Source of the DNA: an uncultured cyanobacterium | GTDB taxonomy: Bacteria > Cyanobacteriota > Cyanobacteriia > Phormidesmidales > Phormidesmidaceae | DNA: 64,000 nucleotides | Assembly: GCA_963793265.1 (NCBI GenBank) | Contig: CAWBZI010000005.1 | Coordinates: forward strand, 96,001 to 160,000 | Direction of reading: 5' to 3' | Shown: one piece after another, positions 1 through 64,000 of the stretch | Numbering within the stretch: the first letter of the stretch is position 1 | Layout of the letters: each line of letters begins with the position of its first letter | Notes under the pieces: generated by a model | What the model was told of the DNA's origin: nothing | Seen by the model: the letters and a program-made list of their open reading frames with translations, nothing else | Database searches by the model: none | Position numbers and translations under genes: made by a program

Positions 1-72
1 CACAAGATCGCAAGATCCGTATTATCGCACTTCAGCCTAGAATTAAGGGCAGCTCTATCAAAACCACCTGTG

Positions 73-744
73 ATGACTCCTAACGATCAAAGTACGCTCG
101 ATCAAACCGCTACTCAGCTTGACGAAGAGGCTACTGAAAAAGGTCTTAGCGAAGAACAGTACAAGCGAAAAATGGAGCGCCGTAAGGAAGTTCAGGGCAA
201 GCGCTTGGCCGAACGCAAGGTCGAGAAAGGCTTGATTATAGTCAATACGGGCAACGGTAAAGGCAAAACAACGGCGGCGCTGGGCGTTGTGCTGCGATCG
301 CTTGGCCACGGATTTAGAGTCGCGATTGTGCAATTTATCAAAGGCGGCTGGGAGCCTGCGGAAAAAGCAGCGCTGAGTCACTGGCCCGAGCAGCTTCAGT
401 TTCATGCGATGGGCGAAGGCTTTACCTGGGAAACGCAGGATCGCGATCGCGATATCAAAACTGCTCAAGCCGCCTGGGAAAAAGCCCTCACCTACATCCG
501 CGATCCCGAATACCGCACCGTCTTACTCGATGAAGTCAACATCGCGCTCAAGCTCGGCTACCTTTCTGTTGAGCAGGTTTTAGCAGGGCTTGATGAAAAG
601 CCTGAAATGAGCCACGTAATTCTCACAGGTCGCGGCGCACCACCTGAGCTAATAGAGCGAGCCGATTTAGTTACTGAGATGACGCTAGTCAAACATCCCT
701 TTAAAGAGCAGGGCGTCAAAGCGCAAGCGGGTGTGGAATTTTAG
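73..744 (+). CDS. cobO: cob(I)alamin adenosyltransferase (CobO/BtuR)
   Basis: GLIIVNTGNGKGKTTAALG P-loop, VQFIKG, LLDEVN and LTGRGAP..ADLVTEM..KHPF motifs; ATG at 73 preferred over GTG at 70. Confidence 0.95.
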   Translation: MTPNDQSTLDQTATQLDEEATEKGLSEEQYKRKMERRKEVQGKRLAERKVEKGLIIVNTGNGKGKTTAALGVVLRSLGHGFRVAIVQFIKGGWEPAEKAALSHWPEQLQFHAMGEGFTWETQDRDRDIKTAQAAWEKALTYIRDPEYRTVLLDEVNIALKLGYLSVEQVLAGLDEKPEMSHVILTGRGAPPELIERADLVTEMTLVKHPFKEQGVKAQAGVEF

Positions 745-820
745 CAAACTGGTCTAGCGGTCACATCGCCGGAGTTCAACCTGCGGGATGATACTCGCAT
801 CGCGTGGCCTTTCTGCTTTC

Positions 821-1732
821 ATGCTCAAAATTTCTCGCCTTTCAAAACAGTTTGGTCAGCGCCAGGCACTCAGCGAACTGTCGTTAAACCTGCCCCCCGG
901 CGAAATCTACGGGCTGCTAGGGCCAAACGGAGCCGGTAAAACCACCGCCCTCAACATGCTTTGCGGTCTGCTCAATCCTGACAGCGGCGAAATTTTGATC
1001 AAAGGTCAGCCTGTCTCTGATGCGACAAAGATGCTAGTAGGCGTAATGCCGCAGCAAAACCTGCTGTACCAAAGTCTTACCTGCGGGGAGACACTGTTCT
1101 TTTTAGCTCGCATCTACGGCCTCAAAAAGAAGACTATTCCAACGAGAGTGCATAACTGTCTAGCAGCAGTGAACCTGGTCGATAGGGCTGACGCGGTAGT
1201 TGGAACGCTCAGCGGCGGGATGCAGCGGCGGTTGAGCCTAGCGGCGGCAATCATTCACCGGCCTAAGCTGGTGGTGCTTGATGAGCCGTCAACAGGACTG
1301 GATATTGAGTCGCGCTATGAGGTGTGGGAGCTGATTCGTAAGCTGAAGCAGCAGGGCGTGACGGTGCTACTAACGACGCATTTGCTAGATGAAGTGGAGC
1401 GGCTGTGCGATCGCATTGGCATTATCAAGCAAGGCAAGCTCTTAGCAGAAGGCACCATAGAAACGCTACGACAGCGCATACCGGCTGAGGAAGTGGTGAT
1501 TATTGAAACCGATGATGAGGCAGGGGCGATTGCGATCGCCAAGTCCCACGGGTTCACCCCTCGCCGCTACGGTAGCGATCTGGCCTTTTGGGTGCCCGAA
1601 CTTCTAGAGCTTCCCGAGCTACTCAACCGCTTTTCGAGCCTCACTGTTGAATCTATTTCTCGGCATCGTATTGGCCTAGAGCATATCTATCTAGAAGTCA
1701 CTCAAGAGCAGGCAAACCGGAAGCTTTTATAA
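821..1732 (+). CDS. ABC-2/multidrug-type ABC transporter ATP-binding protein
   Basis: Walker A GPNGAGKTT, signature LSGGMQRR, Walker B VVLDEP, H-loop TTH; start may be 788 or 821. Confidence 0.9.
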   Translation: MLKISRLSKQFGQRQALSELSLNLPPGEIYGLLGPNGAGKTTALNMLCGLLNPDSGEILIKGQPVSDATKMLVGVMPQQNLLYQSLTCGETLFFLARIYGLKKKTIPTRVHNCLAAVNLVDRADAVVGTLSGGMQRRLSLAAAIIHRPKLVVLDEPSTGLDIESRYEVWELIRKLKQQGVTVLLTTHLLDEVERLCDRIGIIKQGKLLAEGTIETLRQRIPAEEVVIIETDDEAGAIAIAKSHGFTPRRYGSDLAFWVPELLELPELLNRFSSLTVESISRHRIGLEHIYLEVTQEQANRKLL

Positions 1733-1796
1733 TGTCAATAGGTGATACAAATAGGCTGATATAAATAAAGATATGTAGTTGAGAGGCACTTTGGTG

Positions 1797-2021
1797 ATGG
1801 TGAAGCTTTTAGTTGTGATTATTCCGGCTGTGCTGTTGGTTGCGATCGCTATCCTCTCAGTCCAAAACGCCACACCCGTTGCCGTAACCTTCCTTACCGG
1901 CACGACCGTCGCCCTACCCATCGGCATCTGGATCGCCTTTGCCCTCGGTGCAGGCATGATTCTCACGGCTCTGCTGCTTAGTCTCTTCGGTGGCAAAAGT
2001 ACAAAAGCTAATCGTCTATAG
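1797..2021 (+). CDS. LapA/DUF1049-like small membrane protein
   Basis: Two hydrophobic segments around SVQNATPVAVTFL..LPIG. Confidence 0.7.
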   Translation: MVKLLVVIIPAVLLVAIAILSVQNATPVAVTFLTGTTVALPIGIWIAFALGAGMILTALLLSLFGGKSTKANRL

Positions 2022-2057
2022 AGACTTGATTACACTTGATACATGTTTATGTAGGCG

Positions 2058-2471
2058 ATGGTGATGACCCTTCAGGAATTGAAAGAGAAAGCAGCGGCGT
2101 TGTCGGTTGATGAGCGGTTGGAGTTGATTAGTGCGATCGCAAAATCACTTCGAGAGCGTCCAGAACAGGAAGCTGCTGAAGATATTGAGTGGGAGTTTCT
2201 AGAACGGCCCTCTCCCCCTCATCCTTGGAAAAAGCAGTTGTATATAAAAGGACGAAGGCTTTGGGTTTCTACCGTGTGGGGAGGAATGATTGCAAATGGA
2301 CTGACGCTTGAAGAAGCTGCTGACAACTGGGATCTTCCTATTGCAGCTATTGAAGAAGCGATTAAATATTGCGAAACTAATCAAGCGATTTTAGCTCAAG
2401 ACGCTGAAGAAGAACGCCGAGGTCTAGACAAAGAGGGAGTTCTTCTTGAGCCTGTTGCTGTTGCTGGATGA
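2058..2471 (+). CDS. DUF433-like putative antitoxin
   Basis: KQLYIKGRRL..GLTLEEAADNWDLPIAAIEEAIKY HTH-like pattern; overlaps the downstream PIN gene. Confidence 0.7.
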   Translation: MVMTLQELKEKAAALSVDERLELISAIAKSLRERPEQEAAEDIEWEFLERPSPPHPWKKQLYIKGRRLWVSTVWGGMIANGLTLEEAADNWDLPIAAIEEAIKYCETNQAILAQDAEEERRGLDKEGVLLEPVAVAG

Positions 2472-2805
2472 AGATACACAGGACAAGATATTAGTCAGGC
2501 TTCTAAGACGTTCAGGGCACGATGTCTTGACGATTTATGAAGCTGCTCTCGCAGGTACTGCGGACGATAAGGTGCTGGCTTTCGCTCACAAAGAAAATAG
2601 GATATTGATTACCCAAAACTGTTCCGACTTTCGAGAACTGCATACAATCAATCCTACACATTCGGGCATCCTGGCAATCTTTCAAGACGCTAATCCTAAG
2701 AATCGAATGGGACATCACGCTATTGTCAAAGCAATCAGTAACATTGAACGTGCAGAAGTACCTATTGCAAATCAATTCATCAATCTCAACCAGTGGAAAT
2801 CGTAG
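2446..2805 (+). CDS. DUF5615 family PIN-like toxin
   Basis: LLLDED, GHDV, DDKVL..A..ENRILITQNCSDF, HSGIL motifs. Confidence 0.85.
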   Translation: MSLLLLLDEDTQDKILVRLLRRSGHDVLTIYEAALAGTADDKVLAFAHKENRILITQNCSDFRELHTINPTHSGILAIFQDANPKNRMGHHAIVKAISNIERAEVPIANQFINLNQWKS

Positions 2806-5409
2806 TCAGGTTAAAATTGCGCCGCCCATAAGCTTTTGATAACGCCGCTTTAGCTCTTTTTCCATTAGCGGCCATCTCGTCAGGCCATCTTCACCAGATT
2901 CAGTTTCAGTATCTAGCACCTTAGTTGCCGCCGTTCGCGCGAGTTCTAACACTTCCTGATCTTCTACCAGGCTCGCAAGCGCAAAGTCCGGCAAGCCCGA
3001 CTGACGGGTACCCAGGACTTGCCCTGGCCCGCGAAAGCGCATGTCCATTTCAGAGATAAAGAAGCCATCTTGCGATTGTTCCATCACGCGCAGCCTTTGC
3101 AAGGCAATCTCGCTTTTGCTACTGGTCATAAGCAAGCAGAAAGACTGATCGCCACCGCGCCCTACCCGGCCTCTAAGCTGATGAAGCTGAGAGAGGCCAA
3201 AGCGTTCAGCATGTTCTATGAGCATGACGGTAGCATTGGGAACGTCTACCCCAACCTCTACGACCGTTGTAGAAACTAATATTTGAGTTGTTTTTTCTCT
3301 GAAGGCACTGATGGCTGCGTCTTTATCGGCTGAGCTAAGTCGTCCGTGCAATAGACCCACGCTAAACTCGGGGAAAATAGTCTCTTGCAAGCGGCTGTGT
3401 TCTTCTATTGCAGAGCGGAGGTCTAGCTTTTCGGATTCTTCTACTAACGGAAGAACAATATAAACCTGACGACCTTGCGCAATCTCACGACTGATGAGAT
3501 CGTAGGCGTCGGTACGCTCTTTGCCACCTAGCACTGTGGTTTGAATCGCTTTTCTTCCCGGAGGAAGTTCGTCGATTTGGCTGACATCTAAGTCGCCGTG
3601 AATGGTGAGCGCTAGGGTGCGGGGAATTGGGGTTGCGGTGAGTGTCAGCACGTGGGGATTGTCTCCTTTTTGCTGGAGTCTGGCTCTTTGCGCCACGCCA
3701 AAGCGGTGCTGCTCGTCAATGGCAACTAGGCCCAGGTTCGTAAACTTTACCGGGTCTTCTATCAGCGCATGAGTGCCCACCAATACGGGCAGCTCGCCAG
3801 TCATGAGTTCTTGGTGGATTTGCTTACGTTTGGCGGTTTTAGTAGAGCCTGTCAGCAGCTCTACAGGTAAGTGCAACAGATTGAACCATTCAACTAACTT
3901 GCGATAGTGCTGTTCAGCCAACACTTCGGTTGGGGCCATCAGCGCGGCCTGATAGCCTGCTTGAATGGCGGCTAGTATGCCGACAACGGCCACGACCGTT
4001 TTACCTGAGCCCACGTCCCCTTGCACTAAGCGATTCATAGGTGCAGTGTCTTGCAAGTCCGTGAGGATCTCTTGCACGACTCGCTGCTGTGCGCCTGTGA
4101 ACTTGAAAGGAAGCACTTTGTAGAATGCTTCGATTAGCTCGCCTGTCGGAGCCATTTGCACGGTGGTCTGTTGCTTTTGTTGTTCTTTGCGGCGGCGTAG
4201 AAGGCCAAGCTGTAGGTAGAAGAATTCATCGAAGACTAAGCGGCGGCGGGCGATCGCAAGTTCTTCAGTGCCGGGCGGGAAATGGATGTGTGCGATCGCC
4301 ACCGCCAAATCCACCAGCTCATACTTCTCCCGCAATCCTCTCGGCAGCGGATCTTTTAACGCCACCACCGAAGGCAGCGCGATCGCCACCGCCTTCCGCA
4401 CCAAATCAGCGCCAACCCCTTCTGTAAGCGGATACACCGGCACCACTCTACCCACCTTCAGCGAATCAATCGAATCGCCTTCGCCGCCCAGCACCTCAAT
4501 CTCAGGATTATCTATATTAATGCCGTACTTCGTCTGCTTCACTAGCCCCGAAATCGCGACCACCGCGCCCGGCGGATAAAGTCTCTTTTGCCGCTCTTGC
4601 CAGCCGCGATGGCGAAAGCGTGTGCCCGCATAAAAGCGACTTATCTTAAGCCGAGACGTAGAGTCGTACACGGTCACATCAAACATCGTCAGCTTAGGAT
4701 TACGCGGAGAGTTAAAGCAATTGCAGCGCTTTACCGTCGCAACAATCGTCACTGTTTCGCCGGGCACCAAGTCTTTAATCTTTACCTGCCGCGCATAGTC
4801 AATGTAGTCGCGTGGATAGTAAAAGAGTACGTCTCGAATGCTCAGCAGCCCTAATTTAGCGAGCTTTTCAGCTTTTTGAGGGCCGATGCCTTTGAGATAG
4901 GTCAGGGGCTTATCGAGCGGATGACCTGAATCTGAGCGATTGGCTAAACCCGTTACGTCAGTAGTTTTAGGAGACTTGACCTTACGTTTGGTTTTGCTCT
5001 TGGTCTTTTCGTTCTTAGAACTGTGCTTATCGCCTGCTTCCTTCTGGTAGGAAGCGCCCGACTCTGCAAGCAGTGGCAAAGCATCTGCGGTTTGTCGAGC
5101 GCGATGTAAAAATCGTCGGGTATCGGCTACTAAATGCTGTCGTGCTGAAAAAGAGAGTTCGTTGTATTGTTTGAACCGTTCGGCTAACGCTGTCCACTTG
5201 TCGCGATCGCGCATCTGCCCCGCCAAAGTCTCACTAAGCCCTTTAACGCCATCCAGCAGGCTACTCGCCACAAACTCACTAAAAAGCTGCTGGTGCCCCT
5301 CAATATTATTGAACCCGCGATCCGACTCCACGCTCAGCGCCTTTTGCAGCCGCACCCAGTCTGGAAGAGCAGGTTTCGCAGATTCATTCGCAGGGTTAGT
5401 CATCATCAT
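2806..5409 (-). CDS. recG: ATP-dependent DNA helicase RecG
   Basis: RLVQGDVGSGKT, MAPTEVLAEQH, IDEQHRFG, TATPIPRT, QLHQLRGRVGRG; start uncertain (5403-5445). Confidence 0.97.
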   Translation of the reverse strand: MMMTNPANESAKPALPDWVRLQKALSVESDRGFNNIEGHQQLFSEFVASSLLDGVKGLSETLAGQMRDRDKWTALAERFKQYNELSFSARQHLVADTRRFLHRARQTADALPLLAESGASYQKEAGDKHSSKNEKTKSKTKRKVKSPKTTDVTGLANRSDSGHPLDKPLTYLKGIGPQKAEKLAKLGLLSIRDVLFYYPRDYIDYARQVKIKDLVPGETVTIVATVKRCNCFNSPRNPKLTMFDVTVYDSTSRLKISRFYAGTRFRHRGWQERQKRLYPPGAVVAISGLVKQTKYGINIDNPEIEVLGGEGDSIDSLKVGRVVPVYPLTEGVGADLVRKAVAIALPSVVALKDPLPRGLREKYELVDLAVAIAHIHFPPGTEELAIARRRLVFDEFFYLQLGLLRRRKEQQKQQTTVQMAPTGELIEAFYKVLPFKFTGAQQRVVQEILTDLQDTAPMNRLVQGDVGSGKTVVAVVGILAAIQAGYQAALMAPTEVLAEQHYRKLVEWFNLLHLPVELLTGSTKTAKRKQIHQELMTGELPVLVGTHALIEDPVKFTNLGLVAIDEQHRFGVAQRARLQQKGDNPHVLTLTATPIPRTLALTIHGDLDVSQIDELPPGRKAIQTTVLGGKERTDAYDLISREIAQGRQVYIVLPLVEESEKLDLRSAIEEHSRLQETIFPEFSVGLLHGRLSSADKDAAISAFREKTTQILVSTTVVEVGVDVPNATVMLIEHAERFGLSQLHQLRGRVGRGGDQSFCLLMTSSKSEIALQRLRVMEQSQDGFFISEMDMRFRGPGQVLGTRQSGLPDFALASLVEDQEVLELARTAATKVLDTETESGEDGLTRWPLMEKELKRRYQKLMGGAILT

Positions 5410-6823
5410 CGTCTTGAGCGACTGTCCAGCTTGAGCGCCAGGCATCTTCTGCTTGAGCAGTTTCTAGCGATCGCTGTGTCTTCTTATATCGCATTCCTAG
5501 CTTTTTTAGCTCGCCCAGCTTCTGCCGCAAACGCCCCCGCCACGCTGACACCGTAGGATCGGTAAATTCTACCTCGCTCAACCGCAGGCTAATCGCCGCT
5601 AGCTCAGGCAGGGCGTCTATCTCAATAATTTTCGGCGGCATGGCAGGTCTTGGCCGCTGTGCCCCAGATCCGCGCCCCGAAGACCGCCTGCGCCCTGAAT
5701 GTCGATCTGTAGAGCCGCCACCTGAGCGACCCGATCGTCGATTCGATGGACTGTCTAGCGATCGCCTACGCCCTTCTCGATCAGAGCGCCGAGAGTCTCG
5801 ATTTCGAACCTCCCGATAGTCCTCATCACCATCCTCCTCGTCTTCCATCATAGACTCGCCGTGCATCACTCGCACCGACATCCTCACCACATTAGGCACC
5901 GAATTAATCGGCTCGCCCATGCCCCGAGAATCAGAAGCCGCTGCCATCAGCGCCTTAGGAAAAGTTGGCATCACGTCCGCTTTTTGCAGCAGCTCGTTAG
6001 ACGCGTCCGAAACGGTTTTAAACACATCTCGAATCGCTTTCTCCAACAGCATTTGCTGCTTCATCAAATGAATTGGCGTTAGCGGGCCGTCTTCTTTATC
6101 ACCAACTTCCTTATCGCTACCACTGGGCAGTCCCTTGATCTGCATTGAGCGGCGAGCCAACCCCTCCAAAGCCGCCAGCAAATCTTCTTCTTCATCTAAA
6201 GACAAGCGCTGATCAGCCGGAGGCACTTCCATCTCAAAATCTATATCGTCATCGTCTGAATCATCATCTTCGAAGCCGCTATCTGAGTCACTATCTGAGT
6301 CACTATCCAAGTCTTGCTGAAGCATCGTTTCAAACTCTTCAGCAAATACTTCGTCGCCATACTCATTGCGCCTGCGACCGTCAGGCGATCGCTCTTCAGC
6401 TTCAAACCCATCCAAATCATCCTCATAATCATCCGCAGGCAATCCAGACTCAGACGATCCCCCGCTGCCTGTTCTGGCCTCTAGCAGCTGCTGTAAAAAG
6501 GCCAAGCCATCATGGTTTTGAGGGCGGCGGCTCATGACGATGGAACGTTCGCGCTGTTCGGTGAGCTGCTCGTAAATTTGGGTTGCGATCGCCTGCAAAG
6601 ACTGCTGAAGCTGATTGCGTTTGTCCCAGGAGAGCGCCAAAAACTTATCAGGATATGCCTGCGTGCACAAATGATAGGCCGCCTGCACCAACTGCCGCTT
6701 ACTGGCCTCGCTCAGCGCCTTCAAATAGCCCTCATACAAAGGCTCCAAAGTATCTGCCATCGCCTCAGTTTTCTGCTGAAGCAAAGATAGTTCCTGTTCA
6801 ATTTGGCCACTCGCCTTAACCAT
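5396..6823 (-). CDS. Hypothetical protein with coiled-coil ends and long acidic/Arg-Ser low-complexity inserts, coupled to recG
   Basis: 475-aa ORF whose stop overlaps the recG start; LCTQAYP and AEDAWRSSW segments look like a cyanobacterial family. Confidence 0.8.
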   Translation of the reverse strand: MVKASGQIEQELSLLQQKTEAMADTLEPLYEGYLKALSEASKRQLVQAAYHLCTQAYPDKFLALSWDKRNQLQQSLQAIATQIYEQLTEQRERSIVMSRRPQNHDGLAFLQQLLEARTGSGGSSESGLPADDYEDDLDGFEAEERSPDGRRRNEYGDEVFAEEFETMLQQDLDSDSDSDSDSGFEDDDSDDDDIDFEMEVPPADQRLSLDEEEDLLAALEGLARRSMQIKGLPSGSDKEVGDKEDGPLTPIHLMKQQMLLEKAIRDVFKTVSDASNELLQKADVMPTFPKALMAAASDSRGMGEPINSVPNVVRMSVRVMHGESMMEDEEDGDEDYREVRNRDSRRSDREGRRRSLDSPSNRRSGRSGGGSTDRHSGRRRSSGRGSGAQRPRPAMPPKIIEIDALPELAAISLRLSEVEFTDPTVSAWRGRLRQKLGELKKLGMRYKKTQRSLETAQAEDAWRSSWTVAQDDDDD

Positions 6824-6927
6824 TCTCTATCGCCCAAGACTCATACAATACATAGCCAGCACCCACAGCGCCCATCTTTTACACGAAACCCATACCTCAA
6901 CAGTAACGAGTTTGCCTGCGACCTAAC

Positions 6928-6963
6928 AAAAATCGGGCTCTTCACATCATCAGAAGAACCCGA
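6928..6963 (-). terminator. Intrinsic terminator after tsf
   Basis: Minus strand TCGGGTTCTTC-loop-GAAGAGCCCGA followed by TTTTT. Confidence 0.75.
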
Positions 6964-7014
6964 ATCTCAAAAAGTCGCGAAAAAATCACAACTTTCAATG
7001 TCTGCTTCTAAGGT

Positions 7015-7677
7015 CTACTTCTTTTGACCCGTCTGAGCAGCCACTTCATCGGCAAAGTTAACCTCTTCTTTCTCAATGCCCTCACCCAAAATAAAGCGAG
7101 AGAATCGACGAATTTGAATGTTCTCACCAAGCTTAGAAACTGCCTGCTTTACCAGCTCTTCTACCGTGATGTTCTGGTCTTTAATAAAAGGCTGATCAAT
7201 CAAAGACAGCTCTTTGAGCCGCTTATCAATCCGACCTTGAACAATCTTCTCTTTGATGTTCTCAGGCTTTTTGCCCAAGTCATCACGGCCCATTTCAATA
7301 GACTTCTCACGCTCCACCATATCTGAAGGAATATCGTCAACTCTGACATATTCCACATTAGGAGAAGCCGCAATTTGCATTGCCACATCCTGCGCCAAAG
7401 ACTTAAATTCTTCGCGGCGGGCTACAAAGTCAGTCTCACAGTTAATCTCAACGAGCACACCTACGCGGCCACCCGTATGAATGTAGCTGTGCACCAGCCC
7501 TTCTGAAGCCACTCGGCTTTCTTTTTTAGCGGCTGAGGTAATGCCCTTCTGACGCAGCCATTCATTGGCCTTACTCACGTCGCCGTCACTTTCTATCAGC
7601 GCCTTTTTGCAATCCATCATGCCTGCGCCCGTCTGATCGCGCAGTTCTTTCACCTGCTTCGCAGAAATGTCTGCCAT
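7015..7677 (-). CDS. tsf: Elongation factor Ts (short cyanobacterial type)
   Basis: [38 protein letters not shown] at 7677. Confidence 0.97.
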
Positions 7678-7851
7678 CTTTCCGTATCGTCCTAATAGTT
7701 TTACGTCTTTACATGTAGTTGTAAGGGTTAGCGCAGCCAACCGTCAGTGCTTAAGCATACTTTGTCAGCAGCGCAGCGGCACAATATCGCCGCAAGCACT
7801 GCTGTGTAGATGCCTATAGCAAGCACTGACAATCATCAGCTAGCGTATCGT

Positions 7852-8679
7852 TCAGGCTTCGGCTGTAGCAGCAGGAGCAGCTTCTTCAGACTTAGCACCA
7901 ATCTCAGCGCCTTCGTCGTCATAATCTGCGCCATCGTAGCCATCGTAAATATCGGCTGCGTGAGCGGCATTCTTACCGCTACCGCTGTCCGTGCCGCCGC
8001 CACGAGAGCCTTCGTAAATGGCATCAGCCAAGCGACCCACCACCAGCTTAATCGCGCGAATCGCGTCGTCGTTCGCTGGAATGGGCACATCTACAACATC
8101 TGGATCGCAGTTGGTATCTAGCAAAGAAATGATCGGCAGACCGAGCTTCTGACATTCCTGTACAGCGTTGTACTCACGGCGTACGTCTACAATGATGACC
8201 GCATCAGGAATACGGCGCATGGTTTTGATACCGCCCAGATACTTCTGAAGCTTGTCTAGCTCGCGACGTAGCTGTGCGCCTTCTTTTTTAGGTCGCATAG
8301 CTAGCGCACCCGACGACTCCATCCGCTCAAGCTCCTTCAGGCGCTCAACGCGGGTTTTAATCGTCGTCCAGTTGGTGAGCATTCCGCCCAACCAGCGCTG
8401 GTTTACGTAGTAAGAACCGCAGCGATCGGCTTCATCGGCAACGATGCCCGCTGCCTGACGCTTAGTGCCGACAAAAAGGAAGCTTTTGCCGCTTTCTGCT
8501 GATTTGCGGACGTACTGATACGCCTCTTCAAGCAGAGTAGCGGTCTGAACGAGATCAATAATATGGACACCGTTGCGGGAAGTGAAGATGTATTCGTCCA
8601 TCTTCGGGTTCCAGCGTCGTGTTTGGTGACCAAAGTGCACGCCTGATTCAAGTAGATCAGACAGGGTTACTGCTGGCAT
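7852..8679 (-). CDS. rpsB: 30S ribosomal protein S2
   Basis: [44 protein letters not shown] at 8679. Confidence 0.98.
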
Positions 8680-8694
8680 ATGAAATTTCTCCTT

Positions 8695-8800
8695 CCGGGT
8701 TAAACCTCCATCTGGCTGCATTCAAGTAGCACGAGAACCTAAAACCTTAGTCTCAAGTCTCTATTTCGCTACCCAAACACCCGAAAATCCAGATGTGTGA
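8695..8800 (-). promoter_or_regulatory. rpsB 5' leader (t44/S2 autoregulatory leader-like)
   Basis: Minus strand TCACACATCTGG...CGGGTG...CCAGATGGAGGTTTAACCC: CATCTGG/CCAGATG stem plus the ACACA, GGGTG and TGGAGG..TAACC elements typical of rpsB leaders. Confidence 0.75.
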
Positions 8801-9005
8801 ATTTAATAGAACTGTACTAGGGTAGCACGCCTGTGAGGACTTGCGAGCAAGGCTTTTAAGAGGCTGGCAATTTTATTTTTCCAGATTTTTTCCAGGCGCT
8901 TCGACAGGGAGTTTTACACAGGCCCGTGGGAAAACTTCATTTATATAACGGCCACTTCATCAAAAGGGGCCAGCGACCACTATTCCACGATATTCCTGGG
9001 GCTCC

Positions 9006-10340
9006 ATGAGCAATATGCAATCGCCGCCATCTCCACCACCAAGACCCTCAGCACCCCCTCCACCACCGAGATCCGGCGGCGCAGCTCCCAGACCTGGCGC
9101 AGTTCCTCCCCCACCACCCGGAGCACGACCTGGCGTTCCTGCTCCCCCACCCGGCGCTAGACCAGCGGCTCCGCCTGCATCAGGGCCACAGACAGAGATG
9201 GTTAAGGCAGCACCTGCGGCTCGCGCAGCGGGGCATCGTGCGGCGGCTCCGCCCCCAATGCCAGGCGGGGGTGCCACTAGCGGCCCTTCACTCGAGAAGA
9301 TTATTCGTAAGGCTTTTGACGAAGGCTACTCGGATATTCACGTCGGCGTCGGTGAGGTACCACGCTACCGCAACCGAGGGGAGATTAACGCGACGGACTT
9401 TCCAGTCACGACCGAAGCAGATTTTGAGTCTTGGCTAAAAGAGATTTTGACGCCAGAAGATATTCAGCAGTTCAAAGACACGCTGGATTTTGACGGGGCG
9501 GCGCAGTACGAGTTCTCGCGCGTACGGATCAATATTTTCGTTAGTCTCAACGGCCCTTGCATGGTGATGCGACTGATCCCAGTTGAGATTTTGACGATGC
9601 AGCAGCTAAATCTGCCAGCGGTGATCAAAGACATGTGCCACTATCACAAGGGTTTGATCTTGGTGACGGGGCCTACGGGCTCGGGTAAGTCAACAACGAT
9701 GGCGGCGATGATTGACTACATCAATAAGGAAATGCCGAAGCACATTATTACCATCGAAGACCCGGTGGAATTTGTGCACCAGAGTCGTAAGTCGCTGATT
9801 AAGCAGCGAGAAGTGGGGGTGCATACTAAAAAGTTTAGTAATGCGCTAAAGGCTTCTTTGCGAGAAGATCCTGACATTATTCTAGTTGGAGAAATGCGGG
9901 ATAAGGAGACGATTGAGACGGCGCTGAAGGCTGCTCAAACGGGTCACCTTGTATTTGGAACGCTGCACACTAATAGCGCGGTGAAGACGGTTGAGCGGAT
10001 CTTGGGGATGTATGAGCCAGAGCAGCAGGCACCGGTTAGAGTTGCGATCGCTGAATCTCTCATTGGTGTTGTGGCCCAGGGCCTGTGCCGCACCACCGAC
10101 GGCAAACGCGCTGCCTTCCACGAAATTTTGATCAACACCGACGCGATTAAAGACTACATTTTGCGCGGTCAGCTTGATGAAGTGGAAGCGATTTTGCCGA
10201 ACTGTACCTTCGACGGCATGTGTACGATGAACCAGTCAATATATGGGCTGTACGAAGCCGGTCGGATTACCGAAGAGGTTGCCTTAGAGCAGTCGCCTAA
10301 GCAGAACGAGATGGCGCAGATGCTACGCGGTCGCGTTTAG
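9006..10340 (+). CDS. pilT: Type IV pilus retraction ATPase PilT/PilU family (PilT2-like, Pro-rich N-terminus)
   Basis: GPTGSGKSTT, TIEDPVEF, LREDPDIILVGEMRD, TGHLVFGTLHTNSA. Confidence 0.93.
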   Translation: MSNMQSPPSPPPRPSAPPPPPRSGGAAPRPGAVPPPPPGARPGVPAPPPGARPAAPPASGPQTEMVKAAPAARAAGHRAAAPPPMPGGGATSGPSLEKIIRKAFDEGYSDIHVGVGEVPRYRNRGEINATDFPVTTEADFESWLKEILTPEDIQQFKDTLDFDGAAQYEFSRVRINIFVSLNGPCMVMRLIPVEILTMQQLNLPAVIKDMCHYHKGLILVTGPTGSGKSTTMAAMIDYINKEMPKHIITIEDPVEFVHQSRKSLIKQREVGVHTKKFSNALKASLREDPDIILVGEMRDKETIETALKAAQTGHLVFGTLHTNSAVKTVERILGMYEPEQQAPVRVAIAESLIGVVAQGLCRTTDGKRAAFHEILINTDAIKDYILRGQLDEVEAILPNCTFDGMCTMNQSIYGLYEAGRITEEVALEQSPKQNEMAQMLRGRV

Positions 10341-10372
10341 CTTTAGTCAAGCATCCTTTTTCCTAAAAAAGC

Positions 10373-10402
10373 AAAAGCTCTCTGAAACTCAGAGAGCTTT
10401 TT
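10373..10402. terminator. Bidirectional intrinsic terminator between convergent pilT and higA
   Basis: AAAAGCTCTCTGA-AAC-TCAGAGAGCTTTT perfect 13-bp stem. Confidence 0.85.
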
Positions 10403-10406
10403 GAGT

Positions 10407-10694
10407 TTAAACCAGCTCTAGCTTTCTTAATTCTTCATGCGTAGATACCTGTTCTGCTTGCCAGAGATCGTAGTTCATTTGCATTTGTAGCCAGCTTTGC
10501 GGAGAGCGCCCCAGCACCTTAGACAACCGAATTGCCATATCCGGCGTTATTCTATTCTGCTCCGCAATCAATCTAGAAAATGTTGAAGGCGATACGTTCA
10601 GATGTGCAGCAACTTGTCTAGCACTAATATCAAACGGCTCTATATAAGTACGGCGAATAAACTTACCAGGATGGGGAGGGTTAAATTGTCTCAT
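10407..10694 (-). CDS. higA: HigA family antitoxin (XRE HTH)
   Basis: NPPHPG, ITPDMAIRLSKVLGRSPQSWLQMQMNYDLW. Confidence 0.9.
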   Translation of the reverse strand: MRQFNPPHPGKFIRRTYIEPFDISARQVAAHLNVSPSTFSRLIAEQNRITPDMAIRLSKVLGRSPQSWLQMQMNYDLWQAEQVSTHEELRKLELV

Positions 10695-10778
10695 TCAGTG
10701 ATAATCCTCATAGTCTAAAACGTATATATCACCCTCTCTAAATTCAAAAGTTAGCCTCCAGTTGCCGCTGATCTTGAT
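10695..10778 (-). pseudogene. higB: 3' remnant of a HigB (plasmid-maintenance killer) toxin
   Basis: Manual translation IKISGNWRLTFEFREGDIYVLDYEDYH*; stop abuts the higA ATG; no N-terminal part present. Confidence 0.85.
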
Positions 10779-11079
10779 TGGCGATCGCAGTATCGATCTC
10801 CTCTGAATAATCACGATAGTAGGCCCAAGCCGCATCTAAATCGGATTGGGTAAGGCCAGGGTAGTTGCGCAAAAGCTCATCGCTATCTGCACCTTGCTGA
10901 CGGAACGAAACTAATGTCCAAACAGGGATGCGCGTATTACGAATTCGAGCATCTCCCCCACATACCCCCGGTGTTTTCTGTATGGGCTTATCTTGAAGCT
11001 CACTCAGCAGAAGCGTACTTTCTTCCTCACTAAGAGATTCAATGACCTGTACAAGAGAATCAACCAACTGAGTGTTCAT
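10744..11079 (-). CDS. DUF433 domain protein (orphan antitoxin)
   Basis: IQKTPGVCGGDARIRNTRIPVW..ELLRNYPGLTQSDLDAAWAY. Confidence 0.9.
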   Translation of the reverse strand: MNTQLVDSLVQVIESLSEEESTLLLSELQDKPIQKTPGVCGGDARIRNTRIPVWTLVSFRQQGADSDELLRNYPGLTQSDLDAAWAYYRDYSEEIDTAIANQDQRQLEANF

Positions 11080-11182
11080 GAATGTTACGAGATTGGCTAA
11101 TGATTCGCCTCTACATACTGATTATTATAGGGTTTGCTTTCCCTTAAAGTTAGGTGTCGCGCATAGAAATGTGCTACCGAAG

Positions 11183-12145
11183 CTAAGCCGTTTTTTCGAG
11201 CTGCGATCGCCATTCTTTTACGACTGTTTCTAGTTGAGCAGGTAGCCAGGCATCGTACCTTTCATAAACAGGAAGTCGCCGTTGCAATACCCCTGACTCG
11301 GTTTGTAAGATTTCAGTCATATCTTTTTCGGAGCGGTGGACGTAATTAGGATTTACTTCGTCAATAGGGCCGATGCCGCCAAGGTCACGAGCACCTGCGG
11401 CAATACAGTTTATAAGGGCATTGTCTGAGCGGATGAGATTGGGTGGAATTTGGATGGTGATATCGGCAGGGAGAATTTTGTGGGCGAGTTGAACAGCTTG
11501 AAGTAGCGTTTCACCGTGGCAGGGCGATCGCACCTCCATTTGAGTCTCACCCGGCTGATGCGGCTGCAAAATCACTTCTTGAATATGCTGATATTGAGCG
11601 TGAGACTGGGCGATCGCCGCCAAACTATCCACCCAATCATCAACAGTCTCCCCCAATCCCAACAGCATCCCCGTCGTAAACGGAACCTTCAGCTTCCCGG
11701 CAAACTCAAGCTGCTGCAATCGCACTTCAGGCAGCTTGCTGGGCGCACGGACATGAACCGTCTTCAATAGCTCCGGCGTCACCTGCTCTACCATCAACCC
11801 CATCGACACATTCACCTGCTTGAGCTGAGCCATTTCCTCATAGCTCAGCGGCCCCACATTCGTATGCGGCAAAAACCCCTTTTCTAGCGCCAGTTCGCAG
11901 AGCTGATAAATCCGCTGAAACCAGGCTGAGCGCCTTGCACTCCGCGGATGCACTTCGCCGCTGAGAATCAAAATTTCAATAACTTCATCGCGCGGTAGGC
12001 CGTCTAGAATTTTACTAGCAGCGGCCAGGCTCATCCACTCATCTTTACCAGGATCGCGGCGAAAGTTGCAGTAGGTACAGCGGTTAAAGCATTCGTAGGT
12101 CGGCACGAGGGTGTAGGCCGGAGAGTAGGTGACGGTGCGATTCAT
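11183..12145 (-). CDS. cofG: FO synthase subunit CofG (radical SAM)
   Basis: VTYSPAYTLVPTYECFNRCTYCNF (CxxxCxxC), LPHTN, QEVILQP, IQIPPNL, DEVNP; ATG at 12145. Confidence 0.9.
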   Translation of the reverse strand: MNRTVTYSPAYTLVPTYECFNRCTYCNFRRDPGKDEWMSLAAASKILDGLPRDEVIEILILSGEVHPRSARRSAWFQRIYQLCELALEKGFLPHTNVGPLSYEEMAQLKQVNVSMGLMVEQVTPELLKTVHVRAPSKLPEVRLQQLEFAGKLKVPFTTGMLLGLGETVDDWVDSLAAIAQSHAQYQHIQEVILQPHQPGETQMEVRSPCHGETLLQAVQLAHKILPADITIQIPPNLIRSDNALINCIAAGARDLGGIGPIDEVNPNYVHRSEKDMTEILQTESGVLQRRLPVYERYDAWLPAQLETVVKEWRSQLEKTA

Positions 12146-12252
12146 ATCTATTATTGTAGTATCGTTATCAACCGGCTCAACTAGGGCAGAATAGTAGTGG
12201 TAAGATAGCTCTGGCTTCTCTTTTGTTAACACTCCATGGCAGGGCAAATCTG

Positions 12253-13615
12253 TTGAAAACCACCGTTATTATTGTCCGTCACGGTCAGAGCACTTCTAAT
12301 ATTAGCCGCATTATCTCCGGGCATCACGACAATGCGACGCTCACTGAGCAGGTCAGCAGCAGGCGCACAGAGTTGGCGAAACGCTAGAGGGCCTGGCCTT
12401 AGATGCGGTGTATGCAAGTCCCACTGACAAGGGCTCAGCAGACCTGTCGAGATTATCGTTGAGACGATGAGCGCCAAAGGGGCTACTTTGCCTGAGATTC
12501 AAAGCACCGAAGAGATTAAAGAAATCAATCTGCCGCTGTGGGAGTCTAAATCCTTTGCAGACGTTGAAGCAGACTATCCGATTGAGTACACGGCCTGGCG
12601 GCAAGATCCGAACGCCTTCAAAATGGCGGTTCCTAATGCTGACGGGACCACCACTGACTTTTACCCGGTGCGCGAAATTTGGGAGCGGGCTGCTAAGTTT
12701 TGGCCTCGCCTGCTTAAAAAACACGCTGGGCAAACGGTTTTACTTGTTGCTCATAGCGCTATCAATCGCGCCCTTGTCGGCACAGCGATTGGTCTTGGCC
12801 CCGACAAGCTCAACAGCATGGGCCAGCAGAACTGTGCGATTAATGTGCTCAACTTTTTGGGCGAATTTGAAGGCGGTGCGCAGCTAGAGTCTTTGAACCT
12901 AACGAGTCATTTGGGCGATCCGATTCCGCCCCGTCGCAGCCGGTTTAAGGGGCCGCGTTTGCTGCTAGTGCGTCATGGCGAAACAAACTGGAACCGCGAT
13001 GGGCGCTTTCAAGGACAGATTGATATTCCGCTCAATGAGAATGGGCACAAGCAGGCGGCACAGGCAGGTGAGTTTTTGAAAGCGGTAGAGATTGACGAGG
13101 CAGTGACTTCATCTATGCTGCGGCCTAAAGAAACCGCAGAAGGCATTTTGAAGCATCATGCCGACGTGGCGCTGAAGACTACGGAGGATTTGTGGGAGAT
13201 TAGCCATGGGGAATGGGAAGGCAAGCTAGAGTCGGAGATTGAGGCGGGCTATCCGGGCCTTTTGGCTGAGTGGCAGAGCAAGCCGGAAGCTGTGCAGATG
13301 CCGGGCGGCGAGAATTTGGATGATGTGTATGGCAGAGCGAAGAAGGGGTGGGGGGATATTGTGGCGGCCTATAGCGGCTCGGATACGCCTAAGACCGTGC
13401 TGGTAGTGGCTCATGACGCGATTAACAAGGCGATTTTGTGTCAGGTGTTGGGGCTAGGGCCGGAGAAGTTCTGGCAGTTTAAGCAGGGCAACGGCGCGGT
13501 GAGCGTGATTGACTATATGGGCGGGCCAGATAGTGCGGCGATGCTGAGCGCGGCGAATATTACGACGCACTTATCGGGCAGCATTTTTGATAAAACGGCT
13601 GCTGGGGCGCTGTAG
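12253..13615 (+). CDS. Tandem-domain histidine phosphatase (phosphoglycerate mutase family); 5' part frameshifted in this sequence
   Basis: Second domain LLVRHGETNWN..VVAHD is intact; first-domain VIIVRHGQS reads from TTG 12253 but needs indels near 12351, 12421 and 12448 to join ORF 12467..13615. Confidence 0.85.
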
Positions 13616-13621
13616 GCTCAT

Positions 13622-15014
13622 ATGTCAGGATCTATGGCAGACTCTACGGCAACCCCTGCGGCCAGTTTGATTAAACAGGTCTATGTGATTGACTTGGCAT
13701 CGGCTGAAGATGCTTACGCTTTGGGCCGTGAGCATATTGGTGATGTACTGATTGAAGATGGGCGGATTGCAGCGATCGCCCCTCACCTCACCGATCTACC
13801 TGAAGGCACTGAAGTCATAGACGGGCGCGGTCAATTCTTGGGGCCAGGACTGGTTGATCTGTATAGCCAAAGTGGAGAGCCCGGTCATGAAGCGCGCGAG
13901 ACGTATGAGTCTTTGAGAAGCGCGGCAGCAGCAGGTGGATTTACACGGGTAGGGCTGCTGCCGAACACGCAGCCTGCTGTAGATAATGTGAGCGCGATCG
14001 CCGCCATCCAACAGCGCAACCAACAGCGCAACGCCGCCAGTCAAACCCAGCTCTTACCTTGGGCTACCATTACCCTCAACGGAGAAGGCGAGCAGCTTAC
14101 CGAACTAGCCGAGCTAGCCGTAGCCGGGGCAATTGGTTTTACAGACAGTGAGCCGCTGGCCAATCTGGTCTTACTGAGGCGGTTGCTGGAATATGCTCAG
14201 CCGCTGCAAAAGCCGATTGCGCTATGGCCTTACGATCACCAGCTAGCAGGCAAAGGCGTGGCCAGAGAAGGGGTAGATTCTTTGCGTTTGGGGCTTGAGG
14301 GGGTGAGTGCGATCGCTGAAACCACAGCCCTTTCTACCATCCTAGAATGCGTAGCCGAATTTCCGGCGCTCGTGCACATTATGCGCGTCTCCACCGCTCG
14401 CAGCGTAGACCTTTTGCGTCAGGCTAAAGCCCAAGAACTTCCAGTTAGCGCCAGCGTGCCTTGGCACCATCTCATTTTTGATACGTGCGATCTCGATCGG
14501 TACGACCCGCAGCTAAGGCACGATCCGCCTCTAGGAAAACCCGCCGATCGGCAGGCGCTGATTGAGGGAGTTGCCGATGGAACGATTGATGCGATCGCTA
14601 TCGATCACAGCCCCTACACATACGAAGAAAAAACCGTTGCCTTCGACAAAGCCCCACCCGGCGCGATTGGCTTAGAACTTGCCTTACCCGTACTGTGGCA
14701 AACCTTCGTGGCCGACTATCACCAAGCTTCTGATCAATCCAAGGCTTCGGAGACAGTCTTCGGAACAGTCTCTGGGACACTGGAGCCCTGAACAGCTATG
14801 GCAAACCCTCAGCCACAACCCAGCCCAATGCTTAGGACTCACGCCTGCTCGTCTAAAAGTTGGAGAACCGGCTGAACTAACCCTGTTTGACCCTCGCATT
14901 GGCTGGCAGGTGAAGCCTGAAAATCTTCATTCACTCGCCATCAATACGCCCTGGCAAAACCAGCCACTCAAAGGAAGAGTCATCGCAACTTGGACGAATT
15001 ATCACAAGCGCTAG
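13622..15014 (+). CDS. Dihydroorotase-like protein (PyrC'-type, metal-binding HxH absent); apparent +1 frameshift near 14752
   Basis: PGLVDLYSQSGEPG, AAAGGFT..LPNT.P, IDAIAIDHSP; the C-terminus (NPAQCLG..AELTLFDP..NTPW..LKGRV) continues in ORF 14679..15014. Confidence 0.85.
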
Positions 15015-15580
15015 TAGTCCAGTCCACCCACTCGACTAGGGGGCCAAAAGCGCACTGCGGCCTTACCGATAATGCTCTCGCCCGGCAAAAAGCCCCATAC
15101 GTGACTATCCAAGCTGCCGTTGCGATTATCACCAAGCACTAAATATTGATCTTCAGGCACCACTTCAGGCCCCCAAGTGTAGTCAGGCGGTGCTTTGGTA
15201 TAGCCTTCTCGAATGGCCCTATCGTTAATAATCACCTTGCCGTCTTTGATCTCTACCGTCTCTCCGGGTAGGCCAATCACGCGCTTGAGATAGGCATCAT
15301 TCGTTGCTGCCCCCGAAATCACCAGCGCCTCTTCGGGAGCCTGAAACACAATAATGTCACCCCGCTGAGGTGACTGGAATAAATAGCTTATCTTTTCAAT
15401 CACTAGCCGGTCATTAATCTGTACCGTAGGCTCCATCGAGCCAGTGGGCACCACCCGAGCTTCAGCCACAAACTGCCGCATTCCTAGCGCGAGCACAATG
15501 CTCAGGCCCATCGTCTGTAAAACCTCAACCGCAAAACTAGGCTGCTTTTCCGTCTGCTTTCCTGTCTGCTTCTTGGGCAT
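15011..15580 (-). CDS. lepB: Signal peptidase I
   Basis: VPTGSMEPT, YLKRVIGLPG, LGDNRNGSLDSHVWG. Confidence 0.95.
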   Translation of the reverse strand: MPKKQTGKQTEKQPSFAVEVLQTMGLSIVLALGMRQFVAEARVVPTGSMEPTVQINDRLVIEKISYLFQSPQRGDIIVFQAPEEALVISGAATNDAYLKRVIGLPGETVEIKDGKVIINDRAIREGYTKAPPDYTWGPEVVPEDQYLVLGDNRNGSLDSHVWGFLPGESIIGKAAVRFWPPSRVGGLDY

Positions 15581-15698
15581 GGCAATTCTAAGCTTAACTG
15601 CATGGGCCTAGCCTATCGTTACGATAGCCTTAGCGTACAGCGCACTTGTGACAATCTCTCCTAATCGCTAAAAGCGGCTTTTAAGCGCTAGCTTGTGA

Positions 15699-16250
15699 TT
15701 AATCTAAGCCACCGATTCTAGTCGGGGGCCAAAAGCGCACGACCGCGCGGCCAATAATGCTTTCTTCTGGCAAAAAGCCCCATACGTGACCGTCAGAGCT
15801 GCTATTGCGATTGTCCCCAAGTACTAAGTACTGACCTTCAGGCACCACTTCTGGGCCCCACTGGTAATCAGGAGGAGCCTGAATATAGTTCTCTTGAAGC
15901 ACTTTATCGTCAATAAATACTTTGCCGTCTTTGACCTGAACCTTTTCACCCGGCAGACCAATTACCCGCTTAATATAGGCATCGTGGCTGGTTGAGCCCA
16001 CAGCGTCTAAGGCTCTTTGGGGTGCTTGAAAAACGATGATGTCGCTGCGCTTGGGCGGATTGAAGCGATAGCTGATTTTCTCGACGACGAGGCGATCGTC
16101 GATCTGCAGCGTGGGCTCCATAGAGCCGGAGGGAATAAACCTAGCTTCAGCGACAAACTGGCGGATACCAAGTGCTAATACGATGCTGAGGCCAATGGTT
16201 TGTAGCCCTTCGATCCACGGATTTTGTTGCTTGTCAGACACGGCTTTCAA
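15699..16250 (-). CDS. lepB: Signal peptidase I (tandem paralogue)
   Basis: IPSGSMEPT, YIKRVIGLPG, LGDNRNSSSDGHVWG. Confidence 0.95.
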   Translation of the reverse strand: MKAVSDKQQNPWIEGLQTIGLSIVLALGIRQFVAEARFIPSGSMEPTLQIDDRLVVEKISYRFNPPKRSDIIVFQAPQRALDAVGSTSHDAYIKRVIGLPGEKVQVKDGKVFIDDKVLQENYIQAPPDYQWGPEVVPEGQYLVLGDNRNSSSDGHVWGFLPEESIIGRAVVRFWPPTRIGGLD

Positions 16251-16382
16251 AGGTTCCCGAAGGAGGTCAAGAGGGATGGGTGAGCGGTCAAAGAATGTAA
16301 ACCAGACGGTGGCGTGTAGCTTAGCGCGTACTAAGATTACGATGTCTTTGGTAGCTTAATGGCTAATGGGCTCAATCATAAT

Positions 16383-17714
16383 ATGACAGATTCTTCGCAA
16401 ACCGTTCCGCCAGTGATTATTCAAGGGGCCGAGGTGCTGCTGCCCAGCGGGGAGATTGCGGCCAGAGAAGTGGCGATCGCAGACGGTAAAATCACAGCCG
16501 TCGGTACGGGTCTAGAGGTGACAGCAGGCACTCGTACTATCGACGGCGCAGGGTTGACCTTGCTGCCGGGGGTGATCGATCCGCAGGTTCATTTTCGCGA
16601 TCCGGGGCTAGAGCATAAGGAGGATTTGTTCACAGCAAGCCGCGCCTGTGCCAGAGGCGGGGTGACCTCTTTTTTAGAGATGCCCAATACGCTGCCGCTC
16701 ACAACAACTCAAGCTATTTTGACAGATAAGTTAGCCATTGCGGCCTCTAAAAGCCTAGTGAACTACGGCTTTTTTATTGGTGCAACTGCCGAGAACCTGG
16801 ATGACTTACGAACGGCAAATCCCACCTGTGGCATCAAGATTTTCATGGGTTCTGCTCACGGCCCTTTATCAGTCGATACGCCAGAGACAATTGAGCCGAT
16901 TTTTGCAGTGGGCGATCGCCTCATCGCCGTCCATGCCGAAGATCAGGCGCGCATTATGGAGCGCCGTAAGCTATTTGCAGGTGAAACTGATCCGGCCACG
17001 CACACCAAAGTGCAAGACAATGAAACCGCTTTGAACGCAACCAAGCTGGCGCTCAGCTTTTCTAAAAAGTACAAAAGGCGGCTGCATATTTTGCATATGT
17101 CTACCGGCGACGAGGCAGAGCTGCTCAGACGCGATAAGCCGAGCTGGGTAACGGCTGAAGTGACCCCGCAGCATTTGCTATTAGACGTGAGCGCCTATGA
17201 GAAGATTGGCACTTTGGCGCAAATGAACCCGCCGCTGAAGTATCCGCGCGATCGCGAAATTCTCTGGCAGGCATTGCTAGACGGCACCATCGACTTTATC
17301 GCTACCGATCATGCCCCGCACACCCTCGAAGAAAAAGCCAAAGGCTATCCAAACGCCCCGTCAGGAATGCCCGGTGTAGAAACATCTTTGCCGCTGATGC
17401 TGACGCAGGCCAAGGAAAACCGCTGCACGGTCGCTCAGGTTTCTAACTGGATGTCTACAGCGGTGGCGAAGGCATACAACATTCCGAATAAAGGCGTCAT
17501 TGCCCCTGGCTACGATGCCGATGTTGTTTTAGTCGATCTATCGACCTATCGCCCGGTACTGCGCGAGGAGCTGCAAACAAAGTGCGGCTGGAGCCCGTTT
17601 GAAGGGTGGCGGCTGACGGGTTGGCCGGTAGTTACGTTAGTCGGCGGGCAGGTCGTGTACAATCGCGGCGAAATTGACACAGAGGTGCGCGGGCAGGCGC
17701 TACGGTTCGGTTGA
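16383..17714 (+). CDS. pyrC: Dihydroorotase/amidohydrolase with near-complete metal ligands
   Basis: PGVIDPQVHFR, EMPNT, KIFMG, VHAED, HILH, NPPL, ATDHAPH; start 16359 or 16383. Confidence 0.85.
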   Translation: MTDSSQTVPPVIIQGAEVLLPSGEIAAREVAIADGKITAVGTGLEVTAGTRTIDGAGLTLLPGVIDPQVHFRDPGLEHKEDLFTASRACARGGVTSFLEMPNTLPLTTTQAILTDKLAIAASKSLVNYGFFIGATAENLDDLRTANPTCGIKIFMGSAHGPLSVDTPETIEPIFAVGDRLIAVHAEDQARIMERRKLFAGETDPATHTKVQDNETALNATKLALSFSKKYKRRLHILHMSTGDEAELLRRDKPSWVTAEVTPQHLLLDVSAYEKIGTLAQMNPPLKYPRDREILWQALLDGTIDFIATDHAPHTLEEKAKGYPNAPSGMPGVETSLPLMLTQAKENRCTVAQVSNWMSTAVAKAYNIPNKGVIAPGYDADVVLVDLSTYRPVLREELQTKCGWSPFEGWRLTGWPVVTLVGGQVVYNRGEIDTEVRGQALRFG

Positions 17715-17728
17715 TCCGCGTGGCAGGG

Positions 17729-19576
17729 CTAAAACGGCGTGTATCGGATAGAAAAGTAGATGCCGCTGTCTTGTAGGCTATCGCTGCTGGTGTCGATATC
17801 GACCAGCGGAATGCCCCAGTCGAGACGCGCGGTCAAGTCGTCGCCCTGCTGCCAGAGTAAGCCAAAGCCAGTGCCGACTAATACGTTGTTGCCGCCAGGC
17901 GTGTTGCTATGATTCCAGGCTGCACCAGCATCTAAAAAGGGCGTGATTTGAACAATGCTTTCTTCAGAGAAGCGGATGATTGGAAAGCGAGCTTCGGCAG
18001 AGAGCAATGCACCATTATCTCGCAGTAGCGCGTCTTGACGGTAGCCGCGTACGGTTTGCTGACCGCCTAAGCCGAACTGTTCTGATGACACCAAACTATC
18101 TGCTGCGAGCTGCACATCACTGCGGAGGAAGAAGAGGGAATCGTCGCCAAGCAGTCTGACCCACTGGCCTTGACCGCGCCAGGAGAAAAACTGAGAGTCG
18201 GGAGCTTCATCGTCGTTATTCGGATTGAGTAGCGTACTACCTTCGGCGGTGGTGGCGTTAAGAATATCAAGGCCGACGTTGAACTGCGAGCGGGCGGCGA
18301 GTACCTGCTGCTGCGATCGCTGTGTCCAAGCCTGCGAAAACCTGAGCGCACTCACCCGAGTTTCACCGTCAAGATCTGCGCCCGGCGAGAGCGGCGTTGG
18401 CCCAATATCATCAATGCCCAAGCTCGTCTGGTTCTCTTTATGCGAGAGCGCTAGGCCCAAAGTTAGCTCTTGTGTGGGCGTTTCAATCAGCGGATGCGTG
18501 ACGCCTACCTCGTAGTAAAAAGCATCAGAGCTGATATCGAGCACGTCGAACGTATCGTCAATAACGCGGCTCTCGGAGATACCGCCGCTGAGGTTGACAC
18601 GGGTGTTGTACGGGCTCACGGGCACTGAATAGCTCAGGTCTAGGCTGTTGCTGCCATCAGTATTGGAGTAGCCCACGAAGGCGCGATCGCCAATGCCAAA
18701 CAGGTTGCCTTCGGTGACATCAATCCGGCGACGTACGCTGCCAATGTTGGGCGATCGCCCATTATCAAGACCCACCGTCACCGCAAAAGAATCTGCCTCA
18801 GTCACCTCCACGCGCAAAATGCTAGTACCGGGCCTTACCCCCGCCTGCAAATCCGCAGAGACAGTTTCAATCAGCGGATCAATTTGCAATCGCTGCAAGC
18901 CTTCTAATAATTTATCAGCATTGATGGGTGGCCTAGCTGCCAGCCCTAACCGGCTGCGAATATAGCCGGGCCTCAGCCGATTGGTGCCGACAATCTCAAT
19001 TTCCTCAATCACGCCCTCAATCACCTGCACGGTGACCATGCCGTTTTCGAGCGTTTGCGGCGGAATGAACGCGCCCGATGTTAAAAAGCCTTCATCAACA
19101 TAGCGCTGAGTAACTGCCGAACGGAGCGCTAGCAGCTCGTTGAAAGTCACGGGTCTGTTGGTGTACTCAGCAAATAGCTCGGCAAAGTCTTCAGTTGTAA
19201 AAACCGTGCTTCCGGCAAGCTGAATACCGTTAACGACAAACGTTTCATCGCCGTTACCCATCGCACCATCTGGCGTATTGGAACCTGCTGGATCGTTGAG
19301 CAAGTCGTCAACGGGTGGCAGCTTGGGCAGCGGCTGGGAAGGCAGCGGGCGATCTGTCGGGAATTCAGGGGTGACATCAGCGGGCGGGAGCGGTTCAGCA
19401 GGGATTTGATCGCTCGGTACGGAAGGCGGTAGCGTGACTTGAGCAATCGTGGCTGGATCTGGCAAGGGCTCAGCTAATGGCTCGGCGTGAGCCGCCCCAT
19501 CAGGACGCAAAGTGGGAGAAAACCACACCGTAGCGCAACAGCTCAATAGAAGCAGGGAAGAGTGACGAAACGGCAT
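17729..19576 (-). CDS. ShlB/FhaC/HecB (TpsB/Omp85-like) secretion protein
   Basis: Signal peptide, POTRA-like YVDEGFLTSGAFIPPQ..VIEG, GGQQTVRGY motif, C-terminal aromatic beta strand. Confidence 0.9.
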   Translation of the reverse strand: MPFRHSSLLLLSCCATVWFSPTLRPDGAAHAEPLAEPLPDPATIAQVTLPPSVPSDQIPAEPLPPADVTPEFPTDRPLPSQPLPKLPPVDDLLNDPAGSNTPDGAMGNGDETFVVNGIQLAGSTVFTTEDFAELFAEYTNRPVTFNELLALRSAVTQRYVDEGFLTSGAFIPPQTLENGMVTVQVIEGVIEEIEIVGTNRLRPGYIRSRLGLAARPPINADKLLEGLQRLQIDPLIETVSADLQAGVRPGTSILRVEVTEADSFAVTVGLDNGRSPNIGSVRRRIDVTEGNLFGIGDRAFVGYSNTDGSNSLDLSYSVPVSPYNTRVNLSGGISESRVIDDTFDVLDISSDAFYYEVGVTHPLIETPTQELTLGLALSHKENQTSLGIDDIGPTPLSPGADLDGETRVSALRFSQAWTQRSQQQVLAARSQFNVGLDILNATTAEGSTLLNPNNDDEAPDSQFFSWRGQGQWVRLLGDDSLFFLRSDVQLAADSLVSSEQFGLGGQQTVRGYRQDALLRDNGALLSAEARFPIIRFSEESIVQITPFLDAGAAWNHSNTPGGNNVLVGTGFGLLWQQGDDLTARLDWGIPLVDIDTSSDSLQDSGIYFSIRYTPF

Positions 19577-19765
19577 GGCAGCGGCAGCGAGAAGGAGCTT
19601 TGCCCTGTAATATTCCCGAATCATCAACTTTCGTCCACACAAATAGCATCAGGCACTCCCTGCTGATACTACCTTCTATATCAGTAATTACACTAATAAA
19701 GTTTGATGTATTAATTATGGCAAAGTTATGGAAACAAACCTGCCTGATCTGCCCTCACCTGGCCC

Positions 19766-20413
19766 TTACCTAGCGATCAAAACAGCCCGCATACCGACTG
19801 CCTGAGCGCCTGCGTAGTCTTCTGACTCACTATCGCCCACGTGCCATGCCTCGCTAGCGGCGCAGTCATGCTTAGCTAAGGCTGCCTCAAATATTTTAGC
19901 TGCAGGCTTAGCTGCCCCAACTTCGGTAGAGATAGTGACCGACTGAAAGTAAGACGCTAGACCTAACACGCTCAGCACACGATACAGCCGAGAATCAAAG
20001 TTAGAAATCACGCCAAGCTGAATGCCCATCGACTGCCACCGCTTCAGCGAAGAGAGCGTATCGTCGTATACCCTCCATGGCGCAGCCGTTTCAAAATAGC
20101 CGTACAGCCCAGCGTAAAACGTATCAAAGTCGTCAAACTTTTCAAGCGCCCCTACCCGCTCAAAGGTTTCAGCAACCACGCTTTTCCACCAGCGAAACTC
20201 CAGATCAGGAATCGCCTCCGGGCTTACACCTGGACAGGCTAGCCTTTCAGCCGCCGCAAAGCTTTGATAGAACGCTCGATTAACGGCATGGGGATCGGTG
20301 TTCACCGCTGCCGTACGAGCCAAATTGCTATACAGTTCACCAACGCTGCCCTTAACGCCAAACAGCGTACCAAAGGCATCGAGATAGATCACTTTGGGTA
20401 GGGAAGGATTCAT
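19766..20413 (-). CDS. HAD-IA family hydrolase
   Basis: IYLDAFGTL, VISNFD, KP..IF, HVGDS..D..GA..GM. Confidence 0.9.
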   Translation of the reverse strand: MNPSLPKVIYLDAFGTLFGVKGSVGELYSNLARTAAVNTDPHAVNRAFYQSFAAAERLACPGVSPEAIPDLEFRWWKSVVAETFERVGALEKFDDFDTFYAGLYGYFETAAPWRVYDDTLSSLKRWQSMGIQLGVISNFDSRLYRVLSVLGLASYFQSVTISTEVGAAKPAAKIFEAALAKHDCAASEAWHVGDSESEDYAGAQAVGMRAVLIAR

Positions 20414-20439
20414 TTTGTAGAAAGTCACCCGGCATTATT

Positions 20440-21630
20440 CTATGATTTTGAGCTGGCGAGCAGGTCTTGTATGGGCTGAGTAATCCAGTTGACACCGACG
20501 CGAACCTGATGCTCTAAAGTCGGCATTCGATAGAGGTAGGTGAGCCTGCGAACGACGTGCGCCAGGTTACCTTCTAACTTGATGCCGAGCCCTGATAGGG
20601 TGGCATTATCGGTGCCTAGAGTCATCATTTCACCTAAGTGCTGATAGCGGAAGGGGAGTAGGGGCCTGCCAGTGAGACTCGCCCAAATATTCCAGGCGGC
20701 ATAGTCGGCTTGCTGAAGGGCTGATTGCGCTGTTGTCGGGACAGTTTTGCCGTCGCCATCAAGGCCATCTGCCAGATCGCCTAGTGCGTAGATATCAGGA
20801 TGATCGACCACTCGTAGCGTGGGCTCGATTTTGAACTGCTGCCGGTCGTTCCGCGGCAAATCAAGCGCGTCAAGGGCAGGACTTACCTTATTCCCGACCG
20901 TCCACATGACGATATCTACAGGTAAAACGTCGATTTTGTCCTTGTAGCTCAATGTGATGGTGTCTTTGCCCACTTCAGTCACAGTGGTGTCGTAGTCGAT
21001 CCATACATTTTTTTCGCTGAGCGCTTTTTGAGCGGCCTTTTGGTTGAACTCGGTAGAGGTTGCCAGAATTTTGTCAGCGCGTTCTACAATGCGAACTCTG
21101 CCGCGATCGCCCAATCTCTCAGCCACCTTACAGGCAATCTCCACCCCGCTATAGCCACCACCCACTACGGCCACTCGAATCTTCTCAGGGTCTTCCTCTT
21201 CTACCTGACGCAGCCGATCCTTCAGCCGGTAGGCATCTTCTAATGAACGAAAAGGAATGGCGTATTCAGCCACGCCAGGAGCCATATCCATCGGCGTTTC
21301 ACCGCCGAGTGCTAGCACGATTCGGTCGTATGAGAGCTGGGTGCCGTCTGAGAGGGAAACGGCGCGATCGCCCAAGTTAATACTGTCCACGCCGCTTTGA
21401 TGAAAGCGCACGCCTGTATTCGCCAGCAGCTCTTCGTAAGGTGGCGCAATTTCCCAGGTTTGTAGTTCTCCGGTTACTAGCTCGTAGAGAAGCGGGGCAA
21501 ACACAAAGCGATCGCGCTGATCTACCAGCACAATATCGGGCTGCTCATCTTCCCACTTAAGTTTACTAAGCGCTAAGGCCGTATACAAACCGCCAAAGCC
21601 ACCGCCGAGAATACAAATAGATTGAGCCAT
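20440..21630 (-). CDS. Type II NADH dehydrogenase-like FAD oxidoreductase (NdbB-like)
   Basis: ILGGGFGGL, F.PLLYELVTGE, VVGGGYSGVE, YALGD, TAQSA.QQA. Confidence 0.88.
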   Translation of the reverse strand: MAQSICILGGGFGGLYTALALSKLKWEDEQPDIVLVDQRDRFVFAPLLYELVTGELQTWEIAPPYEELLANTGVRFHQSGVDSINLGDRAVSLSDGTQLSYDRIVLALGGETPMDMAPGVAEYAIPFRSLEDAYRLKDRLRQVEEEDPEKIRVAVVGGGYSGVEIACKVAERLGDRGRVRIVERADKILATSTEFNQKAAQKALSEKNVWIDYDTTVTEVGKDTITLSYKDKIDVLPVDIVMWTVGNKVSPALDALDLPRNDRQQFKIEPTLRVVDHPDIYALGDLADGLDGDGKTVPTTAQSALQQADYAAWNIWASLTGRPLLPFRYQHLGEMMTLGTDNATLSGLGIKLEGNLAHVVRRLTYLYRMPTLEHQVRVGVNWITQPIQDLLASSKS

Positions 21631-21675
21631 GAAGAAAACGCACAGAGCCTATCGAAGTTATCTTCCAGGATAGCG

Positions 21676-23208
21676 CTAGATCGCGGGCCTCGCCTGTGTC
21701 GACGGGCGTGTCTCTTGCAGCAGGTGCTCGCCTAAGCGACGCGCGATCGCCAAAATCGTAAACGTAGGTGAATAAGAAGGGCCGGTTGGAAACACCGCCG
21801 AACTAGCCACATAGAGATTATCAGTGCCAAACACCCGGCAGTTTCTATCCACAACGCCCGCTTCAGGACGATCCGCCATACGGGTCGTTCCCATCTGGTG
21901 GGCCGCATCTGTCATCGTCTCCAAGCTCGGTGGATCGTCGCCAAAGTCAAAGCTGCCTAAGCCCAAATCTTCAAAACGCTGCGTCAGCAAATGCAGCGTC
22001 TTCTCCATCGAACGGTGGTCTTGATCGGTAAAGCGCCAGTCCACCGCGAGCTTCCGCTGCCCCAGCACATCGCGTTCTGTGCCCAGCTTAACCAGACTGT
22101 TCGACTGAGGAGCCTGCTCGGTGACAAACTTGACCCGGTAAGACCCCACCGGGCCGTTGCCATCTCGACACGCCGGACGATTCTGCAAAATCCGTCCTGC
22201 CTTTTGAAATATGCGCTCGTAGATCGGCTGCAAATATAAGACATGCTCTAGCAGCTCATACTTTTGCTGGGTGTCGTCATCGAGTGCAAAGCAAATGCAA
22301 AAGCGCGGTTTGGGCGTGTACTGAAGCTCGCTCGCGTACTGCCGGGCTAGAGGGCCAGGCCACAGCTTGCCAGTATGGTGCTTGGGGTGATCGGTGTAGA
22401 AGCGACCGACCAGATTGTTTGCATTGCCAATGCCGTTTGGAATTTGACGATCTGAGGCTAGTAAAAGGCGGGCCGATTCAAACGCTCCTGCTGCCAAAAT
22501 CACGGTGTCGCCTTCAACGACAATTTCTTTACCCTCCATCGAGCGGCAGGCAACCGCCATCACGCGCTGGCAAGACTCATCAAGCCGCAGCTCAGTAACG
22601 GTCGCACCCAGCACCACCTGCAAATTTTCAGACTGGCGCATTTCATCACCGAAGCGGATGGCCGTGCGCGTTGGGCTCTCCTCCCAATAAAAGCTGCTGA
22701 ACTTAAGCCCACCACCAGCAACCTTATCGCGCAGTTCCACGATTTCAGGGCGCATCGCTTCAGCTTCTAAATCGCCAAAGCCATAGTCTTTCGCTGCCGA
22801 GCGATAGTGCTCCAAAAGGTCTTCAAACTGGATTGGCCAGCCGCTATTATCCACCCAGTCTCGGCCTGCAAAGTCCCACGGCTGCAAGTATTTCCATTTG
22901 CCCGTCCACACGTTGCTGGTGCCGCCAAACTGACGCACCCGGCTAACGCCTCGCAGCGCAGGGGGAAGATATTGGTGGTAGTAGGTGTTCGGGTTGAGTT
23001 CGCGGTGGCGTTTGGCTAAGAAAGTAACGTCATTGAGGGCCTGAATTTCAGGATCGAAGCGATCGCGCCCACTCTCTAAAAGAATCACCTCCCGGCCATT
23101 GCGGGCCAGATGGGTCGCTAGCTCAGAGCCTGCGATTCCAGAGCCGATCACAATTACCTGCGATCGCAATGTCGTCTGTTCGCCCAAGTCAAGAATATCG
23201 GTCAGCAT
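21676..23208 (-). CDS. GMC family FAD oxidoreductase
   Basis: IGSGIAG, GGTSNVW, ILAAGAFESARLLL, VGRFYTDHP, HQMGTTRM, VFPT..PTFT. Confidence 0.9.
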   Translation of the reverse strand: MLTDILDLGEQTTLRSQVIVIGSGIAGSELATHLARNGREVILLESGRDRFDPEIQALNDVTFLAKRHRELNPNTYYHQYLPPALRGVSRVRQFGGTSNVWTGKWKYLQPWDFAGRDWVDNSGWPIQFEDLLEHYRSAAKDYGFGDLEAEAMRPEIVELRDKVAGGGLKFSSFYWEESPTRTAIRFGDEMRQSENLQVVLGATVTELRLDESCQRVMAVACRSMEGKEIVVEGDTVILAAGAFESARLLLASDRQIPNGIGNANNLVGRFYTDHPKHHTGKLWPGPLARQYASELQYTPKPRFCICFALDDDTQQKYELLEHVLYLQPIYERIFQKAGRILQNRPACRDGNGPVGSYRVKFVTEQAPQSNSLVKLGTERDVLGQRKLAVDWRFTDQDHRSMEKTLHLLTQRFEDLGLGSFDFGDDPPSLETMTDAAHQMGTTRMADRPEAGVVDRNCRVFGTDNLYVASSAVFPTGPSYSPTFTILAIARRLGEHLLQETRPSTQARPAI

Positions 23209-23262
23209 CCTATGGTGTCCGCTATATAGAAAGTGTCAGTAAAAGGGTTTATAAAATGAGGG

Positions 23263-24787
23263 TTAGCGATCGCCTATTAACTTACCGCGAAGCTTGCTAA
23301 TCAGCATCGCTGCAAAAAACTTTCCCTGACGGTAGCCACCTGGCAACATCAGCCAAATACTGATATAGCAGCCTACGTAAATCAGCCCTTCAACGCTCAG
23401 CTTAATCACTAAAAATGGGAAGCTCGGCAGCACCTGCTGGGCCAGCACCAATAAAACCGCTGATGAAAGCGAGGCCACAGCAGGCCGCCAAACCGCACCC
23501 ATAAAATCCCCCAGCGTAATCGGCGACTGCCGCACGCAATAGACCACTGCCGGATAGCTCAGCAGACACATCCCCACCGTGTAGCCCACCGCCACGCCAT
23601 AGGCTCCCCACCTCACGCCAATTGCGATCGCCACAATCATCACCGGAGTATGAATCAGGCTCCAGCGAAACTGACGCTGCGTTTCTCCCGCCGACACATA
23701 AATCCACTTCGTCACCCGGTACGCCATACCAACATAAACAGCAATGATCAGCACCCGAAATATCGGCACGATCTCGCTCCACTGATCGCCCAGCAATAGC
23801 AAAATGACATCTTGCGCCGTGACGAACAAGTAGGCTAAAGCAGGCATACAAACAGCAAAGATCAGCAGCAGACCCTCGCTGACAGTAGAGTCGGTAGCGA
23901 TTCAAATCCGATAGGCTTCGGCTCAGACTAGAAATCGCCACGTCAAATAGCGGATAGTAAATTTGCCAAAAGGGAAAATAGGCCCACTGATACGCCATGG
24001 AATAAAAGCCCAGCGAACTAGCCCCCCCAGCAGCACCCAGCAGCACCCGATCCATCTTCATGCCCACGCGGCTAATACAGCGAAAGCCCGTCAGGTGAAT
24101 GCCATAGGAGAGCGTTGAGCGCAGGTCTTTGGAATAGCGGGCAGCGTTGTCGAGACGATGAGGCCGCCAGTCGCAAAAAATCCAATAGGCAATACTCTGG
24201 CTCACCTGCAAAGCTGTGAGCTGTAAGATGAGCGCCCAGTAGCCCAGCCCTAACCAGGCAGAGACAACGGCGACTATTGTACTCAGCACTAAAGTGGCCG
24301 TTTCAATCACCGTCAACAGCTCAAACTTCATCTGCCGCTTAAGCAGCGACAGGTGTTGAAAAGACAGGCATATGCTCACTGCGCCCACCGCCAGACATAG
24401 CAGAACGCCCGTCAGTTCTGGCCGGTCGTAGAATCGGGCGACTAAAGGCGCGCAAAGCACCATACCGCCAATGATTAAGGCATTGATTTTTAAAGAGAGC
24501 CAAAAAATAGCGCTAGCCTGCTCTCGGTCAAACTCCTGACGCTGAATAGTCGCGGTTTCTAAGCCCATATTGCTAAGGCTATCGACGATGCTCAGCACGG
24601 GCTGCGCCATTGCCAGCAGGCCATAGTCAGCCGGAACCAAAAGGCGAGCCAGCACCATCGTGCCGCCAATGCCAATGACCAGCTTGATCGGCTGAGCGGC
24701 CATTGCCACTGCGCCCGATTGTAGCGATCGCCGGTTGAGATTGTTTTGCAGATCGGCAGTTTCAAAATGACGGTCAGATTTTGCCAT
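23263..24787 (-). CDS. WzxC-like polysaccharide flippase; apparent +1 frameshift near 23874
   Basis: LARLLVPADYGL, GYWAL, DRVLLG..LGFYSMAY; ORFs 23402..24787 and 23263..23847 join if one G is removed from a GGG run. Confidence 0.85.
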
Positions 24788-24941
24788 GAAAGTAGTATGG
24801 ATTCCAAACCGCGAAAAAAGGCTAACGAGAACGTCTTCAGGTTTAATCTCGAACCGATATTAATTGCGCTTTACGATTAGAAGCGCGCCTTAAAAAAGAG
24901 TCTTATAAAGATCAAAAAGAGTTCCGCTTATACTAATATGC

Positions 24942-25910
24942 CTATCGATTAAGCCTAGAAGAAGTGGTGTGAAGTTCTGGTGTAGCGATCGCCCGTTGCT
25001 CAGCTAGAGTCTGCGATCGCTCGCGCCGACCCTTCAGTTTATTCTGCGGCCACCACCGAATCCAAAACACATGACACAGGATGAGCGGAAAAAACGAAGG
25101 CCCTAGCAACACTCGAAACCCAATCACTGAAAGCACCATACTTGGCACAAATATAAATCGTGCTGTACGGCTAAACATTGCCAGCGGATATCCCGTTTCG
25201 AGGATCAGCGTAGCAAGCCCCATTCCTTGTGCCAGCCAGCTCTGTCTAGATAGCCACCCGCCCCAGGGCACCAGCGCCTCCGGGTGTTCGGGTGGGAACT
25301 GATGCTCTACCAAAATAAAAGACATATTGTCAGAGAACGCCCACCCCAGCCCGCCCTGTGAAAGTTTGGCATACCCAGCCGCAAAGAAAACTGTCGAGAG
25401 AATTAGCCAAACGGTTCGCACCGGCCAGCGATACTCTCCGTTTGGTGGGGCTGTCTTTTGCCAAATGGCCCGATCAACAGATAGCGCGTCTCCACTACGG
25501 GCGATCGCCATCACCCCCAAAATAAGCACAGCCGCCGCATCGCTATGGGCCAAATCACCAAAACAATGCGGTAGCCCCAGCAAATAAAACCCAAGCCCGA
25601 ACGACATCACGCTAGCAAAACGGGTCAGCAATCCCAGGCAGCTCAGCGCTAAAGAGACTTTCCAGGCCACCGACATCACACCCAAGATGCCAGGAGCCAG
25701 CAGCGGGATATTGAAGTACTCAAAGGGCCAGCATTTCTCCGGCATCCAAAATACGTCCGCGACACGTCCCCAAGCTGCAAAGTCCTGGTTCCAGTTCAAG
25801 CCCAGCAGCCCGCCGTAGAACAGAATTCGACAAACTGCGAGATTTTCGGCTGAATCAGGAGAGAAAAAGAACCGATTCCAGCGCTTTGTGAGCTGATGGA
25901 CAATTGTCAT
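24942..25910 (-). CDS. Polytopic membrane protein, HTTM/vitamin-K-carboxylase-like
   Basis: LAVCRIL, LGLLTR, ALSVD, FFAAGYAKL, LILE..P pattern; many TM helices. Confidence 0.6.
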   Translation of the reverse strand: MTIVHQLTKRWNRFFFSPDSAENLAVCRILFYGGLLGLNWNQDFAAWGRVADVFWMPEKCWPFEYFNIPLLAPGILGVMSVAWKVSLALSCLGLLTRFASVMSFGLGFYLLGLPHCFGDLAHSDAAAVLILGVMAIARSGDALSVDRAIWQKTAPPNGEYRWPVRTVWLILSTVFFAAGYAKLSQGGLGWAFSDNMSFILVEHQFPPEHPEALVPWGGWLSRQSWLAQGMGLATLILETGYPLAMFSRTARFIFVPSMVLSVIGFRVLLGPSFFPLILCHVFWIRWWPQNKLKGRRERSQTLAEQRAIATPELHTTSSRLNR

Positions 25911-26455
25911 GGTTTCTCTCGTATTTCTGTTGAATCTTTGACTGAATCTTCAGTCGCCACCACTTCGGCTACAAAAGATCTGTCTTCTGTATTCACCAAA
26001 TCAGGCGCATTCGGATCAATTGACCAGTCCACACGATACAGCCGCAGCGCTTGTAGCGGTGGCCCGTCATGCCTTCCTTGCTGGCGATTGCGCTCATAGC
26101 GAGCCATCGTATCGGCAAGCCCTATTTTGACCGCCGCTTTGCCCCCTTCGCCTTCGAGCATTCGTCGGAACGCAGCCCGCTGTCGGTACCAAAGAAAAGG
26201 ACGGATCTGGTTTGACTGGTAGAGCGGAAACGGCTCTGAGCCGTCTTGCGGAACCGCCTGAAGGGCATAGTGCTCGACCCGTGCCTCTCGCCGCGTTTTG
26301 CTAAACATAGGGTACGACGAAAACGGCCAGTGCTCGCCCCGAACGCTGATTTCGTAGGCTGAGGCGATGATGAGCCCGATTAGTAGGATATTGAGGAGCG
26401 ATCGCCTCCCTTTTGAAATCTCCCCAGTAGGGACTTCCTTATGTTCGTACGTCAT
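25907..26455 (-). CDS. Hypothetical single-TM protein coupled to the HTTM-like gene
   Basis: N-terminal TM then EHWPFSSYPMFS; 4-bp ATGA overlap with the downstream gene. Confidence 0.75.
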   Translation of the reverse strand: MTYEHKEVPTGEISKGRRSLLNILLIGLIIASAYEISVRGEHWPFSSYPMFSKTRREARVEHYALQAVPQDGSEPFPLYQSNQIRPFLWYRQRAAFRRMLEGEGGKAAVKIGLADTMARYERNRQQGRHDGPPLQALRLYRVDWSIDPNAPDLVNTEDRSFVAEVVATEDSVKDSTEIREKP

Positions 26456-26534
26456 CAGTTATGATTCCTTTCGACAAACGGAACGCCTATCATTATTAAA
26501 CATTTGCAGGATCGCTGCTCACGATACACCGTGT

Positions 26535-26582
26535 TCTGATATCAAGAAGGCGAAGGGGCTGGTTAAACAAATAGAGGATTAA
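26535..26582 (+). pseudogene. Probable 3' remnant of an HI1419-type addiction-module killer
   Basis: SDIKKAKGLVKQIED* ends 5 nt before the antidote ATG; resembles the DIxxAK C-terminus of that family. Confidence 0.55.
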
Positions 26583-26587
26583 TTGGT

Positions 26588-26881
26588 ATGGCACTTGAGA
26601 CAACCCTTTGGGATTCTGCTGAGTATTTAGAAACAGAAGAAGACATTCAGCTTTACATAGAAGCTTGTATTGAAGAAAGCGAGGGCGATCCTACGCTGCT
26701 TGTTCATGCGCTTGGTGTAGTGGCGAGGGCAAGGAATATGAGTCAGCTTGCCAGAGATACGGGCTTAAGTCGAGAAGGGTTGTATAAAGCGCTATCACCA
26801 GAAGGTAATCCTAGTTTTGTGACTGTGGCTAAAGTTGCAAAGGCACTCGGATTTGAGCTGACTGTGCGACCCGTAGCCTGA
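26588..26881 (+). CDS. Addiction module antidote protein (HI1420-like HTH)
   Basis: WDSAEYLETEED..ALGVVARARNMSQLARDTGLSREGLYKALS..GNPSF. Confidence 0.9.
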   Translation: MALETTLWDSAEYLETEEDIQLYIEACIEESEGDPTLLVHALGVVARARNMSQLARDTGLSREGLYKALSPEGNPSFVTVAKVAKALGFELTVRPVA

Positions 26882-26897
26882 TGCTTTGCTCTAAAGC

Positions 26898-29087
26898 TTA
26901 CTCCCACTCGTTGAAGTCTTGAGAGTAAGGGTCTTCAACAGAGTTGTTTTGATAGGGCTGCTCGCGGTAGACCTTCTTGGAGCGATCCCTTTTGCCCTCT
27001 TGGCGAATGTTGCCAACGCCCTTGAGAACGCCGCGACCGACAAGGCCAATGCCGCGACCTAACACTTCTGTAAGCACGTAAACAACGGTGCTGCCGACAA
27101 AAGAAATGGCATTGCGGAGGCGAGGAGAAAGCGCATCTCTCGTTTCCATCGCCAGAGTAACCACTAAGGGAATGCCGCCTAGCTGGTCTAGCTCGGCTCT
27201 ACGCGGCGCATAGATGCTAGCTGCATTAATCCCTACAGGCGTAAGCACGTATAGGTTATACCGACTCTCAAAAATAGCTTTGGGCTCGTTTACTAGCCGG
27301 TCTAGTCGGTAGCGCCAAGAGAGATCGTTGCGGAACCGTTCAATCTCTCTTGAAGACATCAAGCGGCTAGTGTATAAACTCTTTTTGATCGATTCGACAT
27401 CGGCTAAACGATTCAACAATGGTTGAACAACAGCGTTCGCAACCTGGATCAGGAGATTTTCGAGGAGACGTTCGCTGTAGGCGATCGCCTGAGGCGTAGT
27501 TGCCACATAAGACGAACTCTCTATGATCATCGGCTCCTGAAACAGCCAGTGCCCAAACATGGCCGTCACCATCGGAATGCGATCAAGTATCTGCGCTTGT
27601 ACAAAAGGCTTTTCCTGTTGCAAAAGCGTCACGACTTCTTCTTCAACGTTGCCCACGCGCACGGTGTAGTACTTGCCAAAAAATTCTGTGTTTACCGCAT
27701 CCCAAAGATCGTGAACGACCTGATGAGATCGCATCGAAAGCTGCCCCGGCTTCACCTCAGAAGCCCGCAGATCAGCCAGCAGTTCTTCAAGCTGACGCAG
27801 AACCAAATAAAACAGCTCTAGCTTTTTATCAGCCCGCAAAATATCCACTTCCAAAGGCGACTCGCTAATATTCTTAAGCGGACGCTGAAGCTTTGCAAAC
27901 ACGCCTTCAAACACCACATTTTGCACCTCCGACGGACGCGCTTGCAGCCTGGATTCAGTCGCAGCCATATTCGCTAAAGCAGCCGTGGCATTTGGCACCA
28001 GCGATTCGCGGTCTAAGTAGCGAGCAGCCGTCATATCGGCATAGTTTTGTCCGTAGCCGCCCTGCTGGGCCGCTCGAATCCAGGCCGAACTGGGCGGCGG
28101 TGAGTTGGCTTCTGCACCCCTCGACACAGCATTACCCGATCGACGACCTGACTTAGCAGATCCATCATCGAATCTAGGCGTACGCCAAATTGCAGAAACC
28201 AGCCAGCGAGCGGCGTTAAGTTCGCGCTGTTTGCCATCTATAATGGCGCGATTGAGCCAGCTACCCGTGCGCTGTCGGGCCAGTGCTGCCAGGCTTTGGT
28301 CAATTTGCCTTTGACCAGACAGGCGCATACTGATCCGCATGGCGGTCAATGGCCCTGGAATATCGTCTAAACGAGAAAGGGTGGTATCTGATCTAGCCGT
28401 TTGTCGATTAGCCTGACGGTCGGTCGATTGATTGGAGGCGTCTTCGGACAGACTGCGGCTGTCTGCCGGGGGGACAGGCGAGGTAACTGATTGATTCGGC
28501 GTACCTTTCACTGGCTGAACGACTGGCGGCGGCTTTGTTGGCGGCTGAATGGCTGGTGCCTGTATGGTCGGTTGAGGAGAAGGCTGTTTAGGTGAGTTTT
28601 CGGGGGTTAAAACGGCCACTTCTCGGATGAGCTGGGCTAGCCGCCGAACGGACATGCTGCGGGTGCCAAAGCCGTTGGCTCCCATGCGTTCGGCGGCAGC
28701 TTGTAAGGCGGGTTCAGCCAGGGCGCTGAGTACCAGCACGGGCAGGCGAGGGAAAGCTGTTTTGAGCTGCTTGCAAAGCTGCAAACCAGGCGTAGATTCG
28801 GATTCGCGAGCGCCCAGTCCTAAGTCTAAAATGACCAGATCGAGCGGTGGGGCTGGCAGTGGGTCTAGCGGTGGAACGGGGGCTTTGTTCTTTTTTCGGG
28901 GCGGGGGACTGTTCAGGGATTGTTGATAGGGTTGAAAGCGCGATCGCACCTCTTCTATTGCCTCTGTCGCCGTTCCTGCTTCAGCCACCACCACAAAGTC
29001 GCCCTGCTGCTCTAGCCATACCTTCAGGCCAAGGCGAAAAACAGGGTCTTCATCGACCAGCATTAATTGGAGGGGGCGATCGCTCAT
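26898..29087 (-). CDS. Receiver-domain DUF3685/Ycf55-like protein
   Basis: N-terminal REC (LVDEDPVFRLG, DLVILDL); C-terminal SSREIERFRNDLSW, ETRDALSPR, GRGIGLVGRGVLKG. Confidence 0.85.
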   Translation of the reverse strand: MSDRPLQLMLVDEDPVFRLGLKVWLEQQGDFVVVAEAGTATEAIEEVRSRFQPYQQSLNSPPPRKKNKAPVPPLDPLPAPPLDLVILDLGLGARESESTPGLQLCKQLKTAFPRLPVLVLSALAEPALQAAAERMGANGFGTRSMSVRRLAQLIREVAVLTPENSPKQPSPQPTIQAPAIQPPTKPPPVVQPVKGTPNQSVTSPVPPADSRSLSEDASNQSTDRQANRQTARSDTTLSRLDDIPGPLTAMRISMRLSGQRQIDQSLAALARQRTGSWLNRAIIDGKQRELNAARWLVSAIWRTPRFDDGSAKSGRRSGNAVSRGAEANSPPPSSAWIRAAQQGGYGQNYADMTAARYLDRESLVPNATAALANMAATESRLQARPSEVQNVVFEGVFAKLQRPLKNISESPLEVDILRADKKLELFYLVLRQLEELLADLRASEVKPGQLSMRSHQVVHDLWDAVNTEFFGKYYTVRVGNVEEEVVTLLQQEKPFVQAQILDRIPMVTAMFGHWLFQEPMIIESSSYVATTPQAIAYSERLLENLLIQVANAVVQPLLNRLADVESIKKSLYTSRLMSSREIERFRNDLSWRYRLDRLVNEPKAIFESRYNLYVLTPVGINAASIYAPRRAELDQLGGIPLVVTLAMETRDALSPRLRNAISFVGSTVVYVLTEVLGRGIGLVGRGVLKGVGNIRQEGKRDRSKKVYREQPYQNNSVEDPYSQDFNEWE

Positions 29088-29141
29088 TCCGCGAATATAC
29101 CACTGCCAGGGTTAAAAGTACCTAGCCCAAGAAGGCTCAAC

Positions 29142-30986
29142 CTAGAACCCATCGCCGTAGCCATCATCGCCATAGCTAGTAAAGCTATCAGTATTGTAAA
29201 TATCTTCTTCGAGGTAGCTATCTGTCTCAGCGTAGCTATCCTCAACCGGCGCTTCTAAAGACCAGATGTAAGCCCGCTCTTTCACCCAAATAGCAATGCT
29301 GGCGCTCGCTTCTGGATACAGAGCCCGGCCCGGCCCGATCAGCGCTGCCGTCTCAATCGCCGCGCTCAGGCTACCTCTGGCCGCCAGATTCTCTGCGCGC
29401 ACAAGCAGCGGCGTGTCTTCAGCAATCTGAATTTCAGTTACCCAGCCTTTAATCGCAGCCTGCGCGTCATCTCGCAGCGCCCGACCTTCGGCCACTTTAG
29501 TCGCTTCAACAATGGCCTTCTCCAAGTCTCCTGCCTGCGCCAGCGCTTCGGCTGTGTTCAGAATGGGCTGATCTTCAATAATTTCAATGCGGTCAGCCCA
29601 TTCAGCAATGTAGGTTTGGCCTTGAACCCGCAGCGCTCTACCCATCTCTACTTTCTCAGCTTCAGCGATCGCCTTTTGCAAATTCTCCTTACCGCCCGCG
29701 CTCGCTAGCTTCACCGCCTGATTCAAAATAGGCCGATCTTCTATTCGCTGAATCTCCTTTTTCCAGTGAGAAACCAGCGTTTGGGCCTGAAGCCTTTGCG
29801 GGCGCTCCTGGGTAATTTGTTCGGCTTTAGCGATCGCCAATCGGTAGGCAGGTCGCTGCCCAACCTGGGCAATCGTATTGGCGTACTGCAACTGCACCAT
29901 ATCGTCTAGCTGCTGCTGCCACGTCACCATGCTGTCTTGAGCTTCGGTGTAGAAGGGGCTGCTGGGCGAAATGCGCTGCACGGCCTGAATCGCCTCCAAC
30001 AAGTTGTACACCTGCATATAAGAAGGCGTCCACTGATCGTATTCACCCTGCGCCAACCGCTGAGCATGGCCAAAGCTCAGCAAATCTTGAGCCTCAGCCG
30101 TCAGCGCTAAATTCGGCGGCACCAGTTGCGCGACGGCCAGCGCCCCCTCAAGATCTTCAGCCTCCCACTTTTGAAAGCTGTACTGCATTACTCGCTCAGC
30201 CCACTGGTCGAGATCGGGCTTGGCCTCTCTCCAGGCATCGGTTTCTAAATTAATTTCGCGCGCGATGATAAAAGCCTCGCCAAGCTTAGCCAAATCGCCC
30301 GTCTTAGCCAGTTCGCGGGCCTGGTTAAGCTGCCTGCGAGCCGTCTCTTCACGGTCTATTTTGGCCTCAAGCTGATCGTGCCGGGTCGTGACCCAGTAGG
30401 CCGCATTCAAAATTTTGAGCTTTTGCACATCTCGCCGTGCACCTGTCCAGTTTTGCGCCTTAATTGCCCGCAAAATCTTGGCTTCAAACTCTTTGCCAAC
30501 CGTCCATTCTTTATCCCAAGTCGCGATCGCACTTTTCACCTGCGGATAAATATCTACCCGCGTCGGAATCCGCGCCGCCAGCGATCGCGCCTGGCCGACA
30601 TCGCCCCGCTGAGCCATCGACTCAAGCTCACCGAGCAGCGCCTTCGACCACCGATTCATCAGCCGGTCGGCTTCTTTATACGCTGGATTATCCGGCGTCC
30701 AGGGTTCCACCATCTCGATCGCCTCAATCAGCGCCTGCGCCGAGCCTGACCGCACGCTGGCCTGAGCGCACAGCAGCCTTTCACTGTCGCTCGTCAACGT
30801 CACCGTTTGCGCGCAGTCAGGCAGCGGTGGGTTTTGGGTCATTACCGACACCGCCCGCAGGCTCACGCCACCTGCTGTCGCTAAAATCGCCATCCACACG
30901 AGCGGCCACACAAACTCAGACAGCTTGCTCCGAATGCGGGCTCGAACGGTCGGAGAAGAGGTGGTGGTAGGTGGAATGGATGTCAT
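29142..30986 (-). CDS. Membrane-anchored all-helical repeat protein
   Basis: N-terminal TM, PDC..ERLLCA, repeated IED.PIL..A..LA..G.L..AI..A..GRAL units; start 30986 or 31037. Confidence 0.75.
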   Translation of the reverse strand: MTSIPPTTTSSPTVRARIRSKLSEFVWPLVWMAILATAGGVSLRAVSVMTQNPPLPDCAQTVTLTSDSERLLCAQASVRSGSAQALIEAIEMVEPWTPDNPAYKEADRLMNRWSKALLGELESMAQRGDVGQARSLAARIPTRVDIYPQVKSAIATWDKEWTVGKEFEAKILRAIKAQNWTGARRDVQKLKILNAAYWVTTRHDQLEAKIDREETARRQLNQARELAKTGDLAKLGEAFIIAREINLETDAWREAKPDLDQWAERVMQYSFQKWEAEDLEGALAVAQLVPPNLALTAEAQDLLSFGHAQRLAQGEYDQWTPSYMQVYNLLEAIQAVQRISPSSPFYTEAQDSMVTWQQQLDDMVQLQYANTIAQVGQRPAYRLAIAKAEQITQERPQRLQAQTLVSHWKKEIQRIEDRPILNQAVKLASAGGKENLQKAIAEAEKVEMGRALRVQGQTYIAEWADRIEIIEDQPILNTAEALAQAGDLEKAIVEATKVAEGRALRDDAQAAIKGWVTEIQIAEDTPLLVRAENLAARGSLSAAIETAALIGPGRALYPEASASIAIWVKERAYIWSLEAPVEDSYAETDSYLEEDIYNTDSFTSYGDDGYGDGF

Positions 30987-31121
30987 TGGAGCAAAACCCG
31001 GCGGCGATGATTTCAGCAAGAATATTTGATAGGACAAGCCACCATAAAAGTGCCCATTCGGTTCTAGGACTCGCTAAAACATCAAATAATATTTATGAAA
31101 ATTTTGCTGACATTGTAGAGG

Positions 31122-32507
31122 CTAATTGGATAAAAAGCGAGATTGGATGAGGGTAAAGAGCGATCGCATCCCCATGGCATCGCCGCCTTTAGGCCGCCCT
31201 GGCCGCCCGCGCATATTAAACGCCATGAAATCAACATGAATCCAAGGCTTTTGCCCTGAGGTAAACTCACGTAAAAACAAAGCCGCCGTAATCGCGCCGC
31301 CATAGGGCGCGCTGGAAATATTGTTAAGGTCGGCAACTTTGCTATCTAACATGTCGCGGTAGGGATTGTGCAATGGCAGTCGCCACAAAGGATCGTCTTG
31401 CTCATCTCCTGCCTGCACCAGCGCCTGAGCAATCTCATCATCGTTACAGAACAAGGCCGCAATCTCGGCTCCCACTGCCACCCGCGCCGCACCTGTCAAC
31501 GTTGCACAGTCGATCAGCAAATCAGGCGATTCACTACTGGCCTCAGTGAGCGCATCTGCTAACACCAGCCGCCCTTCTGCATCCGTGTTACCAATCTCTA
31601 CCGTAGTGCCTTGCCTGGAAGTCAGCACGTCAGAAGGGCGCGTAGAATTGCCTGAAATACTATTTTCTACAGCAGGAATGAGCACGCGCAAACGCACTGG
31701 CAGCTTCATCTGCATGATCATCTTAGCCAGGCCAAGCACCTGAGCCGAGCCGCCCATATCCTTTTTCATCAGCTTCATACCCGCCGATGACTTCATATTT
31801 AAGCCGCCCGTGTCAAAGCAAACGCCTTTGCCCACCAGTGTCACCTTAGGCGCTGAGGGCTCACCCCAGGAGAAATCTACTAAACGAGGCGTTTGAGAAT
31901 TTGAATGGCCGTTAGCCTGGCCCACCGCATACACCATTGGGTAGTTGGCTTCTACCAAATCCTCACCTACCGTCACGCTATAGTCAGCGCCAAACTCATC
32001 AGCTACCTTTTTTGCAGCGTCTGCGAGCTGGGCTGGCCCCATGTCTAGCGCGGGCGTGTTGATTAGATCGCGCACAAGGTAGGTCGCTTCGGCTGCTGCC
32101 GTTACGTACGCCTGATCGACGTTTTTGGGAAAGGCAAGTTCGGGTAGGGCGTTGGCATCTGTTCGCTTGTAGCGGGTGAAGCGGTATTGGCCCAGCGTCC
32201 AGCCTAAGCAAAGCTTGTTGGTAATCTCGGCGGGCAAATCGTCGGCTAGCTCGTACTTTTGGGCAGGTAGCGTGTGGGCAAGGCGTCCGAGTGTCCAGGT
32301 GTCGAGCGTGTCGGGCTTACCGACCAAAACGCGATCTAGCTCACCGTCAGCAGAGGGCACCAGGCAGTATTTGCCCGCTTGACCTGTAAAACCAGACATT
32401 TCTAGCCAAACCGCTTGCTTCGCATAGTCGCGCTTAATTTGAGCTTCATCGACAAAATGTAGGGGGATATTAGCAGGCAAGGATTTGACTCCGAGAAGTT
32501 TGATCAC
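31122..32507 (-). CDS. M17 leucyl aminopeptidase family
   Basis: VGKGVCFDTGG, MKKDMGG, NTDAEGRLVLAD, ATLTGA; the track start at 32555 lies in an upstream terminator, so GTG 32507 is preferred. Confidence 0.92.
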   Translation of the reverse strand: MIKLLGVKSLPANIPLHFVDEAQIKRDYAKQAVWLEMSGFTGQAGKYCLVPSADGELDRVLVGKPDTLDTWTLGRLAHTLPAQKYELADDLPAEITNKLCLGWTLGQYRFTRYKRTDANALPELAFPKNVDQAYVTAAAEATYLVRDLINTPALDMGPAQLADAAKKVADEFGADYSVTVGEDLVEANYPMVYAVGQANGHSNSQTPRLVDFSWGEPSAPKVTLVGKGVCFDTGGLNMKSSAGMKLMKKDMGGSAQVLGLAKMIMQMKLPVRLRVLIPAVENSISGNSTRPSDVLTSRQGTTVEIGNTDAEGRLVLADALTEASSESPDLLIDCATLTGAARVAVGAEIAALFCNDDEIAQALVQAGDEQDDPLWRLPLHNPYRDMLDSKVADLNNISSAPYGGAITAALFLREFTSGQKPWIHVDFMAFNMRGRPGRPKGGDAMGMRSLFTLIQSRFLSN

Positions 32508-32553
32508 TCTAAACCCTAGCAGAGTTGCCCGTGAGAATATATAGATACAGCAC

Positions 32554-32590
32554 AAAAAAGCGACTGAGGCACTTATACCTCAGTCGCTTT
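32554..32590 (-). terminator. Intrinsic terminator after the DoxX gene
   Basis: AAAGCGACTGAGG/CCTCAGTCGCTTT 13-bp stem with a U-tract on the minus strand. Confidence 0.85.
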
Positions 32591-32630
32591 ACGTTTATTA
32601 AGCTAGCTGCCTTTAAAGACTGATTAGAGA

Positions 32631-33170
32631 CTAGACTTCAGACTTTTGCACGGGATTCTTACCGGCTGGAAACTTGTCTTTGATGCGCATGACTTGCTTA
32701 GCTTTTGCGGAGAGTGCAGTGGTGTCGATGCGGTCGGTGAGCAGTGCGTCAAAGGAGAATAGACCTGCGCCGTTAATAGCGAAGTACAAGAAACAAGCTG
32801 CGTAGATTGCAGACAGCTCCAGGTAAGGCAGGCTGAGGCCAGCGACTTTGATGTGGTGGTACATTGCCACACACATTGTACTAAACAGGCCGAGCGCAGC
32901 GGGGCGAGTAAACAGGCCGACCATGACCAAAGGCGCACCGATTAGCTCAGTGTAGGCTGCGATGTAGCTGAGGAAAATAGGGAATGGAAGGCCGAGGTAG
33001 GCAACGTAGGCTTGCGCAAATCCTTCGATGTCAGCGAGCTTGTCCATGCCGTTGTGGATCATCATGATGCCGAGAACAGCGCGGGCGATCGCAAGGGTCG
33101 TCTGTGAGGCGAGGTTAGCGTTGACGTTGGGCTGAAATATAGTGCCCAGCAGTTTTTTTGCAGAGTTCAT
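32631..33170 (-). CDS. DoxX family membrane protein
   Basis: R..LG.MMIHNG..KL, ELIG..GLFTRPAA, GAGLFSFD. Confidence 0.9.
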   Translation of the reverse strand: MNSAKKLLGTIFQPNVNANLASQTTLAIARAVLGIMMIHNGMDKLADIEGFAQAYVAYLGLPFPIFLSYIAAYTELIGAPLVMVGLFTRPAALGLFSTMCVAMYHHIKVAGLSLPYLELSAIYAACFLYFAINGAGLFSFDALLTDRIDTTALSAKAKQVMRIKDKFPAGKNPVQKSEV

Positions 33171-33393
33171 AGGTTATTTATGGTGTGCTAAAGGAGGACG
33201 TGAAGAAATATAAATTATTTCGCGGTGGCTATGTAAATAAGTATAACGATTTACTGCTCATATTGTAAGTAATAAAAAGCGCTAATTGTGTAGCTTTCGC
33301 GACATTTCTCCCTTTCGACGCACTTTTCGGACTCTCATAAATAGAAGTCCATCTGAGAGATTAAGGGAAGTTGGGTTGATTTTTATTAATTTA

Positions 33394-34899
33394 TTACTTT
33401 GGAACTAGGCTGCGAGGCTGAGAAGAGACACAGCTAATTCGGTAGATTGGAGTGTTGGAGGCGGATAGGGCTAGGGTGCTAGCGGCGTGAAAGGGCACAA
33501 AGTCGTAGCCGGTGCCGGAGCGCGTGCCGGTTTCGACCTTTACGAGACGGTCTACCTGGCGGCGATCGCCCGATGGCAGAAAGTTGATTGGCCCAGTCGC
33601 GCTACTCACGCTGAAGTCGGCATTGTCTAAAGCAAGCTTGAGCCCTTCTCGGCTGGGGTCGTCTTGCAGGCCAGCAGCGATCGCAACTACCGCGTCATAG
33701 GCCGTCGCCGTCCGCCAGCTCACATCCCCTTCCCACAAATTCCGAGAGCTAGTGACAAAATCCATTGGTGAATCCTGCGCCAGGATATGCCATGGCACAG
33801 CCACCGTAAGCGCCTGAGAATCTGGCCCGGTTTCTTCTAAAATGCCGCGATTGTACAGCTCATCGCCGCCGAGAATAGGCAGTCGCCTGCGGTTGTAGTT
33901 AATAACATCTGCGGCTTCTTCCATGGTTTCTAAGCTAGCTGCAATCATCAGCGCATCAGCACCTTCTTCAATCGCGTCGTCTTGCACTTCGGGGTCAAAG
34001 CTGTTTTGAGAAAGATCGTACTCACCCATGACCTCGCCGCCCCAAGCCTCAATAAACATCTCAAACTCTTCTTTGAGTGAGTTGCTTAAATCGCTGCTGG
34101 AATCGTAGTAGATAGCGGCATTGGGAAGTTCACGGTAGTAGATCATGTAGGCCGCAAGGGCAGCCGCGGCAAAGCTATCGCTGGGGATGGTGCGATAGAG
34201 ATAGGGGCTAACACCAGAGAGTTCTACGGCGGTGCTCACCGGGGAAACGCTGACTAGCTCGCCAGCTTCATAAACGGGCGCTGTAGCTAGGGTGACATCG
34301 CTTGAGTAGTGGCCGACAACACCCACAATGCTGGGGTCATCTACGAGGGTTGCCGCAATGCCTCGGGCGATCTCTTCGTCGTCGCCATCGTTTACAATCA
34401 CTAGCCTGAGCGGTACGCCGTCAATGCCACCGTTGCGGTTGATGTCGTATTGGGCCTGGGCGGCTCCTCGTAAAATTTCGAGGCCGATATTGCTGGTGCC
34501 GTTGGTGGGAGCGACAACGGCGACGGTGAGCGATCGCTGGTTGGCAATGCGGGCGTTGCTGCGATAGATAAGGGCTTCTGGATCGTTGGGATCTTCGTCT
34601 AGAGAGGTGTTGAGTACGGTGATGGCGCTGGCATAGTTGCCCTGAGCGATCGCGCTGACGGCCTCTCTTTTATCTGCCGATGCCGCTGGAAATAAAATCT
34701 GCTCGCCCGCGCTCACGCGAGAAGTGATTGATTCTGGCAGGCTATTGCTAGAGGCTACGTTCGTGTTTTGCGAGGGCACCTGCACGGCCCGATCGAGCCG
34801 AGAGCTAATCGCCCAGAATATAAGGGATATACCGCCCACTAAGCCAAAGGCAAGCAACGTAGCCAATATGGCAAATCGGCTGTTGTTTTCCTGAGACAT
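33394..34899 (-). CDS. Branched-chain-amino-acid-type ABC substrate-binding protein with TPR-like segment
   Basis: N-terminal TM, NDPEALIY, EILRGAAQAQ, VVGHYSS, WRTATAYDA, GYDFVP. Confidence 0.88.
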   Translation of the reverse strand: MSQENNSRFAILATLLAFGLVGGISLIFWAISSRLDRAVQVPSQNTNVASSNSLPESITSRVSAGEQILFPAASADKREAVSAIAQGNYASAITVLNTSLDEDPNDPEALIYRSNARIANQRSLTVAVVAPTNGTSNIGLEILRGAAQAQYDINRNGGIDGVPLRLVIVNDGDDEEIARGIAATLVDDPSIVGVVGHYSSDVTLATAPVYEAGELVSVSPVSTAVELSGVSPYLYRTIPSDSFAAAALAAYMIYYRELPNAAIYYDSSSDLSNSLKEEFEMFIEAWGGEVMGEYDLSQNSFDPEVQDDAIEEGADALMIAASLETMEEAADVINYNRRRLPILGGDELYNRGILEETGPDSQALTVAVPWHILAQDSPMDFVTSSRNLWEGDVSWRTATAYDAVVAIAAGLQDDPSREGLKLALDNADFSVSSATGPINFLPSGDRRQVDRLVKVETGTRSGTGYDFVPFHAASTLALSASNTPIYRISCVSSQPRSLVPK

Positions 34900-35134
34900 A
34901 ACCTAATAGCGGCCCCTAAGCAAAGGTGTGATGTTCTTACTAGCGAATCATACCAACTATACGGTGTTTTCGGCTCTCACCGATACGTTGCAATAGTGAT
35001 TGCAATAATACACGTATTTTATTGTTTTGAGAGGATTTACCACGCGTTACGAATGACTTTGCGTCGTTTCTACAGGGTTACAGTTCCGTAACATTATGGA
35101 TTTTCAGGGGGTTTTAGAGCGTGTTCGTACAAAG

Positions 35135-36691
35135 CTACAGCGATAAAGTGCTGAGCATTTTTTGATGATCGCGAACGGGGATTAGGGTGTGAGCTGCGAT
35201 CGCCCCGCTAGCCGCAACAGCCGGTAGGCCGATACCTGGAAAAGTAGAATCACCACAGCACAGCAGACCTTCAATGGGCGTTTTGGGGCCAGGAAAGAGA
35301 GATTTTCCAGCCGCGATCGCAGGCCCATAAGATCCTCGATAGCGCCGCAAATAGCGTTCGTGCGTAAGCGGCGTTCCGGTCAGAGAAAGCGCGACTCTCT
35401 GTCGAATATCAGGTATCACGCGCTCTAGCGCCTGCCACATTACCTGCGATCGCGCCTCTTTTTGATCAGCGTAAGCCTCGCCTGTGCGCGCCAGATACTC
35501 CCACAGCTCATAGGGTTCATTGCCCGGCGTGTACACGTGAATTGCGTGCTTTCCAGGCGGCGCTAGTGACGGGTCAAGCACCGAAGGAATAGAGATCAGA
35601 ATCAAATTTTGAGGGGCTGTAATTCCCTGCGCCCAATCATTAACAACAATGTGATGACAGGCCAAATCGGCGGGTAGCCCTGCGGCCTCAATGCCCAAGT
35701 GCAGATGCATAAAACTCTCGCAGGGTGGCGTAGCCTGTCTTTTTTCAACAAACTTCTCAGGTGCTCCACCGGCTGGAATCAGCTTGAGCGTATCCCACAC
35801 AGACGCATTAGAAACCACCGCCAAGCTAGCCTCAATCATCTCGCCATTACGCAGGCGTACGCCCGTCGCCCTGCCATTCTTCGTATTGATTTGAGTGACG
35901 TGCGCGCCCGTTTTAATCTCTCCTTTGTGCTTGGTAATACCCCGTACCAGCGCCTCTACCAGCGCCGCCGAGCCGCCCATGGGATAGTCGAGCTGAACGC
36001 CGGGTCGATACCAGTCAGCAAACATAAAAGCGACTTCAGCCGTACTCGTGCCGCTCGCAGGCAGTCCTGATAGCAAAAAGCACAGCATGTTTAGCCAGTT
36101 GCGGATAAAGGGATCGGTCACAACTCTATCCATAATGCGGCTGAAAGGCCCAGCCAGCTTAGGCGTATTCGCAGCGTGTTTGAGCAATCTAGGTGCAAAC
36201 GGCCCCACGGTGCGCACCGCTCCCCAGTCAAATCGCACGGCAGCCGTCGGTAGGGCTACCGCCGCACTCGCTAAAGGCTTCATCACCCTTTGCAGCTCCC
36301 GCCATTGGGCTACTGCCTCATCCCCTCGCAGCCGTTGCAAAACATCGCAGAACTGATCGGCTCCTACTGCTGTTTTGAACTCACCTTCGGGCAGGTAACA
36401 GCCCCATGTGTCGTAGTTGGCCCAGGGAATATCTTCATCAATAATGTCTAGCACCTGTCGCAACGGATTAGGCGAAGGGCTGTAGGACATGCCTGAATAT
36501 AAGGAGGGGCCAGAGTCAAACTGATAGCCATCGCGATTGAAGCCGTGAGCTGCGCCACCAAGGAGCGTATGACTTTCGCAAACAGTTACTGTAAGGCCGT
36601 AGTGTGCGAGTAGCGCAGCGCAACAGAGGCCGCCAATACCGCTGCCGATAATCACGACATCCGTTTTCTGTTCTTTGGGTGAGGCGATCAT
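35135..36691 (-). CDS. Phytoene desaturase/carotenoid isomerase-like FAD oxidoreductase
   Basis: IIGSGIGGL, FDSGPSL, GTPLTHERY, CGDSTFPGIGLPAVAASG. Confidence 0.88.
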   Translation of the reverse strand: MIASPKEQKTDVVIIGSGIGGLCCAALLAHYGLTVTVCESHTLLGGAAHGFNRDGYQFDSGPSLYSGMSYSPSPNPLRQVLDIIDEDIPWANYDTWGCYLPEGEFKTAVGADQFCDVLQRLRGDEAVAQWRELQRVMKPLASAAVALPTAAVRFDWGAVRTVGPFAPRLLKHAANTPKLAGPFSRIMDRVVTDPFIRNWLNMLCFLLSGLPASGTSTAEVAFMFADWYRPGVQLDYPMGGSAALVEALVRGITKHKGEIKTGAHVTQINTKNGRATGVRLRNGEMIEASLAVVSNASVWDTLKLIPAGGAPEKFVEKRQATPPCESFMHLHLGIEAAGLPADLACHHIVVNDWAQGITAPQNLILISIPSVLDPSLAPPGKHAIHVYTPGNEPYELWEYLARTGEAYADQKEARSQVMWQALERVIPDIRQRVALSLTGTPLTHERYLRRYRGSYGPAIAAGKSLFPGPKTPIEGLLCCGDSTFPGIGLPAVAASGAIAAHTLIPVRDHQKMLSTLSL

Positions 36692-37041
36692 GAGAGCTTA
36701 GCGATTTTCTCTTCTTCTTTCGCGCGAAAGCCGACCAGAACAGCCTTACCGTCTTTTTCAAAAAGAGGTCGCTTGAGCAGCATAGCGTCTTTTGCAAAAG
36801 CGGTTGTCCACTGCTCATCGCTCCATTCTTTTTTCTCTTCACCAAGGGCGCGATAAGAGAGCCCGGACGTGTTGCGCATAGACTTGGTGGTGAGCGCTTC
36901 AATCCAGGCGGTGATTTGCTCGGCGCTGGGGGGCTGCTCTTTGGTGTTGATAAATTCGTAAGCAATATCTTGTTGCGCTAGCCAGGCCATTGCCTTTTTG
37001 CAGGTGCCGCAGTTAGGAATGCCGTAAACTTTTAGACTCAT
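36688..37041 (-). CDS. ArsC/Spx/MgsR family protein
   Basis: VYGIPNCGTCKKA, NTSGLSYR, LLKRP, VGF; ATG at 37041. Confidence 0.9.
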   Translation of the reverse strand: MSLKVYGIPNCGTCKKAMAWLAQQDIAYEFINTKEQPPSAEQITAWIEALTTKSMRNTSGLSYRALGEEKKEWSDEQWTTAFAKDAMLLKRPLFEKDGKAVLVGFRAKEEEKIAKLS

Positions 37042-37084
37042 GAATTTACCTATAAACCGCCCATAGACCAAGGAGGATAGCACT

Positions 37085-38842
37085 TTATTGAGCGCCTTCA
37101 GGTGACACCGCTGGCGAACTCGGCGTAGAACTTGGGATAGCGCCTGGTACGGTATTCGGCGTAGCGTCAACCGCAGGCGGCTGCGTTCTAGCGGGTCTGA
37201 GCATGGCCTGGGTAAGCGTATCTACAATATAGAGCGGTAAGGGCTGCTGACCGATTTGAACAATAGAGTCGTCGCTCAAAACATTTTTGTAGACTGGGTT
37301 TTCAGAGACTTCTGCCTCTAGAAAGCCTAAGCTGAGCGCTTTGAGGTAGCTGTAGGCAAGCGATATGTCGGCGCTCACTAACTCGTTAGCTAGCGCAATA
37401 TCGGTGCTGCCCTCTAGAGAAGGGAGATCGTAGAGGTGAGAGCCGCCTTGGATGAGCGCTAAATAGTGATCGGGCCGGGTGGTGCCGTCTGCGGTGGGGG
37501 TGTTGAGCCAGGTGAAGGGGCGAATTTGCTCTATTAGCGCGGGGGCGATGGGGTCGCTGCTGCCGGAGATGATTAGGCTGGGAATGTCGATTTGGGCGAA
37601 TCCTGTTGGGCCAAATAGGCTGCTGGTGACAGGATTTATAGCGATTACGGCGTCGATGCGCTCGTCTTGTAGGTCGTCGTCGAACTGCTCAGGATCTAAC
37701 AGGGCGGTGCACTGCAATAGCATGGAAGGATTGGCGGCGGTGTAGATAATCGCTTCTGAGTTGCAGTTGGCTTGCAGGGTGTCGAAGTTGAGCTGTGCGC
37801 CGGATAGGGCGAGGGCCGTGTAGCCGCCGAAGGAGTGGCCAATGATGCCAACTTTGTCGAGGTCAAAGCGATCTGAGAGCGCTCGGCCTGGTTCGTTGAG
37901 CCGGGTGAGTTCGTCTAATAAGTAGGACACGTCGCGGGGGCGATCGCTAAATTCACTGGGCTTAGCAATTTCTCTAGCAGAGCCTTCCAGCAGGGCAATG
38001 AACTGATCGGTATTGCTGCCGGGATGATCAAGGGCGGCGATCGCATAGCCGTAGCTAGCGAGATGCTGGGCTAGTTCGACAAATCCTTTGCGATCGCCTG
38101 CTAGCCCATGAGAGATTACGATCAAAGGCGCGTTGGCTGTTTCGGGTAAATAGAGATCGATAGGCAAGGCACGATTACGCTCTGAATCAGTGAATGTAAG
38201 CGTTTGAATCGTCACTGCCTGCGGCCCTGGCTGAGCCGCATCGGCCAAAACTGAAGGATCTAAACCAACGCGGGAGGTCGGCGTAGCCTGATTTTCGATT
38301 GCCGTCAGAGCGGCCTGCGTGTTTTGAATGAGCTGAGTGAACCCGCCAAACGCTTGAAATGCCCGCCGCGAATCGATCCGAACGCCGCCTGTCGGAAATT
38401 TTTCAAGCACATTTAATAGAGAAAGCCCGTCTGGCTCGGCGGCAGCTAGCACTAGGGCACCCCTTAGCCCTTTGGCTCCGTCTCTACGGCCCTGGGTTTG
38501 AATAATTTCACCCAGGTAGCGCAAAATATTTGAACCGATAGAAGAGTACAGGAATTGAGAAATTGCAACGGGGCTAACGTCTTGTTTAGCGTTGAGAGCG
38601 GCTCGAAACTGCGCCTGCTGCTCTTCGCTCAAAAACCTCAGATAGGGGTCTAGCTCTCTATTCGCCTTGCCTTCCTCAGCGTAGGTTCTTAAGGCTTCTA
38701 CCGACGTAGAAATTTCGACGAATCCATACGTTAGCGTGACCCTTTCAGCGGCGACAGCAGGGGTGGTGGCAAGTACGCCACCTAAGCAAGCGCCGCCTAG
38801 CAGTAGCGAGCGGGCTAACCGACGAGATAGGGGAAGGGCCAT
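37085..38842 (-). CDS. Secreted DUF1400 alpha/beta hydrolase
   Basis: Signal peptide (AVA-AERV), LRGALVLAA, ISHGL, HPGS, GHSFGG nucleophile elbow. Confidence 0.9.
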   Translation of the reverse strand: MALPLSRRLARSLLLGGACLGGVLATTPAVAAERVTLTYGFVEISTSVEALRTYAEEGKANRELDPYLRFLSEEQQAQFRAALNAKQDVSPVAISQFLYSSIGSNILRYLGEIIQTQGRRDGAKGLRGALVLAAAEPDGLSLLNVLEKFPTGGVRIDSRRAFQAFGGFTQLIQNTQAALTAIENQATPTSRVGLDPSVLADAAQPGPQAVTIQTLTFTDSERNRALPIDLYLPETANAPLIVISHGLAGDRKGFVELAQHLASYGYAIAALDHPGSNTDQFIALLEGSAREIAKPSEFSDRPRDVSYLLDELTRLNEPGRALSDRFDLDKVGIIGHSFGGYTALALSGAQLNFDTLQANCNSEAIIYTAANPSMLLQCTALLDPEQFDDDLQDERIDAVIAINPVTSSLFGPTGFAQIDIPSLIISGSSDPIAPALIEQIRPFTWLNTPTADGTTRPDHYLALIQGGSHLYDLPSLEGSTDIALANELVSADISLAYSYLKALSLGFLEAEVSENPVYKNVLSDDSIVQIGQQPLPLYIVDTLTQAMLRPARTQPPAVDATPNTVPGAIPSSTPSSPAVSPEGAQ

Positions 38843-38861
38843 ATGATTTTTTATAGAAGTT

Positions 38862-38886
38862 GCTAAACCAACGGGTTTAGTTTAGC
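38862..38886. promoter_or_regulatory. Palindromic operator-like site CTAAAC-N11-GTTTAG (copy 1)
   Basis: GCTAAACCAACGGGTTTAGTTTAGC, 20 bp upstream of the hydrolase ATG; core is 20/23 identical to 59118-59140. Confidence 0.6.
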
Positions 38887-38889
38887 GAA

Positions 38890-40117
38890 TTAGCGATTGG
38901 GTGAGGGCATAAGGTGGACGGATGCTACGCCCTCGCGCAGACCTTTTTGTTCGTGAAGCCAGATGTTTTGAGCAAAGCGGAAGGGGCCGAAGGTGGTTGC
39001 GATCGCTTTAAATCCCCAGTAAGGCAGTCCCGGCTGCGAAATAAACGCAACCTTGCGCCACTCAGCTAGCTGCATTTTTTGTACTGCTTTGATTTCAGGC
39101 GATCGCTCTGCTTGAATAGCCTCAAACACGTCATCAACGGAATTATCGTCCAGACGCGCAAACTGATTAGCAACAACAATCGCATCGCGCAGACGCCATA
39201 TTGATGCCCTGCGCCCGATTAGGGGCCATTGGGTGAGCCGCATCGCCAATCAGCAACAAACCTGGAACCGTCCACGAGTCACAGCATCCAACCTGCACAT
39301 CTAAATATATTGGCCCTTCTAGCTCGTCTTTGTGCGCCCGGAAGTGACTAGCTAATTCTGCTGGTAAAGCCTGCGAAAACTCTTCTATCCAATCTTTCTC
39401 TTTCAACGCCGCGAGTCCACCCTTCTTATGAGCTTTCTTTTCAACAATCCAGCCAATCTGCAAACGCCCATCCCAGGAGGGATAAAACGCAAACTGCCGG
39501 TCGGGTTGCAAGCATGCGAAGAAAGGCGTTTCTGGTGATAGAGACTCGGGGGCCGGTAGCTTGAACCACAGCACATCAAATTCTGCATCGGACTTTTGAA
39601 GGTTTAGACCAGCTAGCTTACGCAAACAAGAGTAGCGGCCATCGCAGGCGATTACGCAGTCGGCGGCAAAGTCTCTAACTTCACCGTTTTGTGAGGCACG
39701 AAGTCCAACAACTTTATTCTGTTCATTTCGTAATAGTTCGTTTACCTGATAGCCTGTGTGGAGATGGAAGTTATGTAGCTGAGTGGCTTTTTGTGCGATC
39801 GCCTTCAGCAAAGCTCCCTGATCCATAATCTGCGTAGAGAGCCCATCATCCTCTGGCTCCTCTACCCGCATCCGCCGCCGCCCGCCTACATAAAAATCCC
39901 AAGATGTCAGCCGCCGCGATGGAATGCTCTCAAATGTCTCTTTCAATCCCATCTCGTACAGCGCTTCTAACCCAGCAGGCATGAGCCCTTCGCCTCTGAA
40001 GACGCGATCAAAAGCGGTTTCTTTTTCTATCAGGGCTACCTGATGCCCCTGTTGGGCTAGCAATAATGCTGTTGTTATACCGGCTGGGCCTGCGCCAGCG
40101 ATCGCAATGCGTTTCAA
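38890..40117 (-). CDS. FAD-dependent monooxygenase (UbiH-like); apparent +1 frameshift near 39193
   Basis: IAGAGPAG, RVFRGE, ACDGRYS, LIGDAAHPMAPNRAQGINMA; one extra base breaks GINMA-LRDA and the rest lies in ORF 38890..39249. Confidence 0.87.
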
Positions 40118-40210
40118 AATAGTCCAGTCCCCAACAGTTCAGTAAAAACCTATTATTGAACGCATAGCAAGCCCTCTAGCATATTCAAAGGCTTGCTATA
40201 TGCCTCATGG

Positions 40211-40459
40211 TTACATCTTTACACGACGAGTCAACACAACCATGACTTCGTTGCGATCGCCCGTCGGCACAGGCTTACTCCAATCATTAGGCTCGGCGTA
40301 GTTAAGCTTGAACAAAGTGCGGATAGTCGATTGAACCGCATGAAGGGAGCCCCGTATGGTGTGGGTCACAATCTCGGGGCTATCGTCTGAGGGAAATGAG
40401 GAATTGCCGATAGGGGGAACGGTGGACGCAGAGGCGTCCGGGCGGGCTGAAGTAAGCAT
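40211..40459 (-). CDS. Small hypothetical protein
   Basis: 82 aa; GS..AV..TI..L..L.YAE..DWS.P.PT...EVM..L pattern, which I recall from cyanobacterial hypotheticals. Confidence 0.7.
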   Translation of the reverse strand: MLTSARPDASASTVPPIGNSSFPSDDSPEIVTHTIRGSLHAVQSTIRTLFKLNYAEPNDWSKPVPTGDRNEVMVVLTRRVKM

Positions 40460-40483
40460 AGTATTTTCCGTTGTTTTGAGGAA

Positions 40484-40649
40484 ACCAGAACCCCACTAAA
40501 CCAGGCCACCCCGCGAAAATGTAGTGCAAATCGGGGTGGCTAGAGTAAAGTGACTCTAGCCGCCGGGACTGCGTGTTAGTCCGGGGGGTTAGCTATCGGT
40601 AGGTGCTAGTAACACCTATCGATAGTGCTGAGCGAAATCGAGTTCTGGT
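40484..40649. ncRNA. Putative structured RNA or leader (multi-hairpin)
   Basis: Enclosing stem ACCAGAAC/GTTCTGGT plus four internal stems (see findings); strand unresolved. Confidence 0.55.
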
Positions 40650-40657
40650 GAGAACGA

Positions 40658-40675
40658 CTGTGATAGGCATCACAG
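40658..40675. promoter_or_regulatory. CRP-type binding site
   Basis: CTGTGATAGGCATCACAG is an exact TGTGA-N6-TCACA. Confidence 0.6.
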
Positions 40676-40888
40676 CTTAGAGATGACGATAATCTGATTC
40701 TTTGCTGCCGTCAAGTGGAATTAAAATAATTGGCGAACCAGAAGACGGCAGTAATTTTATAGCGAGCGGGTCAGCGACGAGTAATCGGGTTGAGTTCAGG
40801 CCCCCTTCTAATCTATCAAGATTGGGCGCTGTAAGATATGAGAAATAAAGGGGAGTACGATGCACGATTATTAACTTAGGAAATCGCA

Positions 40889-41131
40889 ATGCTTAAAAGC
40901 TATGAAGCAATCTATGAAAACGGTCAGGTAAAGTGGCTGGATGGTCAACCGCCCGTGAGTTCGGCGCGCATTATTGTAACGGTATTGGAAGAATCTGCCG
41001 GAAGTGATAGCGCGGTGGTTGAGAAGAATCAGCGACGTGTGCCGCCTGCCTCGATTGCAGGAAAGGGAAAAACGCTAGGTGATATTGTGAGCCCCATTGT
41101 TGCAGAAGACGACTGGGAGTGTCTGAAATAG
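40889..41131 (+). CDS. DUF104/AF2212-like antitoxin
   Basis: MLKSYEAIYENGQVKW, GDIVSPI..DW; overlaps the PIN toxin gene. Confidence 0.75.
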   Translation: MLKSYEAIYENGQVKWLDGQPPVSSARIIVTVLEESAGSDSAVVEKNQRRVPPASIAGKGKTLGDIVSPIVAEDDWECLK

Positions 41132-41520
41132 TAGTGCTGGATACGCATATTTGGTTTTGGATGATGACTCAGGAATTTGAGCGATTTCCTACTGACTGGC
41201 AAACGGAAATTAACATAGCCAAGCAAGTAGGCGTGTCGCCAGTATCTTGCTATGAGATTGCGTTGGCTAATAGCAAGGGCCGCTTAGAATTGCCTTGTGC
41301 TGCGGATGAGTGGTTTGAGGCTGCTTTAGAACCTACGGGTATAGATCTGTTGCCGTTGACGGCAGATATCTCCTTTAAAGCAGTAAATTTATCACCTATT
41401 CACAAAGATCCTTTTGACCGAATGATTATTGCAACAGCACTGAGCTACAAAGCTAGATTGGCCAGCGTAGACAGGCTATTCTCTCGATACGATGAGCTAA
41501 AGGACTGCTTAATGGTGTAG
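41119..41520 (+). CDS. vapC: VapC/PIN toxin
   Basis: VLDTHIWFW, S.YEI, HKDPFDRMIIATA, SVD. Confidence 0.9.
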   Translation: MSEIVVLDTHIWFWMMTQEFERFPTDWQTEINIAKQVGVSPVSCYEIALANSKGRLELPCAADEWFEAALEPTGIDLLPLTADISFKAVNLSPIHKDPFDRMIIATALSYKARLASVDRLFSRYDELKDCLMV

Positions 41521-41673
41521 TTTATCAATCGCGCTAAGCAAAATGAGGTAGCCGCAAAAATAGAGTTTCGCATTGGATGAAGCAGCTTCAATAGCGGCCT
41601 TAACCAAAGCGATCGCACTCAAGGCTTAAAATATGGCTTGACCAGAAAAAAGCAGCCATATCAGGAACATCTT

Positions 41674-42549
41674 ATGCCCGAAAATCCCACGCCTAAAGAG
41701 ATTTTGTCCGCACTGCTGCCTTTCTTGAAAACCGCAGGAGCCTACGCTGATCAAATCCAGCAGCGGATCGCATCTTTACCTGATAAGTACGATGGCGATC
41801 ATCTCTTTGCCAATGCCCTAACAGATGCAGACCTTTCGATTCAAACGTTTATAGAAGTCGTGCTGCTCGCAAAGTTTCCAAACGTGCGCTTTTACGGTGA
41901 GGAGTACGAAACGACTTACAACACCAAGTACTTTAGGGCGATTGATTTGGGGCCGCAGGGTGACTACCTGATCACGCTTGACCCGATTGACGGCACCCGC
42001 TATTACATGGACGGCCATCCTAACTATTTGGTGATTTTGACGATCGCGAATGCAGATAATTTTGAGGCAGCGATCGCACTTAGCCCAGCCAACAACCGCT
42101 ACTACTACACCCTTCGCAATCAGGGCACTTTTGTCGGCAGCATGAGCGACACGCTAGACGAATGCACACCGCTAAAAGTAGATAATCCTGGAGAGAAAGT
42201 GTTGTTGGGATGGGCGCTGAGTCCGATTGCCGATAAGGTGCGATCGCACTTCCCCATCATCGATCTCAAAAAAGACTATTCTTCCACCACACCCGTTCCA
42301 CCTATTAACGGACTGCTGACCGGAGAAATCGCAGGGGTTGTATTGGCCAGCGCTCAGTTTATTGATACGGCCGCCCTTGCCTGGATGGCGCAAGAAATGG
42401 GCTACTTACTTACAAAATTTGACGGTAGCGAGCTACCGCCCCTTTCAGCGTGTGCCAACTACCGTCAATCCGAAATCATTGTTTCTGCAACCGCAGAAAT
42501 GCAACAGCAGCTCATTGACATAATGAAATCTGTAGAGCTGCCGCTATAA
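41674..42549 (+). CDS. Inositol monophosphatase family protein
   Basis: TDADL, GEE, LDPIDGT, DTAA. Confidence 0.85.
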   Translation: MPENPTPKEILSALLPFLKTAGAYADQIQQRIASLPDKYDGDHLFANALTDADLSIQTFIEVVLLAKFPNVRFYGEEYETTYNTKYFRAIDLGPQGDYLITLDPIDGTRYYMDGHPNYLVILTIANADNFEAAIALSPANNRYYYTLRNQGTFVGSMSDTLDECTPLKVDNPGEKVLLGWALSPIADKVRSHFPIIDLKKDYSSTTPVPPINGLLTGEIAGVVLASAQFIDTAALAWMAQEMGYLLTKFDGSELPPLSACANYRQSEIIVSATAEMQQQLIDIMKSVELPL

Positions 42550-42565
42550 GCATTTAGCAGGCTGT

Positions 42566-42775
42566 TTACTCTTCGCCGCCTTCGCCACCTTCCTCCAAAG
42601 GCTCCTCTTCTAAAGGCTCTTCTTCTAAAGGCTCCTCTATCGGCTCACCCACATCGCCGTCAATTTCAGTGTCTTCTGTGGGGCCACCGCAAGCCGTTGC
42701 CAGCGTAGCAACCAAACCCAGTGAAAGGAACAGCGCCGTTGGTTTTAATCTTTTGTTCTTGCTTTTCTCAGTCAT
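42566..42775 (-). CDS. Small acidic lipoprotein
   Basis: Basic N-terminus, hydrophobic core, LATA-C lipobox, EEPLE repeats; ATG at 42775. Confidence 0.7.
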   Translation of the reverse strand: MTEKSKNKRLKPTALFLSLGLVATLATACGGPTEDTEIDGDVGEPIEEPLEEEPLEEEPLEEGGEGGEE

Positions 42776-42903
42776 ATTTAATGCAAAGTAAACAACATAA
42801 GCCAACGACCATCGTATAAATAACGACACTAAATTTCAATAGGCCGAAATGAATATGCGCTGTTCTGCCTTTGAGAGGTTGCGTTTTCAGCAAAAGCGTG
42901 GGC

Positions 42904-43959
42904 CTAAGGCATAGGCTCTACATCTGAGGTCTTTACCGTTCCTTTCATCGCATCAATCTCTAACAGGCTCACAATGGCACTCGCCGCGGGTATCGAAAGA
43001 AAAATGCCTAATACACCTGCAATCCGAGCACCTACAATCAGTGCAAAAAACATCACCACCGGATTGATGTTGAGCGAATCTTTCATAATTCGGGGCAGCA
43101 GCAGGTTTTCTTCTACTTGCTGAAGCACGACGCAGGTGACCGCCGACTGCAAGGCCAAAGCAATACTTTGAGAAAGTAGAAACAGCGAGATAAGTCCGAT
43201 GCCAATCGTCGCACCGATGCCTGGAATGAGATCAAACAAACCTGCAATCACAGCGAGCGTAAGGGCGTAAGGCACTTTGAGAATCAGAAACACGATAAAG
43301 GTAGAAACGCCGAAGAAGATAGAGAGCAGCAGCCGCCCCCAGAAAAAGCCTAGCAGACTTTTTTGGACTGTTGTTGCTACGCGATCGCGCTGAGCAGGTG
43401 GAAATCTGTTGATAATGAGATGCCATATGCGATCGCCATCCAACAGCATAAAAAAGGTTACCACCGCAATCAAAATAGCGTGCAAAAAGTTGCTTAACAG
43501 CGCCTGTAATAGCCCAATGCCCGCACCCAAAATACCAGCCGCCTGATCTCTAAGCTGCGCGCTTAAAGACTGCAAATCGACCGGCAAATTCCACCGTTCA
43601 AACGTACGCTCAATAGCTTCGAGCCGGGGCATTAAAGATGTAAGCAAGTCAGTAAGATTGTCGATTAGCGGCTGTCCCTGGGAGAGCACTGCCAAGCCAA
43701 TAGTGGCCACCATGCCGCCGATGAGAATAATAGCAACAATAAAGACCGTAAAAACGGCAATACTGTGAGGCAAAAACCGCTTGAGCCAGCGCACCGGATA
43801 GCTGAGCAGAAACGCCAGAATAGTCGCGGTAGCAAACACCACCACCACAATCTCAAAATATTCTAAAACCTCAATCGCCGCCCAGCCGCAGGCAAACAAC
43901 AACAGATACCTCACCAGCGAGGAGGTGCTGAAATAAGTCCAAAGCGGGTGGCCTTGCAT
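42904..43959 (-). CDS. AI-2E family transporter
   Basis: ILAFLLSYPV, FFMLLDG, LIPGIGA, QQVEEN..PRIM...NINP. Confidence 0.9.
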   Translation of the reverse strand: MQGHPLWTYFSTSSLVRYLLLFACGWAAIEVLEYFEIVVVVFATATILAFLLSYPVRWLKRFLPHSIAVFTVFIVAIILIGGMVATIGLAVLSQGQPLIDNLTDLLTSLMPRLEAIERTFERWNLPVDLQSLSAQLRDQAAGILGAGIGLLQALLSNFLHAILIAVVTFFMLLDGDRIWHLIINRFPPAQRDRVATTVQKSLLGFFWGRLLLSIFFGVSTFIVFLILKVPYALTLAVIAGLFDLIPGIGATIGIGLISLFLLSQSIALALQSAVTCVVLQQVEENLLLPRIMKDSLNINPVVMFFALIVGARIAGVLGIFLSIPAASAIVSLLEIDAMKGTVKTSDVEPMP

Positions 43960-43992
43960 AGTGGGGTGCCTGTTATGGATGAGTGCATGGGC

Positions 43993-44319
43993 CTAGTCGG
44001 AAGCCTCAGCCGCTTTGACTAAAACGTAGGGCTGCACAATAAGCGACGTAAAGTGCCAGTGGCTTGCAGATCCTTCGTTCCACTGTGAAAGCTGTTTAGC
44101 CGTTGGCTTACCGATGAGCTGTTCGTTAATCCAGCGCGCTACGGCCTGGGTATTGTCTGTTGCGATCGCAACGCCCACATCCACCAAATCCAAATCAGGA
44201 TTCACCACCACCACCGCATCTCTTTTCACATGGGGTTCAAGCACAGCCCACGGCACCGGCCCCATCATCTTCGTTAGCTCCTGACGCAAATCCTGCGCCT
44301 GCAAATCCTCAGCCATCAA
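43993..44319 (-). CDS. DUF2288 family protein
   Basis: W..L.PH..RDAV..V...LDL..VG.AIA.D....V..W, IVQPYVLV. Confidence 0.85.
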   Translation of the reverse strand: MMAEDLQAQDLRQELTKMMGPVPWAVLEPHVKRDAVVVVNPDLDLVDVGVAIATDNTQAVARWINEQLIGKPTAKQLSQWNEGSASHWHFTSLIVQPYVLVKAAEASD

Positions 44320-44365
44320 TACTCTTAGCTACCGTACAAAAAGCATTTTACCGCCTTTGCCGCCG

Positions 44366-45019
44366 CTATCGCCCCAGCGCATGCAGCGCATGAATCTCAT
44401 CTACGCATTTTTGAGTAATCTCCTTCAGCGCGCCCTTATCTTTAGCAGAATCCGGTGGTGCAATCGGCTCCCCAATCCGTACCGTGACTGGGCTTGGTCT
44501 TGGCAACGCCGACCCCTTAGTCAAAATCTTCTCAGTGCCCCACAGGCTCACGGGCAGCAAAGGCACCTGAGCTTTCGCTGCAATCATCGCCGCCCCCAGC
44601 TTAGGCGATGAGATCCTACCATCCGGCGTCCGCACGCCCTGCAAAAAAATCCCCACCGCCCAGCCGTGTTCTAACTGCTTTAGCGCCTCTCTAATCGCAC
44701 TGCGATCTGCCGACCCACGCTTCACCGGATACGCCCCATACGCCCGAATAGCAGGCGCTAGCACCGGCACTTCAAACAGCGACTCCTTGGCCATAAACGA
44801 CACGGGCCTGCGGATACAGTTCGCCAGCAGCACCGGATCGACATTGCTAGCATGATTAGCCACTACAATAAGCGGCCCGGTCATCGGCACCTTTTTTGCG
44901 CCATAGATGCGCCCGCGCCAGTAGCTATGCAGCACCGGACTCACCACCGACCACTTAAATAGGTGATAGAGCGCCAGGCTAATAAACGGTTCACGGGGTT
45001 GGGCCATCTCTTCTGCCAT
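44366..45019 (-). CDS. plsC: 1-acyl-sn-glycerol-3-phosphate acyltransferase
   Basis: NHASNVD, FMAKESLF, FLQGVRT; lies in the fab cluster. Confidence 0.92.
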   Translation of the reverse strand: MAEEMAQPREPFISLALYHLFKWSVVSPVLHSYWRGRIYGAKKVPMTGPLIVVANHASNVDPVLLANCIRRPVSFMAKESLFEVPVLAPAIRAYGAYPVKRGSADRSAIREALKQLEHGWAVGIFLQGVRTPDGRISSPKLGAAMIAAKAQVPLLPVSLWGTEKILTKGSALPRPSPVTVRIGEPIAPPDSAKDKGALKEITQKCVDEIHALHALGR

Positions 45020-45053
45020 CAGCTCATACGACGAATTGTTAAAAGGTTAGCAG

Positions 45054-45935
45054 CTAAGCATTTTCTGTCTTAACTGATTCAACAGTACTCACATTCCTGA
45101 GTGCTAGACCTTTACAGGTGCGCTTGATCAAACCTGTTAATACTTTTCCTGGGCCAACTTCAACCACCAAGTCTACGTTTTGTTCTGGCAGGTTAAGAGA
45201 GATTTCGCGCCAGCGGACAGCGCCTGTCATTTGGCCTCTGAGCCGCGCTTTTAGCTCGGCTGCACCCGTCTGTGGGCTCGGGTCTACGTTAGACATTACT
45301 GCAACTTTGGCGTCTTGAAAGGCCACCTCAGTGAGTACATCTTCAAAGGATTGGGCCGCATCAGCCATTAAAGGAGAGTGAAAGGCACCGCCTACGTTTA
45401 GCTTGACGGCGCGCTTAGCTTTTACACCATTCATCACAGCTTCTACAGCTTCAGGCGTGCCCGAAATAACAACCTGACCAGGACTGTTGTCGTTAGCGAG
45501 AACAACCCCTTCGGTTTCAGCGATTTTGGCGTCTAGCTCGTCGCGCTTAAATCCCATAAATGCGGCCATCGCGCCTGACGAGGCTTGAGACATTAGCTCG
45601 GAGCGCTTTTTGACCAGGTGAAGGCCCGAGGCAAAGTCATAGACGCCTGCGGCATAGAGGGCGGAATATTCTCCTAAGCTGTGGCCTGCTACAACATCGG
45701 GCTGTTGCCCAGCGGCGCTAAGCAAATCGGCTAGGGCGCATTCAATTACGTAGAGGCTAGGCTGGGTGTAAAGGGTGCTGGTGAGCTTGTCTTCTTTTTG
45801 ACAAACGTCTAAGACAGACCAACCTAAAATTTCTTGGGCTTCAGCGAGGTGATCGCGACAAACTTCAGCTAAATCGGCCCCCATCCCAACAGCCTGTGAT
45901 CCTTGCCCCGGAAACACCCACGCAGTTTTTGACAT
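45054..45935 (-). CDS. fabD: Malonyl-CoA:ACP transacylase
   Basis: VFPGQGSQ, GHSLGEY, GAFHS, GPGKVL. Confidence 0.97.
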   Translation of the reverse strand: MSKTAWVFPGQGSQAVGMGADLAEVCRDHLAEAQEILGWSVLDVCQKEDKLTSTLYTQPSLYVIECALADLLSAAGQQPDVVAGHSLGEYSALYAAGVYDFASGLHLVKKRSELMSQASSGAMAAFMGFKRDELDAKIAETEGVVLANDNSPGQVVISGTPEAVEAVMNGVKAKRAVKLNVGGAFHSPLMADAAQSFEDVLTEVAFQDAKVAVMSNVDPSPQTGAAELKARLRGQMTGAVRWREISLNLPEQNVDLVVEVGPGKVLTGLIKRTCKGLALRNVSTVESVKTENA

Positions 45936-46008
45936 AATCTACAACAGTTTTATAAGGTTTGAGCTTAAAGAGTGACAGCAGGAAAATAGGAGACTTTTTA
46001 AAGGACTG

Positions 46009-47088
46009 CTACTGACCCCATTTAAGAATGGCAGCGCCCCACGAAAGCCCTGCGCCAAAGCCAGAGAGAGCCAGCGTGTCGCCAGGTTTTATTTTGCCAG
46101 CGCGCACCCATTCGTCTAGGGCAATGGGGATAGAAGCAGCATCGGTGTTGCCGTGTTTGGCCATGTTGCTCACCACGCGATCGCTCGGCACGCCCAGCCT
46201 TTTCGCCGCGGCATCTAATATTCGCTGGTTCGCCTGATGCAGTATCAGCCAGTCAATATCTGCTGTTTTTAGGCCCGCATGAAAAATAGACTTTTCGAGA
46301 GTTTCAGGAACGCGGTTGACGGCAAAGCGGTAAACTTCACGGCCATTCATAGTCACAGTATTGAACTGGCCTTTTTGCACCGTGATATCGTCTACTAGCG
46401 TCTCGGACTCATGCGCGTAGGCCACGTTTAGGCAGTCATTTAGGGTGCCGTCGCTGTGCATCTCAAAGCTGAGGAGGCGATCGCACCCTTCACTTCTTTG
46501 CATCACAATGGCCCCGGCCCCGTCGCCAAATAATACGCAGGTGCGGCGATCGCTCCAGTCCGTCAGTCGCGATAGAATATCGGCCCCAATCACCACCACA
46601 TTCTTATAAGCGCCCGTGCGAATGAACTGCGCTGCCGTAACCAGCGCAAACACAAAGCCAGAACAGGCCGCTGTAATATCAAAAGCAACTGCTCTGGTCG
46701 CACCAATTTCGGCTTGAATTTGGCAGGCAGAGCCGAATAAATCGTCTGGGGTAGAGGTCGCCAAGATGATGAGATCAATCTCTGTAGGGGTGAGGTTGGC
46801 CTGGGCGATCGCCGCTCTCGCCGCCTGACCGCCAATAGAGCGAATCGAATCACCCACAGCAGCAATATGCCGCGAGCGAATCCCTGTGCGCGAGGCAATC
46901 CACTCGTCTGAGGTATCGACCACCGTCGCTAGCCGCTCATTGCTCAGCACCGTCTCCAAACGGGCCGAACCGCTACCGATAAAAGCCACGCCAAACGAGC
47001 TACCCAAAGCCTCTTCAACAGACTGGCTCGGTGATTGGCTCGGTGATTGGCCCGACGGTCGGCTAGACGAAACGGATTGCTGAGTCAT
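46009..47088 (-). CDS. fabH: Beta-ketoacyl-ACP synthase III
   Basis: AACSGF, LFGDGAGA, HQANQRI, GNTDAASIP, GFGAGL. Confidence 0.95.
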   Translation of the reverse strand: MTQQSVSSSRPSGQSPSQSPSQSVEEALGSSFGVAFIGSGSARLETVLSNERLATVVDTSDEWIASRTGIRSRHIAAVGDSIRSIGGQAARAAIAQANLTPTEIDLIILATSTPDDLFGSACQIQAEIGATRAVAFDITAACSGFVFALVTAAQFIRTGAYKNVVVIGADILSRLTDWSDRRTCVLFGDGAGAIVMQRSEGCDRLLSFEMHSDGTLNDCLNVAYAHESETLVDDITVQKGQFNTVTMNGREVYRFAVNRVPETLEKSIFHAGLKTADIDWLILHQANQRILDAAAKRLGVPSDRVVSNMAKHGNTDAASIPIALDEWVRAGKIKPGDTLALSGFGAGLSWGAAILKWGQ

Positions 47089-47092
47089 CTAT

Positions 47093-48142
47093 CTATTCAC
47101 CGGTAGCTTTAGCAGTTGCCTTGGCCGTATCTGCAACCTTTGTGTACTGACTTTGAATGCGATCTAATACCTGATTATCCACCGCGTCTTTGGCTAAGCG
47201 AATCGCATTAAAGATAGAAGGTGCTTTGGAGCTGCCATGACTAATCACCGCAATTCCAGCGACGCCAAGCAGCAGCCCACCACCATGCTCAGCATGATCC
47301 ACACGCTGCTTAATCCGCTTTAAATTGCCTTTGAGTAACGTGCAGCCGACCTTACCAGCAACGCCCTGAGGCAGCTCCTCACGCAAGATTTGCAGCACCG
47401 ATTCGCCTACGGCCTCAGCAAACTTTAGCAGCACATTGCCCGTAAACCCATCGCACACAATCACATCAAAATCGCCAGATAGCACGTCGCGGCCCTCGGC
47501 ATTGCCGACAAAGTTGATTGCAGACTGCTCAGTCAGCGCGTTATGCACCTGCACAACGACTTCATTACCCTTACTCTTCTCTTCACCAATATTCAGCAGG
47601 CCGACCTTCGGTGACTCGTTCCCGATCACGTACTGAGAATAAAGGCTGCCCATCACCGCGAACTGCTCCAGGTATTTAGGCCGACAGTCTACGTTTGCGC
47701 CCACATCTAATATCAGCACAGGTTTACCCGCGATCACTGTCGGAAACACAGCTCCAATCGCAGGTCGAACAATGCCTTTTATTCGACCTAACCGCAGCAG
47801 CGCCGCCGCCATCGCCGCACCAGAGTGGCCCGCCGACACCACGCCATCAGCCCGGCCCTGCTTCACCAAATCCATCGACACATTAATAGAGGCTTTGGGC
47901 TTACGGCGCAGTGCGCTCAAAGGCTCCTCGTGCATCTCGATGGTGCCTTCAGCAGGCACTATTTCAATGTCATTCAGCAGATCAAGCTGAGATACCGAAG
48001 CTTTGATCTGGTCGGCATCGCCTACCAAAATCACTTCAATACCCAGCTCTTCCTTGGCTCTGATAGCGCCCGCGACAACCTCAGCAGGCGCATAATCGCC
48101 ACCCGTTGCGTCTACTGCAATGCGTACCTGCTTTGAATCCAT
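47093..48142 (-). CDS. plsX: Phosphate acyltransferase PlsX
   Basis: IAVDATGGD, SAGHSGA, LDVGANVD, LLNIGEE..KG, CDGFTGN. Confidence 0.96.
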   Translation of the reverse strand: MDSKQVRIAVDATGGDYAPAEVVAGAIRAKEELGIEVILVGDADQIKASVSQLDLLNDIEIVPAEGTIEMHEEPLSALRRKPKASINVSMDLVKQGRADGVVSAGHSGAAMAAALLRLGRIKGIVRPAIGAVFPTVIAGKPVLILDVGANVDCRPKYLEQFAVMGSLYSQYVIGNESPKVGLLNIGEEKSKGNEVVVQVHNALTEQSAINFVGNAEGRDVLSGDFDVIVCDGFTGNVLLKFAEAVGESVLQILREELPQGVAGKVGCTLLKGNLKRIKQRVDHAEHGGGLLLGVAGIAVISHGSSKAPSIFNAIRLAKDAVDNQVLDRIQSQYTKVADTAKATAKATGE

Positions 48143-48261
48143 GAAAGCTATATCCCAACAAGTTAGTCTTATAGAAACTTTATGAATTCTATCAGACTAC
48201 CTATGGACTAATCCATTGGGAATAGGTAAATTGCGCTCTTAAATATCTAACAAAAGAGGCG

Positions 48262-48990
48262 TTATTCTTCGCCAGGCTCAACAATTCGCTGGAATAGATA
48301 GCCCGTACCGCGCGCCGTCAAAATCAGCTCAGGGTTACTAGGATCGTCTTCTAGCTTGGCACGCAGGCGAGAGATATGAACGTCTACCACGCGGGTGTCC
48401 ACGTGGCGTTCAGGCGTGTAGCCCCACACTTCTTGCAAAATCTCAGAGCGCGAGAACGGCTCGCCTGAGCGGCTGACCAGTAGCTCTAGCAGGCTAAACT
48501 CCATGCCAGTGAGGCGGATGCGCTCGTCGCCTTTGTACACCTGACGCTTGTTGGTGTCGATGCGGATATTGTTAATGGTGATCACGCCCGAGCTAGGAAT
48601 GCCCGACGCGCCCGTTTTCTCAACCCGGCGCAGCACGGAGCGAATGCGAGCCTCTAGCTCTTTGGGGGAAAATGGCTTGACAACGTAGTCGTCTGCGCCT
48701 AGCTCTAGGCCAGTGATGCGGTCGGCAACGTCGCCCAAGGCAGTAAGCATAATGATGGGAATATCTGACTCTTTGCGCAACTCCTGACACACGCCGTAGC
48801 CGTCTAGCTTGGGCATCATCACGTCTAGCACTACCAAATCAGGAATAGTGTTACGAAAGGTTTCTAGGGCTTCTTCACCGTCAGCGGCAGTCACGACATC
48901 ATAGCCAATCATAGAGAGGCGAGTTTCGAGGATTCGACGGATGCTGGCTTCGTCATCAACCACCAGGATTTTTTCTTTAACGCTTTCCAA
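48262..48990 (-). CDS. rpaB: OmpR-family response regulator RpaB (Ycf27)
   Basis: KILVVDDEASIRRILETRLSMIGY..TPERHVDTRVVDVHISRLR..ILTARGTGYLF; TTG start. Confidence 0.95.
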   Translation of the reverse strand: MESVKEKILVVDDEASIRRILETRLSMIGYDVVTAADGEEALETFRNTIPDLVVLDVMMPKLDGYGVCQELRKESDIPIIMLTALGDVADRITGLELGADDYVVKPFSPKELEARIRSVLRRVEKTGASGIPSSGVITINNIRIDTNKRQVYKGDERIRLTGMEFSLLELLVSRSGEPFSRSEILQEVWGYTPERHVDTRVVDVHISRLRAKLEDDPSNPELILTARGTGYLFQRIVEPGEE

Positions 48991-49433
48991 AGCTCTCTAA
49001 ACTCCTATTAAGGTCGCGGCTGATTGCGAAGCAGTCGTTACAAAGGGGTAATTAACGTTTGCAATCAACGGTTTGTGCAGGATTATCATTCTACAGACTA
49101 ATTGTATGTCTTTGAATGCTCTTGAACCGCTTACCTATTTGGGTTTCACGGTTTCTTAAGGTTTGTGCCACTTGTCAAAGAACTGTCACGAATCGCTATA
49201 TCACTGGTGGGATATAGGGTTTAGATCTATGAAAGTTAGCATTTGAGGACAATTGTTCTGATTTCTTCTTAATTTATGGAGTCTGCGATTCTTTTCTTAT
49301 TTGCAAAGAAATGTGTCGAATTCAGTCCGCTTGCTCGCCCCATCGCTGCCGTGCCAATTTTCTCAACAACACAACCTCCACTAGGTACGTTTATACTAGG
49401 TAAGGTCTATCCCTTCTACCTCAAGCCCTGATC

Positions 49434-50909
49434 GTGCCTAAAACTCGCTCAATATATGTGTGTAATGCCTGTGGCGCGGAGTCTCGCCAGTACTTCGGCA
49501 AATGCCCTACCTGTAATAGCTGGAACTGCCTGGTAGAGCAAAAGGTGGAGGCGAAAGAAGATACGACGACGCGGCCTAGCATGAAGTCACGCACGAGCAA
49601 GCGCCGTAAAAGTCAGCCGCCTGCGCAGCCGCGATTATCACTTACGTTTAATCAAATTCAGGATCATCCTCAGGCCCGGATTCCTTCGGGTTATTTTGAG
49701 CTAGATAGAGTGCTAGGCGGTGGCATTGTGCCGGGTTCGCTGGTGCTGCTCGGGGGCGATCCGGGGATTGGAAAATCGACGCTGCTTTTGCAAACGGCCA
49801 ATCAGCTTGCAAAAGAGACGCCGATTTTGTATGTGTGCGCAGAAGAGTCAGGGCAGCAGGTGAAGCTCAGGTCGCTTCGCTTAGGCATTAACGACAGTAC
49901 AGACAGCTCAAAAGAACCTACCAAAGGCAACATTCACGAAAATCTCTATCTGTTACCTGAGACGAACCTGGAAACCATTCTCGAAGAGTTGGAGTCGCTG
50001 CGCCCACAGGTGGCAGTCATCGATAGTATTCAAGCATTGTTCTATTCGGCATTGACTTCGGCACCCGGATCGGTGGCGCAGGTAAGAGAGTGTACGTCGG
50101 CGCTAATGCAGCTTGCGAAAAAAGAGAATATTTCGCTGTTCATTGTGGGTCATGTGACTAAAGAAGGGGCGATCGCAGGCCCGAAAGTATTGGAGCACTT
50201 GGTTGATACGGTGCTGTATTTTGAGGGCGATCGCTTTGCCAGTCACCGGCTGCTGCGCTCTGTGAAAAACCGCTTTGGGGCCACCCATGAGCTAGGCGTG
50301 TTTGAGATGGTGGATAAGGGCTTAGCAGAAGTGTTGAACCCTTCGGAGCTATTTATGAGCAGCCAGGAAGAGAATGTGCCAGGCGTTGCCACGATAGTAG
50401 CCTGTGAAGGAACGCGGCCTATTGTTGTAGAGTTACAGTCTTTGGTAAGCCCAACGAGCTACAGTTCTCCTCGCCGGTCTACAACAGGCATTGAATACAA
50501 CAGATTGTTGCAAATCTTGGCGGTACTAGAGAAAAGAGTAGGGATTCCGCTTTCTAAGCTGGATGCCTATGTGGCTTCTTCGGGCGGGTTAAATGTGGGG
50601 GAGCCTGCGGCAGATTTAGGGATTGCAGTGGCGGTGGCGGCAAGCTTTCGCGATCGCATTATTGACCCCGAACTTGTCCTAATTGGCGAAGTAGGCTTAG
50701 GCGGGCAGATTCGCCCGGTGTCGCAAATGGAGCTGCGGTTGAAAGAAGCGGCCAAGCTAGGGTTTAAGCGAGCGCTGGTGCCGAAGGGGCAAAAGCGCGA
50801 TGGGCTCGGGATGGAGGTGATTGAGGTAGGACGGGTTGTGGATGCGATCGCGACTGCTTTGGCTAACTCCACCCAACACGAACCTGAAGAATCCTCTGCA
50901 AAAGATTAA
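49434..50909 (+). CDS. radA: DNA repair protein RadA/Sms
   Basis: C4 zinc finger, GDPGIGKSTLL, KNRFG, Lon-like C-terminus. Confidence 0.97.
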   Translation: MPKTRSIYVCNACGAESRQYFGKCPTCNSWNCLVEQKVEAKEDTTTRPSMKSRTSKRRKSQPPAQPRLSLTFNQIQDHPQARIPSGYFELDRVLGGGIVPGSLVLLGGDPGIGKSTLLLQTANQLAKETPILYVCAEESGQQVKLRSLRLGINDSTDSSKEPTKGNIHENLYLLPETNLETILEELESLRPQVAVIDSIQALFYSALTSAPGSVAQVRECTSALMQLAKKENISLFIVGHVTKEGAIAGPKVLEHLVDTVLYFEGDRFASHRLLRSVKNRFGATHELGVFEMVDKGLAEVLNPSELFMSSQEENVPGVATIVACEGTRPIVVELQSLVSPTSYSSPRRSTTGIEYNRLLQILAVLEKRVGIPLSKLDAYVASSGGLNVGEPAADLGIAVAVAASFRDRIIDPELVLIGEVGLGGQIRPVSQMELRLKEAAKLGFKRALVPKGQKRDGLGMEVIEVGRVVDAIATALANSTQHEPEESSAKD

Positions 50910-50989
50910 GGAACTTGTCATAACGTGCTTGGTGAATAGTATATTGAATCTGTTTTTCTACAAGACTTAGTTCAAACGACCATTGCGAT

Positions 50990-51868
50990 CTAACCTTTCT
51001 TTAATAGGTTTCTCCCAAGGTCGTTAGCGATCGCAGTCCCCAACAGCACCAGCAAACCACCAAAGATCATTGCTCTCGTCATTGGCTCGCCTAAAAAGAT
51101 TGCGCCCCACAGCATCGCAAACACGGGAATGAGATAAGTTACTGTCAATGCCTTCGTAGACCCTACGTTTTGAATCAGGCGAAAGTAAAGGAGATAGGCG
51201 ATGGATGTGGAGAAGAGGGCTAGTGCGACAACGGAGAGCCAGATGTTGGCGGTAGGCATTACGGCAGGGAGAGTGAAAGGGAGGGCGGGAACGAGAAAAA
51301 TGGCGGCGCTGAGCTGGCTGATGGTCGCGATCGCAATCGGTGGCACGCCTGCAAGCTGTTGTTTGGTGTAGGGAGCAGCGATCGCATACATCAAAGCTGC
51401 TGACAAACCCGCAACTACCGCAATCCAAAAGTCAGCCGTCACCGCAACCAAATTCCACCCCACCAAAACCGTCACCCCGGCAAAGCCCAAGGCAAACCCA
51501 ATCATTCGGGCAATGGTCAGCCTTTCACCTAGCCATATAGCCGCAACAACAGTACCAAACAAAGGCGCGGTTGCATTCAAAATAGACGTAAATCCAGCAG
51601 GCAGAGAGATAGAGGCGAAGGCTAGCAGTAGAAAGGGTATCGCTGAATTGAGACAGCCGACGATAAATAAAGGAACTGCTTTGCGACGTGCAATTTCCCA
51701 AAGGTCGGCCCGAATAAACAAAGGTAACAAGGCTACGCCAGCTAGCAGTACGCGAATTTCAATTAGCCAGACCGGCCCCAGCACAGGAGCCGCTATCCGC
51801 AAAAACAAGAAAGAGCCTCCCCACAGCGCCGCTAGCATGAGTAATTCAACAATATCTGACCCTTTCAT
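50990..51868 (-). CDS. DMT/EamA transporter
   Basis: LWGGSF, ILNATAPLF, GER, TYLIPVF..G..FLGE. Confidence 0.9.
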   Translation of the reverse strand: MKGSDIVELLMLAALWGGSFLFLRIAAPVLGPVWLIEIRVLLAGVALLPLFIRADLWEIARRKAVPLFIVGCLNSAIPFLLLAFASISLPAGFTSILNATAPLFGTVVAAIWLGERLTIARMIGFALGFAGVTVLVGWNLVAVTADFWIAVVAGLSAALMYAIAAPYTKQQLAGVPPIAIATISQLSAAIFLVPALPFTLPAVMPTANIWLSVVALALFSTSIAYLLYFRLIQNVGSTKALTVTYLIPVFAMLWGAIFLGEPMTRAMIFGGLLVLLGTAIANDLGRNLLKKG

Positions 51869-51889
51869 AGCGATGCCTCTGCAATATCT

Positions 51890-52777
51890 CTACGGTTTAT
51901 AGCTGGCTTTATGGTCGCTCCGGCTCGCTTCCCAGCCCAAAAGCGCACCTTTGCGATCTAACCCCCACCGATAGCCGCCTAATTCTCCTGAACTACGAAT
52001 AACTCGATGACAGGGAATAAGATAGCCTATTGGGTTTTTCCCGATGGCAGTACCCACAGCTCTTGTCGCCTTTGGTCGATCTATCATCTCAGCGATCGTT
52101 TTATAGGTGCTCAAACTCCCTAAAGGAATCTGCAAAAGCGCTTGCCACACCTGAATTTGGAAGTTAGTCCCTTTAACCAACAGCGTCAGCGGCTTTTTAT
52201 CTTTTGAGTTAACCGAGCTAAAGATAGCGTTGCACAGAGGCTTGGTTGTTTGGCGATCTCGAATAATCTCAGCGTTCGGCCAGCTTTGTTGCAACATTTT
52301 TGGCGCATTCAAAATATCTGTTGCTTCTAAAAAATGCAGATTACAAATACCGCGAGGCGTGGTTGCCAGTAGCGCATTGCCAAAGGGCGTACTGTGAATA
52401 TCGTAGTGAATGACCAGACCTGCGCCGCCTGCCTTATATTCGCCTGGAGACATCGCTTCTAAAGCAACAAACAGATCGTGCAGTCGCCCAGGACTAGAAA
52501 GGCCAACATCAGTCGTCAAATCCAGCAGGGTTTTAGTCTCTATAATTTTAGACTTTGCATATTCGAGGGTAAGGTATTGCAGAAATCTTTTAGGACTGAT
52601 ACCTACCCATTGCGTAAAGAGTTTTTGAAAATGTGAGTCGCTAAGGCCAACGTGTGCGGCGACTGTTGTCAAATCAGGCTGGGTGAGATGGTGATGATGG
52701 ATGAAGGCGATCGCATTTGCAATCCGCTCATAGTTTTTAGCCTCTTGGGCCGTACCTTGTGTCACAGAACCATTCAT
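51890..52777 (-). CDS. AraC-HTH plus methylated-DNA-[protein]-cysteine methyltransferase (Ada-like)
   Basis: HFQKLF..WVGISPKRF, GTNFQ..VW, RAVGTA, PCHRV active site. Confidence 0.92.
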   Translation of the reverse strand: MNGSVTQGTAQEAKNYERIANAIAFIHHHHLTQPDLTTVAAHVGLSDSHFQKLFTQWVGISPKRFLQYLTLEYAKSKIIETKTLLDLTTDVGLSSPGRLHDLFVALEAMSPGEYKAGGAGLVIHYDIHSTPFGNALLATTPRGICNLHFLEATDILNAPKMLQQSWPNAEIIRDRQTTKPLCNAIFSSVNSKDKKPLTLLVKGTNFQIQVWQALLQIPLGSLSTYKTIAEMIDRPKATRAVGTAIGKNPIGYLIPCHRVIRSSGELGGYRWGLDRKGALLGWEASRSDHKASYKP

Positions 52778-52859
52778 CAAGCCACTCCGCCAAGACAACT
52801 ACCGCTTTCACTTTACCGACTGACTGAGGCTAACACCACCCGTTTCTGGCGATAGGCGT

Positions 52860-53282
52860 CTACTCAAGCCAGTTCTCTAGCTTTAGACCCTGAAAGTTCT
52901 GAAAGTCTGCGATGTTGCGGGTTACAAGAGTGAGGTTGTTGGTGGCTGCGATCGCGGCTATCTGTCCATCAGCATAAGGCGGCGTCCTTCCTATCTTGCG
53001 AAGTCTCGCTTGCTCAAAAGCGTGCCATCTCGCAGCTTCTAAGCCGTAATCAAGAATAAGCAGTTCACACTCTACATCGTCGATAATGTATGCCATGATT
53101 GCCTGCTTCTTTGCGGACTCTGGCATCATCAAGCAGCCAAACTGCATTTCGTAATACACCATCGCTGCCGTTGAGAGCGTATTAGCATTCTGAGTCAATT
53201 GATTCAGAACGCCAACGTTAGGCTGCGGTTTCAAAGGTTCTGATAGAACATTAGCATCTAGTAGAAAACGAGCTAAGACCAT
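52860..53282 (-). CDS. vapC: VapC/PIN toxin
   Basis: LLDANVLSE, DGQIAAIA..LTLVTRN..DF..ENW. Confidence 0.9.
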   Translation of the reverse strand: MVLARFLLDANVLSEPLKPQPNVGVLNQLTQNANTLSTAAMVYYEMQFGCLMMPESAKKQAIMAYIIDDVECELLILDYGLEAARWHAFEQARLRKIGRTPPYADGQIAAIAATNNLTLVTRNIADFQNFQGLKLENWLE

Positions 53283-53560
53283 AAATCGACCTCTCGACCA
53301 GGGGATTTATCTCTGACGTCAAAGATTGCGTCAAGGTCTACGTCATCTTCCCAGTTGGAAACATCATACTTTCTACGAAATTCTAGAACAGCCTGTCCAA
53401 AGTTTCGCGCTGGCCTTTGTAGACGGTTGTATTCTTCAATTGACAAGAGTATTGCGACAGGGTGACCTCGACGGGTAAGTTCGACGGTTTCGCCCGCTTC
53501 GGCACTATGCACTATCTGAGAAAGGCGATCGCGAGCCTGAGCAATTGAGTACTGGATCAT
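53273..53560 (-). CDS. Phd/YefM antitoxin
   Basis: SIAQARDRLS..AEAGETVELTRRGHPVAILLSIEEY. Confidence 0.9.
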   Translation of the reverse strand: MIQYSIAQARDRLSQIVHSAEAGETVELTRRGHPVAILLSIEEYNRLQRPARNFGQAVLEFRRKYDVSNWEDDVDLDAIFDVRDKSPGREVDLWS

Positions 53561-53608
53561 AATGGCTATCTAAATGGCTATATCCTCAAGTTATAGCAGC
53601 CATACGTA

Positions 53609-56600
53609 TTACACGCTCAGCAATGGTGTTGCCCTAGCTCTAAACGAAGCCGCTTGCAGCGCTGCAACTGCCGCTTCAGCATTTTGCACCCTAAACTGCG
53701 ATCCCAAGCGGATAGCCTGCCGCTGCTCGCGCGTACGAATCACCGCAATCACGGGCGTCTTAGCTGCGAACTTGTTCTCACCTTGCAGCACTCTGAGCAC
53801 ATTGCGCAAACGGTATTGTTGTTCAATGTCGCCTGCAATCGCCGGATCTAAATCCACCATCACCATCCGAATAGACTCAATCGGCTCTGCATCATCTACA
53901 ATCATCTGCACCCGGTCGTCACGCCGATCGACTTTCCCCCACACCATCAAACGAGCATCCGGCTTTATATACTGACCGATGCGAGCATACGCTTTAGGAA
54001 ATACAACAGATTCGCAGTGCCCACTCAAATCTTCCATCTGTAGTACGGCCATAGAATCACCCTTTTTAGTCGTGACCGGCTTTACCGTGCTGAGCATGAC
54101 AATCGCGCTCAGCGTCACTTTCTCAGGCTGCTCGCCAATGCTAGCAAGGCTGATCGGCGCTAAAATTCTGGCCGAACGCTGAACGTCTTTTAAAGGATGA
54201 TCGGAGATATAAAAGCCAAGGAGTTCTTTTTCTAGCTTAAGCCGCTCCTGAGGCTCGTAGTCGGCTACAGCAGGTGCTTTGGGTGCAGACTCAAAGGAGT
54301 CAGTAGCCGGGCCGGTTTCAGCTGCCCCAAAGCCTGACATCATATCGAAGATGTTGCCCTGCCCCACTTCTCTATCTTTGGCGCGGCCCTGAGCCCATTC
54401 AACTACTAGCTCAAGGTCATGCATAAGCTGCTGGCGATTGGGTTCTAAGCCCTCTAAGGCACCTGAGAGAATCAGGGCTTCTAGGGCGCGCTTGTTGACG
54501 GCTCGAAGATCTACGCGATCGCACAAATCCGAAAGTGACACAAACGGCCCCTTCTCCTCGCGAGAGGTAATCAAAGCCTCAATCGCGCCAAGTCCAATAT
54601 TTCGGACTGCCGATAGGCCAAAGAGAATCTGATTATCCAGCGGCGTAAAGTCCACACCTGAGCGGTTCACGTCAGGCGGCAACACCTGTATACCCATGCT
54701 AATGCAGCTTGCAATATACATCTGCACCTTGTCCTGATCGCCGCTAATCGCCGTCAGCAGCGCCGCCATGTATTCAACCGGATAGTTCGCCTTCAAATAC
54801 GCTGTTTGGAAGGTGACAAATCCGTAGGCTGTAGAGTGAGACTTGTTGAAACAATACTCCGCAAACAACACCATCTGATCGAACAGATCGTTAGCGTTCT
54901 TACGAGGAAACTCATTCTTTCCTGCACCCTCAATAAATTTTTCCCGGTGCAGCTCCATCTCTTTTATCTTCTTTTTACCCATTGCCCGTCGCAACAAGTC
55001 GGCCTGCCCCAGAGAATAGCCTGCTAGGTCTTGAGCAATTTTCATGATCTGCTCTTGATAGACCATGATGCCGTAAGTCTCTTCTAAAATCGGCTTTAAA
55101 ATATCGTGAGCATAGTCAATTTTCTCCCTGCCGTGCTTACGATCAATAAACTTAGGAATCAGTCCAGCATCTAGCGGCCCAGGGCGATAAAGGGCAAGCA
55201 CTGAAGAAATATCTTCTAGTCCAGAAGGCTTCAGATCTTTGACAATCTGTCGCATTCCCGAAGACTCTAGCTGAAATACGCCCGCAAGTTCACCACCAGC
55301 TAGAAGCTTGTAAGTAGCCGGATCGTCTAGCGGCAAACCATCGAGATCGATTTTCACGCCCTCATGGCGAGCCTCAATATGATCCACCGCTTTTTGAATC
55401 ATGGTGAGGTTGCGCAACCCCAAAAAGTCCATCTTCAACAGACCGATTGCTTCTACATCCTCCATGTAGTACTGAGTGATTACAGAGCCGTCGTTGTTAC
55501 GCTGCAAAGGCACGATGGTATCTAGCGGATGCTCAGAAATCACCACGCCCGCTGCGTGCATTCCAAAAGTCTTGTTTGTCCCTTCGATGGTGATAGCCGT
55601 GTCAATCCACCGCTGAAACGTAACTGAGGTGCCCGGAATCAGCTCGCCGCTGTCGTATTTATCTTTAAACTCAGGTGCTGGCGTCTCGTCAGAGATCATC
55701 ACGTTGAGCTTGCAGGGCTTGCCCCGTGCAACCGGAATCAGCTTGGCGAGCTTATCAGATTCGTTGTAGGGAATATCCAACACGCGGGCCACATCTTTGA
55801 GCACCGCCTTGGAGGTCATACGGTTGAAGGTGATAATTTGCGCAACGTGATCGGTGCCGTATTTCTTAGTGACGTAATCAATCACGTCGCCTCTGCGGTC
55901 AATGCAGAAGTCGGTATCTACGTCCGGCATTGACTTACGCTCAGGATTTAAGAATCGCTCGAACAACAGTCCATGGTGTACCGGATCGATATTGGTGATG
56001 CCCATGGCGTAGGCAACCAGTGAACCTGCCGCAGACCCGCGACCGGGGCCAACAGAAATATTGTTGTCTCTCGCAAACTTGATATAGTCCCACACTACTA
56101 AGAAGTAGGTTGCAAAGCCCATCTGGTGCATCATCGCAACTTCGTAGTTCATTCGCTTCTGATACTCCTCGCTTAGCTCCTCTTTGCTGGTGATGTTCAT
56201 TCTCTCGAACAGGCCATCCCAGGCGACTTGCTCCATGTAGCTCTCTTTGGTGTGGCCCTCTGGGATAGGGAAGTTGGGGATTTGGGGGTTGCCTAAGATG
56301 TTATATTCTTCTACTTTGTCAGCGACTTCTTGAGTGCGGGCGATCGCATCTTCAATCACATCTAGCGGCAAATGATCGCGAAACAGGCGGTTCATCTCCG
56401 CTTCCGACTTCAAGTACTCCGTTCCGCTATACCGCAGCCGCTTATCTTCTGTAATTAGCTTGCCGGTTTGAATACACAGCAGCGCGTCGTGAGCTTCTAC
56501 ATCAATACAAGAAATAAAGTGAGAGTCGTTAGTGGCCACCACTTTAATATCAAGCGCTTTGGCAATCTTGATAATCTCAACGTTCACGATTCGATCTTCA

Positions 56601-57142
56601 GGAGAACCGTGATCTTGAATTTCTAAATAAAAGTCATCGCCTAGCAGATCTTTGTACCACTGAGCAACTTTCGTCGCCACATCCAGCCGGTCTTTCATAA
56701 TCGCCTGAGGGATCTCGCCCCCCAGGCACGCGCTGGTAATAATTAACCCTTCGTGGTACTGCTCTAGCAGCGCCTTATTAATACAAGGGCGCGAAAAGAT
56801 ACCTTTACCCTGCACGCCTTCTAAGTGTGAAACGGTCGTCAGCTTCACCAGATTTTTGTAGCCAATATCGTTCTTGGCAAGCACGAGCTGATGATACTTA
56901 GGGCGCTTCTCCTGCTTTGTAATATCGCCGTTAATGACGTACATCTCATTGCCGATAATCGGCTTGATGCCCTTCTTTTTGCACACCTTCAGCAGCTCGA
57001 TCGCGCCGTACATGACACCGTGATCGGTCAGGGCGATCGCATTCATTCCCAGCTCTAGCGCCTTATCTACCAGCGGGTCAATGTGGCTAGCACCATCTAG
57101 CAGGCTGTAATCGCTATGGATGTGCAAACCAACGAAAGGCAT
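53609..57142 (-). CDS. dnaE: DNA polymerase III alpha subunit (contiguous, intein-free)
   Basis: [50 protein letters not shown]-fold C-terminus in one 1177-aa ORF. Confidence 0.98.
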
Positions 57143-57814
57143 AGGAAGTTCCTCGCAATCACAAGGTAATAGAAGGACGTATAGGCTAATTTAGTACAAA
57201 ATTACTTCCAAAAAGCGAGCATATCAAAGGCTGCGCGAAAGGAGAACGCATTTGTACATGAAGGAAGAATAGCTGATTTGATCGCTATATATGGCAATCT
57301 TTTTAAAACTATAAGGCGTATGGACGCTAGAGATAGCGCCTATAGGTAGGGAGCAGGCTGAACACGATAGAAAGCCAGAAAGGTGGTTGCCTAAATAGCG
57401 CCCATAGGGGGCTACACCCCTCACAGACATCTTTGGTAAAACTATTTCAAGATTCGTCGATACGTACAGTCATGATTGAATTTATCTATGCTTTTCATTG
57501 CTTTTACTCAATGAAATAGGCGATCGCTCTACCCCACATCAGCAAACGAACACAAAGCCTCTACGTATTTTCAACTATGTCTTAAGAAATAGAAAATCAT
57601 ATTTTTGTCTATTTCCAAGGGTATAAAGCCCTCTTTTGAGTCTATCTCTTTAGGACGGTACGCCCCCGCTCGTAGTTCGACAATATGGCCACAGCTCGAG
57701 CGTCATCGACCCTCGAACGGTCAATAATGAAGCGACAATCAACAGAATCTCACGCGGTTAAAACCTCTACGAACAGCGCTTGTGCAGCCCCTAGTTTGTA
57801 ATTAAGGTTTTTTA

Positions 57815-58942
57815 ATGAAACGGATTATCTATGGTTCCTTGTCTGTACTCACTGCCGTTTGCACAGTGTTTGTATCAGCAAAAGCAGAAGTCTTCAATGC
57901 GAAAAACGAAGCAGCTACAGTTCAAGAAACAGCTCAAAAAGTACCTACCAAAGAGGCTTTGAGCGAGGCCGGTAGTCTTTTTGAGCTAGCTGAAGAAGAT
58001 TTTTCTAAAGGTTCACTTGCAAACATCAAACTGCCTAGTGCCCCCATCACAGGCGCTGCTGTTAGGCCACAGATCAGACCTAAAGCAGACCCTCGGCTAG
58101 AAGCGCAGCTTACCGAAGACGAGATGATTCAGGAGGCTCCTCTTGAATCAACGCCAGTCGTACCTGCGACACCAGGAACACCCAGTAAGCCTGATATGAC
58201 ACCACCAGCAGGTTCCCCCGAGCTAGAAGAGCCAGGCAACATCACACCAGTGTCGCCTAACGAGCCCGGACTTGACGATCCTGCACTCAACGATCCTGCA
58301 CTCGACGATCCTGCACTTGATGAACCAGGACTCAATCAACCTGAACTCGACGAGCCCGGACTTGACGACCCTACTCTAGAAGACCCTGCTCTAGACCAAC
58401 CAGGCTTGAGCGACCCAGTGCTTGACGATCCTGCTCTAGACGACTCTCCGGCTAGTGAAGATTTGCCCCCTATTCCTGAAAGCCCTGCACCTGGGTTCCC
58501 ACCGGCTGGCGTACCAGAAGATAGCACTTTTCCCGCTGAGCCTGTTGAACCACCGATCGAACCAGTAGAGCCGCTGCCGCCTTCTGATATAGAGCCGCTG
58601 CCATCAGACGATAATTTTGAAGATGGACTGGATGATAGTGCGGTGCCAGATAATGACTTTCCGGTAGGTGATACAGGTAGTGGAGATCGCCTCGTCGGAG
58701 AAGGCTTCACGGCGTTTCAGCTGTCATACCTGGCGCTTGGCGGTGGACTCAAAGAACAAGGCATTCCTGGTGGCTCGCTGCTAGTCAGTGCTTACAAACA
58801 GGGCGACATTTCAGCTGAAGACGTGGTAGAAGCGGGCGCAGTGGCTAATCGCCTGGGCACAAACGCTAACGATCAGGATGACTACACCAAAAGCGTCGAT
58901 AGATTCCTCAAGATCATTAGACGAGACGCCCGCACGAACTAG
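57815..58942 (+). CDS. Secreted Pro/Asp-rich repeat protein with a compact C-terminal domain
   Basis: Signal peptide (AKA-E), DDPAL/DEPGL pentapeptide array, C-terminal TAFQL..LKEQGIPG..ISAEDVVEA..RL. Confidence 0.8.
   Translation: MKRIIYGSLSVLTAVCTVFVSAKAEVFNAKNEAATVQETAQKVPTKEALSEAGSLFELAEEDFSKGSLANIKLPSAPITGAAVRPQIRPKADPRLEAQLTEDEMIQEAPLESTPVVPATPGTPSKPDMTPPAGSPELEEPGNITPVSPNEPGLDDPALNDPALDDPALDEPGLNQPELDEPGLDDPTLEDPALDQPGLSDPVLDDPALDDSPASEDLPPIPESPAPGFPPAGVPEDSTFPAEPVEPPIEPVEPLPPSDIEPLPSDDNFEDGLDDSAVPDNDFPVGDTGSGDRLVGEGFTAFQLSYLALGGGLKEQGIPGGSLLVSAYKQGDISAEDVVEAGAVANRLGTNANDQDDYTKSVDRFLKIIRRDARTN
58260..58444 (+). repeat. Degenerate 15-bp coding tandem array (~12 units)
   Basis: Units such as GACGATCCTGCACTC and GACGAGCCCGGACTT. 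Confidence 0.85.
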
Positions 58943-58984
58943 AGCGGGGCTAAAGCCTGAAGAACCTTACGCACCTTGATTTTC

Positions 58985-59020
58985 AAAAGCCTGGCTTTGA
59001 ATAGCTGGGCTTTCTTTTTT
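58985..59020 (+). terminator. Intrinsic terminator
   Basis: AAAGCCTGGCT-loop-AGCTGGGCTTT followed by CTTTTTT. Confidence 0.7.
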
Positions 59021-59115
59021 GACAATTTTTTCGGCTCTAATCGGCCCTAAGAGGGAGCATAGAATATGTACTTTTAGATAATGTGTCCTCTTATCGCGCA
59101 AAATTTTTTCGTTAA

Positions 59116-59142
59116 AACTAAACCAAACGGATTAGTTTAGTT
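59116..59142. promoter_or_regulatory. Palindromic operator-like site CTAAAC-N11-GTTTAG (copy 2)
   Basis: AACTAAACCAAACGGATTAGTTTAGTT, 25 bp before the RND adaptor ATG. Confidence 0.65.
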
Positions 59143-59167
59143 ATATACACTCGGGTCACCCTCAACT

Positions 59168-60604
59168 ATGACGGCTTCTTCGGACTCATCGCCTGCTTTA
59201 CCTATTCCGCCCAGTCAAACGCCTGCCCAGCCTGACTTCACTGAGCCGGATATCTATCCTGGAGAACCCTCAGCAGAGAAGGGGCGATCGCCTCGTAGCT
59301 GGCTGAGTAAGCTGGCGCTGGCGCTGTTAGTCGCAGGGGTGGGCTTTGCGCTGTGGCGGGCGATCGCCGGGCGCGGTGGATCCGAAATGCAAGGGGCACA
59401 GGCCATTCCGGTCAAGATGGAGCGCCTGCAGGAGGAGTCGATTGAAGACAGTACTGAATTTGTCGGCACGTTGGATTCCCAGGCGGGTGTAAGCTTGCAG
59501 TCTGAAGCGGACGGTCGCGTTACGCAGATTTATGTGACCTCGGGCGAGCAGGTGCAGGCGGGCGATCCGATTGTGCAGCTGAGTGCTGAGCGATCACAGT
59601 CTGATTACAACGCGGCGCTCTCTAGCGTGACAGCTGCCAATGCCGGGCAGACGGCTGCTGAAGCACAGCTACGGGCCGCACTCGAACGCAGGGCTCAGCT
59701 AGAAGCTGATTTAGAGCTGCAAGAGAACGACTATGCGCGAACGGCAACGCTGGTAGAAAGGGGCGCTTTGGCGCAAGAGCAGTTGGATGAGGTGGTGCGC
59801 GATCGCGCCGTCGCTCAGGCCGCGCTCAACTCAGCGATTCAAGAAATTCAGGCTCTCAGCGCCAGCCGTGATCAGGCCAGTGCCACTCTAGAGCAGGCCA
59901 ACGCCAACGCCAACGCCATTCAGCAGGATTTGCTTGATAAAACGGTCACCGCGCCTGTCGCTGGTACCGTGGGCGATATTCCCATCAAGCTAGGCGACTA
60001 CGTAACCACCAGCAGCCAGCTTGCAACGATTACTCAAAACAGCGATCTCGATCTTGAGATTGCTGTAGACATCGGCAATTCTTCGCGTCTGCGCACCGGC
60101 CTGCCCGTTGAGCTTACGCTTGCCGGACAAGAGAACGTCATCGCCACTGGCACCCTCACGTTCGTCTCGCCAACAACCGACACCAACACCCAAACCGTCT
60201 TAGCAAAAGCTCGCTTCTCCACCCCTACACAGCCACTTCAAGACAACCAAAGACTCACCGTCCGCGTCATTTGGGACGAGCGCCCCGGCATCCTCATTCC
60301 GACCACTGCTGTCTCCCGGCTAGGCGGTCAAACTTTTGTCTTTGTCCCTGGCGAGCCTGAGCCGCCTGCTGAGGGAGGAGCTGAAACCGCGCCCCCAGCC
60401 GAAGCCGATGGGCCACCACCAACAGTGGCAAAGCTTAAGGCCGTTGAACTAGGCGACTTGCAGGATAACGAATATCAGGTTGTCGAAGGTCTGAATGCAG
60501 GCGATACCGTCATTACCTCAGGGCTGCTCAACCTGCGAGACGGCGTACCGATTGAGCGGCAAACAGGCGAAGCTAACGCTGACGAAGCGCCTGGCGAGCC
60601 CTAA
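59168..60604 (+). CDS. RND efflux periplasmic adaptor (MFP) subunit
   Basis: TM anchor, G.VTQI.V..G..V.AG lipoyl half, coiled coil, APVAG.VG, IPTTAV, V..GL..GD.VI..G. Confidence 0.92.
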   Translation: MTASSDSSPALPIPPSQTPAQPDFTEPDIYPGEPSAEKGRSPRSWLSKLALALLVAGVGFALWRAIAGRGGSEMQGAQAIPVKMERLQEESIEDSTEFVGTLDSQAGVSLQSEADGRVTQIYVTSGEQVQAGDPIVQLSAERSQSDYNAALSSVTAANAGQTAAEAQLRAALERRAQLEADLELQENDYARTATLVERGALAQEQLDEVVRDRAVAQAALNSAIQEIQALSASRDQASATLEQANANANAIQQDLLDKTVTAPVAGTVGDIPIKLGDYVTTSSQLATITQNSDLDLEIAVDIGNSSRLRTGLPVELTLAGQENVIATGTLTFVSPTTDTNTQTVLAKARFSTPTQPLQDNQRLTVRVIWDERPGILIPTTAVSRLGGQTFVFVPGEPEPPAEGGAETAPPAEADGPPPTVAKLKAVELGDLQDNEYQVVEGLNAGDTVITSGLLNLRDGVPIERQTGEANADEAPGEP

Positions 60605-60665
60605 GATAGCGCTAGGAAAGAGCCTCAAAAACAGGGCCTTGCAAGGCCACTATCCCTTCTTTGAT

Positions 60666-63600
60666 ATGTTTGTTAACTACTTTATCAAGCGGCCCGTTTT
60701 TGCCACTGTCACCGCGCTAATCATGCTGCTAATCGGGGCTATTAGTATTCCGACGCTGCCAATCGCGCAGTATCCAGACATCAGCCCGACGCAGGTTAAC
60801 GTCAGCGCTCGCTATATTGGCGCTGATGCTGAAACAGTCGAACGCGGCGTTACTACCGTCATCGAACGGCAGATTAACGGCGTGGAGGGGATGCGATACA
60901 TCACCTCTAACAGCAGTAACGATGGCGCAAGCAATATCGTTGTTACCTTCGACGCTTCACGCGATAAAGACCTGGCCGCTGTAGACGTGCAAAACCGCGT
61001 GTCGCTAGCCGAGCCGCAGCTACCTGAGTCAGTCATTCGCGGCGGCGTGACGGTCGCCAAGCAAACCAGCAACATTCTGCTGGCGATGAGCCTCTACACC
61101 GAGAACGAAGAATACGATGATATTTTCCTGAGCAACTATGCCGATCTGTACGTGGCCGATGCACTACGGCGGGTTAACGGCGTGGGCAACGTGCAGATTT
61201 TTGGTGAGCGCACCTATGCCATGCGCCTCTGGCTAGATCCGCAGCGATTGGCTACGCGCGGGCTGACGGCTGACGACGTGGTGAGCGCGCTGCAAGAGCA
61301 AAACGTTCAGGTAGGTGCAGGTCAAATTGGTCAGCCGCCTACACCAGACGATCAAAATTATCAGATCGACCTGCGCGCAGAGAGCCGTCTGCAAAACGCC
61401 GATGAATTTGAAGATTTGGTGCTGCGAACGGGTGAGGAAGGCCAGCTGATCAGGCTCAAGGATGTAGGACGCGCTGAGCTAGGGGCCGAACGCTACAGCT
61501 CGTTCCTGCGGTTTCGCGGCAAGCCTGCGATTGGCTTAGGTATTTACCAACTGCCGGGCAGCAACGCGCTAGAGGTCGCAGCTGGTGTCAAAGAAACGAT
61601 GGCTGAGCTGTCGTCGGATTTTCCACCTGGAATGGAATATGGCATCGGCTTCGATACGACTGAGTACGTGCAGCAGTCTTTGCTCAGCGTGCTGTGGACG
61701 CTGATTCAAGCCATTGGGCTGGTGGTGCTGGTTATCTACATTTTCTTGCAGGACTGGCGCACAACGGTGATTCCAGCGGTGACTATTCCGGTTTCGCTAG
61801 TGGCGACGTTCGCAATTGTCAAACTCTTCGGGTTCTCTATCAACAGCCTGACGCTGTTTGGCCTGACGCTGGCAACCGGGATGGTCGTGGACGACGCGAT
61901 TGTGGTCGTTGAAGACATTAGCTCAAAAATCAACAAACGCGGGCTCAATCCTGTTCAGGCCGCGATCACATCTATGAGCGAGCTAACGGGCGCGGTGATT
62001 GCGACCTCGCTGGTGCTGATGGCGGTATTTGTGCCCGTGGCCTTTTTCCCAGGCACCACTGGCGCGCTCTACCGGCAGTTTGCGCTAACGATTGCCTTTG
62101 CGATCGCAATCTCCACCTTCAACGCCCTTACTCTCACCCCCACCCTCTCGGGCCTGCTGCTCAGACAAAAGCAAGACCCCACTGGCTGGCGGGCCAAAAT
62201 ATTCAATCCCTTTAATCGCGGGTTGGATTGGCTGCGCGATCGCTACGGCAGCGTGCTCTCCACCCTCACCCGCTTCAAACCCTTCGTCCTCGCCGCCTTC
62301 GTCACCTCCCTGGTGCTCACGGCCTGGCTCTACACCACCGTCCCTTCTGCCTTCTTACCTGACGAAGACCAGGGCTACTTCATCACTATTATTCAAGGCC
62401 CCGAAGGCGTTTCACTCAACTACACCAGCGATGTAATGGCAGGCGCAGAAGAGCTGCTCCTGGCCCAGCCCGAAGTACGCGCCACCTTTGCTGTCGGCGG
62501 CTTCGGCTTTAGCGGTAACACTGCCAACAGCGGCGTTATTTTCACCACGCTTAAGCCGTGGAGCGAGCGCACGGGACAAGAAAGCTCAGCGCTCGGGATT
62601 ATCGACCGCGTGCGGGGGCCGCTGATGAGCACGACAGAGGCACGAATGCTGCCAGTGAATCCGCCCGCGATTCAGGGTCTTAGCAGCTTTGGCGGCTTTG
62701 AATTCCAGCTTCAAGACAGGCGCGGCAATGCCGGGCTTGAGAATTTAGTCGGCAGTATGGGCGCGATGCTCGGAGCCGCTAACGAAGATCCTGATCTGCA
62801 AAACGTCTTTAGCACCTATGCGGCCAGTACGCCGCAGATTGCGATCACTGTAAACCGCGATCAGGCAAAAGCGCTGAACGTGAACATCAGCGACATTTTC
62901 AGCACCCTGCAAACAAACCTGGGCTCAAGCTACGTCAACGACTTCAACTTAGAAGGTCGCACCTATCGCGTCTTTGTACAGGCCGACGAACAGTATCGAT
63001 CTGCGCCAGAAGATATCAATAAGCTGTATGTGCGATCGCGCAGCGATGAACTCATTCCCATGAGCAACCTCATCGAGACGACCGACACTGTAGGCGCACA
63101 AACCATCAACCACTACAACCTCTTCCGCTCCATTGCGATCAACGGGGCTCCGGCCCCAGGCGTCAGCTCGGGCGCGGCGATTGAGGCAATGGAAGGGGTG
63201 GCCGAGCGCGTGCTGCCCGCGGGCTTAGGCTATGAGTGGTCAGGAACGGCTTTAGAAGAAATTGAGGGCGGCAACCAGGCTCCGATTATTTTCGGGCTGG
63301 GGATTATTCTGGTCTTCTTGGTGCTAGCGGCACAGTACGAAAGCTATGTAGACCCGGTGATTATTCTATTCGCCGTGCCGCTAGCGGTATTTGGCGCGCT
63401 GATAGCACAGACGATTAGGGGTCTGCCGAATGACGTTTACTGTCAAATCGGGCTGGTTATGCTGATTGGGCTTGCTAGTAAAAACTCTATTTTGATTGTG
63501 GAGTTTGCCAATCAGCTTAGAGAGCAAGGCCGCTCGATTACAGAGGCCGCATTGGAATCAGCGCAGCAGCGAATGCGACCGATTTTGATGACGGCAATTT

Positions 63601-63923
63601 CTACGCTCAGCAGTATCTTTCCGCTGGTGATTGCCACAGGGGCAGGTGCGGGCTCTCGTCAGTCTTTGGGCACTGCTGTGTTCGGCGGCATGTTAGTGGC
63701 GACCTTCCTCAGTCTGTTTGTGGTGCCGATTTTGTACATCATTATCAAGCAGCTTACGGACAGGTCTTCGAGGTCAAAGCCTGGTGATAATGGGAATGGC
63801 AGAATGCCCAGTACGCCTGAGAATGGCAGCGCCCGAAATGATAGGCAGAATGGTAGTGGTCGAACGCATGAGCCTCTGCCCGCGCCGGTTTATCGTACGG
63901 AAGAGGCAGGGTATGAGGGATAG
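60666..63923 (+). CDS. RND efflux permease (HAE1/AcrB family)
   Basis: FIKRPVFA, LPIAQYP, GMVVDDAIVVVE, GLASKNSILIVEFA, RMRPILMT; ATG at 60666. Confidence 0.96.
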   Translation: MFVNYFIKRPVFATVTALIMLLIGAISIPTLPIAQYPDISPTQVNVSARYIGADAETVERGVTTVIERQINGVEGMRYITSNSSNDGASNIVVTFDASRDKDLAAVDVQNRVSLAEPQLPESVIRGGVTVAKQTSNILLAMSLYTENEEYDDIFLSNYADLYVADALRRVNGVGNVQIFGERTYAMRLWLDPQRLATRGLTADDVVSALQEQNVQVGAGQIGQPPTPDDQNYQIDLRAESRLQNADEFEDLVLRTGEEGQLIRLKDVGRAELGAERYSSFLRFRGKPAIGLGIYQLPGSNALEVAAGVKETMAELSSDFPPGMEYGIGFDTTEYVQQSLLSVLWTLIQAIGLVVLVIYIFLQDWRTTVIPAVTIPVSLVATFAIVKLFGFSINSLTLFGLTLATGMVVDDAIVVVEDISSKINKRGLNPVQAAITSMSELTGAVIATSLVLMAVFVPVAFFPGTTGALYRQFALTIAFAIAISTFNALTLTPTLSGLLLRQKQDPTGWRAKIFNPFNRGLDWLRDRYGSVLSTLTRFKPFVLAAFVTSLVLTAWLYTTVPSAFLPDEDQGYFITIIQGPEGVSLNYTSDVMAGAEELLLAQPEVRATFAVGGFGFSGNTANSGVIFTTLKPWSERTGQESSALGIIDRVRGPLMSTTEARMLPVNPPAIQGLSSFGGFEFQLQDRRGNAGLENLVGSMGAMLGAANEDPDLQNVFSTYAASTPQIAITVNRDQAKALNVNISDIFSTLQTNLGSSYVNDFNLEGRTYRVFVQADEQYRSAPEDINKLYVRSRSDELIPMSNLIETTDTVGAQTINHYNLFRSIAINGAPAPGVSSGAAIEAMEGVAERVLPAGLGYEWSGTALEEIEGGNQAPIIFGLGIILVFLVLAAQYESYVDPVIILFAVPLAVFGALIAQTIRGLPNDVYCQIGLVMLIGLASKNSILIVEFANQLREQGRSITEAALESAQQRMRPILMTAISTLSSIFPLVIATGAGAGSRQSLGTAVFGGMLVATFLSLFVVPILYIIIKQLTDRSSRSKPGDNGNGRMPSTPENGSARNDRQNGSGRTHEPLPAPVYRTEEAGYEG

Positions 63924-64000
63924 GCATCGGAGGAGGCACAGTCGTAACGCCCCTACGATTTGAACTGCACGTTTAGCAATTCGATAATGTCCTCCGTACC

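Follow-up and report, generated by a model that had tools for sequence, protein, structure and literature searches.

In a window of 64,000 nucleotides of DNA from an uncultured cyanobacterium, a dense cluster of hairpins with overlapping arms lies beside an unnamed 82-aa ORF, which raises the question of whether these hairpins belong to an RNA of their own on the plus strand or to the leader of the small gene on the minus strand. An earlier note on this DNA had proposed both, either as a plus-strand RNA of ~180 nt, divergent from the ORF or antisense to its leader, or as a switching 5′ leader. The stems that it had listed are all present, namely the outer stem at 40484-40491/40642-40649 (ACCAGAAC/GTTCTGGT), H1 at 40505-40513/40532-40540 (GCCACCCCG/CGGGGTGGC, a perfect 9 bp), H2 at 40538-40546/40553-40561 (GGCTAGAGT/ACTCTAGCC), H3 at 40556-40570/40578-40592 (13 of 15 positions pair, with one G-U) and H4 at 40593-40605/40613-40625 (13 bp, with one plus-strand G-U). 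The explanation that we favor, and consider probable, combines the two strands: the locus is the minus-strand leader of a multicopy cassette that carries the 82-aa ORF, and it likely also encodes a plus-strand cis-antisense RNA of ~75-95 nt, formed by H3 and H4, whose predicted action would bury the ribosome-binding site.

A repeated promoter-leader-ORF cassette

The hairpin cluster is not a lone sRNA, and its repetition had been missed. It is part of a repeated cassette of ~510 bp on the minus strand, in which a σ70 promoter is followed by a ~220-nt structured leader and the 82-aa ORF. From 5′ to 3′ on that strand, the cassette of the window is composed as follows.

40709..40714, minus strand: −35 box TTGACG of the sense promoter (consensus scan)
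40686..40691, minus strand: −10 box TATCGT of the sense promoter (consensus scan and aligned leaders)
40657..40676, minus strand: P0, the 5′-terminal leader hairpin (minimum free energy fold of the leader and wobble cells)
40484..40649, minus strand: five-way-junction core of the leader (fold and covariance model R1)
40466..40483, minus strand: anti-SD/SD hairpin (UUUCC...GGAAA), shortened in this copy (fold and covariation)
40211..40459, minus strand: 82-aa ORF (intact in copies, purifying selection, homologue clusters)
40165..40198, minus strand: hairpin past the stop codon, a possible mRNA 3′ end or terminator (stem TAGCAAGCC/GGCTTGCTA)

A DNA search of the genome returned eight copies of the cassette, with matches that span 40184/40219-40720, and each repeated unit takes in the 82-aa ORF as well. 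The covariance model of the leader, R1, found 23 full-length leaders in the same genome, of which 11 precede family-A genes and 12 precede genes of the related family B; these and all further counts of leaders and copies are of paralogues and kin and not of independent events. The cassette is repeated in this genome in about two dozen copies. Within the order, the 82-aa protein occurs in 161 of 173 genomes, with 0 to at least 31 matches per genome, while a class-wide sample of 151 genomes contained the leader RNA in 44, representing 9 of 34 families. Culturable carriers include Leptolyngbya sp. Heron Island J, Leptolyngbya cf. ectocarpi LEGE 11479 and Phormidesmis priestleyi. At 75 of 80 loci located via the protein, the leader lies directly upstream and on the same strand, the other five having at most 256 nt of upstream DNA present. 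The position of the cassette is not conserved, as none of 11 orthologous loci in congeners carries it; the flanking gene of these congeners is only ~70% identical, and the exact insertion boundaries are unreadable at those loci. The neighboring genes are often of toxin-antitoxin (TA) or defense type (Uma2 at 6 of 23 loci, PIN at 2, and also DUF4258, Fic and DUF5615).

The promoter scan reads TTGACG-17 nt-TATCGT, with 9 of 12 consensus matches. In all 37 aligned leaders the TTG of the −35 box is invariant, with its A and C nearly so, a TAnnnT pattern follows 17 nt past this box, and homology among the copies stops just upstream of it. Judged by spacing alone, sense transcription is predicted to start near 40678. 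At the other end of the cassette, the stem of the hairpin past the stop codon is preserved in copy L002 despite changes on both sides; no U-run follows it in the window, and the scan called no terminator there.

The ORF is intact in all eight copies examined, and the three closest copies differ synonymously at 16-21 codons and non-synonymously at 2-6, indicating that it is under purifying selection. Its product combines a disordered, variable N-terminus with a conserved β-α-β C-terminal domain (motif ...LNYAEPNDWS.P.PTG..NEVM..LT.RV) and has homologues in 60 clusters, all unnamed. The AF2 model (mean pLDDT 73) shows no hydrophobic or membrane helix, so that a protein of 82 aa, predicted to be soluble, departs from the usual profile of a type I toxin (<60 aa, hydrophobic, membrane-active). 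Type I toxins outside the short hydrophobic profile do exist, e.g., SymE and RalR. Pfam, NCBIfam, PADLOC and PHROGs hold no family for either the family-A or the family-B protein, and searches of Rfam, Pfam and NCBIfam linked the locus to none of the described families of type I toxins or antitoxins. Foldseek against the PDB gave nothing at E ≤0.001 (best E 0.22, an ACT-like piece), a wide VIA-align search gave only generic β-α-β pieces (best Z 4.8), and the ESM Atlas contains only unnamed cyanobacterial clusters. A search for longer or fused forms yielded one partial protein of 202 aa. A pair of the β-α-β units might assemble into a ferredoxin-like dimer.

A covarying leader with an SD-sequestering helix

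The core of the leader is closed by an extended version of the outer stem and consists of the following helices, most of which correspond to stems already described above.

40640-40649/40484-40493, minus strand: P1 (the outer stem), which closes the five-way junction
About 40628-40638/40495-40504, minus strand: junction helix P1b
40593-40625, minus strand: junction helix P2 (H4)
40560-40588, minus strand: junction helix P3 (the core of H3)
40541-40558, minus strand: junction helix P4 (H2)
40505-40540, minus strand: junction helix P5 (H1)

A 241-nt stretch folds stably on either strand (z = −5.4 on the plus strand, at −93 kcal/mol, and −5.7 on the minus strand), with none of 200 shuffles as stable, and the full minus-strand leader 40678-40448 reaches −86 kcal/mol (z = −6.3). 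The covariation for which the regions upstream of the protein homologues were to be searched was found: across 81 leaders, 90.2% of cells are paired, compared with 31-45% when partners are slid, compensatory changes occur at 46 of 52 pairs, and in 500 shuffles not one alignment equals the real one on any measure. In 37 leaders, the wobble cells of P0 on the ORF strand comprise 34 GU and 5 AC. The junction, ~170 nt in length, also retains conserved unpaired bases (UAACCCC in J2/3 and GAUUUGCAC in the P5 loop), and R1, which was built on the ORF strand, scores 153.7 bits on that strand versus 35.3 bits on the reverse strand at the same place. This extensive covariation argues strongly for a leader fold composed of P0, the five-way junction (P1, P1b and P2-P5) and the SD helix. 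The element, which the earlier note could not assign to a known family, has no match in Rfam: the 64-kb window contains no match at the gathering score and only chance-level matches at E up to 10, the best of which stay below their cut-offs (Lambda_thermo at 16.6 bits with a cut-off of 50, and DABA-DC-AT at 12.8 bits with a cut-off of 56.1).

In most copies the helix between the anti-SD and the SD is UCUGGUUUCC/GGAGACCAGA, and it overlaps the 3′ strand of P1 by 3-9 nt (4-5 in the subfamily of the window copy). Its core covaries in 37 leaders (CG 26/UA 7; GC 27/GU 7/AU 2; UG 22/CG 9/UA 6), and SD-hiding folds are also seen in the predicted mRNA structures. From one lineage to another, both strands of P1 and the SD-proximal segment have changed in concert, as in CAGAAC/GUUCUG/CCAGA and CCAAAAA/UUUUUGG/CCCAAAA (P1 5′ strand/P1 3′ strand/SD-proximal segment), and the P1 3′ strand (GUUCUGG) is common to P1 and to a longer helix with the SD/start region. 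The leader therefore joins a conserved junction to an expression platform of two mutually exclusive helices, P1 and the SD helix. Of the two original proposals, the switching 5′ leader is thereby supported, on the minus strand, by a conserved promoter and by a covarying SD-sequestering helix that competes with the outer stem. In the window copy and its two closest relatives, a deletion trims the long SD helix to 5 bp, so the switch may be weak in this particular copy.

Two leader hairpins constrained on the plus strand

To which strand each helix belongs can be read from its imperfect pairs, counted as GU and AC cells on the ORF strand. In the first set of 81 leaders, GU prevails over AC in P1 (57/6), P1b (45/10), P4 (57/17) and P5 (66/22), and the relation is inverted in P2 (6/119) and P3 (5/32). 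A second set of 71 leaders gave the same split (P1 66/5, P1b 98/15, P4 73/4 and P5 53/34, versus P2 4/97 and P3 5/26), which was also present in three subsets, where the GU/AC values of P2 were 2/66, 4/30 and 0/23. Within the first eight pairs of P2, mismatches other than A-C are almost absent (1 cell). G-U is thus tolerated on the ORF strand in P1, P1b, P4, P5, P0 and the SD helix, and only on the plus strand in P2 (H4) and P3 (H3), a pattern that points clearly to a plus-strand hairpin constraint on P2 and P3 and to a minus-strand constraint on all other helices. The previous claim that most non-Watson-Crick positions are plus-strand G-U consequently holds for H3 and H4 and fails, across relatives, for the outer stem, H1 and H2.

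From a comparison of about 150 copies, it is likely that these two leader hairpins belong also to a short antisense RNA on the opposite strand that would shut off translation of the small gene. Its predicted elements in the window are listed below.

40524-40529, plus strand: weak −35-like GTGCAA of the predicted antisense promoter (sequence)
40546..40551, plus strand: predicted antisense −10 box TAAAGT in the P4/H2 loop (conserved −10-like hexamer)
40557..40632, plus strand: predicted cis-antisense RNA (plus-strand fold, GU/AC asymmetry, loops)
40557-40591, plus strand: hairpin P3′ of the predicted antisense RNA (fold)
40592-40626, plus strand: hairpin P2′ of the predicted antisense RNA (fold)

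Comparison therefore lends support to a plus-strand antisense RNA, albeit a shorter one than first suggested, comprising only H3 and H4 (about 40557-40630). When a hexamer is called −10-like if it has A2, T6 and at least four of six matches to TATAAT, the plus strand of the P4 loop contains one in 77 of 81 leaders (sense strand 32 of 81) and, in the second set, in 71 of 71 (sense strand 42 of 71); the commonest of these hexamers, CATAAT, also reads as −10-like on the sense strand. The hexamer ends 11-13 nt ahead of the P3′ stem in 75 of the 77 leaders, it is accompanied by an extended TGn in 21 leaders, and in distant families TGnTAAAAT or TATAAT lies inside an enlarged P4 loop. These observations argue that a −10 box is conserved on the plus strand of the P4 loop, at a constant distance from P3′. 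TAAAGT at 40546-40551 takes the place of the TAGTAT that had been suggested as the promoter: that hexamer is indeed found at 40459-40464, but it partly covers the start codon's complement, and the other copies do not conserve it. The promoter scan of the window did not call the predicted antisense promoter with its weak −35 element.

In the window copy, the stretch of H3 and H4 folds better as plus-strand RNA (−41.2 kcal/mol, z = −5.4, 59% of the ensemble) than as sense RNA (−28.4 kcal/mol). In the plus-strand fold H3 is stable in its extended form, which the sense-leader fold lacks, and H2 (P4) can be formed by the sense RNA alone, since the predicted antisense start lies past its upstream arm; the competition of H2 with H1 and H3 that had been proposed from their overlapping arms, which do overlap, is thereby largely resolved. 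The terminator scan found no intrinsic terminator after P2′ in the window copy. A U-run follows P2′ in 2 of 43 family-A leaders, in 12 of 12 family-B leaders and in 15 of 26 leaders of other families; since it is also the complement of the A-rich P1 5′ strand, it is not independent evidence. Likewise, the enrichment of the YUNR loop motif on the antisense side is mild (45 versus 31 of 81), and the motif is therefore not used as evidence.

The loops of the same two hairpins are hypervariable. Among 71 close pairs, 41% of positions differ in the P2 loop and 52% in the P3 loop, compared with 7.6% in stems, 17% in the P4 loop and 14% in the P5 loop. Among the three most similar copies, differences affect 23 of 42 positions in the P2 and P3 loops, compared with 58 of 249 third codon positions and 10 of 474 positions in the remaining core leader, so the divergence of these two loops outruns that of third codon positions.

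These features suggest how the two RNAs might interact. The antisense RNA would start near 40557-40560, meet the mRNA via the P2 and P3 loops and then pair with the 5′ half of the leader, i.e., the 5′ strands of P1 and P1b together with P2 and P3. This pairing would free the P1 3′ strand, which could lengthen the SD helix from ~5-7 bp to 10-15 bp and so block translation, and the divergence of the loops would make the antisense RNA of each copy specific to its own mRNA. In model folding with the antisense target blocked, pairing of the SD/start region rose in 34 of 68 leaders, fell in 14 and stayed the same in 20, with a modest rise of the mean from 10.7 to 12.5 of 19 nt; the SD helix was longer in most of the examples shown.

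Competing explanations and related systems

The most serious competitor, although in our estimate an unlikely one, is a purely cis-acting translational switch, in which the binding of an effector (an ion, a small ligand or the encoded protein itself) to the five-way junction stabilizes P1 and sets the SD free, the plus-strand signals being mere side effects. A complex and strongly covarying junction of ~170 nt with conserved unpaired bases is what such a riboswitch or sensor leader would look like, the mutual exclusion of P1 and the SD helix is the classic layout of an expression platform, and A-type and B-type leaders go with proteins of the corresponding type, which would suit autoregulation. 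However, this explanation does not account for the excess of A-C over G-U on the mRNA strand of P2 and P3 (119 versus 6 and 32 versus 5, replicated as 97 versus 4 and 26 versus 5), for the opposite-strand −10 or extended −10 box at a fixed spacing in the P4 loop, or for the fact that it is exactly the P2 and P3 loops that outpace third codon positions. Moreover, no Rfam family or curated aptamer model matches, and it would be unusual for a riboswitch to serve a single small gene that occurs dozens of times per genome.

We regard two further readings as highly improbable. The originally proposed plus-strand sRNA of ~180 nt, closed by the outer stem, containing H1-H4 and divergent from the ORF, agrees with the stable fold of the plus strand (−93 kcal/mol, z = −5.4) and with the plus-strand G-U of H3 and H4, but the wobble pairs of P1, P1b, P4, P5 and P0, and hence of the outer stem, H1 and H2, lie on the minus strand, the ORF-strand model prevails by 153.7 to 35.3 bits, and the conserved promoter is not TAGTAT but a minus-strand one at the opposite end. 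Hardly more credible is a MITE-like or other DNA-level repeat, either a mobile non-autonomous element or the single-stranded DNA hairpins of transposition, to which the ORF would be incidental. Such an element would be multicopy, as the cassette is, with 0 to at least 31 copies per genome within one genus and an insertion site that is not conserved. Against this, the two cassette ends lack both terminal inverted repeats (≥7 nt) and direct repeats (≥6 nt), the homology edges of the copies are ragged, none of 105 neighboring ORFs encodes a transposase, the coding capacity is conserved with an ORF intact in 8 of 8 copies and under clear purifying selection, and the helix-specific G-U asymmetry, the promoter and the SD site indicate a function at the level of RNA.

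The favored combination of a minus-strand leader and a plus-strand cis-antisense RNA has an overall logic that, by analogy, may be that of a type I TA system or of an antisense-guarded selfish cassette, with toxicity of the protein being putative; the analogy to type I systems, already drawn by the earlier note, is a reasonable working model. In hok/sok of plasmid R1, aapA1/IsoA1 of Helicobacter pylori, zorO/orzO and tisB/istR-1, an antisense RNA overlaps the 5′ UTR of the toxin and mRNA folding governs translation. Like these loci, the cassette is compact and self-contained, with a strong promoter of its own, a long, highly structured and SD-sequestering leader, a short predicted cis-antisense RNA with two hairpins directed at the 5′ portion of this leader, several to many copies per genome, a patchy distribution and TA- or defense-type neighbors. 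Unlike them, it encodes an 82-aa protein modeled as soluble, with a β-α-β fold and without a membrane helix, it has no sequence, Rfam or Pfam relation to known type I families, its copy number is much higher, reaching at least 31 per genome, and its predicted antisense RNA would act ~100 nt upstream of the SD by refolding the leader rather than by covering the SD.

A second parallel is offered by the countertranscripts of plasmid replication, i.e., the antisense-induced attenuation of pT181 and pIP501 and the kissing loops of R1 CopA/CopT and ColE1 RNAI/RNAII. There, too, a stem-loop cis-antisense RNA binds to the leader and, by imposing another fold on it, turns the downstream gene off, as we propose here, and the loops set specificity, such that changes give non-cross-reacting pairs, which the hypervariable P2 and P3 loops would fit. 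In contrast to these plasmid systems, the cassette loci are chromosomal and scattered, with no replicon, their predicted output is SD sequestration instead of a terminator, and the controlled gene is that of a small protein. With translational riboswitches, the leader shares a conserved junction of several helices, in which the closing helix P1 and an SD-sequestering helix compete; it differs from them by matching no Rfam class, by being tied to a single multicopy small gene and by having two hairpins constrained on the opposite strand.

Within the phylum, the authors who reported msoT1/msoA1 of Microcystis aeruginosa presented this pair as the first type I TA candidate from cyanobacteria; MsoT1 has 63 aa, is basic and has predicted membrane helices, and the pairing region of the msoA1 antisense RNA covers the 3′ UTR together with the coding region's 3′ end (PMC12390103). 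The cassette would share with it a small protein and a cis-encoded two-hairpin antisense RNA, although the two are unrelated in sequence and layout, and the available part of that report does not present msoT1/msoA1 as a large multicopy family with junction leaders (PMC12390103). In a thin search of the literature on cyanobacterial type I TA systems and antisense RNAs and on multicopy small proteins of Leptolyngbya, the family was not found described, nor was a TA-like design for the small-gene family of the 82-aa ORF.

It is tempting to speculate, and we do so with clear reservation, that the cassette represents a very large undescribed family of filamentous cyanobacteria, type I TA-like and antisense-guarded, in which a soluble 82-aa β-α-β protein would be kept in check by a five-way-junction leader that the cis-antisense RNA refolds, while fast-diversifying kissing loops would make each of the dozens of copies per genome self-specific. 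If the model holds, Phormidesmis, Leptolyngbya, Leptothoe and their relatives carry an unannotated, RNA-controlled gene in tens of copies per genome, whose RNA and protein are both absent from Rfam and Pfam. The phylum would thereby gain its first large type I-like family and a large extension of its antisense-controlled modules, for which one candidate is reported in the papers found, as far as their available text goes (PMC12390103). It would also provide a case of an antisense RNA acting via the long-range refolding of a complex junction, and dozens of naturally orthogonal sense/antisense pairs per genome that could serve as synthetic-biology parts or RNA switches. As for the approach, the helix-by-helix asymmetry between G-U and A-C can assign the hairpins of one locus to different strands without RNA-seq.

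A repeated small-gene cassette

The feature is real and widespread, carries no annotation, and is best described as a variant of antisense-controlled small-gene cassettes. The observation of a multi-hairpin element beside a small gene, made in the earlier note, is confirmed: all of its stems were found at the positions reported, and folding of a 241-nt stretch gave z scores of -5.4 (plus strand) and -5.7 (minus strand), with 0 of 200 shuffles equally stable. A DNA search with the hairpin region matched eight places in the window's own genome, and with a longer query the homology extends to 40720 from 40184, or in some copies from about 40220, showing that the repeat unit takes in both the hairpin region and the following gene:

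40211-40459, minus strand: 82-aa ORF, intact and with a conserved C-terminal half in 8 of 8 copies

Among the three closest copies, synonymous differences affect 16-21 codons and non-synonymous ones only 2-6; the ORF is a real protein-coding gene. A protein HMM built from 36 homologues (A3) recovered 12 strong copies in the same genome, together with one short fragment and 12 weaker matches to a sister protein family (family B). The 60 homologue clusters found are all unnamed or labeled "hypothetical protein" and come from Phormidesmis, Leptolyngbya, Leptothoe and similar cyanobacteria; across the order, 161 of 173 genomes and all 19 genera have the protein, with matches per genome ranging from 0 to at least 31 and swinging as widely within the genus. 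A covariance model of the leader (R1) found 23 full-length leaders in the window's own genome, 11 upstream of family-A genes (those of the 82-aa protein) and 12 upstream of family-B genes, and in a class-wide sample it matched 44 of 151 genomes (9 of 34 families), per-genome counts often being lower bounds.

The proteins of both families lack an assigned family in Pfam, NCBIfam, PADLOC and PHROGs, and an Atlas search with the 82-aa protein returned only its own unnamed clusters. Its AF2 model (mean pLDDT 73) has about 28 disordered N-terminal residues followed by strand, helix and strand, for which Foldseek (best E 0.22) and VIA-align (best Z 4.8) retrieved generic beta-alpha-beta or ACT-like pieces at most. 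The search for longer or fused forms yielded one 202-aa partial protein.

The 12 family-B copies of this genome (L050-L061, e.g., C2:112556-112713 and C1:1164529-1164684) have leaders of the same architecture, matched by R1 over their full length; their proteins, at 100-170 aa in stop-to-stop frames, are longer and have in common with family A only the core IRHILLGSP.AVRQTIHLLH.L.YAE..LW. Besides multiplying, cassettes evidently decay, since some copies look broken: of two such copies, L017 in another genome (G045:C45:8075-8317) and a frame match at 514730 on contig C6 of the window's genome, one has TAA as its third codon and the other is a 43-aa C-terminal fragment. On contig C5, a 60-nt fragment (L003:577-636) that shares 95% identity with the ORF's 5' end (window 40401-40460) stands apart from a full copy at 176386-176896, about 1 kb away, and may be what is left of a cassette that decayed or was rearranged.

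Leader fold and proposed Shine-Dalgarno switch

At its conserved right end the repeat has GTCAAG, which on the minus strand gives CTTGAC; 17 variable bases further on comes TATCGT (TAnnnT in other copies). This CTTGAC-17-TAnnnT pattern is kept across 37 aligned leaders, with similarity ending at the -35 box:

40714 to 40686, minus strand: sense promoter TTGACG-17-TATCGT, called independently by a consensus scan

From these elements we infer a minus-strand transcript start near 40678, which would give a leader of about 220 nt with a GGAG/GGAA Shine-Dalgarno (SD) site about 10 nt upstream of the ATG. The leader lies directly upstream on the same strand in 75 of 80 loci recovered via the protein alone (72 full length, three cut by a contig end), and the remaining five have at most 256 nt of upstream DNA each.

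A consensus fold was written from the 37 aligned leaders (alignments A4 and A5), and R1 was built on it. It comprises a 5' hairpin (P0) and the helices P1 (the outer stem), P1b, P2 (H4 of the earlier note), P3 (the core of H3), P4 (H2) and P5 (H1), which form a five-way junction. In 81 leaders aligned to R1, standard pairs occupy 90.2% of cells versus 31-45% with partners shifted by 1-3 columns; compensatory changes are seen in 46 of 52 pairs, and 0 of 500 shuffles reach any observed measure, a very large margin even though an alignment fitted to R1 is biased toward the structure.

The 3' strand of P1 (UUGAGUUCUGG) runs on into UUUCC in most copies, and together they can alternatively pair with the SD/start region (GGAGACCAGAnCUC-AUG) in a helix of up to 13-14 bp. 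The core of this SD helix covaries (CG 26/UA 7, GC 27/GU 7/AU 2, UG 22/CG 9/UA 6), and the three switch partners change together between lineages, from CAGAAC/GUUCUG/CCAGA in family A to CCAAAAA/UUUUUGG/CCCAAAA in distant families. Both states, P1 or the SD helix, turn up among single-sequence folds. The window copy and its two nearest relatives carry a deletion that leaves only a 5-bp UUUCC/GGAAA hairpin.

A predicted antisense RNA

We tallied G-U and A-C cells per helix on the ORF strand, where A-C corresponds to G-U on the opposite strand.

G-U/A-C cells on the ORF strand (81 leaders; second set of 71 distinct leaders from named genomes)
P1: 57/6; 66/5
P1b: 45/10; 98/15
P4: 57/17; 73/4
P5: 66/22; 53/34
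P2 (reversed): 6/119; 4/97
P3 (reversed): 5/32; 5/26

P0 (34/5) and the SD helix (58/30) also favor G-U on the ORF strand. The division of helices recurs in three subsets, with P2 counts of 2/66 in 43 family-A leaders of the order, 4/30 in 26 leaders of the class-wide sample, mostly from other families, and 0/23 in 12 family-B leaders. Within the first eight pairs of P2, mismatches other than A-C are nearly absent (one cell in 81 leaders), which is how a helix constrained to pair on the plus strand should behave. Folded on that strand, 40557-40632 forms two clean hairpins (-41.2 kcal/mol, z = -5.4, 59% of the ensemble), versus only -28.4 kcal/mol on the sense strand. This pattern of substitutions indicates that the P2 and P3 hairpins belong to the plus strand and the other helices to the ORF strand. 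The earlier note had proposed either a plus-strand RNA or a switching 5' leader, and its interpretation is upheld in part: the leader would switch on the minus strand, where the covarying SD helix competes with P1, and an antisense plus-strand RNA is supported for H3 and H4 (P3 and P2) only, the remaining helices having their G-U pairs on the minus strand.

On the plus strand, the P4 loop reads as a -10-box-like sequence:

40546-40551, plus strand: predicted antisense -10 box TAAAGT, in the P4 loop of the window copy

Within the order the hexamer is TAAAGT, CATAAT, TACATT or TACCAT, and in family B CATCAT or CATGAT, while distant families have an enlarged P4 loop with an extended -10 box (TGTTAAAAT, TGCTAAACT, TGCTATGAT or TATAAT). 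On the plus strand, 77 of 81 leaders have in this loop a hexamer with A2, T6 and a match to TATAAT at four or more of the six positions, versus 32 of 81 on the sense strand (71/71 versus 42/71 in the second set); in 75 of the 77 it ends 11-13 nt upstream of the P3' stem (P3 read on the plus strand), and 21 have TGn just before it. The two invariant bases of the loop correspond to A-11 and T-7. A weak -35 region precedes the box (in the window copy GTGCAA, 16 nt upstream), and a generic promoter scan of the window did not call the antisense promoter. If transcription starts 6-8 nt past the -10 box, the predicted RNA would begin at about 40557-40560, just before P3'. A U-run within 22 nt after P2' is found in 12/12 family-B and 15/26 class-wide leaders and in only 2/43 family-A leaders; such a run also complements the 5' strand of P1, which is rich in A.

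The loops of the two hairpins are hypervariable. In 71 close leader pairs (80-99.5% identical), 41% of P2-loop and 52% of P3-loop positions differ, compared with 7.6% in stems, 17% and 14% in the P4 and P5 loops, and 18% in junctions. For the three closest copies in the window's own genome, differences fall at 23 of 42 positions in the two loops, at 58 of 249 third codon positions in the ORF (Fisher p ~7e-5 for loops against these, the pairs not being independent), and at 10 of 474 in the rest of the core leader. Thus, the loops of the hairpins assigned to the antisense RNA outpace even third codon positions while all else is nearly frozen, a pattern that selection for self-specific loop-loop recognition would give and that invites comparison with plasmid antisense systems.

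In the mechanism we propose, the predicted antisense RNA (P3' and P2') would contact the mRNA via the loops, after which it would base-pair to the leader's 5' half, 5' strands of P1b and P1 included; the released P1 3' strand would then lengthen the SD helix. When pairing of the 5' half was forbidden in 68 modeled leaders, SD/start pairing rose in 34, fell in 14 and was unchanged in 20 (mean 10.7 to 12.5 of 19 nt), and in most examples shown the SD helix lengthened from about 7 to 10-15 bp; extension of the SD helix upon antisense pairing is a model result, short of proof.

Known systems and genomic context

Rfam gave no match at the gathering score within the 64-kb window, and a permissive search of 40100-41000 returned only two chance-level matches, Lambda_thermo (16.6 bits, cut-off 50) and DABA-DC-AT (12.8 bits, cut-off 56.1). 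In design, the cassette would resemble a type I toxin-antitoxin locus or the countertranscript control of plasmid replication, with the proviso that type I membership cannot be claimed, since the antisense RNA is predicted, any toxicity is hypothetical, and the protein is no short hydrophobic peptide and has no homology to known families. The cyanobacterial type I candidate msoT1/msoA1 of Microcystis encodes a 63-aa toxin with predicted membrane helices, and its antisense RNA overlaps the 3' part of the toxin gene (PMC12390103); it is unrelated to the cassette. Literature searches brought up no other cyanobacterial type I candidate, and among the papers listed no title or abstract opening covers the cassette family.

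The cassette ends carry no terminal inverted or direct repeats, homology among copies ends raggedly, and no transposase was found in 105 ORFs neighboring the 23 copies. The cassette is present at 0 of 11 orthologous loci beside the FAD-monooxygenase gene in the congeners examined. Neighbors at the 23 loci are mixed and often accessory: genes for Uma2-family putative restriction endonucleases lie within 1.5 kb of six cassettes (L043, L045, L047, L057, L058 and L061), PIN genes near two, and others encode DUF4258, Fic/DOC, DUF5615, HTH_3 and a type I restriction R subunit. Cassettes thus seem to gather in accessory-gene islands.

Adjoining the window copy at 40889-41520 (plus strand), an 80-aa ORF runs at its end into the first bases of a 133-aa PIN-domain ORF (Pfam PF01850, E 4.7e-13), and the two make up a VapBC-like toxin-antitoxin pair. 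On the other side, in 38890-40117 (minus strand), the 316-aa ORF of the FAD-dependent monooxygenase covers positions 4-307 of the 349 in the FAD_binding_3 profile and is overlapped in another frame by a 119-aa ORF (38890-39249); this gene may be frameshifted or split.
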